A DNA stretch of 64,000 bases from Octopus sinensis (Eukaryota). Shown one piece after another: positions 1 to 64,000 of the stretch (position 1 is the first letter of the stretch; every line of letters starts with the position of its first letter). The stretch spans positions 105,834,001-105,898,000 of the forward strand of contig NC_043003.1 in the NCBI RefSeq assembly GCF_006345805.1, in the 5' to 3' direction. The position numbers were made by a program, and so were the translations under genes. The notes below the pieces were generated by a model. The model was not told where the DNA came from and ran no database searches. It worked only from the letters and a program-made list of their open reading frames with translations.

Positions 1-1854
1 CCATTGGCGGTCTTTTTTCCTCCTCTCACCATTACGATTCTATAATTTAAATTCCCAATTCAATTTCAACTCCCGTTCGATGTCCGCAGCAAGTTCTTAA
101 AAATTTATCTTACTATTTTATTCGTTGTTACTACGTTTCTTCATACATTGTTACGAAAATTTAACCTTTTAGGCTACTTTCAAGCCTTCGCCATAACTTG
201 ATTTATCTTTCTATCTCTCTCTCTACAAAATTTAACCTTAGGCCAGGCTACCTCAAGCCGTAATCCTATCTCTCCCATCTCTTCCCATCTCTTCCATCTT
301 TCATTCAGCCATTGGCGGTCTTTTTTTCCTCCTCTCACCATTACGATTCTATAATTTAAATTCCCAATTCAATTTCAACTCCCGTTCGATGTCCGCAGCA
401 AGTTCTTAAAATTTATCTTACTATTTTATTCGTTGTTACTACGTTTCTTCATACATTGTTACGAAAATTTAACCTTTTAGGCTACTTTCAAGCCTTCGCC
501 ATAACTTGATTTATCTTTCTATCTCTCTCTCTACAAAATTTAACCTTAGGCCAGGCTACCTCAAGCCGTAATCCTATCTCTTCCCATCTCTCCCATCTCT
601 CTCCATCTTTCCATTTTGCCATTGGCGGTCTTTTTTCCTCCTCTCACCATTACGATTCTATAATTTAAATTCCCAATTCAATTTCAACTCCCGTTCGATG
701 TCCGCAGCAAGTTCTTAAAATTTATCTTACTATTTTATTCGTTGTTACTACGTTTCTTCATACATTGTTACGAAAATTTAACCTTTTAGGCTACTTTCAA
801 GCCTTCGCCATAACTTGATTTATCTTTCTATCTCTCTCTCTACAAAATTTAACCTTAGGCCAGGCTACCTCAAGCCGTAATCCTATCTCTTCCCATCTCT
901 TCCCATCTTTCAGCCATTGGCGGTCTTTTTTCCTCCTCTCACCATTACGATTCTATAATTTAAATTCCCAATTCAATTTCAACTCCCGTTCGATGTCCGC
1001 AGCAAGTTCTTAAAAATTTATCTTACTATTTTATTCGTTGTTACTACGTTTCTTCATACATTGTTACGAAAATTTAACCTTTTAGGCTACTTTCAAGCCT
1101 TCGCCATAACTTGATTTATCTTTCTATCTCTCTCTCTACAAAATTTAACCTTAGGCCAGGCTACCTCAAGCCGTAATCCTATCTCTTCCCATCTCTTCCC
1201 ATCTCTTCCCATCTTTCAGCCATTGGCGGTCTTTTTCCTCCTCTCATCACCATTACGATTCTATAATTTAAATTCCCAATTCAATTTCAACTCCCGTTCG
1301 ATGTCCGCAGCAAGTTCTTAAAAATTTATCTTACTATTTTATTCGTTGTTACTACGTTTCTTCATACATTGTTACGAAAATTTAACCTTTTAGGCTACTT
1401 TCAAGCCTTCGCCATAACTTGATTTATCTTTCTATCTCTCTCTCTACAAAATTTAACCTTAGGCCAGGCTACCTCAAGCCGTAATCCTATCTCTTCCCAT
1501 CTCTCATCTCTCTCCCATCTCTTCCCATCTTTCAGCCATTGGCGGTCTTTTTTCCTCCTCTCACCATTACGATTCTATAATTTAAATTCCCAATTCAATT
1601 TCAACTCCCGTTCGATGTCCGCAGCAAGTTCTTAAAAATTTATCTTACTATTTTATTCGTTGTTACTACTACGTTTCTTCATACATTGTTACGAAAATTT
1701 AACCTTTTAGGCTACTTTCAAGCCTTCGCCATAACTTGATTTATTTTTCTATCTCTCTCTCTACAAAATTTAACCTTAGGCCAGGCTACCTCAAGCCGTA
1801 ATCCTATCTCTTCCATCTCTTCCCATCTCTTCCCATCTTTCAGCCATTGGCGGT
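1..1854. repeat. Tandem satellite, ~306-bp unit, 6 copies visible; runs off the window start
   Basis: Unit start CCATTGGCGGT at 1, 309, 619, 914, 1220, 1536 and 1844 (periods 295-316). Units are near-identical; length varies mainly in an (ATCTCTTCCC)n tract. Confidence 0.97.
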
Positions 1855-2160
1855 GCGCGCCCGCCCCCCCACCCCCACCCCAATACCGATGAACACTGTT
1901 CTCACCCCCACCACCAATACCAGTATACCTGTCCTCACCATCTACACACCGATACGCCTTACTCTCTACACCGGGTACGCCCTACTCCCTCTCTCCTCCC
2001 CCACTACCCCTTCTCCTCATATGCTTTCACTGTGAAAAGACAAGCTGCTAGCGCCATAGCTCTCATCAACTGCCCACCGATCTTATGCTTCCTCCTGACC
2101 TGCACTGCTCATTCCCACTATCCCTTTAGCCCTCCCGCCTCTCGTAATATCCTACGTTTT

Positions 2161-2521
2161 TATTTCTTAGGAACCTACACCAACCCTTCCTCCTGCCATC
2201 GTTCCTCCTTACCCCAACCTTCCCCACTGGTTGCTCCCCTATATTACCCGCCTCAACTGGACCCCCCCCCCTCTCCCCAACTCAACTCTCGAATATCTGT
2301 ATTCTTCCTCTACCTAATAACTTACTCAGTGACGATAACGAATGTCTTTATTTCTTAGGCCTACACCAACCCTTCCTGCCATCGTTCCTCCTTACCCCAA
2401 CCTTCCCCACTGGTTGCCCTCCTATATTAACCCGCCTCAACTGGACCTCCCCCTCCCCAACTCAACTCTAGAATATCTGTATTCTTTCCTCTACCTAATT
2501 ACGTTACTCAGTGATGATAAA
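2161..2521. repeat. Imperfect ~185-bp tandem duplication in a C-rich tract
   Basis: TATTTCTTAGG..CCTACACCAACCCTTCC..TTACTCAGTGA(C/T)GATAA occurs at ~2161-2340 and again at ~2349-2521. Confidence 0.85.
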
Positions 2522-2644
2522 TGCTGTGACTACAAAGACCCGGGCTGCTTTCTGCAGCAATTCCGCATACCCCCTACTCATTCTAAGTACCCCCCGGATC
2601 CCCAAAGTACCCTGGATCCCCAAAGTAACCCCGGACCTCGTTGC

Positions 2645-2912
2645 CCATGTGCCGCTGACACGTTAAAATGCTCGAACCGATCGTGACGATGCCGGACCCT
2701 CCGGCCCTGTGCAGGTGGCACGTAAAAAGCACCCAATCCACTCACGGAGTGGTTGGCGTTAGGAAGGGCATCCAGCCGTAGAAACTCTGCTCTGCCAGAT
2801 TCAGACTGGAGCCTGGTGCGCCCCTGGCTTTCCCAGACCCGGTCAAACCGTCCAACCCGTGCTAGCGCGGAAAGCGACGTTAAAAACGATGATGATATGA
2901 TGATGATGATGA
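2645..2912 (+). mobile_element. 3' end of RTE-clade LINE with (GAT)n tail
   Basis: GGTGGCACGTAAAAAGCACC..GGTTGGCGTTAGGAAGGGCATCCAGCCGTAG..GACGTTAAAAAC(GAT)n; the same tail follows the RT C-terminal ORF at 20985-21970. Confidence 0.85.
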
Positions 2913-5126
2913 TACGACAGGCTTCTTTCAGTTTCCATCTACCAAATCCACTCACAAGGCTTTGATTAGCCTGAAGCTATAGTAGAATACACTTGCCCAA
3001 GGTGCCACGCAGTGGGACTGAACCCGGAACCATGTGGTTTGTAAGCAAGCTACTTTATTTTATCGAATTTGCCATAAAGGCAGTACATAGAGTATGGTAG
3101 CTTGCGGGCTGGATAAGGACAGTAATGAGGTGAATGATGATGATACAAGGATGATAAGGATGGGAGAAGACAAAAAGCACCCGCCGACTTTTGCTTCTCT
3201 AAAACATTGTTTTTTTTTAAAAAAAAAAATACTAACTGAGGTATTAAACCTCTTACACTTTTATGGGCAAAAATGTCCATTACAATTGAAAACGATTACA
3301 TCAATGAGTCTTTAATAAACTTTTTTGCCTTCTGCAGGCATTCCAGCAACCGCAAGTTGGGATCCTTTACACATGATCTATACTCTTCCTTTGAGAAGGA
3401 GTCCATCATGTGATAAAGGTTCCTTTCTTCCAGTACCTGAGCAGGCCACCCTGGAAAACAAGTCGAGTCTATTAGGTCCCGACTATCAAAGGAACTTTCT
3501 ATATAGTTCTCTACAGCCCCTCCCGAGATAGAAGATGACATGTTCTTCAACATTTCCACTGGGAGGGGCCTTCTTCTTCCTCACCTCTGGTGGCTCACGT
3601 TCCACCGAAGTGGTTTCGGAACATGCCGCCGGTGCACCAGCAACCGCCGGCGATGTCCCTTTTTTTCTTTCTTTTCTTTTTTCCCCCCTTTTTCGTGTTG
3701 GAAGAGTGAGGTTCCTCCGGTTTGTCCGTAGATCCCTCCTTCCCTCCCGCCGCCACGGGATCCATTGGTGGGCAACCATTGTTGTCCACCTTCTTTCTTT
3801 TTTTTTCCTTTCGAGGGGGTTACCTCCTCCTCAACTTTTTCTACAACTCCCTCCTTTATATGCTCCGGAAGCTCCGTTGGAGGAAAAACATCCTCCTCTA
3901 TTAATTTTTCCAGTTCCCTTGCATGGCTGTTGGGGCACTTCCTCTTGATGTGACCCGATTCCAGGCACAGGTGACACTTGGGGGGGGGGGGCGTCCCTCA
4001 AGAGTCACCGGATACCTAGAACCGGCCATCTTTAGAAAATCTGGGAAGACCAGATCTTTGGCTGATTGGGTCCATAGGGTCAAAATTGCTTTCGACCCCA
4101 CCCAATCAGCCACAGGAAGCATTCTAACATTCAAGAGCCTGGCTCCGTTGCCACCCAGACCCCGGCAGATAGTATCCTCTATCCACTCAGGCTCCATACC
4201 GCGTGGCAGCCCACTCACTCAGCCTAATGTCAATGTCCTCCTCCGATATGTGGGGAGAAACAAAATTTTTTCATCTTCCAGGGGCTGACTAGCAAACAAA
4301 CTACCCTCTTTAGGGGTGTCAAACAGCAACCACACTGTTGTGAATTTGACACCCCTTGCAATATACTTGATAGTTGGTAGGTATTCTGCCAACTCTTTTT
4401 CAATTTCGTCCTGAGAGAACACAGTGATGGTGTCGAGTGACTTGGAGTATGTCCTCAACACCACCATTCTCTCATTTCGGCCCTCTATCCACTGCTTGGG
4501 GGGCACAATTTCCCACTCCAGCACAGTGTTCTTCTTTGTTGTCATGATTTAAAACCACAAAGAAACAAAAAGAGTTCAACAAAAGTTCAAATGTTCTAAA
4601 TAAAAGTTCAGTAATAAACACAAAAAAAAAGAACGGAAAGACAGAGCAGAAAAAAAGAACGAAGGAAGACAGTTCAATCCATGGCAACACAATTCCGCGA
4701 CTCCGTAATAATACAGGTACTCCAGTCGCAAAAATAGTCCTTCCTGCCTTGGTACTCCTTGGTAATCCAGTGGAAATTCACAAACACAAAGACAATTTTC
4801 GCAAACAAATTAATTTTTTCAGAGGGGCTACGCCTCCTCAAAAACGCAATTCTCACTGCAAAGTGAGTCTTTATGCACGACCACAGGCAGGCAAATGTCT
4901 GGAGCAGAGTGGAGACTGTTGCTCACCAAAAAATATTAAATACAAGGCAACAAACTCCACTAAGCCCTAAAAAAATACAACAAACGCCTACCTGTAGTCA
5001 AGCCTCAAAGTTCAATATTTCACGACAAAAGACGTGACATCAAGCAGCAAGAACTCTCTGCCAAAAAAAGACATCCGTCTACGACAAACTTTAGCAAGCT
5101 ACTTACCACACAGCCACTCCTATGCC
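2913..5126 (-). mobile_element. tRNA-derived SINE (family A), 5' half, split by a 2-kb insertion
   Basis: Family A sequence at 2913-3055 resumes at 5093-5126 (..CTTACCACACAGCCACTCC); AGCAAGCTACTT is duplicated at the break. Confidence 0.85.
3056..5092 (-). mobile_element. Non-LTR retroelement with only a decayed ORF1/gag-like ORF (RRM-like region plus CCHC zinc knuckle); no RT or endonuclease seen
   Basis: 12-bp TSD AGCAAGCTACTT at 3044-3055 and 5093-5104. ORF starts at ATG 4545, has an in-frame TGA at 4221-4219 and a frameshift in a poly-C run at ~3980-3991, then CHLCLESGHIKRKC (CX2CX4HX4C, 3976-3935) and a K/E-rich tail. AATAAA lies at the 3' junction. Confidence 0.8.
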
Positions 5127-5729
5127 TTTATTAACTTTAGATAAATAACTTAGCATTATTTAACTTTGTATCAGTTGTTGGAGTATGTATTTTTATAGTT
5201 GGATAACCTTAATACTGACAACCCAACCATGAAACTTCTTTTCAGCTTGGGTGAATGAAATAAACAGAATAAATGATTTGTTTTTTTTTACAAAGCACAG
5301 GTCTAACTAAGTCAAGAATCCAATAGCTTTTAACATTTTACTATTTAGTCACTGCATACTTTGGTAGAATTAAAAATTAAGATTTTTGTTTTAAGAGTGG
5401 GTATACTACAAAACGAGACGGTTTGGCACAGTTGTTTGGATGCAGATGATTTGACAAAACCGATTGGACATTGAACCTATTTTGGTGACCATACCCTTTA
5501 ACAATGGAAACAAACATACACTTACACAGATATAGACACATACTGATAGAAAGAGCAGGAGGGAGAGAATGAGAGAAACATTAAAATGTCTAATTTCAAA
5601 CAAGTCTGCAGCAAATCAGTAATACCAGGTAAGTGGTGCCAAAACAGCTGATACTTGGGTAAATGTGATCCTGGAACATGTCAAGAGTATGTCCTTACTA
5701 TGCTTTTGGCATTTTGTTTTTTTTGACAG

Positions 5730-5828
5730 GCTGTCTTTAAACAGCACCAGAAGTTGTGTCAGCAGAACTCTTTGGTTCAACAACAGAAGCTGATGACTCT
5801 TCATGAACTTCATGAACAATTCTGTAAG
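5730..5828 (+). CDS. SYCP3: Synaptonemal complex protein 3, third-last coding exon (AVFKQHQKLCQQNSLVQQQKLMTLHELHEQFCK)
   Basis: ttttgacag acceptor, gtaact donor, 99 nt, phase 0/0. Peptide aligns with the SYCP3 coiled coil as recalled for human ([33 protein letters not shown]). Earlier exons were not found in the window. Confidence 0.92.
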
Positions 5829-5881
5829 GTAACTATCGATAGTCTTTTCTTTTGCTTTCAGTTTGATTTTTAAGCATATTT

Positions 5882-6258
5882 ACTCTCTCTTTTACTCTTT
5901 TACTTGTTTCAGTCATCTGACTGCGGCCATGCTGGAGCACCGCATTTAGTCGAGCAAATTGACCCTGGGACTTATTCTATCGGTCTCTTTTTGCCGAACC
6001 GCTAAGTGACGGAGATGTAAGCACACCAGCATCGGTTGTCAAGCAATGCTAGGGGTACAAACACAGACACACAAACATATATATACACATATATACGACA
6101 GGCTTCTTTCAGTTTCCGTCTACCAAATCCACTCACAAGGCATTGGTCGGCCCGGGGCTATAGCAGAAGACACTTGCCCAAGATGCTACGCAGTGGGACT
6201 GAACCCGGAATCATGTGGTTGGTTAGCAAGCTACTTACCACACAGCCACTCCTGCGCC
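5882..6258 (-). mobile_element. tRNA-derived SINE family A, full length (~380-410 bp)
   Basis: Head GGCGCAGGAGTGGCTGTGTGG (A box) and GGTTCAGTCCC (B-box-like), CORE-like CTTGGGCAAG block, internal (TA/TG)n, tail ..GACTGAAACAAGT(AAAAGAGT)n; more than 12 near-identical copies in the window. Confidence 0.93.
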
Positions 6259-6536
6259 TATTTGGCCATTATTTCTGCAAAGAGACTCGTCTGTTGGCTG
6301 ATAGCTTTTCTAATGTTAAACTAGTGTTTGCTTATTAGAATCTAATGTTATTATCCATTTAATAGCAAAATTCAAATATCAATACCTTGTTAGGCAACAT
6401 GAGGCCCAGGGACAGTCTCTGATGGGTTGATATCAAAAGTGTTAAATCCAAGTGCGACCGTGTTATTACATTAGTTTCCACATGGCATTACTGGGTTTCT
6501 ATTGTCACAGACAGAATTATAACAAATTATTTCCAG

Positions 6537-6641
6537 GGGTTGAAAGATTTGGAAAGAAACCACCAAGAACAACAGTCAACAGTACTGTCAGAGTTAAAGA
6601 AAGAAATGGCTTTGTTACAGAAGAGAATATTAATGGATACA
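6537..6641 (+). CDS. SYCP3: SYCP3 penultimate coding exon (GLKDLERNHQEQQSTVLSELKKEMALLQKRILMDT)
   Basis: ttccag acceptor, gtaagt donor, 105 nt, phase 0/0; matches the SYCP3 segment ..KKEMAMLQKKIMMET. Confidence 0.95.
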
Positions 6642-7585
6642 GTAAGTAGACATCTTTCTTATCGTTGACAATATTTTCTGAGAGGGAATAGAGAAACCTG
6701 AACATTTACGAATCTTCTCATCATTGATGTTTGATCTCTTTCCTTACCTGTGCTTGGGTCGCATAAAAAGCACTTTTTATGCGGCCCAGGCACAGGTAAG
6801 GTCCTTAACTGCTCTTTCATAGTGCAGTTGGTATTAAAACTCACAATTGTATGTCTGTCTAGGTCTGAATGTAACTCATAATTTTGGCTCTTTTATATAA
6901 GAATGTGTTTCTAATTGTATAATTTCTGTATAAGTGGGTTGATAGCATAATTTGTGAAGTTTTTTCTTAACAAGACCACAATAGCATGACACGGTCTATA
7001 TTAATGTTTATAACGATGATTAATACTATGTAGTCATTTATCTCATCTATTTACCACTGTTAATTTACATAAGTCAAAATCTGAACTTCTTTAGTTTTTT
7101 CGTGTTGTATTTGCAAAAAAAAAAATCTTTAAATTTCTTATAAATAAATATTAAGATATCTTGTTTACATCATAAGAATTTAGAAACTTTGAGAGATGTG
7201 AAATAATTCATTTTTAACGGTTGAACTCAAAGCTTCTAAGAAAAGAGAAAATATATTTAATATTGATCTGTGGAGACCAATAAGTGTTTTAAGGGCTGGG
7301 GGTTCAATAAAAGGTTACATTCATGAAGATTGATTGTAATTTAAATGTTATAATACTCAACAAATGACAACTACTTGGTGTTGTGGCACAATGTGCCATC
7401 CTTTTTGTTTTTCTAGATATTTTCTAGGCATTATGGTGTAGTTTAAGGAAGATTTGGTTGCTATTAACTCGCAGGTTGATAGACCATGTAAAGGTTTTGT
7501 GTGTGCTGTTTTTATAGAGACAGCCAGCAATACAGGCTTTGACTGGTTAAAAATATATTTTAAATACTTGTGATTTTTTATTTTC

Positions 7586-8010
7586 ATCATCATCATTTAA
7601 TATCCATTGTCCAAGCTGGCATGGGATGGACAGTTTGACTGGGGCTGCCAAGTTGGAAGGCTACACCAGACTCCAGTTTGATTTGGCATGGTTTCTATGG
7701 CTGGATGCCCTTCCTAACGCCAACCGCTCTGAGGGTGTAATGGGTGCTTTTATGTGCCACTGGTATGGGTGCCATTTGAGTGACACCGGTATCTGCCACA
7801 ACTGCGATTTTGCTTGGCTTGATGGGTCTTCTCAAGCATGACATAGTGTCAGAGGTTTTGGTCATTGCCTCTGTGAGGCCCAACATTTGAAAGGAGCTTC
7901 AATGGTCTCAGTCATTGCCTTCCCTGTGGCCCAACACTCGAAAGGAGTTCAGCCACTTTTCCCCCGTGAAGCCCAACGCTCAAAAGGTGCCAGTTATGTG
8001 GCACCAGCAT
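7586..8010 (-). mobile_element. Decayed RTE LINE 3' fragment
   Basis: (CAT)n on + strand, GGCTGGATGCCCTTCCTAACGCCAACC, and LGLTEAMT remnants of the RT C-terminus. Confidence 0.8.
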
Positions 8011-8368
8011 CAATTAATTTCTAAAAAACAAAACAAAATTGTATGAAATTTTTACCATTAAGCAAAACTAGATCAGAAGTACACTTTTAAAAGTAGTATA
8101 GTGAAAATTTTAAAAATCTTAATTGAATGGAAGAAATTTAACAATATCTAACTTCAGAAACTTCAAAGGAGTACTTTCGTCCAATGGTAGAACATCTGTC
8201 ATGTTTATAGAAAATTTGGGTTTGAGTCCCACAGGCAGCTTTTGACTTTTTCCATCCAATATTATTTATAGCTTTATCTACTTTGAGTTGAACCAACAAA
8301 GAATGAATTATAATGATATATAACACTAATGCATTTATTATAATGATATAATTCTTTCTTTCCTGCAG

Positions 8369-8422
8369 CAACAACAAGAAATGGCTAATGTTCGCAAATC
8401 TCTTCAGTCTATGCTGTTTTGA
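8369..8422 (+). CDS. SYCP3: SYCP3 last coding exon (QQQEMANVRKSLQSMLF*)
   Basis: tttcctgcag acceptor, stop TGA 8420-8422. The C-terminus RKSLQSMLF is the conserved SYCP3 end motif. ATTAAA at 8461-8466 is a possible polyA signal. Confidence 0.96.
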   Translation, partial: QQQEMANVRKSLQSMLF

Positions 8423-8965
8423 TGTATTGAGTAAAACAGTGCCTTAAACATTTCAACTTCATTAAATTAACTGTTCATTTCACTTTTGTTAATTATAATC
8501 ATCCTTCTAATATTATATATTTTATTCAATAGAATTAAATATATTGGAGCAATGATTTGAGTGTGTTTATTCTCAGTGTAACTCTGTTGTGAGTGAAGAA
8601 ATATTAGAATGAAAAGGACTTCACACCTTTGAACATTTTATATCATCGCTGTATTCTAGCTTCAACTCACACTTTGGTCAGCTTTAACTTTCATCCCACA
8701 AGGCTCAATGAAACGAACATCAAAAACAGGGAGAAGAGAAAGATGTTCTTCGCTCTCTGGCTGAGTTCTAAAGGTTAAAAGAACAACACTTGTTTGAGCT
8801 GTTGAATGAAAAGACATGAAATTAGTGGCTTGTTTTAGTGGCTAATACAGCTATGTTCTTGACACATGGATCAGTAGTAGATCTGTATAACTACTCAGCT
8901 TAAGACATTCAGTACAATAACTGTATATTGAAACCATTCACAAAGGTTGAAGATATCCACAGTTA

Positions 8966-9785
8966 CTGGGTAATTGGGTAAATTTGACAGTTTGCATAAA
9001 AAGAAACAAAACAATATCCCATGCAAACAAAAAATATCAACTAGATAACAATTTACTCAAAGTAGCTAGCCTCAACTTCCACTATGGCTCCAGAACTTGG
9101 TGTGTGCATTTCTCACAATATCCCTGGGAAGTACTTCAAATACCTCCTTGAACTTGGTCACCATTTTGGCCTTGCTGTTGCAGGCAGAGCAGTGGGTGAC
9201 TCTTTCAATTACACCCACATATAGTAATCCATGGGATTACAAATGGGGGAATTAGGAGGCCAGAAATTGGTGAAGTCATACAAATTCTCTGGCAACTAGT
9301 TTTGACTCTTTCCAGTGGTATGGCAAGGAGCCGAATCCTACTGACACACATCTGACCTTCCAGCAGCTTCACATAGCCATCTGAATTGAGCTAAGATGTA
9401 GGATGACATGGTGTCACCCTCACTGGAGTCACACCCAAGGACCATCTCTCTGCTGGCCTGGGCCTCATAGTCTCCACTGCATCATCCATGTCATGTCTTA
9501 CATTCTTTACAGTGTTCACAGAACATTGAGCAGCAGTCATGATGGTGTTTAGATACCAGGCATAAATCATCGTTATACAGGTAACTCTTTTCCAATATTC
9601 AGATGGCTTCCTATCTTCCTGCTAACTTTTTCTCAACCACAACTAATCTTTGTTCTCCAAAATCTCTGGTTGTTCACTAACAAACACATCAAGCTGTTCC
9701 TATAAAAAAGAAGCATTAAAAATCATCGAATTTAGCCCAAACACCCAGTACATTTTATTTGGGGTGACAGTATTTTTATACCCAG
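8966..9785 (-). mobile_element. Decayed Tc1/mariner-superfamily transposon
   Basis: TA-flanked inverted ends TA|CTGGGTA (8964-8972) and TACCCAG|TA (9779-9787). Minus-strand remnant at ~9215-9365 reads Q*DSAPCHT..FWPPNSPICNPMDYYMW, matching the QQDxAPxH and WPPxSPDxNPxD transposase motifs. Confidence 0.75.
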
Positions 9786-10385
9786 TAATGTATGCATTTT
9801 CTTACCTCGTAGCTAACTAGCTCCCACCAGTTTCACATTTACTTTCAATATCGCAACTTATGTTGATAAAGGACAAAGCAGAGGAGCTTAACCTAAGCCT
9901 AAATATCCAAATATAGTTTAATAACGTGGTCTTATTATCAATACTGATAAGATGAAAATACTTATGAATAGTGGTACTTGTTACATTAGCTCAAGTACAA
10001 GTAAAGAAGGTTACTGTATTTAAATAAGTTATATCAGGCACCACTAAATATCATGAATAGAACAGGCTTTTGTCAGCCTTTTCTCTCCTTAATTGGTATG
10101 TTTAGAGACAACAGAACATTAGATTCATTATTGTCTACTTCTTTATGCATTCATGGTTTGAATGGAGTTTATTGAAGCAGATTTTCTATGGCCAAATACC
10201 CTTCATGTTGCCAACCTGTTTCAAAGTAAGGTAATTCTTTACTCCATGCCAGACATGTTCTCACAGAATACTGGAAATGGATGACACTGCTTGTATCACG
10301 GTGCTTTACAGTGTGCTGGGGATTTACAACTATTGTGCAATGTAAAGACATGGAGACATCAACACATACGTACAATAGGTTTTTT

Positions 10386-10699
10386 GTCATGTTATTTACA
10401 TTTGACGGATATTTGTCCTCATCTTGTTTGTTGTTAACACAACATTTCGGCTGATGTACCCTCCAGCCTTCATCAGGTGTCTTGGGGAAATTTCGAACCT
10501 GGGTTCTCGTTCCTAAGTTATTATTATTATTCAGGTCACTGCCTGGAATGGAACTCGGTATACCATACCAAGACACCTGATGAAGACTGGAGGGTATATT
10601 AGCCGAAATGTTGTGTTAACAACAAACAAGATGAGGACAAATATCCATCAAATGTAAATAACGTAAATAATTCCTCATCTCTTAAATATAGAACTGTAT
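10386..10699. mobile_element. tRNA-head/hammerhead element, copy 1 (two arms in inverted orientation)
   Basis: Inverted arms ~10391-10485 and ~10568-10662, each with CTGATGA..GAAA. B-box remnant near 10545-10558 (-). Ends ..ATAGAACTGTA. TAGGTTTTTT duplicated at 10376-10385 and 10700-10709. Confidence 0.85.
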
Positions 10700-11830
10700 T
10701 AGGTTTTTTTCAGTTTCCATCTATCAAATCATTTGGTCAAGATGCCATGCAACAGGATTGAACCTGAAACCATTGGTTGGGAACTTAACAAGGCCATGCC
10801 TATGATTATGCTTCCAAAACCAGTATGACACCATAACAAGGAAATAACTCCAGAGTGAATTGGTTAAAGCAGAACTCTTTCAAATGAGATCCTTTTGTTG
10901 AATTGTCTGAGATGAACCATATGCAGAATAACTGTGTCTGAAAAAGCAGTAGCATTAGTATGGCCATGTGAGTCAAACGAATAGTTCAGGGTTGCAATTT
11001 ACACTGTTTGCATGAATATTTAGTGACAAGAATGCAAAGAACACAAAAGAGTTCTGAACACTTGTTTTCCATAATAGTTGTGTATAGAATTACTTATTCT
11101 TGCTTAGCTTTTGCTACAAATATTTTCTCTCATTATCATTTAACGCCTGTCTTCCTTGCTGGCATGGGTTGGATGGTTTGACAGGAGCTGACAAGCTGGG
11201 GTGCTGTACCAGGCTCAAGTCATCTGTTTTCACATGGTTTCTACAGCTGGAAGCTCTTCCTAATGCCAACCACTTTACAGTGTGCTGGGGCTTTTTACAT
11301 GGCTCAGTCACAATAGGACAGATGGTGATTTGGCTGAATAATTTGAGTGTTGGACAGAATACCTGGCAGTATTCATCCCAGCTCTCTAAGTTCAGATTTT
11401 ATCAAGGTCAACTTAGAATTTAATCCTTTTGGGGTTGATAAAATATCAGTCGCAAGACAGTGGGTTATCAGGATTATTAGAGCATTGGACAAGATGCTTT
11501 GTGAAACCTGCTCTCTCTCTTTGAGTTCTCAGTTCAAATTCTGCATGGTGCTGATGGTGAAGGTTAATCATCTGATCACAAGAGCACACTTTTCAGTCTA
11601 CAATTGGCCAGCATGGACAGGCAGGCCTACAACCAGCTGAATAGAAACGGGGGACAAACAGATTAAAGTAAGAACAACAAATTCATTACACACCAACATA
11701 TTCATATCTCAACATGTAACTATGACTTTATTTTCCCAGTGGTATACGTCTGTTAGATACTGCTCAGGACACCAGTACACAATTTATGCGTTGATATTTT
11801 CTTAAGATTTGCTTTTTCTTCTTCCTGTGA

Positions 11831-12107
11831 TCATCATCATCATCGTTTAACGTCCGCTTTCCATGCTAGCATGGGTTGGACGGTTCAACTGGGGTCTGGG
11901 AAGCCCGAAGGCTGCACCAGGCCAGTCAGATCTGGCAGTGTTTCTACAGCTGGATGCCCTTCCTAACGCCAACCACTCCGTGAGTGTAGTGGGTGCTTTT
12001 TATGTGCCACCGACACAGGTGCCAGACGAGGCTGGCAGACGGCCACGCTCGGATGGTGTTTTTTTTTTATGTGCCACAGACACAGGTGCCAGACGAGGCT
12101 GGCGAAC
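11831..12107 (-). mobile_element. RTE LINE 3' fragment
   Basis: (CAT)nCGTTTAACGTCCGCTTTCCATGCTAGC..GCCCTTCCTAACGCC plus 3'UTR repeat units. Confidence 0.88.
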
Positions 12108-12537
12108 AGTTTTAATAATACTTTGAATAGTGAGTGTTTAGAATTGGTCTTAAAGTACTGCTTAAATATCTTATTTTTGTTTCAGTTATTAGACTGGCCA
12201 TGCTGGGGCATCACCTTGAATTTTACTCAAATGAATTGACCTCAGTACTTATTTCTTTAAAGCTTGGTACATAGACTATTGGACTCTTTTGCCAAACTGC
12301 TAAGTTACAGGTATGTAAGCACCAACAGTGGCTGTCAAGTAGTAGTTGGGGACAAACACAGACACCCACATAGATTTAGATATTAAGTTTTACACCATGT
12401 TTATTACAGGGACGAGCAAATGAATTAGGCAAGTTAAGCTTCAGCCAAAAAAAGAAAAAAAAAGACTTTTCAATAACAAAAAAATATATTTAACGAGTCA
12501 AATAATTTATTATATAAATACAAAATTTTGTACATTC

Positions 12538-12624
12538 TTATCTTCCACCGCCTCCACCACCACCTTGAGGATCAGAATTAGATGCTAACATCAACACAAT
12601 CACAAATGGAACAATGTACATCCA
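12538..12624 (-). CDS. EMC10: ER membrane protein complex subunit 10, exon 7 (WMYIVPFVIVLMLASNSDPQGGGGGGGR*): TM helix and Gly tail
   Basis: ttttttcag acceptor, TAA stop; matches the EMC10 C-terminus (..SFFAKYWMYIIP..GGGG). AATAAA on - strand at 12400-12405. Confidence 0.96.
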   Translation of the reverse strand, partial: WMYIVPFVIVLMLASNSDPQGGGGGGGR

Positions 12625-13003
12625 CTGAAAAAAGTAAAAGAAAGCAACTGTATTTATTAATCAGTTTAATGTAGATGAAAGACTATCACCCTCTAATATC
12701 TGTTTTCCTTTACTGGCAGGCTTTGCACAGATGCCTTTCCTAATGCCAAAGATTCTTTTGTCCTTTGCTTGTTCCAGTCAGTACACAACAGCCATGCTGG
12801 GGCACTGCTTTGAAGAATTTTTAGTTGACTGACTCGACCCCAGTACGTTATTTTGAAAGCCTGGTACCTACTCTTTCAGTCTCTTTTGCTGAACTGCTAA
12901 GCTAAGTTATGGAGATGTAAACACACCAACACTGGATGTCAAGCAGTGGTGGGGACAAATACACACACTATGTATGTGTGTGTGTGTGTGTATGTATATA
13001 TAT

Positions 13004-13035
<32 letters not shown>

Positions 13036-14480
13036 CAATGGTCTTTCAGTTTCTCTCTACCAAATCCATTCACAAGGTTTTGGTTGGGCTGAGGCTATAG
13101 TAGAAAGCACCCAGTAAACACTGTAAAATGGCTGGCATTAGGAAGGGCATCCAGCCATAGAAACCAAGCCACAACAGACAATGGAACCTGGTGTAGGCCC
13201 TGGTCTTGCCAGTTCCTATCAAGCTGTCCAACCCATGCCAGCACGGAAAACAGATGTTAAATGTTGATAATTTCATTATTTCCTTTATGATTAAATAGTA
13301 TATTAGAATCATGTTTCACATATTAACAACCAACAAAAACAGTAATACTTAGACTTCCTAGACACGGGATTAGAGGAATTAAAATGTGTGTTGAAAAAAA
13401 AAAAAATAGAATTCAAGAAGCATATGCACATGAATTAATCCACAGTTATAAACATACAATACATACTGCTGTTAAGCTGATAATAAAAAAAAAGCAGATG
13501 AACTTTTGTTACGAGTTCATCTTAAATACTGGGCAGAACATGCAGTTCCATCACTTAAAAAGATTCTATCAATAATTCCTAACTTATTTCTTCATTCAGA
13601 ACTATCATGATGTTTTCACTGACAGAATTGATTGTTGCTAAAGAGACTCCCTATGTGGTCTGATCAACAAGCAGCAATCAATGACCTATATATATATTTT
13701 TTTTTGTATCAGGAATGTTTTATTATAGGAATCTCCAAAGAGATCTCAATGTAGCAGTGACTAAACTGGTTTAATCAGGAATGTGTAGTGTTACAGGGAG
13801 CTCCAAGGAGACTTGTGTGTAACAGTAATAAAACTGGTTTTATCAGGAACTGTTGCTAAAGTAGCACAGTATTGGATGTTAGATCTTGATTTCTAATAAT
13901 TGTAGGCTATACACTGCTGTAATTCAATATCAACAACACAAACAGCCGGCTGACCAGTTTTTGCATTCGGTAAGGCTTTAGAGAAAACTGCAATGAAACA
14001 CAAGTTGTATTAGAGCTAGAAATAAATTTAATTGACTATATTAATTGTTGTCATTTCTACCTTTATATATCTCTACCCTGGAGTCATTTCAAAGGTGTTA
14101 TGTAATACCTCCTCAATTTTCTCTTCAATTATTTTCCTACCAGCTTATATCATTATTTTCAACATTTGCAGTCTCTCACCTTCCTCTGCTCCATGTCCTA
14201 CTGAGGTAGCCAAGTATCTCTTTGATAGTAAGAGGGCTACCTCTGTCCCTCTATCATACTCTGATCTCTCGGTTCCACTCCCTCTCTCAGCTGAGAGGCC
14301 CTTGTCTTGTGAGCCTGTAGGTGCTCGAGCCACGTAAAAAGCACCCAGTACACTCTGTGAATTGTGTATTGGGCATCCGGTTGTACTGGGCATGCCAAAA
14401 CAGACAATTAGAGCCTGCCCAACCAATACGAGGATGGAAAAATGGACGTTAGGTGATTTGATGATCCTATATACAATCAA

Positions 14481-14696
14481 GGTGGCGAGCTGGCAGAAAC
14501 GTTAGCATGCCGGGCGAAATGCGTAGCCGTATTTCGTCTGCCGTTACGTTCTGGGTTCAAATTCCGCCGAGGTCGACTTTGCCTTTCATCTTTTCAGGGT
14601 CGATAAATTAAGTACCAGTTACGCACTGGGGTTGATGTATCGACTTAATCCGTTTATCCCCTCTGCGTTTAGCCCCTTGTGGGTAGTAAAGAAATA
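14481..14696 (+). mobile_element. SINE family B (tRNA-like head; central GCCTTTCATCCTTTCGGGGTCGATAAATTAAGTACC-type domain resembling Meta/MESC)
   Basis: TSD ATATACAATC at 14469-14478 and 14698-14707. Further copies near 29044, 31590-31940, 36797, 43487, 52860-53218, 56210 and 58733. The domain name is from memory. Confidence 0.88.
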
Positions 14697-15811
14697 CATA
14701 TACAATCTTTCTCTTTTTTACATGAGAAATATACTTCCATTCAATCCAACTTTTAAATATGTATTAGACACCCATTAAATAATAAATAAATCGTTCTTCT
14801 TCCTTTAACTTCTAACATGTTTATTATACTCTAAGAACTGGAAGAACTTTTGTCAGCAAATATAATAGCAATTATAACTATTTACTTCTCATTTCAACAG
14901 GAATTATATCAACTTATAAGGATTCATAAAAATAATCCTATATCTTTTACTCCTAGGTAATACATCTATTTAGTGTTTGATAAAATAGACATTAAGACAA
15001 TTAGAGACTTTAAAGATAATAACAAATAGAAATTTGTTCTGAGACCAATATGTGTAGTTACAATTGTTTCATTTTAGTGGTATTGACTGTTACTCCAATT
15101 AATTTTCTACTTTTGTTCTTATTAACCATCTTACCATTGCATGCACAATGTCACTAAATCAATTATTGCACATACATCATGTATCTAGAAGCTTTAACAG
15201 ATTTTTGTAGTCTTTAACGTGAACACCCAACAGTTTGTCAACTTATATTAATGATTTAACCCTTTAGTATTTAAACCGGCCATATCCGGCCAAAATAGTT
15301 AATCTGTTTTATGTTCAAACTGACCAGATCCAGGCTCTCACGCCTACCCTACAATGTTATTCTACGTTAGGTAATTACACCATCAAGCTCTTGAAGATAT
15401 GAGATAATGCATGATTAATTCAAATCAATGGGAATCAATAAGCATTATGTTTGATGGGATAATCTGAACACTAATGGACTCACACGGTATCAAACCACAC
15501 TCTTTCTTCTCCAAGATATGGGTCTTGAAACTTTTCTTTTTCATATCTTAAATCTATTTTGGCTATCAAAATCCTTTGTCTTTCCTGCTTTATTATTAAA
15601 TTATACTTTGCAAGCAACCTCTTGAAGCAAGACTAAAGAGAAACAAGAATTTCCAGTATGCAGCTCTTGCATTTAAACCTATTGAAGAATACAACACATT
15701 ATTCCTCTATACATTTGCCTTATTCTGTATATACATCTTAAAAATAAATCTTAACTGACATAAAAGATAGAAGCAACATTTTAATGAAAATTAATTTTTT
15801 TAAGCACTTAC

Positions 15812-15908
15812 ATATTTTGCGAAAAATGACCGATTGTCCCCCTGCTGACCTTTCTGCTTATCATGTTCCTCTCGTTTTAGTTTGTCAATGTACAACTGTG
15901 TTTCTGGT
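15812..15908 (-). CDS. EMC10: EMC10 exon 6 (PETQLYIDKLKREEHDKQKGQQGDNRSFFAKY)
   Basis: ttgcag acceptor, gtaagt donor, 97 nt, phase 2/0; conserved PET..SFFAKY motif. Confidence 0.96.
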
Positions 15909-16307
15909 CTGCAATGACAAAAAGATTTATTAAATCACTAAAAAAGCTTAAATGCTTACTTTTGTTTGCGTCCTTCGCCTACTCCATGGGCCAATAAAAT
16001 AATTATATCTACTGGATAACTAAAAAGACAAAAGTATCAAACATGTTGATATTGAAAGGGTTAAGTCTATCCTAGGATAAACTTAACCCTCTCAATATCA
16101 ACTCACCTGAGTTTGCACCTGGTTCTTGTACAAAAATCTTATTCTAAATGTTAATAGTTGTGTTAAAACATCTCATAATTTTATATAAGATAATTTTTCT
16201 AAGTAAGCTCTGTTGATTAAAAATTAATTGAAACACACAGGCATCAGAAATATGGTCAGGAATGGTTTAAGAAATTTTAATCCACAAAGTTGAATTTTGA
16301 CAGACCT

Positions 16308-16502
16308 TGGCACCTGTGCAGGTGGCACGTAAAAAGCACCCACTACACTCACGGAGTGGTTGGCGTTAGGAAGGGCATCCAGCTGTAGAAACACTGCCAG
16401 ATCAGACTGGAGCCTGGTGCAGCCCTGGCTTCCCAGACTCCGGTCGAACTGTCCAACCCATGCTAGTGCGGAAAACGGACGTTAAACGATGATGATGATG
16501 AT
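16308..16502 (+). mobile_element. RTE LINE 3' fragment
   Basis: Same tail family, ending GGACGTTAAAC(GAT)n. Confidence 0.88.
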
Positions 16503-16589
16503 GCTCCTGGGTGAAGAGCTTGCAATAAAATCCCAGCCACTGGGTTATTATATATATGTGTGTGTGTGTATATGTATATATGTATATAT

Positions 16590-16842
16590 TACGCCCAAAA
16601 CTGAATGTAAAACAGGGTGCACTGGCCCACAGGGGATTACAATCCCTGCAGGAGCTGGATACTGACATGAGTGATGATACCTCTTTCCAAGTGCACATTA
16701 CCAAGATGGCAACAAAGTGCAGATGGCTGGATCCTGAGAACCTTCAGAACCAGAGGGAAGGAAACCACGAGGACATTCGTTCTCAGCCGCCAGGACTACT
16801 GCTCCCAGCTATGGTCACCTTGCAGTGTAAAATTAACCCATA
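16590..16842 (+). mobile_element. CR1/L2-like LINE fragment (post-RT region), frameshifted
   Basis: Peptide pieces DMSDDTSFQVHITKMATKC / GWILRTFRTR / FVLSRQDYCSQLWSP resemble the LGV..F..HI and R.RLEYC...WSP motifs of CR1/L2/Jockey-type ORF2. Confidence 0.65.
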
Positions 16843-17896
16843 TATGCCCGTAAAAAAATGAAGAATCGATTTTTCCTTTTGGCTTGTTGACTTGTATTCT
16901 ATTGAGTCGGTCATTTTCAGTCTTTGATATGCTGTTTTTTTTTTAATGTTTCCACTAGCTTTAGACACTGGAATGTAGTCATGCTGGAGCACTGTGTTCA
17001 GGGTTTTAGCTGATCACATTGATCCCTATGTCAAATCTTCAAGTTATGGACAGACACATATGATGGGCTTCCATACAACTCTCCCTCTTACCAAAAAGCA
17101 TTGGTCAGTTTGGTCATCATCATTGTTGTTTAATGTCCACTTTTCTATTGGCTTGCATGGGACAGATAATTGTTGCAGCAGATTTTCTATGGCTGGATGC
17201 CCTTCCTGTCACCAACCTTCAACTGTTTTAAAATAAAATAATATTTCCCCATAACCAGGCATGTTTTTCACAGGAGACTGAAAATGAAGGACATTGCTTG
17301 TATGATGGTGATGATTGTTTATGACCATCATGTAATGTCAAGACAAGGCGGCACACACACATAATGGGCTTCTTTCAGTTTCCACTCACAAAGCTTTAGC
17401 TGGCTCAGGGTTATAGTAGAAAATACTTCCCCAGGTGCCGCGCAGTGGGACTGAACCTGAGACCACATGGTTAGGAAGCAAGCTTCTCAACCACACAGCT
17501 ACGTCCTGTCCAAGGTGCCTCGAAGTGGAATCAAATCAAGAGCCACATGGTTATGATGTGAAACTTTTTAATCACATGATTATTCGTGCATCTGTGAGAA
17601 GAATTCCAGTATCAAAACTTCTGGGGTTTGTCTCTAAGTCAACCATTTGTTAAAGCTCTGCCTCTAATTCTTTATCCACCAAATTAAACAAATTGTTAGC
17701 TTCAGAAAATGTAATTTGTTTTGTAAGCATAAGGTTAACAAACCAAAAAAATGAAGCAAATTATGTGAATTTTAGAAAAAAATACTTAAACTCATATAAA
17801 GTAATTATAATTTTGTTGAATAATCATTAATGTAAACAGACAACTTCAGAAGGTTAACCAATAAATGAAAAGATTAAAAGTTTATCCAATACTTAC

Positions 17897-18078
17897 AATG
17901 GACCTGCTACAGTTTGGACAATTTCAATGGTTGTATTCCAGTTACTAATTGCATCATCGGGCATAGTGACATCCATACACTGACCTACAGTTGACGACAT
18001 GGTCACTCCAACAACTTCACCAGATTGGTCAACATTCAAAGTAAGTAAATCAGACAAACCAGATTCATACAGCTGACA
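17897..18078 (-). CDS. EMC10: EMC10 exon 5 (CQLYESGLSDLLTLNVDQSGEVVGVTMSSTVGQCMDVTMPDDAISNWNTTIEIVQTVAGP)
   Basis: tttttag acceptor, gtaagt donor, 182 nt, phase 0/2; matches the EMC10 C.L.ES.LSD.LTL.VD..G.VVGV motif. Confidence 0.96.
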
Positions 18079-18197
18079 CTAAAAAGAAAATACGACAAAC
18101 ATATAAACAAGGTTGTTAAGGGCTCCAATGGTGAGAAATTAAGTAGTCATAGCTTAATTACTCTTATCTCGGATATAAATTATTTTTCAGTTTTAAA

Positions 18198-18572
18198 TCT
18201 TTATATATAAAAGTGAGGTTGTGTGCTGTCTGTCTCCTACGATCTAGATTCGTAACTACTCCCACATTTTGCGGTGCAGTGTAACCAAAACGGGTATCTT
18301 GTAGTCGTGATTCATATCGAACCCTTCTGGGTATTAGCGCGCGTCTACGATGAGTCTACGATTTAAAAAAGAAATTTACCATCATTTTTTTCCATTTTAA
18401 TGCATTTTTTCGCTATTATATAAGGGAAGTAACTCTCTAAAAATGTCTGATGAGTCAACGATTAAAAAAAAAATTTACCGTCATTTTTTCCCCATTTTTA
18501 ATGCATTTTTTTGGCTATAACTCTCTAAAAATGCTTATATAGTTATTTCCCTTACAAACCCGATACTGCTAG
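18198..18572 (+). mobile_element. Non-autonomous Helitron-like element
   Basis: Starts A|TCTTTATATATAAAA followed by a (GTCT)-type microsatellite, has an internal ~90-bp tandem duplication, ends GCTAG|T (A/T target, no TSD). Confidence 0.65.
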
Positions 18573-19106
18573 TTGTTTGATAAATGTATTTTGGATAAGA
18601 ATTCAAATTTCATTAAAATTTTAAAAAAAAATGAATTCTGACTAGCTTTGGGACAGTGCAACTACCAGAGACACAAACATCCCGAACCAAACCCTTGACT
18701 CAAACTAACACACTATAATCACTAACTCCGCCATCCATTGGATCCTTTCTGTCTCTACTGTAATAGTTTCTGCTTCTATAAATTTGTCAGCTGTACACCA
18801 TGGCAACCAGCACCACTTGCCTCCTCTAACCTCAACCATGTCATATACATTCAAATCTATATAAAACACTTTATCTAAATCTTTCATCTCAAAACTATAA
18901 GCCTTTGGAATACTGATCTTTCCTAATTGTCTCAAAACAAGGTGAACCTCACCTGCCACAAAGAGGGTTCCACAAGGGATTATGAATTTTATTCCTAAAT
19001 TTCTTTTAGACTTAAAAATAAACTCCAACAAAAATGAAATTTTTTTCAAAAGACATGACTGAAATTCAGAAGAAATGAGCCAGAACTTGTAACTGGACAT
19101 ACTTAC

Positions 19107-19214
19107 GGCCAGTATGAAGGTAGAAACATAATTGTGAGATTCCTCTTCATGTGCAGAACTGACTGGACGTACAGGAATTTTAATTCGATAGAAATCATTT
19201 CGTCCAGCAGCACT
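19107..19214 (-). CDS. EMC10: EMC10 exon 4 (SAAGRNDFYRIKIPVRPVSSAHEEESHNYVSTFILA)
   Basis: tttcag acceptor, gtaagt donor, 108 nt, phase 0/0; YRI.IP..YVS.F..A motif. Confidence 0.94.
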
Positions 19215-19643
19215 CTGAAATGAACCAAAGAAAAAAAACCAAAGACATCATCAATTTAATTCTTGATTCCCATGTTGGGATCGGTTGTATCGGTTTGATA
19301 GGATTCAGCAAGCCACATGGCCGGATGCCCTTCCCAACACCAACCACTTTATAAAGTGTACTGGGTGCTATTTGGCGTCACCAAAAAAGCTGCAAGACAG
19401 AAAAAGAACAGGTGAAAGGGGGGGGGGGGAAAGCCACCCGCCGACAAATAATTGGGAGTGGGTGGGTTAATGTAGAGAAGCAAAAGTATGATTGAGAGAC
19501 AAGCACAAGTGTGTTGCTATGGAGTATATATACTCATGTATATATACATGGGTATAATAATAATTTGAGGGAATATTATTCCTAACTTACAGGGAAAAAT
19601 TCAATTTAGAAATACTAAATCAAATTTCACAAAATATATAATA

Positions 19644-20030
19644 TACTCTTTTACTTGTTTCAGTCATTTGACTGCGGCCATGCTGAAGCACCGCCTTTAA
19701 TCGAGCAACTCGACCCCGGGACTTGTTCTTTGTAAGCCCAGTACTTATTCTATTGGTCTTTTTTGCCGAACTGCTAAGTGATGGGGACATAAACACACCA
19801 GCATCGGTTGTCAAGCAATGCTAGGGGGACAAACACAGACACACACACACACATATATATATACATATATAGACGATGGGCTTCTTTCAGTTTCTGTCTA
19901 CCAAATCCACTCACAAGGCTTTGGTTGGCCCGAGGCTATAGCAGAAAACACTTGCCCAAGGTGCCACACAGTGGGACTGAACCCGGAACCATGTGGTTGG
20001 TAAACAAGCTACTTACCACAGAGCCACTCC
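19644..20030 (-). mobile_element. SINE family A, full length
   Basis: Near-identical to the 5882-6258 copy. Confidence 0.92.
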
Positions 20031-20261
20031 TAGAAAAAAAAAACACCTTTTATATATACATGAGTATATATACTTTCATTGGGTTCAGATACTGGATGGT
20101 GGTCATACTGGTGCACTGCCTTCAAGAGGATATGACCTCAGTGTTGCATGGTACATATTTTGTTGACTTAGATAGACGAAAGGGGTGGGATTTAAACTCA
20201 GAATGGAAATAACAGAACACCAAATATTTTGTCTGATGTTACTGATTCTGTTACATCATCC

Positions 20262-20668
20262 ATCATCATTTCAACGTTTACTTTTCCATGTTTGCATGGA
20301 CTGGACAGAGTTTATTGAGGCAGATTTTCTACAGCCGGATGCTCTTCCCATTGCCAACCGTCAGCTGTTTCCAAGCTAGCTAATATTTCCTAATGGCCAG
20401 ACATGTTTTTGGTGGAAGACTGGAAATGAATGACACATACTTTCAACAGTCACACACTGTCAAGACAGGGAGACAAACACACACACACACACATACACAT
20501 ATGATGGACTTCTCTCATTTCCCAACTACCAAATCAACTCTTGAGGCTTTGGTTGGTCTGGGATTACTGTAGAAGACATTTGCTCAAGGATCCAAGCAGT
20601 AGGACTGAACCCAGGACCATGTGGTGGAGAAGCAAACTTCTTAACCCACACAGCCACCCCTGTGCCCC
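20262..20668 (-). mobile_element. SINE with family-A head and core but an RTE-like (GAT)n tail (family C)
   Basis: Head/core at ~20500-20668, different body, tail ..GGGAAGAGCATCCGGCTGTAGAAAATCTGCC..CATGGAAAAG..GATGATG. Related pieces near 10145-10375, 17115-17500 and 38290-38505. Confidence 0.7.
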
Positions 20669-20984
20669 ATATCTGACTAATAATCAAAGCACATGCAATT
20701 TAGCTTCTTGAAAATTGTTTTACATCTATTTCTTTATGTTTGTATTACAGCATAAAGCTATGACAAGGGGAGCATAAAGTGCCTTGCTTAGAGGCATCAT
20801 CACTGAAGATCGGAGCTCATGATTGGTGCAGGCGTGGCTGCGTGGTTAAAAAAATTTCCTTCTCAACCATGTTATCTTTGGTTCAGTTCCACTGCACTGC
20901 ACCCTGGGCAAGTGTTTTCTACTATAGTTTTGGGCTGACCAAAGTCTTGTCAGTGGATTTTGTAAAGGGAAACTAAAATTGTGT

Positions 20985-21970
20985 CATCATCATCATCGTT
21001 TAACGTCTGCTTTCCATGCTAGCATCGGTTGGACGATTTGACTGAGGTTTGGCGAACCAGATGGCTGCACCAGGCTCCAATCTGATCTGGCAGAGTTTCT
21101 ACAGCTGGATGCCCTTCCTAATGCCAACCACTCCGAGAGTGTAGTGGGTGCTTTTACGTGCCATTGGCACGAGGGCCAGTCAGGCGGTACTGGCAACAGC
21201 CACGCTCAAATGGTGCTTTTTACATGCCACCTACACAGGAGCCAGTCCAGCGGTACTGGCAACGACCTCACTTGAATGGTTTTTCACGTGCCACCAGCAC
21301 AAGTGCCAGTAAGGCAATGCTGGTAACGATCACGCTCGAATGGTGCTTTTTATGTGCCACCGGCACAGAAGCCAGTTGCTCTGGCAACAATCACGCTTGG
21401 ATGGTACTCTTAGTGCTCCACTAGCATGGATGTCAGTTATTGAATTTGATTTCGATTTCACTTGCCTCAACAGGTCTTTGCAAGCAGAATTTAGTGTCCA
21501 ATGAAAGAAAGGTACGCATAAGTGGGCTGGTTACACCACTGGCATAGGCCACAAGGTTATGGTCTCACTTGGCTTGCTGGGTCTTCTCAAGCACAGCATA
21601 TTTCCAGAGGTCCCGGTCACTAGTCATTGCCTCGGTGAGGCCTAATGTTCGGTCATGCTTCACCACCTCATCCCAGGTCTTCCTGGGTCTACCTCTTCCA
21701 CAGGTTCCCTCAACCGCTAGGGTGTGGCACTTTTTCACACAGCTATCCTCATCCATTCTCGCCACATGACCATACCAGCGCAGTCGTCTCTCTTGCACAC
21801 CACATCTGATGCTTCTTAGGTCCAACTTTTCTCTCAAGGTACTTACACTGTCGAGTATGCACACTGACAATACATGTCCATCAGAGCATACTGGCTTCCT
21901 TGCGAGCTTACGCATGTCCTCAGCAGTCACGGCCCATGTTTCACTGCCATGTTGCATGGCTGTTCATACA
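20985..21970 (-). mobile_element. RTE-clade LINE 3' portion (RT C-terminus, repeat-containing 3'UTR, (GAT)n tail)
   Basis: ORF 21957-21565 has HGSETWA..RRLRWYGHVARMDEDSCVKK..GRGRPRKTW, motifs typical of RTE ORF2 C-termini. Confidence 0.92.
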
Positions 21971-22472
21971 CGTGTCATACTAATACCTGCAATTCTAATA
22001 TTTAATTCAGCCTCTTGCTTCCCATCAACCATGGATAAGGTCTTGAGATACTCAAACTTCTGCACTTGTCTCAGTGATGTTCAATAAACACAAGAGAGCC
22101 CCGGGAAGATTTTCTTGAGAGGACCAATGTCTCAAGTCTTCACAACATTTACTCTCATATTTGCCTTGAGGGCACATGGTACTGAATCTATTCAGTTCAT
22201 GCTGGAGATCACCTGAGGAGCCAAGTAGTCTGCAAATATCAACCCACTGAAATAAAGTTATTAAACATGATAATGATTACAACTATAGTATTTAAGACTT
22301 AAGACTATCTAAAGAGCAAGATAAGATGCAAGATTGTCATCTGGTTGCAGCCAGTTAAGTTGATAAGCGAGCAACCTTCAAGTTGTGCTGTCTCCTTGTA
22401 CAGCACTTGCTGGTTCAGTCCACTGAGGTGGAAATAAGAACTATGACAAACCAGTAACATACGACAAGCAGT

Positions 22473-22847
22473 TACTCTGTTACTTGTTTCAGTCATTTGA
22501 CTGCGGCCATGCTGGAGCACCGCCCCTTAGTCGAGCAAACTGACCCCAGGACTTATTCTTTGTAAGCTTAGTACTTATTCTATTGGGTCTCTTTTGCCGA
22601 ACTGCTAAGTTACGGGGGATGTAAACACACCAGCACGGTTGTCAAGCGATGTTGGAGGGACAAACACAGACACACAAACATATATATGACGGGCTTCTTT
22701 CAGTTTCCGTCTACCAAATCCATTTACAAGGCTTTGGCTGGCCCGAGGCTATAGTAGAAGACACTTGCCCAAGGTGCCATGCAGTGGGACTGAACCCGGA
22801 ACCATGTGGTTGGTAAGCAAGCTACTTACCACACAGCCACTCCTGCC
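22473..22847 (-). mobile_element. SINE family A
   Basis: Family A head, core and tail. Confidence 0.9.
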
Positions 22848-22854
22848 ATTTCTG

Positions 22855-24860
22855 ACTTCAGAGTTTTTCCTCCTGGCATGTGATAGAAGCTGTTTTCTGC
22901 ATATTTTCAGTGTTTACTGCCTCTGAGCATTTGCTACACACAAAATCTATCTTCCCAGTTAGCCTTTCTCTGATATTACTGCACCTCTTATGTGTCCATA
23001 GCTTACACCAGGTACATCTTATGGAGTTTCTACCAACACCTTTTTTACAGATTGTGAAGGGCCATCTACCTGAAGGGATGTTGGTACAGCTCTCACTATC
23101 CACTCATCTATTCCTAGTTTCTGCATTGACCACCAGATAAGGGATTGGGGGACCCTGTCAAAGGCTTTCTCCTTGTCAACAAAAGCCAGGTACAGAGGTT
23201 TATCTTTGGCTAGATATTTCTCCTGCAGCTGTCTTACCAGAAATATAGCATCAGTGGTGCTTTTCCTTGGCACAAACCCAAACTATCTTGCCTAAACTGA
23301 CTCTCTCCCTAATTAGTTGGGCTATAACCCTCTCCATGACCTTCATCACCTGATACAACAACTTGATACCTCTGCAATTATTTGTATCTAATGTATCATC
23401 TATACCTTTGCAGCAGTTGACTATGGTGCTGCTACACCAGTCATTGGGTATGACTCCTTCATGTATCACCTGATTGACTAAACGGGTGACTAGACTATAG
23501 CTGACACAGCCAAATACTTTAAGCATCTCTGTGGTGTTTCCTGATGGGCCGGGGGCTTTTCCTGTCTTCATACCTTTAATTGCTTTATCTACCAAGGTAC
23601 TGTCAATTCAGGTAGCTGGTCCCTCTGTTGAGACGACATTCGGCAGACTCTCTTTCTCCCATTCATTCTCTTCAATCAGCAACCTTTCATAGTGGCATCT
23701 CCAAGTCTCTCTCTTTGCAGCCTCATTAAATGCAAATGAGCCATCATCCATGCAGACACATTTCTCTCCTATAACATCACGATTCTCTCTCACACACTGT
23801 CTTGCAATACAAAACACTTCAAGTCCTTGGTCCTCCCAATGCAGAACATTGGCAGATTTTTATCTGCTTCCCCTCTGGCTAAGTAAACCTATCTCCTAGC
23901 TTCCCTTCTGGCAATCTGATACAATTCCCTGCTACCACCATTCTTCCAGTTCTCTCATGCCTGTTTCTTTTCCCTAATGGCCCCGTCAACTACATTGTTC
24001 CACCACTACATTACTTTGAGTCGAGAGGGGACTTTGCACCATCCACAGATCTGGTCAGTAACCCACAACAGGTTGTCCTGCAGGAATCTCCAGTTGTCTT
24101 CTACATCATGTGATGCTATATCCCCCTCTATTTCACCAAAAGCTTTGAGTAATATGTCTGTAAATCTCTGTCCATTCACAACATCCTTAAGCTTCTAGAG
24201 CCTTCTTCTCCAAGCTGGTTGTTTTCTGGGCATCAATTTGACTAGTGTGTCCACCAGATCGGTAGGTGAATAGGTGACTGGTAGGTTTCCTGAAGTTAGT
24301 ATTACAAACCATAAGATCATTTGCATTGCAGAACATCAGCAGCCTGGTTCTCTCCTCATTGCAGGAACCAAAACCATAGCCTCCATGTACACCATGGAAG
24401 CCCCACTGAATGTTGTCCAACATGCTCATTGAAGTTGCCAGCCACAAAGAGAAGGTCCCTATCATTCATCAACAAGGTAGTCTGCAAGAGGGTGTCATAA
24501 AATCAGTCTTTCTGTTCATCAGGTAGCCCCCAGCTGAGGGGCATAAGCCGAGATAATGGTTGCCAACCCACATTGCAGCACTAATCTAATCATAAGTATT
24601 CTATTACAGACTCTGACTACCTTAATTACCTTATCAACTCATTTCTCCGCAAGAAGTATACCCATGCCCCCGACCCCATCAGTGTTCCCTACCCAGAAAA
24701 TCTTATACCTATGTTCTTTGCCTGTGAGGAACCTAGCAGAACTTCCTCTTCACCTTACTTCTTGGATGCAGTACAAATCTACACGTCTCTGTTCAAGCAT
24801 CTCAACAATCTCACCAGACCTAGCTTTCAGTGTGTCAACTCTGAAGGTGTGGGAGGTGTA
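22855..24860 (-). mobile_element. Decayed RTE-clade LINE ORF: AP endonuclease, partial RT, PHD-like Cys/His finger
   Basis: Broken frames give CIQEVR, ISAYAPQ and AGNFNEHVG (APE); KTGKAPGPSG, RGIKLL, STTDAIF and LAFVDKEKAFDRVP (RT); CKKGVGRNSIRCTWCKLWTHKRC..FVCSKC. Many stops and frameshifts and an internal deletion. Confidence 0.92.
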
Positions 24861-25422
24861 GGCCCAGGAGACCCTGGGATAGGGGACAGCAGCATCATGT
24901 ACCTAAAAAGAAAGCTCACATTCGGCAGGACTTATAAACATCCAATGGCCTTCAACCTGCATACACGGCACCATCATTTTATGCGTTACATAATCACTAT
25001 ATTACATAGGAGATAACCCATAAGTAGGGACGGGGGAACATTAAGCCTTTGGAGGTGTTCATGAGGGAGACGTCTGATAGAGGTAGGAGGATAGAGACTT
25101 CCAGTACAGGTGGGGGCGGGAAGGGCAGGCACACTGCAAAATAGCAAAAACTCAGGCTGCCGAGCTATAACCAACAGGTTTTGGTCAGCCAAACTGTGAC
25201 AAAATTAGATAAATGAATGAATAAATGACAATAATAAATGAGCATGAAAGAGAAGGAGAAAGAGTGAGATTGAGCGAAGGGCTCTTAAGTTGTTTTTTCT
25301 CTAAGCATACAGCATGGATGACAAAACCGTGTTTACATAGATAGATAATGAAATGAAATAATAAAGTAATTATAATAATTAATTTGCGCTGTAAAAGAGG
25401 TTTTAGATGAGTGCTCACTTAC

Positions 25423-25538
25423 TTTTAACACTTCTTTTTCTTGAGGGGTCAGCTGCCCAGCTGGTGAGAAATGGGCTTTGTTCATTTTAAATGATCGTAT
25501 AATTATGTTACCCCTTCGTGTGAAAGCAGAGTCTGGAC
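25423..25538 (-). CDS. EMC10: EMC10 exon 3 (PDSAFTRRGNIIIRSFKMNKAHFSPAGQLTPQEKEVLK)
   Basis: ttccag acceptor, gtaagt donor, 116 nt, phase 1/0; F..RG and QL...E...L motifs. Confidence 0.93.
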
Positions 25539-26959
25539 CTGGAATATCAGGGAGAAATATTAATTTTACATCATAGTTCTATATTAGGTATTTCATAGTG
25601 TACTTTGTCCTATAGCTAATATACAGTAGGTGTTTTTCATCATTGGTTGATGGTATTGCAGAGACAGTAACTTAACCACCTGTCATGTGCCTGGGCTATT
25701 TCCAGAAGCACGTACCTAGGCCAAGTAAACATAACACCTCTCCACTCATGGGTACATTACAAAAGAAAGACAATACATTCATAGTATCCATGGAGACACA
25801 GTGGATGCCAGATATTGGTTAAGTACACCCATACATATCTACCTTAGGGGCGCTCCCTCTTGATTCCATGTGTGTGTGTGTGTGTGGGGGGAGGGTTCTC
25901 CTTTAGTCTTCTATGAGTTTGGTGCAATAAGAGTCACAAGCCCAGTAGCTATCAGGTTGCAGGATGTGTGTGGAGTCACCTCCTTTTAGATGAGGAGCTA
26001 AAGAGCCAAACGAATTCATTTTCCATAGTTGGGATGACTGTGAGTTACTTTCCAAAGGCAATTCCATGACATGCTAATATATCCAGAGTTGGCACCCTGA
26101 TACCTGCTATTACTCTGGATCACAGTAGACCAGGGAACAATAGTGGCTAAAAGGTGGTTCCACATTCCTAAAAATCCTGAAATTTCTAAACCAGGGTCCC
26201 CACAACCAGATGCAGATTGAAGTCACGCTTAGAACCTCATACAAAGATCCTAGTAGTAATCAGAAGTGTTCAGATGAGCTTCATTCTTTGGTCCTGCCAG
26301 TCTGGGAATAGTCTATTAGAATTCAGTTTACCAAATTGAGAAAATTTCATCCATACTTCTGTACATAAAGCATTTTCTGCCCAGAACAGCTGAATTGTAA
26401 AATATATTCTCTCCCCATTTTTGCTTCAGAATATAGCTAGAACCTTTTTCAATTAAGGGGTAACAAGAACCTTGTCTAAAATAGCAGTTTTCAAATAAGG
26501 CAGGATGGTTAGAGATGGAATGCCTTTGATCAGGGCTGGACCAAGGTTAAACAACCTCTTTCATATTCATGATTGGACAGTGCAGAATTTATATAATTTA
26601 TTATAGATATGAATTATAAATAATTTTTAAACTGCAGAGATTGTGACACAGCTTTCTCTTTCAACACCAGAAAGAAATAGAGAGTGCGCAGGCATTTGTG
26701 ATTCTGTAATTTCTATATCTTTGCTTTAAGATTCAACTACATACATCAGTCACACTATTCTTTAGTGTGTATGCGTGTGCTGAAAGTGCTAGTAGCACAA
26801 GGAAGGCACTCAGTAACTGCTATAAAGTGGTTGGTATTAGGAAGGGCAAGCAGTTGCAGAAACCATGCTTGAACAGACACTGGAGACAAAGTAGTCCATC
26901 GGCCCAGAAAATCCTGTCAAAACTGTTCAGCCCATGCCAGCATGGAACATGGACTTTAA

Positions 26960-27179
26960 CCCTTTTGTTACTGTATTTTTTTGAAATGCCCCGTTTTTCT
27001 TTCTATTATTTTAAATATAACAAAGAATTTAGTAAAATAACTTAGTTATCATTAAGCTAGTGTTAAGAACATAAATTGTGACTAAGGTTTGGTGGAAGAT
27101 TTTAAATCAAAACTTATGAAAACAAGACATTTATACTACAGAGCCAGAGGTGGTTTCAGGTGGATTGGTATTGAAAGGG
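26960..27179. mobile_element. piggyBac-type MITE (family D1, 220 bp)
   Basis: TTAA|CCCTTT...AAAGGG|TTAA (TSDs 26956-26959 and 27180-27183), inserted at the TTAA of an RTE tail. Other copies at 51318-51867 and 54980-55200. Confidence 0.88.
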
Positions 27180-28316
27180 TTAAATGATGATGATGATAAT
27201 GACAGTACTGCTATCCAATTTAACCTAATAGTTGCAGGATTTCATAAAAATGCCAGTGTATCACCACCACCCCAACTCCCACCTGAAACTAGTCCTCAGT
27301 CTCTTTTGTCCAATCTGTTTGCATGGCCAATTGCTTGTTTTTGTATCGACTCTGACATCTCAAAAACTACTGAAGCTACAAACTACAAAAAATTTTTAAA
27401 ATTATAATGAAGCAAAATCAAATTTTCCCATTCTGGCAAATACGGGATGGTTTGACAAGAGCTGGGCAGCCAGTGAACTGCACCAAATTCCAACGTCTGC
27501 TTTGGTATGGGTTCTTATGGCTGGATGTCCTTCTTAACACCAAGCACTTTTACAAGGTGTACTGGGTGCGCTTTATGTGGTCCTGGCACCCAGTGAGATC
27601 ACTAAGTAAGGAGTTACTTGAGATATCAGACTCCCCACCTCAACTGAGGTGGGAAGTAGCACTGCAGGGGGGGGGGGTTGGCTTTATGCCAAACGATGAA
27701 AAGTTTTAAAAAAGTGCTTTTATAAATTTGCTTGTCATTCTTGCAGAATGGTGATGTTAACTTTGCATAAATGGTTGTGTGGTTAAGCAGTTTGCTTTGC
27801 AATCACAAGGACTTAGGTTTAGTTCCACTGCATGGTACCATGTGCAAGTGTCATCTACCATAGCCTCTGGCCAACCAAAGCCCTGTCAGTGGATTTGGTA
27901 GACGGAAACAGTGTGGTTGCCTGTCGTGTGTGTGTGTGTATGATATGTAAAAAGCACCCGTTCTGGTGCCATATAAAAAGCACCGAGTACACTGTGTAAA
28001 GTGGTTGGCATGAGAAAGTGGGGCGTCCAGCTGTAGAAACCATGCCAAACCAGACAATTGGGTTAAAAACCCTTTAGATAGAAAATGTTGAAGGCTGTTT
28101 GTGGGACATGAACCTGTCATGTTTACAGGAAATGTAGGTTTGAGTCTGGCATTTTTTAGCCAAAGAGTTTATAAATTCCAACAAAGAATTATATATGTGT
28201 GTGTGCGTGTGCTTGTATCTATCCCTCCCCCCCCTGCCACTTAACAACTGCTCAGTGCCAGCTTGTTTAGATCCCTGCAACTTAGTGGTTTGCCAACAGA
28301 GGCTGATAGAATAAAT

Positions 28317-28590
28317 CATCATCATCATCGTTTAACATCCGCTTTCCATGCTAGCATGGGCTGGACGGTTTGGCTGAGGGCTGGTGAACCAGATGGCTGC
28401 ACCAGGCTCCAGTCTTGATCTGGCAGAGTTTCTACAGCTGGATGCCCTTCCTAACGCCAACCACTCTGAGAGTGTAGTGGGTGCTTTTTACGTGCCACCG
28501 GCATGGGGGCCAGTCAGTTGGTACATGGCAACAACTTTGCTCGAATCTTTTTACACATGCCAACGGCACAGGTGCCAGTAAGGCGATGCT
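28317..28590 (-). mobile_element. RTE LINE 3' fragment
   Basis: Same (GAT)n tail family. Confidence 0.86.
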
Positions 28591-29043
28591 TGGGTTGACT
28601 GTTCAACTAAATCCTTTCAGGCAGTGCCCCAGCCTGGCCACAATCCAATGATTCAAACAAGTAAAAAAATGTCATAATTTGTTCCACTTCTGCTATGAAA
28701 GTAAGACAGTCAGTCATATAAAATGAATTCAACATAAATATCTTTCTTTTTTCCCACTTCAATGAGTTTGTAGTATTGAGTTAAATATTTTTCTGATTAT
28801 ACAATAAAATATATATTGGGCTGGGAAGATGTTCAGTTTTTGGTTGACACAAAAATTCCTGCATTCCATTAAGTAGCTAACTTCAGCCTGGCTCTTGTGC
28901 ACCTGTGCAAGGAGAGAAAAAAATGCGTGGAGTAGCTAACGATCTATCATGGCGTACTACTTCATTCTCATTATAAGCTGGTAGGTGTATAAATACAACA
29001 ATGATGATACATATTGGCTATAATATAAACATTCAAGAGTTTA

Positions 29044-29276
29044 AGGCAGTGAGCTGGCAGAAACGTTAGCACACCGGGCGAAATGTGTAGCCGTATTTCG
29101 TCTGCTGTAACGTTCTGAGTTCAAATTCCGCCGAGGTCGACTTTGCCTTTCATCCTTTCAGGGTCGATAAATAAAGTATCAGTTACGCACTGGGGTCGAT
29201 ATAATCGACTTAATCCTTTTGTCTGTCCTTGTTTGTCCACTCTATGTTTAGCTCCTTGTGGGTGGTAAAGAAATAG
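29044..29276 (+). mobile_element. SINE family B
   Basis: Near-identical to 14481-14696. Confidence 0.88.
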
Positions 29277-29362
29277 GTATTTCAAACCAACTATTGTTGT
29301 CGAGTGGTGGTGAGAGATAAAAATGAAGACACACACAGATTATATATATATATATATATATA

Positions 29363-29570
29363 TACTCTCTTTACTCTCTCTTTTACTTGTTTCAGTCATT
29401 TGACTGCAGCCAGGCTGGAGCACCGCCTTTAGTCGAGCAAATCGACCCCGGGACTTATTCATTGTAAGCCCAGTACATATTCTATCGGTCTCTTTTGCCG
29501 AACAGCTAAGTGACGGCGACGTAAACACACCAGCGTCAGTTGTCAAGCAATGCTAAGGGGACAAACACAG

Positions 29571-29605
<35 letters not shown>

Positions 29606-29776
29606 CATATATACGACGGGCTTCTTTCAGTTTCCGTCTACCAAATCCACTCACAAGGCATTGGTCGGCCCGGGGCTATAGCAGAAGACACTTGCCCAAG
29701 ATGCCACGCAGTGGGACTGAACCCGGAACCATGTGGTTGGTAAGCAAGCTACTTACCACACAGCCACTCCTGCGCC
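29363..29776 (-). mobile_element. SINE family A, full length, inside a (TA)n tract
   Basis: Family A sequence with (TA)n on both sides. Confidence 0.92.
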
Positions 29777-30239
29777 TATATATATATATATATATATAAA
29801 TATATACACCTTTCACTAATGTATAGAGATGAAGGATATAAAACATTGGTAAGAAACCCAAAAAGCAATTGCTTTTCAAAACAAATCCCTTGTGATATTT
29901 GTTCAGCATAGAGTCACACAGGTGCTTCCTTATCACTTCTGCAGTTAGAAATGCCATGAATCAATAACTGGCTCATTGTAGACCTGTAACTAACAATGCC
30001 TTTATTCTCTAATTGCAATATAAAATATTGTTCTGAGTTCAACTTTGCCTTTCATCCTTTTGCAGTCAAATTAAGTACCAGTTGACTGGCCCCCTCCCCT
30101 AAATTTTGGGCCTTGTGCCTAGACTAGAAAAGAATATAAACATTCAAGGGTTTTTCAAATATATTTCATGCTTAAAATTAAAATTAAAAAAAAAAAAAAA
30201 TCAGGACATTTAAATAAAAATAGAAAAGATTTCACCTAC

Positions 30240-30294
30240 TAGACTGAAAGCTATGGTCCACAGGAAGAGATTGGAGCCCCTCAAACTCATCATC
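30240..30294 (-). CDS. EMC10: EMC10 exon 2 (DDEFEGLQSLPVDHSFQS)
   Basis: ctctctttag acceptor, gtaggt donor, 55 nt, phase 0/1, which joins exon 1 (phase 0) to exon 3 (phase 1). DHSF corresponds to the conserved EHSF motif. Confidence 0.9.
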
Positions 30295-30794
30295 CTAAAG
30301 AGAGGTAAAAAAAAACAAGAGAAAAAATTATTTCTAATACAAATAAGAAGACATACATTTTAGGGTAACTGGGTATGATGCCACACAAAGAAACTGATAG
30401 TAGGGGCAGGGGGATACAGTTTACTGTATTAACTAATGGTATTTGACTGGTATGTTAATGTCATTGACCTGAAAGGGTGAAAAGCAATGCCTATCCCAAA
30501 GGGATTTGTGGAATTCAGGAAGTCAAGGATGTAACTAAGTTCAGATAAATATTCTGTCTGCCATTTCTTCTTTCTTCTCTTCCTCCATCTAATAATAATC
30601 CTTTCTACTACAGTCACAAAGCCTGAAAGTTTTGAAGAGGGGCTAGTTGATTATACTGACCCTGTGCTTAACCAGTAGCTATTTTAAGAAGGCTGACAGG
30701 TAAAGGATTTGAATTTAGAAGGTATAGCTGGAAGAAATGCACCGAGACATTTTGTCCATCCACCAGATGGCCACCCTCCATAATGATAATAATA

Positions 30795-31575
30795 ACAAGA
30801 GCACTCAGAGAGTGCAAACCTCCGCCAAGGCAACACCAACGTCCTCTCAACGATTAACCAGAGATGATTTTTAAAATGAGGATATCTGAAATAAACTCGA
30901 CTGCTCTCACAAACAAGAATACTAAAAATGAACCTGACCGGTCTCAAAAATTAAATTAAAAAAAACAGGAAAAATAATCCATAATCCTTGTCTGGTACCG
31001 GATTACTCTTTACTCTTTTACTTGTTTCAGTCATTTGACTGCAGCCATGCTGGAGCACTGCCTTTAGTCGAGCAAATCGACCCCGGGACTTATTCTTTGT
31101 AAGCCCAGTACTTATTCTATCGGTCTCTTTTGCCGAACCACTAAGTGACGGGGACGTAAACACACCAGCATCGGTTGTCAAGCAATGCTAGGGGGACAAA
31201 CACACACACACACACATATATACATATATATACATATATACGACAGGCTTCTTTCAGTTTCCGTCTACCAAATCCACTCACAAGGCATTGGTCGGCCCGG
31301 GGCTATAGCAGAAGACACTTGCCCAAGATGCCACGCAGTGGGACTGAACCCGGAACCATGTGGTTGGTAAGCAAGCTACTTACCACATAGCCACTCCTGC
31401 GCCTATTGGATTGGTCCCAAAATTTAATCAGTTTGTGCCAGTCACGAGGCCAAACATCTCTGAACGTTTCAGCTGAATCCATCCAGCGGTTCTTGAGATA
31501 TTTTGTCAATGGAAAAACAAACATACAAACGCGACTGAAAATCATACCTCTGCCTTCGCTAAGGCAGAGGTAATA
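30795..31575. mobile_element. Helentron/HINE-like non-autonomous element interrupted by a SINE
   Basis: One end AACAAGAGCACTCAGAGAGTGCAAACCTCCGCCAAGGC; other end (CAAA)-type microsatellite then hairpin ACCTCTGCCTT-CGCT-AAGGCAGAGGT. SINE A sits at 31005-31403. Confidence 0.6.
31005..31403 (-). mobile_element. SINE family A, full length
   Basis: Family A sequence. Confidence 0.92.
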
Positions 31576-31952
31576 ATGGTTTAGCATTTCAGGGACAGGG
31601 GTAAGGCCAGCACATTGGCCCCCAGAGTTCTTCTGATACTTATTTTATGGACCCTGAAGGGATGAAAGACAAAATCAACCTTGGCAGAATTTGAGCTCAG
31701 AACATAAAAGACAAATGATATGCTGCTAATCATGATAATCATCCTTTCTACTAAAGGCACAAGGCCTGAAATTTGCAGAGAGAGGACAAGTTGATTACAT
31801 CGATCTCAGTACGCAACTGGTACTTAATTTATCGACCCTGAAAGGATGAAAAGCAAAGTCGACCTCAGCGGAATTTGAACTCAGAATGTAAAAACGGATG
31901 AAATGCCGCTAAGCACTCTGCCTGGCATGCTAACGATTCTGCCAGCTTGCCC

Positions 31953-31992
<40 letters not shown>

Positions 31993-32483
31993 AAACAAGA
32001 CATTTGTACTACAAAGCCAGAGGTGGTTTCAACCAGGTTGGTATCAAAAGGATTAAATCATACTTGACAATAAGAGTGTCAAATTCGTTTGGGTTTGCAG
32101 GCATGGTTAGAGGCTAAGAAGGTCATTTTCCAATCATGTGGTTCTGGTTTCAACCCAAATGCACAGCGCCTGGGGCAAGTATGCGTTTTATAAATTTAGG
32201 TTGACTAATGTCTCCTGTCAGAGGAATTTGACAGACAAAAACTGTGTGGAAACCTTTCATTCATACATGTGTGTGTGTGTATCTTTTACTTGTATCAGTC
32301 ATTGGACTGCTGCCATGCTGGGGCACTGCCTTGAAGGGTTTTAGTTTAATGAATCAACCGCAGTATGTATATTTTAAAGCTTGGTATTTATTCTGTTAGC
32401 ATGTTGCTTAAGTTACATTGATGTAAACAAACCAACTCTGGTTGTCGAGTGGTGGTGAGAGATAAAAACAAAGACACACACAC

Positions 32484-32540
<57 letters not shown>

Positions 32541-32548
32541 TATATATA

Positions 32549-32756
32549 AAGTTAATCTAAACAAGAAAACACAAAAAAACACAGCAACGCGAGGACGTGG
32601 AACAAATAAAGTATTATTGGACGCTCAGGAAAGAAGGGAAGAAGGAGGGCTTAACGTCTCGAGTGGAGCTCTTCGTCGGAAACATAGGAGAAGGAAAGAT
32701 CCAGAGAAGGGAAGACAGAGGGAAAAAAATCGCTGGCGGTACTCACGAGGTTACAC
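32549..32756 (-). mobile_element. Penelope-like terminal fragment with a degenerate hammerhead, inside (TA)n
   Basis: Minus strand ~32684-32649: GTTT-CCGACGA-A-GAG..CTC-GAGA-CGTT-AAGC (two core substitutions). Absent from the paralogous duplicated segment at 29283-30028. Confidence 0.55.
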
Positions 32757-34384
32757 ACATATATATATATACAAATATATACACCTTTCACTAATGTATA
32801 GAGATGAAGGATATAAAACATTGGTAAGAAACCCAAAAAGCAATTGCTTTTCAAAACAAATCCCTTGTGATATTTGTTCAGCATAGAGTCACACAGGTGC
32901 TTCCTTATCACTTCTGCAGTTAGAAATGCCATGAATCAATAACTGGCTAATTATAGACCTGTAACTAACAATGCTTTTATTCTCCAATTGCAATATAAAA
33001 TATGAGGTCACTCACATCTAACAAAGGAAAATGGAAAACAGAACATGACAAGGTTTTACAAAATATTTATAGACAAACGCATGGCTGTGTGGTTATAAAA
33101 CTCTCATTGCAACCATGTGATTTCAAGTTCAGTCCCAGTGTGTGACACAATGGGCAAGTGTTTTCTACTACAGCCCCGGGGTTGACTAACACCTTGCAAG
33201 TGGATTTGGTAGACAGAGACTATGTGGAAGTTCATAGTGTCTATATGTGTGTGTCTGTGTGTCCTTGTTTGTCATCTCCACTTGCTTCACAATAAGTGTT
33301 GGTTTGTTTCTGTTCCCATAACTTAGCGGTTCAGGAAAAGAGACTGATAGAATAAGTACCAGACTTAAAAAAAAAACCAGAAGCGTAAATACAGAAGCAA
33401 TTTGTTTGGTTAAGATCCTTCAGGCCAGTGATCCAGCATGGCCACAGTCCAATGATTAAAACAAGTAGAATATACAAGATACATCTGCTTCCAACATATG
33501 TTGGAAAGCTTCCACATTAACGAAGCAGATGTTCACAAACGAACAAGAGAAGTGAATTAAAATGAGAAATGTCTGAGATTAGGATTATACTTTTCTATTC
33601 TTAGATCAACATGCTACTAATTAAATACAAAATTGATATTTTCAATCATAATCGCAAAAGCTTGCTGGAGTTATAAATTACTATCTTCACAATTGAGTTT
33701 CAGTGGATAATTAAGCAGATTATAAGCTTAGACGTCTTATCTGAGTTGTTGAAATTAAGGAAGGAAAGAGATTACAACAATGCATGATTATATATGACTG
33801 CAAAGACAACAAATGTATGTACAAATATATACACATAGGCAATCTCCGTAATGAAATTATAACAGAATTTAATCTTGAATAAACAGAATAAAAGTACAGA
33901 ACTGTCCAAGTAACTACATACTAATTCTCTGGATTTTAAGTAGCAAGTGGATCTTAGAAAATCATAATGAGCTAAACTTCTCAGCTGTGCGAAATGGCCA
34001 AGTCTGTTTGTTGGAGAGAAAAGCAGGGGGTAGAAACAGAAAATAATCTCCTATTTAGCTGCCATGTAATCAAATCATATATTTTATAAAGAACGCGATA
34101 ATTGCAGGTCAGCCACTTGGAAAGTAATCTGCAGACTGGTTCCACAGCAGGTTCAGACGATTTTCTCTGGGATTGAATTCCTGTTGGTTAAAGCGGATTG
34201 CACTGACAAATAAGGTCAGTGCTGTGTGCAACACTTTATCCACTCAAAACATGTTCATACACAGGAAAATTCTTGGAATCAGAATGTTTGCATGGACTTA
34301 CTGAGTTTAAGAAGAGGTCTTAGTCAGTCACAGGTTGACTCCAGCTATGTATGTATGCGTGTACACACACCAATAAGCTTATAA

Positions 34385-34607
34385 GTGCAAAACGAGGTGG
34401 AAAAAATAGTACGCAAATACCAAAAGCAGAGTAATGTACCACTTTATTAATGCTGAAAAAATCTTCACAAACTGTTGCTCAGAATTTCATGTGATAGTTC
34501 TTCAGACGGTTGTGATAAGATGGAATTATTCCATATTCCCATAACCATCTGATGATCAGTCACATGAAACTGAGTAACAGTTTGTGAAGATTTTTTCAGC
34601 TTTAATA
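34385..34607. mobile_element. Fold-back Penelope-like fragment with hammerhead-like cores
   Basis: Inverted arms ~34445-34514 and ~34540-34607. CTGATGA (34549-34555)..GAAACTGAGTA on +, CTGAAGA..GAAA on -. Same family at ~44400-44528. Confidence 0.6.
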
Positions 34608-35339
34608 CAATAATGTGTGTGTGTGTGTATATATATAAATATAAAAATAGAACAAAAACACAATAGATGGCATCAAAACGTTTGGACAGATAGACGATAC
34701 AAAGGCGGACAAGAGAAACGACAATTAGAAGGACAGGCAAGTCCCAGAAGTCACAACCATTTCAGGCAGTTACACTTGAGATGGTTCGATCTGGTTGCCC
34801 CCCGCCCCCAAAAGTCTAAGCTAAGAGCATTAGACCCCTTTGTAAGAAAGCTAGCAAATGTGTATGGCGACAAAGACAACAAAAAAAGAAAAACAGAGTA
34901 CGTGGTACAAATTACGAATACAAACAACAAGAAATAACAACAGGCATCTTTTGCCTAAGAACAAATCAAATTGAGCTGGTGTGTATGAAGTGAGAGCCTA
35001 AAGGCAGGAACATTGGAGATGGACACAAGAGGTGTTGGTGCTTGGCAGTCAGGTCAAGAAAGAAAGATCATGGCTGGCCGGACACCGGTCACATAGAAGG
35101 AGGAGAGACAGGTAGGGGACAGTAGGATGGAAGGATTAGGAAAAAATCAGAGACAAATATATATATATATATATAGGGAGAATTCATGAAAAAAAATGAA
35201 AGATGAGAACAGATGGTGTAGAAAACAAACAGATGTATTAATATAACGCTCGGGAATTGAAAAAGTCTTTTATATATATCCATTATATGCAACAGAAGTA
35301 GTATTAGATTAAAATAGGTATCTGTGTATCATTATATAT

Positions 35340-35714
35340 ACTCTTTACTCTTTTACTTGTTTCAGTCATTTGACTGCGGCCATGCTGGAGCACCGCCTTT
35401 AGTCGAGGAGATCGACCCCGGGACTTATTCTATCGGTCTCTTATGCCGAACCGCTAAGTGACGGGGACGTAAACACACCAGCATCGGTTGTCAAGCAATG
35501 CTAGGGGGACAAACACAGACACACACACACATATATATATATACATATATATGACAAGCTTCTTTCAGTTTCCGTCTACCAAATCCACTCACAAGGCACT
35601 GGTCGGCCCGGGGCTATAGCAGAAGACACTTGCCCAAGATGCCACACAGTGGGACTGAACCCGGAACCATGTGGTTGGTAAGCAAGCTACTTACCACACA
35701 GCCACTCCTGCACC
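35340..35714 (-). mobile_element. SINE family A, full length
   Basis: Family A sequence. Confidence 0.92.
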
Positions 35715-36796
35715 TATATGATGATAGATATATCACCATGATCATAGTTTAATTTCCATCTTCCATGATGAGTGGGATGGTACCACAAGAACCGGTCAGG
35801 CTGAAGCCTGCACCAGACTTCTGTGACTGTTTTGGCAGGATGCCCTTCCAAACACCAACCACTTTACTTATATATTAAGCGAATTTTAGGTTAATTAAAA
35901 TACGTTTGTGACATATTTCAACTTCTAAAGGCAAATTCACTGCAGTTACCATGGAGAAAAGTTTCTTTTTTATGGTAAAAGGTGTACAAACACTGTATCT
36001 GCCCTGTTGGGTTCCCCACATGTATATTCATTTACTTGTTTCAGTCATTGGACTGCAGCCATACTGGAGCATCCAGTTTCAGCAATCATATCAATTTCAG
36101 TATTTGTTTGATTTAAAGTCTGGTATTTATTCTATCAGCCTTGTTTTGTCGAACCATTAAGTTACAGGGATATAAACAAACCAACACCAGTTGTCGGTCA
36201 GTGCAAGACAAACAGAAAGATTAGGGATAATTTAGAAGACAAAAATAAATAGATCCTGTAATTTTTGAATGACATTTTTGCCGATACTTTCTTCAGCATG
36301 GTTAAGCACTTATATGCACACTTATTCAAGTATTCTATGATATATATGTATCATATATATATATACATACCCACACACACATTCATTTGTTCCTTCAGTT
36401 GTTTTTTCCCATGATAGTATAACTTAGATGGGGAAGGGATTTTAATGGTCAGATGCTTTTCCTGTCACTAACCCTTACCTGTTTTCAGGTAAGGGTTTTT
36501 TTCCAAGAGGAATATGAAAGCACAGAGCTTGAGGGTTATTTGTTGATAGGAAAGGAACATTGTTTATAGCCAAGAGCCTAGCCACAACTGTGTATAGCTG
36601 ACTGGACACTAGCACAAATATACATGCATGCATGTACACACATACACAAATGAGCTTTGGGCTACACTGACACCTGCCCTAGGTACTGTGCAGCGAGACT
36701 GAACCTGAAATCATGTGATTGAACTTTGAACTTCTTGACTACAGTCATGTTGTGCTTTGTGAGTGGATTTGGTAGACAGAAACTGACAGAAGATAG

Positions 36797-37027
36797 GGCG
36801 GCAAGCTGGCAGAAATGTTAGCACGCCAGGCGAAATGCTTAGCGGTATTTCACCTGCCGTTACGTTCTGAGTTCATATACCGCTGAGGTCGACTTTGCCT
36901 TTCATCCTTTTGGGGTTGATAAATTAAGTACCAATTACACGCTGGGGTCGATGTGATCGACTTAATCCCTTTGTCTGTCCTTGCTTGTCTCCTCTATGTT
37001 TAGCCCCTTGTGGGTAGTAAAGAAATA
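36797..37027 (+). mobile_element. SINE family B nested in a family-A fragment
   Basis: AGAAACTGA occurs on both sides (~36778 and ~37028). Confidence 0.85.
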
Positions 37028-37044
37028 AGAAACTGAAAGAAGGT

Positions 37045-38280
37045 CACCATATATGGCACGTAAAAAGCACCATCCGTCGTGGCCGTTTGCCAGCTCTGTC
37101 TGGCACCTGTGCGGGTGGCATGCAAAAGGCACCCACTACACTCACAGAGTGGTTGGCGTTAGGAAGGGCATCCAGCCGTAGAAACACTGCCAGATCAGAC
37201 TGGGCCTGATGCAGCCTTCTGGCTTCACAGACCCCAGTTGAACCGTCCAACCCATGCTAGCATGGAAAGCAGACGCTAAATGATGATGATGATGATATAT
37301 ATATATATATAAATAATCGCCATCATCATTCAATGTCTGCTTTCCATGCTGGCATGGGTTAGATGGCTTGACTGGACCTGATAATCCAGAGAGCTGCATC
37401 AGGTTGCAGTCAGAATTTGGTTTGGTTTCTACGGCTGGATGCCCATCCAAACACCAATCACTCCGAGAGTGGAGTGGGTGCCATTTACGTGCAACTACCA
37501 CGGGTGCTTTTTACAAGTCCCCAGCACTGACCACAACTACAATTTCACTTGGCTTGACGAGTCTTCTCAATCACAGCATATCACCAAAGGTCATTACCAC
37601 TTGTCACTGCCCCCTCCGTAAGACCCGACATTTGAAGATCATGTCTCACCACCTCATCCCATGTCTTCCTGGGTCTACCACTTCCACAAGTTCCCTCCAC
37701 AGTTAGAGATTGCTACTTCTTTATGTAGATATCCTCATCCATGTGCATCACACGACCATACCAGCACAGAAGCCTCTCTTGCATACCACATCTGATGCCT
37801 TTTATGCTCAGGATGATCACACTCAGTTACACATGCAAACTGACATTGCACACCAAGCAGAGCACACTACATTCATTTCTTTTAAGCCTTTGCATGTCCT
37901 CTACAGTCTCAGCCCATGTTTCGCTGCCATGTAGCATGGCTGTTTGCACAAAGGCATCATACAATCTGTCTTTCACTCTGAGAGAGAAGCCCTTTGTTGC
38001 CAATAAAGGTAGAAGCTCTGAACTTTGTCCAGCCTGTTCTTTTCAAGAAGCTATGCTCTTGGAGCATAGCTGACTTGGTCACCTAGGTAACGAAAGCTAT
38101 CAATTACTTCTTGGCATCCCTGATGGTATTTGATGGAATCTATTTTCTGAATATTTCTAGTGTTTACTGTACCTGTGCATCTGTCACAGACAAAGACTAT
38201 TTTCCCTGTTAACCATCCTCTGATATTGCTGCATCTCTTATGTGTCCATCGCTTGCACTGGGTACACCTTATGGAGTTTA
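37045..38280. mobile_element. Two RTE LINE 3' fragments tail-to-tail (+ 37045-37295; - 37320-38280)
   Basis: (GAT)n and (CAT)n tails face each other. The minus copy has decayed HGSETWA, WYGRVM and NSIRCTQCKRWTHKRC remnants. Confidence 0.85.
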
Positions 38281-39549
38281 TATATGTGAGTGTGTGTGTG
38301 TGTTACCTTGTCTTGGCATTGTTTGATTGTTGTAAATGAATGTCATTAATTTTAAATATTCTGTGAAAAAATAGATTGTCACGGAGAAATATTATCTTAT
38401 TTGGAAACAGATGACAGTTAGTAGCAGGAAGGGTATCTGGTAATAGAGAACCTGCACCAGTAAACTCCGTCTGACTCATCAAGCATAGAAAAGAAGATAT
38501 TGAAATGGTGACAATACACGCACATGCATTCAATCATTTATTTTAGAACTTTTTTTCTCTTGGACAGAGAGACACACACCAAGGTACTGTGCAGTGGGAC
38601 TGAACCCAGAATTATGTAGTTGTGAAATTAACCACTCAACTATACCTGTATCTATTATAGGTAACTCTATACTGCAGCTGGTGCCCCCTCCCAAAAAAAA
38701 ACAAACAAAAATTCACCCAATATATTCTGTAAAGTGTTTGATGTTAGGAAGAGCACCCTACAGCAAGGAGCAAGCCCAAACTGATCTGTGTTGGTTTGTT
38801 TATATCCCTGTAACTTAATGGTTCAACTAAACAAGGCTGATAGAATAAATACCAGACTTTAAATCAAACAAATACTGAAATTGATATGATTGCTGAAACT
38901 CGATGCTCCAGTATGGCTGCAGTCCAATGACTGAAACAAGTAAATGAATATACACGTGGGGAACCCAACAGGGGCCAACTCTGATCTGTTGGAACAAAAC
39001 ATGGTTCTCAGGCCTGTCAGATCTTGTCCAACTCTCCAAACTCATGCCATCAAGGAAAGCAGACATAAAATGATGATGATGATACATAGGTGATACACTT
39101 AGACACACACTGCACTGTAGGCTCGTCCACTTTATACCAGCTGATGCCAATAATAGGATCTTCTCAAGAGAATGTTGAAATAAGCTGCATTGAAATTACT
39201 CCAGAAGGGGATAATGGCAAATATGTTGATAAGCACTTAATCTACTTTTGCCAACAGTGAAAACTGAAGATTAAGCTGGTTGTGGTAGTCTTTCTTTCTG
39301 ACTGCAATGCATCTGATTTGAATTGTAGGTTATTTCACGTGAAATACATAAAATGAATATACAAACTAGAATTATTTATACATATATAGCTGCAGTCATG
39401 GCTGTGTGGTAAGTAGCTTGCTTACCAACCACATGGTTCCGGGTTCAGTCCCACTGCGTGGCACCTTGGGCAAGTGTCTTCTACAATAGCCTCGGGCCAA
39501 TTAAAGCCTTGTGAGTGGATTTGGTAGACGGAAACTGGAAGAAGCCCGT

Positions 39550-39595
<46 letters not shown>

Positions 39596-39600
<5 letters not shown>

Positions 39601-40299
39601 TGAGGGAGATAAATTAATATTAATTTTAATATCAATTTAAAACCAGTAGTCCAGCATACAAAAATCTGAGGAGTCAGAGAAAATTCTAATATATGTGTAT
39701 ATTGGCAGGGCTTACTGCTAGGGAGTCGGCCGTATGCTAGAAATAGACCATCAACGGTCAAACTACAAGGAAATTCTCTAGAGGGAAAAATACAGCGAAC
39801 ACCAGAACCAACTTTGGCGGGCATGACAGATGAAAATTTATATAAAAAACAGAATTAAATGCATACCTCGGTTTCAGCCTTAACAAGAGAATTACTAATG
39901 CAATCCAAATGTCCGTGCTTCTTCAGTGCATCCGTTCATAGTAATGTAAGCGGAAAAGCTAACCCCAGCTTTCGTGCCAGTACAGACACGTGTGTAGCTT
40001 TACCGATTACACTAGTGATAAAACTTCAAAGACATTTGAAGTTTAGCTTTTCCGCTTACATTACTATGAACGGATGCACTGAAGAAGCACGGACATTTGG
40101 ATTGCATTAGTAATTCTCTTGTTAAGGCTGAAACCGAGGTATGCATTTAATTTTGTTTTTTATATAAATTTTCATCTGTCATGCCCACCAAAGTTGGTTC
40201 TGGTGTTCGCTGTATTTTTCCCTCTAGAGAATTTCCTTGTAGTTTGACCGTTGATGATCTATTTCTAGCATACGGCCGACACCCTAGCAGTAAGCCCTG

Positions 40300-40307
<8 letters not shown>
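39596..40307. mobile_element. Penelope-like fold-back insertion: 265-bp inverted arms with an 80-bp spacer
   Basis: Arms 39698-39962 and 40043-40307 differ at only a few positions; each holds a hammerhead motif; an extra ~100-bp extension lies on the left only. Confidence 0.85.
40074..40146 (+). ncRNA. Type I hammerhead ribozyme motif (mirror copy on - strand at 39859-39931)
   Basis: Stem I ATGCA/TGCAT; core CTGAAGA (40079-40085); stem II AGC/GCT with a long insert; GAAA (40130-40133); stem III AC-CGAG-GT; cleavage triplet GUA. Confidence 0.75.
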
Positions 40308-40347
<40 letters not shown>

Positions 40348-40569
40348 CATGTATGTTTGTGTGTCTGTGTTTGTCCCCCTAGCATTGCTTGACAACCGAT
40401 GCTGGTGTGTTTATGTCCCTGTCACTTAGCGGTTCGGCAAAAGGGACTGATAGAATAAGTACTGGGCTTACAAAGAATAAGTCCCGGGGTCGAGTTGCTC
40501 GACTAAAGGCGGTGCTCCAGTATGGCCGCAGTCAAATGACTGAAACGAGTAAAAGAATAAAGAGTATAG

Positions 40570-40612
<43 letters not shown>

Positions 40613-40926
40613 CTGCAGTCATGGCTGTGTGCTTAAGAAATCTGTTTTGGAACCATGTGGTCAGTGGTTTGGTTCCACAGCATGAACATTGTTGGCTCCA
40701 ACAGTCATGAGAAACATAAAGTTAGAGATGGTGCTGCTAGACAAACTGTTGTTATGATAGAGGGGAAAGCAAGAGAGTGCTTGTCCCATTCTACTTTTTT
40801 CTCTAATTAAAAATTCTTTTCTACCTTTCAAGCTGAAATTATCCTTTTACAGAGACTTATTTCAAAATTTCAATTTCGTTTTCCACAAACCCACTTGGTT
40901 AAGTCTTTGATATTTTAGTGGCTTCA

Positions 40927-41075
40927 GCACATTCTGAGACACTCTTAATTCACATTTCAAAACAATTTTCAGAAATCCAGTTTTTCTAACCACCCCTTCC
41001 TTGTACAACACAAAAATTTAAATGAATTTTATTAATAAGTTTTGAAATGTGAATTACGAGTGTCTCAGAATGTGC
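40927..41075. repeat. Small inverted-repeat (MITE-like) element with 37-bp arms
   Basis: GCACATTCTGAGACACTCTTAATTCACATTTCAAAAC ... GTTTTGAAATGTGAATTACGAGTGTCTCAGAATGTGC. Confidence 0.7.
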
Positions 41076-41745
41076 AAATTTGTAAACTGATGGGAAATAT
41101 TTTAAAAAAGATTAATTTTAATCGTGACATCTATTCCGAAAGGATGATGAAAGAGGAGGGGTGGGGCAAGAAGTTTGAAAAAGAAAAAGAATGTGAAGTA
41201 CATGAATTATAAAATGACATACAACGGTGTTGGGGTGTGAAAATAAAAGAAAAACTCCAAGAAATTCCATTTTATTCGCGACAGCTCTTCCGAAAGTCAA
41301 CCCTTTCATTTTAAGGAGAGTAGGATGAGATTTGAAGAAGATTAAGCTGTTATTTCTAACACACAGAACGGCCAATACCGGCTTCCTTGTTAGACTTTAT
41401 ATTCTAGTATCACTGAAGGGTTTAATTTAGTGAATATTTGAACTTTCTTCCTTTAAGTCTTACCAACTAGAATAATCTAGATTGTGTGTTGAAGCCTTGT
41501 GCTAATTGTAAACCAAATTTAGCAACACCAATTCATCATTCAAATATTGAATTGTTTTCACCTTAATATATATTTTATATAAATATGCCTTTTATCATAA
41601 GAGATAATTCAAATATATTTAAGACGACAGCACTTATTCAAAAGGAAGTTAATAAATCACCTTCTTTCTAAATTAAACATTAAATTTCACTGCATCATTT
41701 GTAGGAGTGATATTATTTGGTAATTTTAATTATGTATTATTTACA

Positions 41746-42152
41746 GGCGCAGGAGTGGCTGTGCGATAAGTAGCTTGCTAACCAACCACATGGTTCAGTC
41801 CCACTGCGTGGCATCTTGGGCAAGTGTCTTCTGCTATAGCCCCGGGCCGACCAAGGCCTTGTGAGTGGATTTGGTAGACGGAAACTGAAAGAAGCCTGTC
41901 GTATATATGTATATAAATATAAAAGTGTGTATATGTTTGTGTGTCTGTGTTTGTCCCCCTAGCATTGCTTGACAACCAATGCTGGTGTGTTTACGTCCCC
42001 GTCACTAGCGGTTCGGCAAAAGAGACTGATATAATAAGTACTGGGCTTACAAAAGAATAAGTCCTGGGGTCGATTTACTCGACTAAAGGCGGTGCTCCAG
42101 CATGGCCGCAGTCAAATGACTGAAACAAGTAAAAGAATAAAAGAGTAAAGAG
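41746..42152 (+). mobile_element. SINE family A, full length
   Basis: Family A sequence, + orientation. Confidence 0.92.
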
Positions 42153-42754
42153 TGTTAATAAAATAACTATACATATTATCACTGTTATTATTGGTTTTAG
42201 CCATAGGGCCTGTTTGGTGATCAACAGCTGATTTATAGGTTGTTTTATATAAATGAAATTTTGGTCATCTCAGAATGTTCAGAGATTTATAAATGGTATA
42301 ATTATGAAAAACGGTCAGTTTATTTTAATGATAAGTTTCAATGTATGAAGAATAGGACAGCAAAAAAGCCGGTTTGAACCCTTTTTTGGGGGACGAACAA
42401 TCAGAAAGGATCTTTTCAGAAATATGAATAAATGATGGAATAAGGTTAAAAAAAAAAAAAAAATTGGCGGAATTTTGGAATATCTATTCTTTGAAGTCCC
42501 ATATATTATGGGAGAAGGAAAAATTACAAAAGTTGGGGGCTAAAAAATTGTAAAAACACTGAAAATTTTAAAATAAAAATGATTTTTCCGAATTTCAATT
42601 TCCGTCACTTTTAGCAGAAAACTAAAAGACAGGAAATATTAGGAAATGAAGGGGAAAAACTAGCGTTATTCTTTGCCACGACGTATGGGAATTGAGGGGA
42701 GAGCTTCTCGAAAACTCTGCCAAAAATCAAAGATGAAGTTTAAGATTTACTTAC

Positions 42755-42829
42755 AAAAGATGAGACAAAATTTAGAGAAAATATTAAGAGAAGAAGACAC
42801 AACATGTTTACATCGAAGTAAGCTGCCAT
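42755..42829 (-). CDS. EMC10: EMC10 coding exon 1, signal peptide (MAAYFDVNMLCLLLLIFSLNFVSSF)
   Basis: Kozak-like AAGATGG start, hydrophobic signal-like peptide, gtaagt donor at phase 0. The seven exons sum to 720 nt = 239 aa plus stop. Confidence 0.88.
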
Positions 42830-43139
42830 CTTGATTAGCGCAGCCTACTTTTCTGAACCAATCAAATAACGCGTAACATATGAATTCTTAAACCTCGTCC
42901 AATCAACGTTGACGTTACAAAAGCTAAATGTTCATCTGAGAAGGATGGCTGAGAAGGTTCCATAAGTATTTCTAGCAAGGTGCTCGATTTGTATCGCTGA
43001 AGTTTTTCCCTCGAAGATGTTGGCGATGATGCTTACAAAGCTCACAATAAACCTGAATTAATTCATTTACTTTCTTTGGTTCACAACTATAAGATCAGAC
43101 CAGCGGAACAAGTTATTATTTCATTCAATTTAATCCAGA
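42830..43139. promoter_or_regulatory. Probable bidirectional promoter shared by EMC10 and the SDR gene
   Basis: 310 bp between divergent ATGs; CCAAT at 42858-42862 and 42899-42903; CRE-like TGACGTTA at 42910-42917; YY1-like GCCATCTT over the EMC10 ATG; no repeats. Confidence 0.75.
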
Positions 43140-43434
43140 ATGGATTTCGATCTTACAGGCGAAAACAGCGACTACATGTTCTACTCGTTGCTCTACTGCA
43201 GTGTTACCATCGTATTTGCGACGGCAGTGCTAACTAAATTCCTCACCAATGAGATCCGTTTCGGTTTCCGCTCTTTTTTAAGTTTGGTTACCTTGTTTCT
43301 CGGCGAACCATTGTGCCAGTTCCTTGTCAAAGGTCCCCACGGAGTCGGAACCTTCGCCCTCGCTTGTATGCTGGTCTACTGGATTCTACCAGCGAGCCGC
43401 CTCCCCGCTAAAGACAAAGTTGTCCTCATCACTG
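43140..43434 (+). CDS. Short-chain dehydrogenase/reductase, SDR9C-like (BDH1/HSD17B2/RDH group), coding exon 1
   Basis: 98 codons with hydrophobic segments, ending KDKVVLIT-G at a gtacgt donor (phase 1); splices in frame to 61803. Confidence 0.92.
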
Positions 43435-44814
43435 GTACGTATATCTAAACCCATTTCCACCGATTTTCTTAAGACAGGCACTTACCTATTTCTTTATTAC
43501 CCACAAGGGGCTAAACATAGAGGGGACAAACAAGGACAGACATAGGTATTAAGTCAATTACATCGACCCCAGTGCGTAACTGGTACTTAATTTATCGACC
43601 CCGAAAGGATGAAAGGCAAAGTCGACCTCAGCGGAATTCGAACTCACAACGTTCTATTGAACTTACCGACGTTCTATCAGTGCAGTGCCATGTTTTTAAT
43701 TCGTTTCCTTTTTATTAAAGCAACTCCTCAAGGAATTAACATTGACCAATTCTGTGGCCACTGGCATGTATTTGAATAACAGACGAGTACAGGTATTTGC
43801 CATATATAGTCTGAAGATTCCCAGTCCGGGATGAAACAGCGGGTCTCTGTGAGACATCGCCTCTTCAAATTCCCACAGTAAATGTTTACTCTCTGAAAGC
43901 ACCGAGTTCTCTCTGGGGTTGTGCAAGCCGTGGTGGCCCTTCTTTCTCCCTCTTTCCATGCACGGTTACGTTCATGTTTGGATATACAAACGGAGAACAA
44001 CTAAGGCTACATAGAACAGAGCTTATTTATTTGTTCCAAGTTGATAATTTACTCCATTGCTAGCCAGAGTTTGTTTCAATTTCTGTACACGTGAAGAGCA
44101 TCGGAATGGAGCACAAGTTTCAAACGTGTGTGTGTGTGCGTAATATATATATTTATATAGATAAATAAATAAAACATATGCATATATACATACATATATG
44201 TATGTACCTACTTCTACATGTATATATACATGCATATATGGGTACAGGACACCAAAAAAAACTCGAACACAATGAGAAACGAAAACATAAACACAAAACC
44301 GAGGAAATGGACATTTTTTTAAACGAAAAAATAGAGTACAGGACATACAAACAAGGAAAATTCCCCTTCTTCAGTCGCTTTATATATATATATATATACT
44401 TTATTTTAAAGCAACAGAAATAAAACAAAAGCTGTTACTCTGAGTAACAGTTTTTGTTATATTTCTTGCTTTTAAATAAAGCATATTACTCTGCCTCTGG
44501 TATTTGAGTACTCTTTTTTCCACCTTGTGCCTACTCCGGTATGTATGTTTCCCCCTTCATTTTACACTCTGTATTTTGTGCTCCATGTAAATATGTCTCA
44601 AGCCTGTATTTACGACGAGCTTCTTTCATTTTCTGTCTATTCACTTACAAGGCTTAGCGCGAGGCGATAATAGAAGTGGGATAGAACCCGGAACATTGTT
44701 GTTAGGAAGCAAACTTCTTACCACACAGCCATGCCTATAAAGGTTATGAAATGTTTTAACCTTTTATTTTTAAGCTCTAATTTTATATATATATATATGT
44801 GTGTGTGTGTGTAT

Positions 44815-44867
<53 letters not shown>

Positions 44868-46797
44868 ATATACAAATTGAGATAGGGGTTGTAAATGCAA
44901 CCCGCTATGGGATAACGTATATCCAATTTATCTTGTATATATATATATATATATATAAGAATGAATGTTTTTATATATAATGAACGTGAAATACAGGAAG
45001 GGACGAACACGGAACACAGACAAATCATTCGAAGCCTTCAATCTTCAGTCAGACACCGAATCATCATAGCAAATTTCGGCTGTTCAATTCTGATATTTGC
45101 TCCAACTCGGCCAGCCCCAAGAAAAAAAACTAAGCTGTAAGCATTAGATTTCTTGGTAGAAGACAGGAATGTGAACGCACAAGACGGATGTGAATACAAG
45201 AGACGAAAACGAAATTGAAAACAGTAATGAAAAAACAAAATGTATATAACGGTGGTTGTCATACGACTTTAGACCTAATTTTATATGGTTCCATTACACC
45301 TTTCCTACTGCGTGTTCCCTTGAGGTGTGTATATGGTGTTTGTAGTGCTTGTAGAAATCTCATGCCGCTTTAGTAATAGTTTCAGATCAGGGAGACACGA
45401 AGGAGATATTTCTAGTAATTAGTAGAAATAAGTATTTGTAATAAGACACGGTTAGGCGAGGGGATAAGCTTTGATATGGATGAGAAGTTTTGTTTAGAGA
45501 ATTCTCTTTCGGACGATAACTTTTGAGTTTAATTGTATTTACATATGGCATACGTGACAGTTCTTTCAGACTGGCCGTAGTAAATAAGTTGTATTCTAAA
45601 TTTGTCGACATCTGAGCAGTAGAACGAATATAAGACACAGAACTGAAAAATTCTCCGATCCGGAGATAGGTAGGGTAAGTTCCATTCTCCAGCGGACAAT
45701 TTTATATCATTTTAATTCTTTTTCCCAATTTTTTTTTCCTCAAACATAAATGTAATGGTTAGTTTATCTGTCACTAAGGAAAAAATGTTTTTTAACAGCC
45801 TCTCTGACTATAGAAGCTTCTTTTTCGGTATTGAGGCTAAAGTTTTATTTTCAGAATGATAAGTGCCAAGAAAATTACCACCAGTTTACTCACCAGAATG
45901 TTAATACTGTTTTCATTCTTTTTTTATTCTATTTTTAATGGTAAACAACAAAATCTTGTCGACTTTTGTGTTGTAGTACGCAAAGAACCTAAGCACCCAT
46001 TGTACGAAGGCATTCTGGATTGGAGCATAATTCTTTATCTAAAATTAGATCACCTAACAAATTAATAGATATTAGGCCTTTATTTACGTTTATTTCAGAT
46101 TATCACGTTCCACTGCTTTAAAGAAATTTGAAAGAGTCGTATCATGTTCTGATTTTGTTTCACAATAAACTTCGTAAGGTTATTTTTGTTGATAAATCCA
46201 TTGACGACTCCTTGAAGGACTGAGAACATGAGTCCTGTTACTTGAAAAGGCTTTGATCAAGTTTTTAAATAACACTTGTTAGTACAAACAACATTGCCTC
46301 TCAACCATCCAGTCAAACGGATTACCTCGAAGCTCTGTAAAACTGTCAATAATTTAAGAGAAATCTGCGGACCTTTTTTGTTAACGGAATTGACAATAAC
46401 AACCAAAAGCTGCGCCCACCAAAACTTTTTTTTTTTCATAGAATTTTGAAATTAAATTTCTGTAAGTTTTTTTTACTCTTTCAAACTGGACTGGCGAATT
46501 TTAGTTGCAACAGGTTTGCAGTTTAGAGAAATATTTTGATATGGTTTAGTAATTAGTTTTCCAACCACTTATATGTGAGTAAAATCACAAATTAAAAAAA
46601 AAAAATTCAGATTCTGTATAAATTAAATTTCCTGTGATTTCTTATCAGCTCAGAGTTATGAAAGAAGAGAAAGTGTTTTTTAAATCTATTTTTGTAGATA
46701 TTCTAGTTTATAACGACGCCGTGAAATTTGTGCTGTTACTTCAGAATTAGCCAAAGAAACAGCATTTATTTTGGGGATTATATTTCCAGGTTGACAA

Positions 46798-47203
46798 GGC
46801 GCAGGTGTGGCTGTGTGGTAAGTAGCTTGCTAAACAACCACATGGTTCCGGGTTCAGTCCCACTGCGTGGCATCTTGGGCAAGTGTCTTCTGCTATAGCC
46901 CCGATCCGACCAAAGCCTTGTGAGTGGATTTGGTAGACGGAAACTGAAAGAAGCCTGTCGTATATATATATATAATATATATATATATATATGTGTGTTT
47001 GTGTGTCTGTGTTTGTCCTCCTAGCATTGTTTGACAACCGATGCTGGTGTGTCTACGTCCCCGTCACTTAGCGGTTCGGCAAAAGTGACCGATAGAATAA
47101 GTACTGGGCTTACAAAGAATAAGTCCCGGGGTCGATTTGCTCGACCAAAGGCGGTGCTCCAGCATGGCCGCAGTCAAATGACTAAAACAAGTAAAAGAAT
47201 AAG
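46798..47203 (+). mobile_element. SINE family A, full length
   Basis: Family A sequence. Confidence 0.92.
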
Positions 47204-47490
47204 TGAACATTACGGAAGAACCTGCGTCTTTGAGAATTTTGATAAAAATAATTTTCTCAGTTATCCATGTAACCAGTACCAGAAAGCGCAGTTACCAAAG
47301 AAATAAATCCAGATTAAATAACCTTATAAGATACTTTTTTTTTGTGAGGCAGAAGACCGGCCAACCATGGCTCACTGTTCTACCCTTTTTTTTTTTTTTA
47401 CAGCTTTGACAAAACGTGGCACAGGAATGGATCTTGAATTTGCCACTGAAAAAGCGCTTTCTCCATGTTTAGTGTCTGCTGCGGTAGATT

Positions 47491-47872
47491 CTTTCAGTCA
47501 TTTGACTGCGGCCATGCTGGAGCACCGCCTTTAGTCGAGCAACTCGACCCCGGGACTTATTCTTTGTAAGCCCAGTACTTATTCTATCGGTCTCTTTTGC
47601 CGAACCGCTAAGTGACGGGGACACCATCATCGGTTGTCAAGCAATGCTAGGGGTACAAACACAGACACACAAACATACACACATACATATATATATATAT
47701 ACATATATACGACGGGCTTCTTTCAGTTTCCGTCTACCAAATTCACTCACATGGCTTTGGTCGGCCCGGGGCTATAGCAGAAGACACTTGCCCAAGGTGT
47801 CACGCAGTGGGACTGAACCCGGAACCATGTGGTTGGTAAGCCAGCTACTTACCACACAGCCACTCCTGCGCC
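47491..47872 (-). mobile_element. SINE family A, inverted relative to 46798-47203
   Basis: Family A sequence. Confidence 0.92.
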
Positions 47873-48732
47873 TATTGCTCAGATTACATTTATTATTATT
47901 TATAGGGCCTCGGAGGAACATCAAGCATTTGACACGATTGTGTATTAAGTTGATCTTGTTCTAAAACACCTTGCCTTTTGGATAGATGGCTCAAGCTTGA
48001 CGCTTATCCATTTAATTTAGTCAATAAAACTTATGTATCTCTTAATATATTGTTACAATTTCCGTGGAAAAGCTACAAATAACTTTTGAAGTCGCCAGGG
48101 GGTCCGCATCAATTTACGCAAGTACCTAATATTTCAGCGTGTCATCAATACCAAATCAATCAAAATACTGATTTGATACCTTTATGATGTAAGGGACATA
48201 ACTGCGGTTACACAGAAGCAGCTCTTGCAAAATTCCACTGACTTTTTCTATTATTGCAGCTCAGTGTATTTTTAGAACTTATATATATCTTTGGTTCTAG
48301 ATCAGCTTTGTTTGAATAGAATTATTGATTAAAACCATTTCATTCGCGGTCATCTTGTCTATTATATAAAATCCGTTCTGTCTGTCTGTCTGTGTGTGTC
48401 TTCTAGGATCTCGGGCATCCTCCATTCGATTGCGCTCAAATTTGATGTGTAGATACCAACGGTATCAGGGCGTGTATAAGTCTTGAAAAAATTACAAAAA
48501 TCGATTCCAGGTGAGAATGCGATCGATAAAGCCGTGGGAACGGGCATTTGTAAATTTGTTTTTCTTGGAATAGAAAAAGTCTATCTTTATTTCTTCTTTT
48601 GCTGGTGTCTCAAATTTAGATTAAATCAGTGTTTCTCAAAGGGGAGGCCTATGGGACGGTTGGACAAGTTGTTTTGAGAAAATTTGGTTTAAATGTTTGA
48701 CAACTCAGCACCGTCCATTGGATGTTTTGCTC

Positions 48733-48778
<46 letters not shown>

Positions 48779-48970
48779 CTTTGTTAAATCTTCGTTCAGC
48801 TCCATTTCTTCCTACACTAAATATATAAAACTTCAAATTTCCGCACTAAGGCACGGATTTTAGGCCCCATGGTCGTAACCTCAACCGTGCTTTTTCTGTT
48901 GTGATTTTTGCTACCCAGGTGTCAGTTATCATTTGAATAATCCGTAATAAGATAATTCATTTATCTACTT

Positions 48971-49018
<48 letters not shown>

Positions 49019-49022
<4 letters not shown>

Positions 49023-49412
49023 TAGAAATGGAAAACAAAACAATAAATTGAACAATTAAATAATTTAATCATTAAATAAATTCAATTCAATTTTATTATC
49101 TGATACAAATGACACATCTCATAAATTACAGCTGTTTCAACTCCATTAATAAAACCAAGTTTTTCAAGAATAATAAATTACTGTTTACATATAACGAGGT
49201 TTCAACAGATCAACTTATCTTCTTAAAATAACTCATGAAAAAAACGGTATTTTATTCTTGGAAAACTTGTTTTTATTAATGGAATTGAAACAGCTGTAAT
49301 TTATGAGATGTCATTTGCCTTGTATAAAGTAATAAAATTTTATTAAATTTTATTATTTAATGATTAAATTTTTTAATTGTTTAATTTGTTTTAGTTTCCA
49401 TTTCTAATTTAT
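49019..49412. mobile_element. AT-rich fold-back element next to (TA)n, probably Penelope-like
   Basis: Arms ~49019-49173 and ~49251-49412; each has GAAACAGCTGTA, a palindromic stem-III half of a hammerhead. No intact CTGANGA found. Confidence 0.55.
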
Positions 49413-49599
49413 ATTATTATATTGATAAACTATGTTTATTTATTTATTTACCTGTTTGTTAAGAGTGATAGTTCATAACATTGTTATCGATATAGGTAAA
49501 AAAAACCCAATAAATTCTTTGGATATTTAATATCCCTCATGTGGTTATTTAACACCTAGCTAAATTGTTATATATATATATATATATATATATAATCCA

Positions 49600-49985
49600 A
49601 GATCAAAACCAAAATGGAATTTGTAGTTGTGGCTGATGCCAGTGCCGCCTGACTGGCACCTGTGTTGGTGGCACGTAATAAGCACCATTCAAGCATGGGT
49701 CAATGTCAGTGCCGCCTGATTGGCTCCCGGTGCTGGTGGCATGTAAAAAGCACCATCCAAACATGGTTGATGCCAGTCTCCCCCTGACTGGCTCGCATGC
49801 CAGTGGTACATAAAAAGCACCCACTACACTCTCGGAGTAGTTGGCATTGGGAAGGGCATCCAGTTGTAGAAACCTTGCCAGATGAGATTGGAGCTTGGTG
49901 CAGCCTACTGGCTTGCCAGTCCCCCAATCAAACCATCTAACCCATGCCAGTATGGAAAACAGACATTAAACAATGATGATGATGA
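49600..49985 (+). mobile_element. RTE LINE 3'UTR and tail
   Basis: Three GGTGGCACGTAAAAAGCACC-type units and a (GAT)n tail. Confidence 0.85.
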
Positions 49986-50137
49986 TATATATGTTTATGG
50001 CATATTGTCAGACCCCAGAACCTGTTGGCCTCTTCTGAAGAGGTCTTAGGCCAAGAGATTTTGGGCTCTGATCATATGCCATAAAGGTAAACCCTTTATG
50101 GACAGGAAACCCAGGATAATCCCATAAACAGGTCTTG

Positions 50138-50180
<43 letters not shown>

Positions 50181-51464
50181 GACTACTTTACCCAATGCAT
50201 AATCTTTGGCAGCAAGATATATTTTTGAGGGAGATTTAGCTATCTTTTCTACTAAGTTGAGCAACTGCATAGAAAGCTTCCTTGTTGGTTTGCTAGAGCT
50301 ATTTTACATCTATTAATACCTGTGATATACAGGTAAGAGTTATGCTTGCAACAAGGCTTTATCTAAACAAAAGTATCTTTGTGTCTTACATAAGGTGTTA
50401 ATGTCACAAAATTGTTTAGAGTAGTTTTTATTTTTTTTGAAGTGTGGTTTGAAAGTATTGTACGAAATAAGGAAGAAAGAATTATAATATTCTTCAAATT
50501 TCCTTGTTTAGTACTTATCTAATTTAACATTTGGTAAATGTGTCTTTTTGCCTGTTGTTACCAATGCCTGAATAAAAATTTAAAAATTATAAAAGGAAAG
50601 ATCAATCAATTGATAATAAACTGAAATACAATCAGTCCATATGTTGGCAACATGATCCTCCCAATGTACAACAAATATTTATTACAGCAAGAAACGTGTG
50701 CTTGTCTTGCTATCATCTTTAGCCTCTCAACACCTGGCATAAAGCCACCTCCTCACCCACCTCCCAAATCCTCTCTCCGTCACATAGTTGAGAGGTTTTT
50801 CTTTTCCTTTTCCTGTTCTTGCAAGTAGTGCCAGGGATGCAAGAAAAGCACCTAGTGCAGTGGTTGGTGTTAGAAATGGCATCTAGCCATAGAAACCATG
50901 CCAAAACCGACACTGGAGCTTGGCACTGCTTTGCAGCTTGCCAGATCCTGTCGAACCGTCCAACCCATGCCTGCATGGAAAGTGGATGTTAAATGATGAT
51001 GATGATAATAGTAATGTAGAGTACTAAAGAAATAAACGAATCTTTCAAAGCTGAACTTGTGCATGCTAAATTTAAAATCCATAATTCTGGTTGAGCTGAT
51101 CTGCTGTGAAAAGCCAAGAATCCTAATGTTTTGAACAAACCACTTTGTTGGAGGGAGAATAAGAAAAAGTGTCTCTCTTTTCAGTGAAGGGTTTTATGAA
51201 TTTATCCTGATTTACAAGCTTTGCTAAATAATTTTTGCCCTCCTCTGCTCAGCAGAAATTATTTGCCGTCTTTGTGTGTGTTTTGTAACCAGTCCAATGT
51301 ATCAATTCTTGAATTAACCCTTTCGATACCAACCGGCTGAATCAGCCTCTGGCTTGTTTGCAAAAGTTTTGAATTAAAATCTTCCACCAAACCTTAGTCA
51401 CAATTTATGTTCCTAACACTAGCTGAATGATAACTAAGTTATTTTACTAAATTCTTTGTTATAT

Positions 51465-51800
51465 ATATTCTTTACATGTGACATATTTGTCCTCATCTTG
51501 TTTGTTGTTAACACAACGTTTCAGCTGATATGGCGTAGTGGTTAAGAGTGCGGGCTACTAACCCCAAGATTCTGAGTTCGATCTCAGGTAGTGACCTGGA
51601 TAATAATAATAATTATAATAATAACATCGAAAAATACCTTAGGAATGAGAACCCAGGTTTGAAATTTCCCCAAGGCACCTGATGAAGGCTGGAGGGTATA
51701 TCAGCCGAAACGTTGTGTTAACAACAAACAAGAAGAGGACAGATATCTGTCAAATGTAATTAATGTACATAATTCCTCATCTCTTAAGTATAGAACTGTA
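51465..51800 (+). mobile_element. tRNA-head/hammerhead element, copy 2 (most complete)
   Basis: TSD TTTGTTATAT at 51455-51464 and 51801-51810; inverted partial tail ~51471-51530; A box TGGCGTAGTGG 51531-51541; T-arm CTGAG-TTCGAT-CTCAG 51572-51587; (AAT)n; hammerhead; end ..ATAGAACTGTA. Confidence 0.88.
51674..51719 (+). ncRNA. Minimal type I hammerhead ribozyme motif
   Basis: GGCAC-CTGATGA-A-GGCTG-gagggtatat-CAGCC-GAAA-CGTT-GTGTT: intact core, 5-bp stem II, palindromic ACGT stem III, GUU triplet. Confidence 0.75.
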
Positions 51801-51988
51801 TTTGTTATATTTAAAATTAATTGAAAGAAATACAGAGCATCTCAACAGAAATATGGTAACAAAAGGGTCAAACAATTTAGAAGAAAGTGGGTATTACTAT
51901 ACATGCTTTTCACAAATCATCTAATCTATCTTTCATCCACTCTACTGTTCATCCACCACTACTACCACCACCACAACCATTACTACTA

Positions 51989-52022
<34 letters not shown>

Positions 52023-52489
52023 TTTTGAAGCAACTATTTCAGAAACTTCTCAACATTATGTAAACCTTTAGATTTCATGTGTTTAACAGGATGTCCCGTG
52101 TCCATGTGTACGTAACTAAATGATTTCCAATAGCTTAAACAAATTGTGTCCCACAATGTTTAGGAAGGGGGTTAGGGTATTCAGGTAGCAGGTACACATT
52201 TACTGGTTTTGATAGGGATTCAATGGAAAAAAAAAAATTACCAAAAAACGAAAAAAAATCTCCCTCAGTGCTACCGTTAATAATAATGACTTTATATCTT
52301 GGTTAAAGTGGGGTCAGGAACATGTCAGAATGAATTGACCTTATTACGTGGTACTTATTTTCTTGAACCCATTTTCAGCCTAACTGCTATGTCTACCAAT
52401 AGTAATAATGGTTTCAAATCTTGGCACAAGGCCAGCAATTTTAGGGGGGAGGAAGTAGTTGATTTATCAACCCTAGCACTTATAATTCT

Positions 52490-52855
52490 ATTTGTTTTAG
52501 TCATTTACTGTGGCCATGCTGGAGCACCGCCTTTAGTCGGAACATTGATCCCAGGACTTAGTCTTTGTAAGCTGAGTACTTATTCTGTCGATCTCTTTTG
52601 CCGAACCGCTAAGTTGTGGGGATGTGAACACACCAACTTCAGTTGTCAAGTAAGGGTGGTGGAGACACACAAACATATATATATATATATATATGATGGG
52701 CTTCTTTCAGTTTCCATCTACCAAATCCACTCACAAGACTTCGGTCAGCCTGAGGCTTCAGTAGAAGACACTTGCCCAAGGTGCCATGCGGTGAGACTGA
52801 ACCCAGAACCATGTGGTTGGGAAGCAAGCTTTTTAACCATACACCCACTCCTGCC
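52490..52855 (-). mobile_element. SINE family A (diverged) nested among family B pieces
   Basis: Family A sequence; accounts for the 193-aa ORF 52299-52880. Confidence 0.85.
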
Positions 52856-53241
52856 CTTTGACTGGCACTTATTTTATTGACCCTGAAAAGATGAAAGGCA
52901 AAGTCGACTTCACTGAAATTTGACCACAGAATGTAAAGGCAGACGAAATGTCGCAAAGCATTTTGCCTGGTATGCTAACCATTGTGCCAGCTCACCACAA
53001 TAATAATAATAATAATGGTTTCAAATTTTGCCACAAGGGCAGCAGTTTGGTGGGTTAGGGGGTGTTGTTTACATCGACCCCAGTGTTCAACTGGTACTTA
53101 CTTTGTTGACCCCCAAAAGGATGAAAGGTAAAGTTGACCTTGGCGGAATTTGAACTCAGAACATATCAAGACAAAATAAGCATTTCTCCTGGCGTGCTAA
53201 CTAATTCTGCCAGCTCACTCTTTAATAATAATAATAATAAT

Positions 53242-53640
53242 CATCATCATCATCGTTTAACGTCCGCTTTCCATGCTAGCATGGGTTGGACGGTTCAACA
53301 GGGGTCTGGGAAGCCCGAAGGCTGCACCAGGCCAGTCAGATCTGGCAGTGTTTCTACAGCTGGATGCCTTTCCTAACGCCAACCACTCCGTGAGTGTAGC
53401 GGGTGCTTTTTATGTGTTACCGACACAGGTGCCAGACGAGGCTGGCGAACGGCCATGCTCGGATGGTGTTTTTTACGTGCCACCGGCACGGAGGCCAGGC
53501 GAGGACGGCACAGCCACGATCGGATGGTGTTTGTTACGTGCCACCAGCACGGAGGCCAGTCATTGCGGTACTGGCTACAGCCACGTTCGGATGGTTTTCT
53601 TATGTACCACCGGCACTGGTACCACAAAACTACAAATTCC
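53242..53640 (-). mobile_element. RTE LINE 3'UTR and tail with four repeat units
   Basis: Same subfamily as 11831-12107. Confidence 0.88.
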
Positions 53641-54003
53641 ATTGATGTTCACACATGTATACATGCATTTTCATGATGTTGTGTGTGTGCATATCCATAA
53701 TATATACCAAATGTTACCCTCTACTGAATCACTTTGGTCACTTTCATCTTTAAGTTGTTCACTTTTGTCATTTTTGGAATTAATTTCTTGGGTGGTAGAA
53801 TAACTGTTTTCCCCAAAATTCACTACTTGTTTAAAATGTTTCAAAATGCTCAGGAATTTTCAAGTAATTTCACCAGTGTGGTAGCCAGAAGGTTTTGAGG
53901 TAGCTGTCTTTCTTAGTTAATTCTTAGTTAATTCCACATTCTACAAGTACATCTGGTATAGTGTTGGCTAAAAAAGTCAATAAAGTCCCATTAAACGGTG
54001 GAG

Positions 54004-54073
54004 TTTCCAGATTAATCCTTAATCCAGCTGTAATCTATTCAGATTACAGCTGGATTAAGGATTAATCTGGAAA
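54004..54073. repeat. Perfect 33-bp-arm hairpin with a 4-nt loop
   Basis: TTTCCAGATTAATCCTTAATCCAGCTGTAATCT-ATTC-AGATTACAGCTGGATTAAGGATTAATCTGGAAA. Confidence 0.95.
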
Positions 54074-54415
54074 TAAAATAAGTGCCAGTCAAAGGGCAGG
54101 AGTGGGTGTGTGGTTAAAAAGCTTGCTTCCCAACCACATGGTTCTGGGTTCAGTCTCACCGCATGGCACCTTGGGCAAGTGTCTTCTACTGAAGCCTCAG
54201 GCTGACCAAAGTCTTGATTGCATCTGGGAAATTGTTAACTCACAATGACGAAACTCAATGAAGTTCTAATAATCACTGTATTGCATGCGTTTAAGCCCTT
54301 CAAAAATTTAAACCAACCATATCCAACCTAAATCTTCTACTGGTTTGCTTTCAAACCAGCCAGCTCTGGCCTCTCACACCTACCCTGCAATGTCATTTTA
54401 AAAATAATCACATCA

Positions 54416-54816
54416 CGCCGGACTGGCTGTGTGGTAAGTAGCTTGCTAACCAGCCACATGGTTCCGGGTTCAGTCCCACTGCGTGGCACCTTGGGTGAGT
54501 GTCTTCTGCTATAGCCCCGGGCCGACCAATGCCTTGTGAGTGGATTTGGTAGACGGAAACTGAAAAGAAGCCTGTCGTATATATGTATATATATATGTGT
54601 GGGTGTGTTTGTGTGTCTGTGTTTGTCCCCCTAGCATTGCTTGACAACCAATGCTGGTGTGTTTATGTCCCCGTCACTTAGCGGTTCGGCAAAAGAGACC
54701 GATAGAATAAGTACTGGGGTTACAAAGAATAAGTCCTGGGTCGATTTGCTCGACTAAAGGCGGTGCTCCAGCATGGCCGCAGTCAAATGACTGAAACAAG
54801 TAAAAGAGTAAAGAGT
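54416..54816 (+). mobile_element. SINE family A flanked by a 97-bp direct duplication
   Basis: 54319-54415 matches 54817-54913 with 2 mismatches. Confidence 0.9.
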
Positions 54817-54964
54817 ATATCCAACCTAAATCTTTTACTGGTTTGCTTTCAAACCAGTCAGCTCTGGCCTCTCACACCTACCCTGCAATGTCATTTTAAA
54901 AATAATCACATCATTGAAATCTTGAAGCTACGAGATAATGCATGACTACTTCAAAGCAGCAATG

Positions 54965-55624
54965 CAGTTTTATATTTAACCCTTTCGTAACTGTATTTAT
55001 TTTGAGATGCTCTGTGTTTCTTTCAATTATTTAAAATATAACAAAGAATTTAGTAAAATAACTCAGTTATCATTAAGCTAGTGTTAGGAATATAAATTGC
55101 AAGTAGGGTTTGGTGGTATGTTTTAATGCAAAACTTATGAAAACAAGACATTTGTACTACAGAGCCAGAGCCGGATTTGGCCAGGTTGGTAACAAAAGGG
55201 TTAAGAGATGAGGAATTATGTACATTATTCACATTATTTACATTTGACGAATATTTGTCCTCATCTTGTTGGTTGTTAACACAACATTTCGGTTAATATA
55301 CCCTCCAGTCTTCATCAGGTGTCTTGGGGAAATTTCAAACCTGGCTTCTCATTCCTAAGGTATTTTTCGATGTTATTATTATTCAGGTCACTGCCTGGAA
55401 TCAGGCTACTAACCCCAAGATTCCGAGTTCGATTCCAGGCTGTGATCTGAATAATAATAATAATAAAATTAATATTAATAACATTGAAAAATAGCTTAGG
55501 AATGAGAACCTAGGTTCGAAATTTCCCCAAGACACCCGATGAAAGCTGGAGGGTATATCAGCCGAAATGTTGTGTTAACAACAAACAAGATGAGGACAAA
55601 TATCTGTCAAATGTAAATAATGTA
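54965..55624. mobile_element. tRNA-head/hammerhead element, copy 3 (inverted arms), interrupted by MITE D1
   Basis: Minus arm ~54965-54979 plus 55201-55401; plus arm ~55402-55624 with GGCTACTAACCCC..GAGTTCGATTCC and a hammerhead (core mutated to CCGATGA). TTCAAAGCA..ATG lies on both flanks. Confidence 0.82.
54980..55200. mobile_element. piggyBac-type MITE D1 (221 bp)
   Basis: TTAA|CCCTTT...AAAGGG|TTAA (TSDs 54976-54979 and 55201-55204). Confidence 0.9.
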
Positions 55625-57217
55625 TTTCAAAGCAATGTGAATAATTAATGCATTACATTTGACAGACTAATTTGAATACTAAAAGGATAAAGAAGTTTTT
55701 TGCAGATTGGTGAAACTGCCTCATCTGATCATATTAAAGCCCAATAAAAATGATTGCTCTTGCTACAAGATCTGGAATTGTAGCTAATAAAGTGGTCACT
55801 TTATGCAATATTACCATTATGTTAACCATAACTTCTGCAATATGACTTGCAAGTTTTTTTATGCTAATAATGGTAGTGTGTATGCTGTATAAAGCAGGGG
55901 CATGAGAGACCCCCCCCCCCCACCAATCTAGCTAATACAACCACAAGACCTTCAGGAAACAGCCCATGGTTAATAATACCATCAACCCCAAGATGAGGGT
56001 ATTATTTTTCATTATCTTGGAGTAGGTATCCAGAACAAAATGTCAGTGAATTGTTTGGCAGATAGATGAATGAGGCAGCTTAGAAGTTTACTCTTTCAGT
56101 TGGCAGTTTTAATTTTTTTTAGCCCTAGGTCTCATGTGGCCAGTTACTCAGTTTTCATTTCACTGCAATCACAATATTCTCTTGAATGCGACACCAGTCC
56201 ATTGCACAGTTTAGAGCCAGCAGTTTTCAAGGGAAGGGGCAAATTGATTACCTTAATTCCAATACTTTCTGGTACATTATTTTATTGGCTCCTGAAGGGA
56301 TAAATGGCAAAGTTGACCCTGGCAGGATTTGAACTCAGAATGTAAAGAACAGCAAGAAATGCTGTTATACGTTTTGTCTGACGTGCTAATGACTCTGCCA
56401 GCTCATTAGCTTATGTTGGCAGTTGTTCTGTCTTAATAAACAAAGGATTTGTTACCCTCAACAGAGTGGCAAGGATCTCAGTTGACACGAAGCTCAGCCA
56501 TGTGTATAAATTGTAAACACGAGGCCAAAATAGCTAGTGATGGAGCAACAAGGAGATTTCTGACAAAATAACCATTTAGAAAGAATTGGTAACGTTTGAA
56601 GTAATTCATTTGGCAATATTGCAATTAAGGCTTGTTGAAAACTTACAGGCCACAAGCTGTGAGTTGCTTAAAAGCATTTGGCTGCATTCGAAAGCTTAAA
56701 TGAGGTTAGTAGGAAAACTGTTTAGTTGTTGCCAATGAGTCATTGCAATATTAGTTGATGAAACATTTTTTAAACTTGTAAACAAATTATACTCCCAGTC
56801 TTTCTGTTTTCACTCATTTCTTTCTCCAAGGCAATACTCTGTCTGTCTCTCTCTCCCCATCAGTAAAACTTGTTGCTACAAACATAACACCTTCCTGCAG
56901 TGTTATCTAATTTCTTGCAGAAACAGTCATCTTCCACAAAGTGCAAGTTTCCAAGGTTTTTTTGCAATTGTGGAATATAGATTCATTACATCTTTATGTC
57001 ACAATCATAGCTCTAAATTGTTATTACTTACATAAGCCCTTCACTCCTTATAGAGCAGAGGACGTCAACAGCTTTTCTCTATTGTTCTAGACCCTGGGTT
57101 GTCTTTTCTGTTTCTTTCCAGTTGGGTCCCTGCTTTTGCAACTCTATATTTGCCTCCATCTATTTTTAGGGTCTCCTCTCTTCCACTTCTCTTGTGGGTT
57201 TCAGGTCAGGGCCCAAT

Positions 57218-57635
57218 ACTCTTTACTCTTACTCTCTTTTACTTGTTTCAGTCATTTGACTGCGGCCATGCTGGAGCACCGCCTTTAATCGAGCAACTCG
57301 ACCCCGGGACTTATTCTTTTGTAAGCCCAGTTCTTATTCTATTGGTCTCTTTTGCCGAACCGCTAAGTAACGGGGACATAAGCACACCAGCATCGGTTGT
57401 CAAGCAATGCTAGGGGGACAACCACAGACACACAAACATATACACACACATACATACATATATATATACATATATATGACAGGCTTCTTTCAGTTTCCGT
57501 CTACCAAATCCACTCACAAGGCATTGGTCGGCCCGAGGCTATAGTAGAAGACACTTGCCCAAGGTGCCACGCAGTGGGACTGAACCCGGAACCATGTGGT
57601 TAGTAAACAAGCTACTTACCACGCAGCCACTCCTG
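57218..57635 (-). mobile_element. SINE family A, full length
   Basis: Family A sequence; AATACT on both flanks. Confidence 0.92.
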
Positions 57636-58071
57636 TGTAATACTGGATTTTGGTTTCTTTAAGGTGTGGCTTATCCTTTTGGATTTTGTTGCACTGCACA
57701 ATATGCCCCCCCCCCCTCCCGCCTGGGCCTTTATCTCCAAAAACCTTGTCGGTTTTGGATTGTCATCAATGCTTCTGTAACCTTGTTTTTGTTCTAAGTA
57801 GGGGTGTTGATTTTACACAACCTCATTTTTACCTCTGAGAAGAAGCAGTCCATATTAACCTGGTCTCTATCCTTTGACCTGTCCCAGTGTGGGAGTCCCT
57901 AATAGAAGCTTGTTCCCTGTTGACATAGCTTTGTGTTTTTGAGACAGACAATCCACAACACAACACAATGGGGATTTGACCTTGTGGTGGACTAAATTTC
58001 TATACACTCCTAAAATAAAATTGGTAGCCGATCGAATCAGTAGACAGTTGGACAAAAATATCTTGTATGTA

Positions 58072-58297
58072 TTGGGTTGATGCATAATTATTGCAGCTTT
58101 CTTCAACAAACTTTATTCAACAAAAACAATAACATGTAATAAAAACATCTTTAAATGATTATTCTGGAGCATATTCACCATCTACTTCAATTACTGCTTC
58201 CCATTTACTTGGCAGACGGTCAGACCATCATTTAAATATGTTTTTGTTGAATAAAATTTGTTGGAAAAAAAGCCCCAATAATTATGCACCAACCTAA
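58072..58297. mobile_element. mariner-derived MITE (226 bp)
   Basis: TA|TTGGGTTGATGCATAATTATTG...CAATAATTATGCACCAACCTAA|TA; minus strand retains a transposase C-terminus RLPSKWEAVIEVDGEYAPE*. Confidence 0.85.
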
Positions 58298-58732
58298 TAG
58301 CTTACATCCTCTTTTACCTTCTGTTTTCAGATCCCACCCAAATTGACTTCACATTTATTCTTCTGAGCTTGGTAAAATACCACTTAGTAATTAAAAAATT
58401 GATGTTGATGTATTGGGAAGCCAGCTTCTTAACCACACCTCTAAACCTCAGCCTATCAACTTATATCTTGATCAGAATGTACTTGACTACTTTGTGTGAC
58501 AGTTTATCTAATCCTTCCTTTTTTAGCCTAGTTGCTTGTCCAGAATTCTCTTTCCACATCACCCATATTTTTCTTTTTAATATATAGTTGCAGGTATGGC
58601 TGTGTGTAAGAAGTTTGCTCTACAAGCATGTGGTTTCACGTTCTGTCCCACAGCACAGCACCATCAGCGAATTTCTTCTACTATAACCTTGGGCTGACCA
58701 GGCCTTATGGATAAATTTGGTAGACAGAAACA

Positions 58733-58938
58733 GGTGGTGAGCTGGCAGAAACGTTAGCAGTATTTTGTCTGCTGCTATGATCTGAGTTCAAATTCCACTG
58801 TGGTCAACTTTGCCTTTCATCCTTTCGGGGTCGATAAATTAAGTACCAGTTACGCACTGGGGTCGTTGTAATCAACTTAATCCCTTTGTCTGTCCTTGTT
58901 TGTCCCCTCTGTTTAGCCCCTTGTGGGCAATAAAGAAA
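58733..58938 (+). mobile_element. SINE family B nested in a diverged family-A SINE (~58588-59185)
   Basis: AGAAAC on both sides; the host SINE resumes after ~58941. Confidence 0.82.
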
Positions 58939-60411
58939 CAAGAAACTGTGTGGAAGCCCATATATGTATGTGTGTGTCTTTATTTCTTTTTTGCCCCCCC
59001 CCCCACTGTCTGACAGCTAGTGTTGATTTACTTACCTCCCTTTAACTTAGAGTTCGGCAAAAAGAAACTGACAGAATAAATGCCAGGATTAAAAACAAAA
59101 CGAAACAAAAAGACTTGGACTAATTTGTTTGTCTAAACCATTGCAAGATGCTGCCCCAGCATGGCCGCAGTCCAATGACTGAAACCTGTAAACTAAGTTT
59201 AGCACATCTTGTGAATAAAGACCAGATTGTGAGAAGACTGGTCTGTGATGCTAATAAAAAATAGAGGAAAGTTTGAAGAGAGTGAGGCATAGAGGGGACA
59301 CTGACCTTTTGTGTCGTTTCATCTGAGAAAGAGAAGAAAATATTGGCTTTGGTGGTGATGGTGGGAAAATTTCTTTCCCACAAACGGAGAATTCTGAAAG
59401 GTCAGATTCCTCTTCTTCCCCCCCCCCCTCACAAACATGTCAACTTAGATACACTCATCAACTTCATTGCAAATAATTAAATCTATTCAAATCCTATGCA
59501 TATCTTTCCAGGTCAAAATAATGAAATTTCATGCAGACATTCATTTCAATGACAATCAATCATATCTCACTTTAAACGGCTGCTGTTCATGTCTAAAATT
59601 CCTTGTGAAACTTTAGGAATGCCTCTTATTTCAAACCAAACCAATAAATTGTTTTACAGAAGACAGCTTCTGTCAACAGATCAACATTTACTTAATCACA
59701 AAGATTTTTTTTATCTTCGAAGCGTTCTCTAACAGCAATGCTTTTTTTTTTTTAAAGTTTATTGGTCTCTTTGGCTGAACTGCTGTTACAGGGGTGTAAA
59801 CAAACCAATGTTGGTTGTCAAGCAATGGGAAAAGAATGACAAACACACATAATACGACAGGCTTCCTCAGTTTTTTTGTTTACTAGATTCACTTACAAGG
59901 CATTGGTTGGCCCGTGGCTATAGTAAAAGACACTTTCCCAAGGTGATGTGCAATGGGACTGAACTCAAAACCACATGGTTGCAAAGCTAGCTTCTTAACC
60001 ACACAGCCATGCTTGTTCTTATAGTATAATTACTTTAAGGAGGCAGATTAATGATTTAGAATAGCCTGAGTTCAAATCCCACTTGGGCTAGCTTCACCTT
60101 GTCTCATTTTGGGAAGATATTCAGTGTCTGTAGTAACCCCAACGAATAAGAGACCCTGCTGACATTATTAAAATCTCCAGGGTCCCCTAAAGACCTGCAC
60201 AAACTCCCCAACAGTTGTTCATTGCAGGTGGTTCAGTATAATTACTTACATGTTTTTCTTTTTTATTGAAACTACAGAACATCAACCGCAGAACACTATT
60301 AAATACTTTCCTGTTTATTTCATTAATGAAACAGAATTATCAAATCCTTACATTGAAATTTTCAGTTTGTATTTTATGCATTTTTAAAAACAGAATTTTA
60401 TTATTTTCTGG

Positions 60412-61015
60412 TATGATCATGTGTTGGGTATGGATGAGGACAGCTGTGTGAAAAAGTGTCAGACCCTAACAGTAGAGGGAAACTGTGGAAGAGGTAGACC
60501 CAGGAAGATGTGGGATGAGGTGGTGAAGCACAATCTTTGAACATTGGGCTTCACAGAGGTGATGATGAGTGACCAAAACCTTTGGAGATACGCTGTGCTT
60601 GAGATGACCGGCAAGCCAAGTGAGACTGTTGTCTAAGCCAGTGCAGCATAACTGGCCTATCTAAGAGTACCCTTCAATCATTGGACAATAAACTGTGCTT
60701 GCGAAGACCTGTTGAGTCAAGTGAAGTCATTGTTGTGGCTGATGCCAGTACCACCTGACTGGTACCCATGATGGTGGCATGTAAAAAGCACCGTTTGAGC
60801 ATGGTCAATGACAGTGCTGCCTGACTGGTCCCATGCCGGTGGCACGTAAATAAAGCAGCCACTACGCTCTTGGAGTGGTTGGTATTAGGAAGGGCATCCA
60901 GCTGTAGAAACCTTGCCAGATCAGAGTGGAGCCTGAAGCAGCCTCTGGCTTGCCGGTCCTCAGTCAAACTGTCCAACCCATGACAGCATGCAAAGCAGAC
61001 GTTAAACGATGATGG
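60412..61015 (+). mobile_element. RTE LINE 3' portion
   Basis: MDEDSCVKKCQTLTVEGNCGRGRPRKMWDEVVKH remnant, 3'UTR repeats, GACGTTAAACGATGATG tail. Confidence 0.9.
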
Positions 61016-61310
61016 TGAATGCACTTAATTGTATCGTGTGGTGCACCAGTGTACCACTGCACATCTAACTACAGCTTGTGGTGCAGTATGGTGTAATTGG
61101 GAACCAATGACCTGGACGGATGGAAAGTGAAGTCAACTTTGTCTTTGAACACAGAATATAACAGGGTATAACTAAATAATAGATGATGATAATAAAAATA
61201 ACAAACTTATTCTATACAGTGCTCAGGTGCTCTATGGTTCGTCAGCAAAAGTAGCCAAAAGCTCATGAACAGGAAATGAACTGTGAACAAATCGTTAAAA
61301 CAATAAATAA

Positions 61311-61720
61311 ATCATTGTTTAATGTCCGTTTTCCATGCTAGCATGGGTTGGACGGTTCGACCGGGGATCTGGGAAGCCAGAAGGCTGCACCAGGCTCCGG
61401 TCTTATCTGGCAATGTTTCTACAGCTGGATGCCCTTCCTAACGCCAACCACTCCGTGAGTGTAGTGGGTGCTTTTTACGTGCCACCTGCACTGGTGCCAG
61501 GTGAGGCTGGCATCGGCCACGGTCGGATTGGTGCATTTTACGTGCCACCAGCACGGAAGCCTGTCGAGGTGGCACTGGCTTCGGCATTGATTTGGATGGT
61601 GCTTTTTACGTGCCTCCGACACGGAAGCCAGTCGAGGCGGCGCTGGTATTGGCCACGATTCGGATAGTGCTTTTTACGTATCTCCAGTCCAGGGGTCCTG
61701 GCATCTGCTGGGTGCCAGTC
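61311..61720 (-). mobile_element. RTE LINE 3'UTR and tail with four repeat units
   Basis: Same tail family; ends ~80 bp upstream of SDR exon 2. Confidence 0.87.
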
Positions 61721-61802
61721 GTATATGGCTACAGAATATTTTGCCAGATGTTGATTTAAAACTTTTTACTAAATTTGATGAATTTCTTTTCTCTTTTCCA
61801 AG

Positions 61803-61929
61803 GTTGTGATAGCGGATTTGGTTTTGCAATTGCTCAAAAATTGGATAGCATTGGTATGAAAGTCTTAGCTGGCTGCCTGGACCAGTGCGGCAAAGGAGCA
61901 ACACAATTAAAAAGTTCTTGTTCAGAAAG
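61803..61929 (+). CDS. SDR9C-like dehydrogenase coding exon 2 (GCDSGFGFAIAQKLDSIGMKVLAGCLDQCGKGATQLKSSCSER)
   Basis: ttttccaag acceptor, gtgaga donor, 127 nt, phase 1/2. Completes the TGCDSGFG nucleotide-binding motif across an 18,368-bp intron. Later exons were not found in the window. Confidence 0.94.
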
Positions 61930-64000
61930 GTGAGACGGCTTACATATTTTTAAAATCAATACTTTAACCCTTCACCCGAAGGTGAATGTTGTTGATCCTT
62001 CAGCTGTTGGCTGAGACCACTTGTAATGTACTCAGAGTTCAGTAATGTACTTCGATGTTCACTTACAAGCCACTTCTGATGAGCCATCTGGGCATTTGAG
62101 AGACTCATTTTCTGGTGTGCTCATACACACTGCTCTTCGGCATGGTTCATATATGATGCTTACATTCTTGGATAGTCTGCCTCTGATTCTATAACATCTT
62201 TTTGTGCCCATGGCTTACATTGAGTACAACATATGCAATTTATACTGACTCCCTTTCCTATATTTTCCATACATTTACTCACTTTCACACAAACCATATC
62301 CAGTTATCCTGACACCACATCTACCAACCTAGGACATCGTTCACTTTTCTCAATTAATTGAATAAAAAGAAAATAGGAAAAAGAATGAAAAACATTACTG
62401 TGATATTAATAGAAATGAAAGTGAGTCCTTGTAAGTCTGTTGGTCATTGAGGCATCACTGGAGACATTGTCTTGTGAAGGTCATCAAGGGCAAGGCAGAC
62501 TAATAGAACCCACTCATTTACTTAATTATATTTACTTAATATAATTATTTACTTAATTATAAATCTTATGATGTGGTCTTGAAATGCTGTATGTTTTTAA
62601 GTTTTTCTTTATCAGACCATGTGACACAATTTAATTCATACATGATTAGAGGGACAATTTAAATGTTATGTTTTTGACTTGCTTTCAGTTTGATTTCAAA
62701 AAGCTGTTCATGCCAGCAACCTTGTTATTGCTTAATCCTTTAATCCTTATTTATTTACGTTGACTTGATTTAATCTGTGTTATCTGATAGCTTTGAGATT
62801 TTGATGGTGTGATTGCTCAGTTTTAGAATGACATTGCAGAGTAGGTCTGAGAGACCAGATCTGGCTAGTTTGTACATAAAACAGGTAAAATATTTTGGCT
62901 GGATGTGTCTTGTTTAAATGCTAAAGGGTTAAGCTGATAACGTTTGCCCTACATACATTTATAAGTCTGTCATAGATTGTTGTCTGGGTTTGGCTGAGTC
63001 TTATCTGTAGTAGTTGTGCATTTGGTTTCCTCAACATTAATTTGGAGACCCATTTGTCTTGCATTTGCAGCCGAGTAATGAAACCGTGATGGTTAGCAAT
63101 GTTATTGTTAATAGTTAGCAAGATCATCTGCATTAACGTAGATTAGAGATTATTTGACCTGCAACAGGGAACCCAGTATCGATTATTTCTTTCTTTCATT
63201 TTTATGGTCACTGCAACAAAATGCCTCCTTGCTTGACCTCTTCTATTATGTCCATGGTTATACTTGTACCAACATTGATCTCGAGAATCTGAATTAACTG
63301 TCATATTTAAATATAAGGAGGTCACATTTGGGCCAGCTGTATAACCCCTTTTAGTGGGGGAGCAAATGTGGCACGTACTCCAGCTATGTCACTGAACCAA
63401 ACAACAATAGACATTACTTTTTTCTCTTAAGTGTTGTGTTGGTTTTCAGCAGGTGAATCAATAGGTATCAGACAGTTGTTCTAATAAATTACGCAAATGT
63501 TATTCAGGTATGATTTATTATACTTTGTGGCAAAACCCATTTATGTCAAAATGTAACAAAACTCATTTGTCTTATGAAACCTGGTTGAGTGTTAAGTTCT
63601 CAGGATGTTTTATTTTTTTAAGTATTAGTTTCCAGTTGAGAATTGAAAGTTATAGTTTGGTGTTATTATAATAATGTTAAAACTGGTAATTTCTCTCAAG
63701 CCAGGGGGTAAGTTTAGCCAAAAAAGAAGCTTCTATGCAGCTACTTGACCTGTTAAAACAGTAGCTAGTTTACCTCCTTACACACTACTGTTTCAGAAAA
63801 GGAAAGCCAGTGATTAACACCCATTGAAGATGGATAACCACTCAGAAACCCAGGTCTATGTGTATCATGTAAGGATAGAGATAGGAGCAAATACTAATTG
63901 GACACAGATTGTGTATTGTTAGTCAGCTGGAGGAGATGTCTTCCTGGGGCTAAAAACAACAGTAACACCATCCACTCTTGGACTTCCACATTTAGTTGGC

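Follow-up and report, generated by a model that had tools for sequence, protein, structure and literature searches.

The window analysed here is a stretch of 64,000 nucleotides of Octopus sinensis DNA (contig NC_043003.1, positions 105,834,001 to 105,898,000, forward strand). The short repeat at window coordinates 51455–51810 is in our reading a 5′-truncated pseudo-LTR (pLTR) copy from a decayed Penelope/Poseidon-type Penelope-like element (PLE), the pLTR opening with a tRNA-like cassette whose A and B boxes likely, though far from certainly, served as a Pol III promoter. The parts listed in the initial annotation (an A/B-box head, an (AAT)n run, a minimal hammerhead, an inverted partial copy and a 10-bp TSD) can all be read in the sequence. 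They are given below with the neighbouring insertions.

51455..51464, no strand: left copy of the 10-bp TSD, matching 51801..51810
51465..51531, minus strand: inverted, 5′-truncated copy of the element's 3′ part, matching about 51698–51772
51528..51598, plus strand: tRNA-like cassette, a degenerate cloverleaf with which the pLTR begins; present here from +5 on
51531–51541, plus strand: A box, inside the tRNA-like cassette
51552–51564, plus strand: anticodon-like arm, inside the tRNA-like cassette
about 51574–51584, plus strand: B box, inside the tRNA-like cassette
51600..51624, plus strand: (AAT)n linker, differing in length between copies; a second, weaker 5′-end hotspot
51645..51800, plus strand: first 52 codons of the Penelope/Poseidon ORF, with an in-frame ATG at 51645 and a match to the N-terminus of homolog P0003
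51674..51719, plus strand: putative minimal type I hammerhead within the ORF start, with a palindromic ACGU helix III and a predicted cut after 51714
51773..51800, plus strand: optional PLE tail of about 28 nt, lying between two 3′-end clusters (bimodal 3′ ends)
51801..51810, no strand: right copy of the TSD
10386..10698, plus strand: second window insertion, a long inverted arm and a forward piece from the hammerhead; 10-bp TSD at 10376/10700
54963..55624, plus strand: third window insertion, an inverted arm and a forward piece from head position +30, without the tail

Support for the TSD at 51455/51801 comes from an unoccupied host-repeat copy (54980–55200), in which the target is present once. 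The inverted copy at 51465–51531 is joined to the forward copy through 3–4 nt of microhomology, the tail runs to 51800 without poly-A, and the ORF start of this copy meets a stop at codon 6. Three tRNA-headed copies had been counted in the 64 kb; the three insertions stand, but an A box is present only on the forward copy of the one at 51465. The forward piece of 10386..10698 has no tRNA head, and 54963..55624 has its inverted arm split by a TTAA-flanked MITE (54980–55200) and is bounded by a 9-bp TSD-like repeat at 54950/55626. This MITE, with CCC...GGG ends, occurs at 51318–51867 as well as at 54980–55200 and is presumably piggyBac-like. The PLE piece at 51465 is nested in one MITE copy, and at 54965 another MITE copy is in turn nested in the PLE piece, from which it follows that the periods of activity of the two families overlapped.

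Several of the 30 best copies share a common sequence upstream of the head, which holds the C-terminus and stop codon of an ORF encoding reverse transcriptase (RT) and a GIY-YIG endonuclease (EN), and the head lies about 40 nt downstream of that stop. From 49 RT-bearing loci, three duplicates were removed; in 29 of the 46 independent loci the alignment continues past EN and the stop into the head, without a break in 25, and the other 17 alignments end earlier. One locus (L111) has a natural open frame of 551 aa that is 42% identical over 548 aa to P0064, a protein with an above-cut-off GIY-YIG match, and of the 1,703 homologs found those listed carry PF00078 and/or PF26215. Pfam searches with the degenerate L111 and L045 proteins gave no RT or GIY-YIG match and a PDB sequence search gave no match; the L111 copy lacks one Cys of two that other copies retain. 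The element, with its domains assigned by homology, is a PLE of the EN+ kind. Its RT–EN linker (alignment A1) has no CX2-5CxxC finger such as is reported for Neptune and Nematis (PMC8557442, available text), so by these domain criteria it is of the Penelope/Poseidon type. The family appears extinct, since none of 150 RT matches scored has an open frame longer than 551 aa (full-length homologs have about 830–850 aa) and the copies are about 6% diverged outside CpG sites.

The order of parts in the element is ORF stop, about 40 nt, a small hairpin, the tRNA cassette, (AAT)n, ATG, hammerhead, tail and the rest of the ORF. Locus L117 runs from head through AAT, hammerhead, tail and ORF to a further head, with its 5′ pLTR starting at head position −2. 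Among 27 independent loci from the first 30 of 178 matches to a tail word, 14 continue into the ORF. The ATG at 51645 starts a reading frame that spans hammerhead and tail, and the encoded peptide aligns with the N-terminus of P0003, a protein from another source with the same hammerhead-encoded peptide at its N-terminus. A tblastn search with P0003 residues 1–140 matched the window unit at E 8.5e-7 and longer copies down to 2e-35, and the 9-bp duplication common in the tail preserves the reading frame. The segment 51645–51800 of the unit, described earlier as non-coding, is thus the N-terminus of the PLE ORF. An intron in the tail (GT...AG, 38–47 nt) was considered and rejected, the frame being open throughout and aligning to P0003. 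Because the head follows the ORF stop and the hammerhead and tail are the first 52 codons, we take the supposed SINE body to be where the PLE's coding region begins, and the unit as a whole to be the element's own pLTR plus tail. The earlier picture of a SINE that captured a Penelope terminal repeat and parasitises it gives way here, the head sitting in the autonomous element's own pLTR. The mode of mobilisation proposed at the same time was correctly seen as Penelope-type, with RT/GIY-YIG, a minimal hammerhead, inverted 5′ copies and no poly-A. The features of a PLE are present: a partial tandem pLTR overlapping the ORF start, an optional tail, inverted 5′-truncated copies and a minimal hammerhead. 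The 3′ ends are bimodal, with 52 of 116 at body positions 138–153 and 55 of 116 at 169–177, about 28 nt apart.

Among the nearest counterparts, the PLEs of the Penelope/Poseidon clade, is Poseidon of Anolis carolinensis (PAc), which in the available text of PMC11167929 likewise has RT with a C-terminal GIY-YIG, a pLTR overlapping the ORF start, AT-rich targets, a hammerhead at the ORF start and two 3′-end clusters within the ORF about 30 nt apart (here at about ORF nt 117–132 and 148–156). The present pLTR, in contrast, opens with a tRNA-like A/B-box cassette, of a kind that this text does not describe for PAc, and (AAT)n; about 70% of head-bearing copies start at the cassette, and the ATG lies upstream of the hammerhead core. 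Penelope of Adineta vaga similarly has pLTRs of about 200 bp containing the first ORF codons, an optional tail of ~31 bp, an inverted 5′ pLTR, TSDs of 8–10 bp and palindromes at the pLTR 5′ end, and its pLTRs are described with TATA/Inr-like motifs and no tRNA cassette, the word 'tRNA' occurring 0 times in the main text (PMC3846280). Chlamys non-autonomous PLEs (MRC1) are also short, PLE-mobilised and share the 3′ end of the autonomous family, but belong to a different clade, and neither a hammerhead nor a tRNA head is reported for them in the text available (PMC8557442). A search of the open-access literature found no PLE with a tRNA-headed pLTR, and what is new in this family is the tRNA cassette with which its pLTR begins. 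PLEs and SINEs are both abundant in octopus genomes (PMC13282606, PMC8967140, available text), and the family may already be annotated in repeat databases or TE libraries.

The putative hammerhead consists of helix I (51674–78/51715–19), a core (51679–85) followed by one unpaired A, helix II (51687–92/51701–06), GAAA at 51707–10 and a palindromic ACGT, with the predicted cut site after 51714. Its presence in the unit, as first annotated, holds in every feature given for metazoan PLE minimal hammerheads in the available text of PMC4209133: a 5-bp helix I, a 6-bp helix II, an unpaired base between 9 and 10.1, G10.1–C11.1, palindromic 15.2–16.2, no loop 3, and thousands of dispersed single copies. 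With no difference from those ribozymes, a minimal hammerhead in this pLTR is expected and not new. All 11 core positions are kept in 49 of 113 of the family's own copies, and outside CpG sites just one change is frequent, at the free position 7 (19/115). Rfam returned no hammerhead match. The same motif with unrelated helix II sequences occurs at 13 of 79 related metagenome loci (10 distinct), with two matches in the antisense control. In the related Anolis Poseidon, cleavage is reported to need protein and to be dispensable for insertion, and uncleaved RNA to be the main substrate (PMC11167929, available text). The putative hammerhead is inherited Penelope hardware, probably not needed for insertion. 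Among the RNA-seq joints listed, from libraries ill-suited to circular RNA, none is a junction at the cut site, and nothing in the data speaks for a self-cleaved or circular RNA as template.

The head gives an Rfam tRNA score of 14.5 bits (E 4.7), with model positions 8–63 in register. ARAGORN found no tRNA in the window and Rfam no match there at the gathering threshold, a second copy of the unit has no tRNA match, and low-threshold ARAGORN output was discarded as noise. The head has no cloverleaf fold (z = 0.17). Aligned to the genome's own tRNAs (27 genes of nine anticodon classes, from 30 of 46 reported tRNA loci) it scores 59, above all 200 shuffles (maximum 49), and Ala, Cys and Arg tRNAs score alike as parent. 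The tRNA likeness of the head is on these comparisons real, though weak as structure. The A and B boxes are intact while the cloverleaf stems are lost; they fit the type 2 Pol III consensus, and the likeness to a Pol III promoter first pointed out in the annotation is borne out to that extent.

Eight insertions in 1.0 Mb of evenly spaced stretches (nine match clusters, two of them one split insertion) extrapolate to about 22,000 copies (95% range 9,000–43,000) in the 2.72-Gb genome. Copies are about 6% diverged. TSDs of 7–12 nt were found at 8 of 20 copies tested versus 34 of 380 mismatched control pairs. Comparison of 62 short with 74 ORF-linked copies gave 26 variable columns, none significant after correction (lowest p 0.018, at a CpG site); subfamily variants are found in both groups, and non-CpG divergence is 5.3–5.8% in short versus 4.4–7.2% in ORF-linked copies. 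Because variants and age are common to both groups, we conclude from these alignments that the short copies derive from the same masters at the same time and form no separate SINE lineage. Eleven of 85 head-bearing copies are without the body and have no common alternative tail.

To locate 5′ ends we numbered the head from the first base of the tRNA (+1) and took the first 90 loci in chromosome order with an exact head 18-mer, of 5,447, leaving 86 after four were dropped (one inverted arm of the same insertion and three segmental duplicates). Four identical insertion copies with their flanks (L301, L302, L304 and L305, at 21.69–22.60 Mb of sequence C1 of the assembly) reflect segmental duplication or assembly redundancy. 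Among the 86 independent copies, 62 start at −8 to +19, 23 reach the ORF side and one starts at −11, where five apparent starts at −11 to −22 are fold-back arms and the head anchor is blind to starts beyond +29. Exact 18-mer counts in the genome, which take in inverted arms and depend on local mutation rates, are 883 (EN, about −200), 1,172 (−26 to −9), 5,447 (+30 to +47), 8,233 (hammerhead) and 12,775 (after the hammerhead), with reversed-pattern controls for the head and post-hammerhead words giving 0. Along the last 175 nt on the ORF side the counts rise 1.33-fold, within the 56 nt at the head 4.65-fold, and in each of the next two intervals 1.5-fold; the gain per nt is 0.027 at the cassette versus 0.0016–0.009 elsewhere.

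The outer edge of this hotspot (−7/−8) coincides with the small palindrome or hairpin just before the tRNA. Of the 62 short copies, 34 adjoin an inverted arm (in 9 cases through the hairpin), four have a short palindrome, and 24 are scored clean, although in a few of these an inverted piece occurs at some distance; many of the clean ends fall at −5 to +2, past the 3′ arm of the hairpin. The same fold-back ends at the head occur in sequencing runs labelled as three other organisms, and in two of these the contigs listed include some that connect ORF and head. A further 5′-end hotspot is the (AAT)n run, at which about 7 of 30 hammerhead-anchored loci (L271–L300) begin. Among nine pLTR–ORF junction copies that keep part of the 5′ half of the hammerhead, one starts at the head and five at the AAT run.

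In the mechanism we propose, transcription by Pol III would begin about 6 nt ahead of the cassette, at master pLTRs as well as at dispersed copies, and would yield an RNA of roughly 280 nt that includes the opening ~155 nt of the ORF. The element's RT-endonuclease would bind the ORF segment and nick AT-rich DNA, by analogy with Anolis Poseidon, whose protein is reported to need the first 172 nt of the ORF and to start reverse transcription at two internal ORF sites (PMC11167929, available text); since the short RNA would hold the segment that the Anolis protein needs, it could be retroposed by the element's own enzyme. Reverse transcription would begin at one of two internal sites, producing ends with or without the tail, and the cDNA would run off at the RNA 5′ end, followed by direct joining or by fold-back on the terminal palindrome; alternatively, it would be joined by microhomology to an inverted second cDNA, in either case leaving TSDs of 8–12 bp. 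A cDNA ending at −5 to −7 could fold back to give head-to-head copies. A Pol III start is favoured because the boxes are intact with the stems lost, and because of its position (the start at type 2 Pol III promoters lies 10–20 nt before the A box), the clean ends at −5 to +2 and the smaller count step at the hammerhead.

The main alternative, which we consider possible but rather unlikely, accepts the same PLE pLTR and sees in the cassette only what remains, passively, of a SINE or tRNA that once landed in the 3′ UTR, the short copies being ordinary 5′ truncations of long transcripts caused by cDNA snap-back at the hairpin (−7 to +5) or by RT stalling. The coincidence of the hotspot edge with the hairpin fits this account, as do the 13 of 62 short copies that fold back on it, the clustering there of deletions in long copies (3 of 18 ORF-linked copies have deletions in the −6 to +17 zone, besides a D-loop loss in L343), the descent of short and long copies from one family, and the self-priming at pLTR palindromes proposed in PMC3846280 (available text). 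But the hairpin is weak (−5.4 kcal/mol as RNA, −2.8 as DNA), weaker than helix II of the hammerhead (−9.3), where the count step is much smaller despite the more stable hairpin; about 20 copies end cleanly without fold-back, and the promoter boxes have outlasted the stems. An internal promoter for Pol II, of the kind known from Drosophila Penelope and Chlamys, with a start that happens to fall at the tRNA relic and dispersed pLTRs giving short RNAs, we regard as distinctly improbable. Pol II start sites in Penelope and Chlamys pLTRs (PMC8557442, available text), TATA/Inr motifs in rotifer elements (PMC3846280, available text) and the need to translate the ORF from an ATG about 120 nt downstream speak for it. 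The pLTR promoters known in PLEs are of the Pol II kind (PMC8557442, available text), a point that also counts against the Pol III reading. Against a Pol II promoter, the observed 5′ boundary falls at the position expected from a type 2 Pol III promoter.

The reading first given, an independent tRNA-SINE lineage with a captured Penelope terminal repeat, mobilised in trans and possibly via self-cleaved or circular RNA, is already largely refuted and we attach very little probability to it. Short tRNA-headed copies do outnumber ORF-linked ones by about 3:1 and carry TSDs, but the head occurs in ORF-bearing elements, hammerhead and tail are coding, no alternative tail is common to the body-less copies, no monomer arrays were noticed, and no diagnostic or age difference sets the short copies apart as a lineage of their own. 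Like tRNA-derived SINEs, which in octopus were reportedly described by Ohshima and Okada in 1994, the family has a tRNA-related head with intact A and B boxes and a lost cloverleaf, and short dispersed copies with TSDs; unlike them it has no LINE-derived tail, the sequence is integral to an autonomous element, and no non-coding, independently propagating lineage was found. SM-alpha of Schistosoma is a type I hammerhead repeat of about 300 nt with a link to Pol III. Metazoan non-LTR retrozymes are likewise repeats of about 300 nt with a type I hammerhead, but in the available text of PMC7229834 they have canonical hammerheads, tandem monomers, circular RNA and no ORF of their own, whereas here the minimal hammerhead lies within a PLE ORF start, the copies are dispersed and inverted, and the element bears an ORF. 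In the loci read we noticed no monomers arranged in tandem from one hammerhead to the next. We therefore classify the family as a PLE, not a SINE or a retrozyme, the short copies of which probably work like SINEs.

That Pol III also made a full-length RNA is more doubtful, because the TTTT test is weak and only one of the nine junction copies starts at the head. The sense strand has 0 TTTT runs in 2,376 majority columns of the element, for which P is 0.017 in a mononucleotide control and 0.10 and 0.24 in Markov controls; TTTT is likewise missing from 5 of 17 other PLE ORF stretches. The TTTT-free sense strands are those of L361, L372, L376, L377 and L390, with 1.3–3.2 runs expected in each, and T-run avoidance may be wider among PLEs. 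An autonomous Penelope with a tRNA-derived Pol III promoter, a terminator-free 2.8-kb sense strand and its own SINE-like RNA, LINE and SINE both, is on present evidence an unlikely extension of the proposal. RNA-seq runs labelled as another organism (about 6% read, apparently unstranded) gave no peaks of starts, ends or cleavage. The pLTR depth there is about 200 times that of the ORF start (with the ORF N-terminus and part of the pLTR covered), and is not evidence of expression because it is of the same order as the DNA copy ratios.

The order of parts in the window unit recurs in L361 (1989–2170 and 4780–4960), a distant PLE of 38% aa identity whose contig contains a repeat unit of 2,791 bp: its pLTR has motifs resembling A and B boxes, then an AAT stretch, then a minimal hammerhead. 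Its cassette, of borderline tRNA origin, has no Rfam tRNA match and scores 48 against a shuffle maximum of 47, the case having been chosen after the fact; as no more than a lead, it hints that a tRNA-headed pLTR arose more than once. The other nine distinct hammerhead-bearing relatives, some on short contigs, have no A/B-like boxes. Locus L370 was rejected as a parallel, its tRNA-like match lying outside the pLTR.

This family bears on two general questions, how PLEs are transcribed and what causes their truncated and inverted inserts: its natural 5′ ends gather in their thousands at a single point, where a tRNA-type promoter and a tiny hairpin coincide. The two explanations, template end and self-priming, are directly testable in the existing Poseidon in vitro system. 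A Pol III start would offer one way for a PLE to become a source of SINE-like elements, and some annotated tRNA-SINEs in repeat-rich animal genomes may be Penelope terminal repeats; should the Pol III step fail, what is left is an extinct Poseidon family of the ordinary kind, whose 3′ UTR holds a tRNA relic.

Other repeats in the window include high-copy short repeats of families D1, D17 and D20 (for example at 29570–29795, 11929–12025 and 16425–16502), which have tRNA-like heads unlike that of the 51465 unit, or (GAT)n/(TA)n tails. A 274-bp inverted repeat at 39689–40316, 98% complementary with an 80-nt spacer, is probably a young MITE. A short frame at 3581–3997 with a CCHC zinc-knuckle-like motif is possibly a retrotransposon ORF1 remnant, and a minus-strand frame at 21565–21963 resembles what we take to be the C-terminal end of an RTE-type LINE protein. 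The left end of the window (1–1814) is a tandem array of about 308-bp units in six copies that are 68–100% alike.
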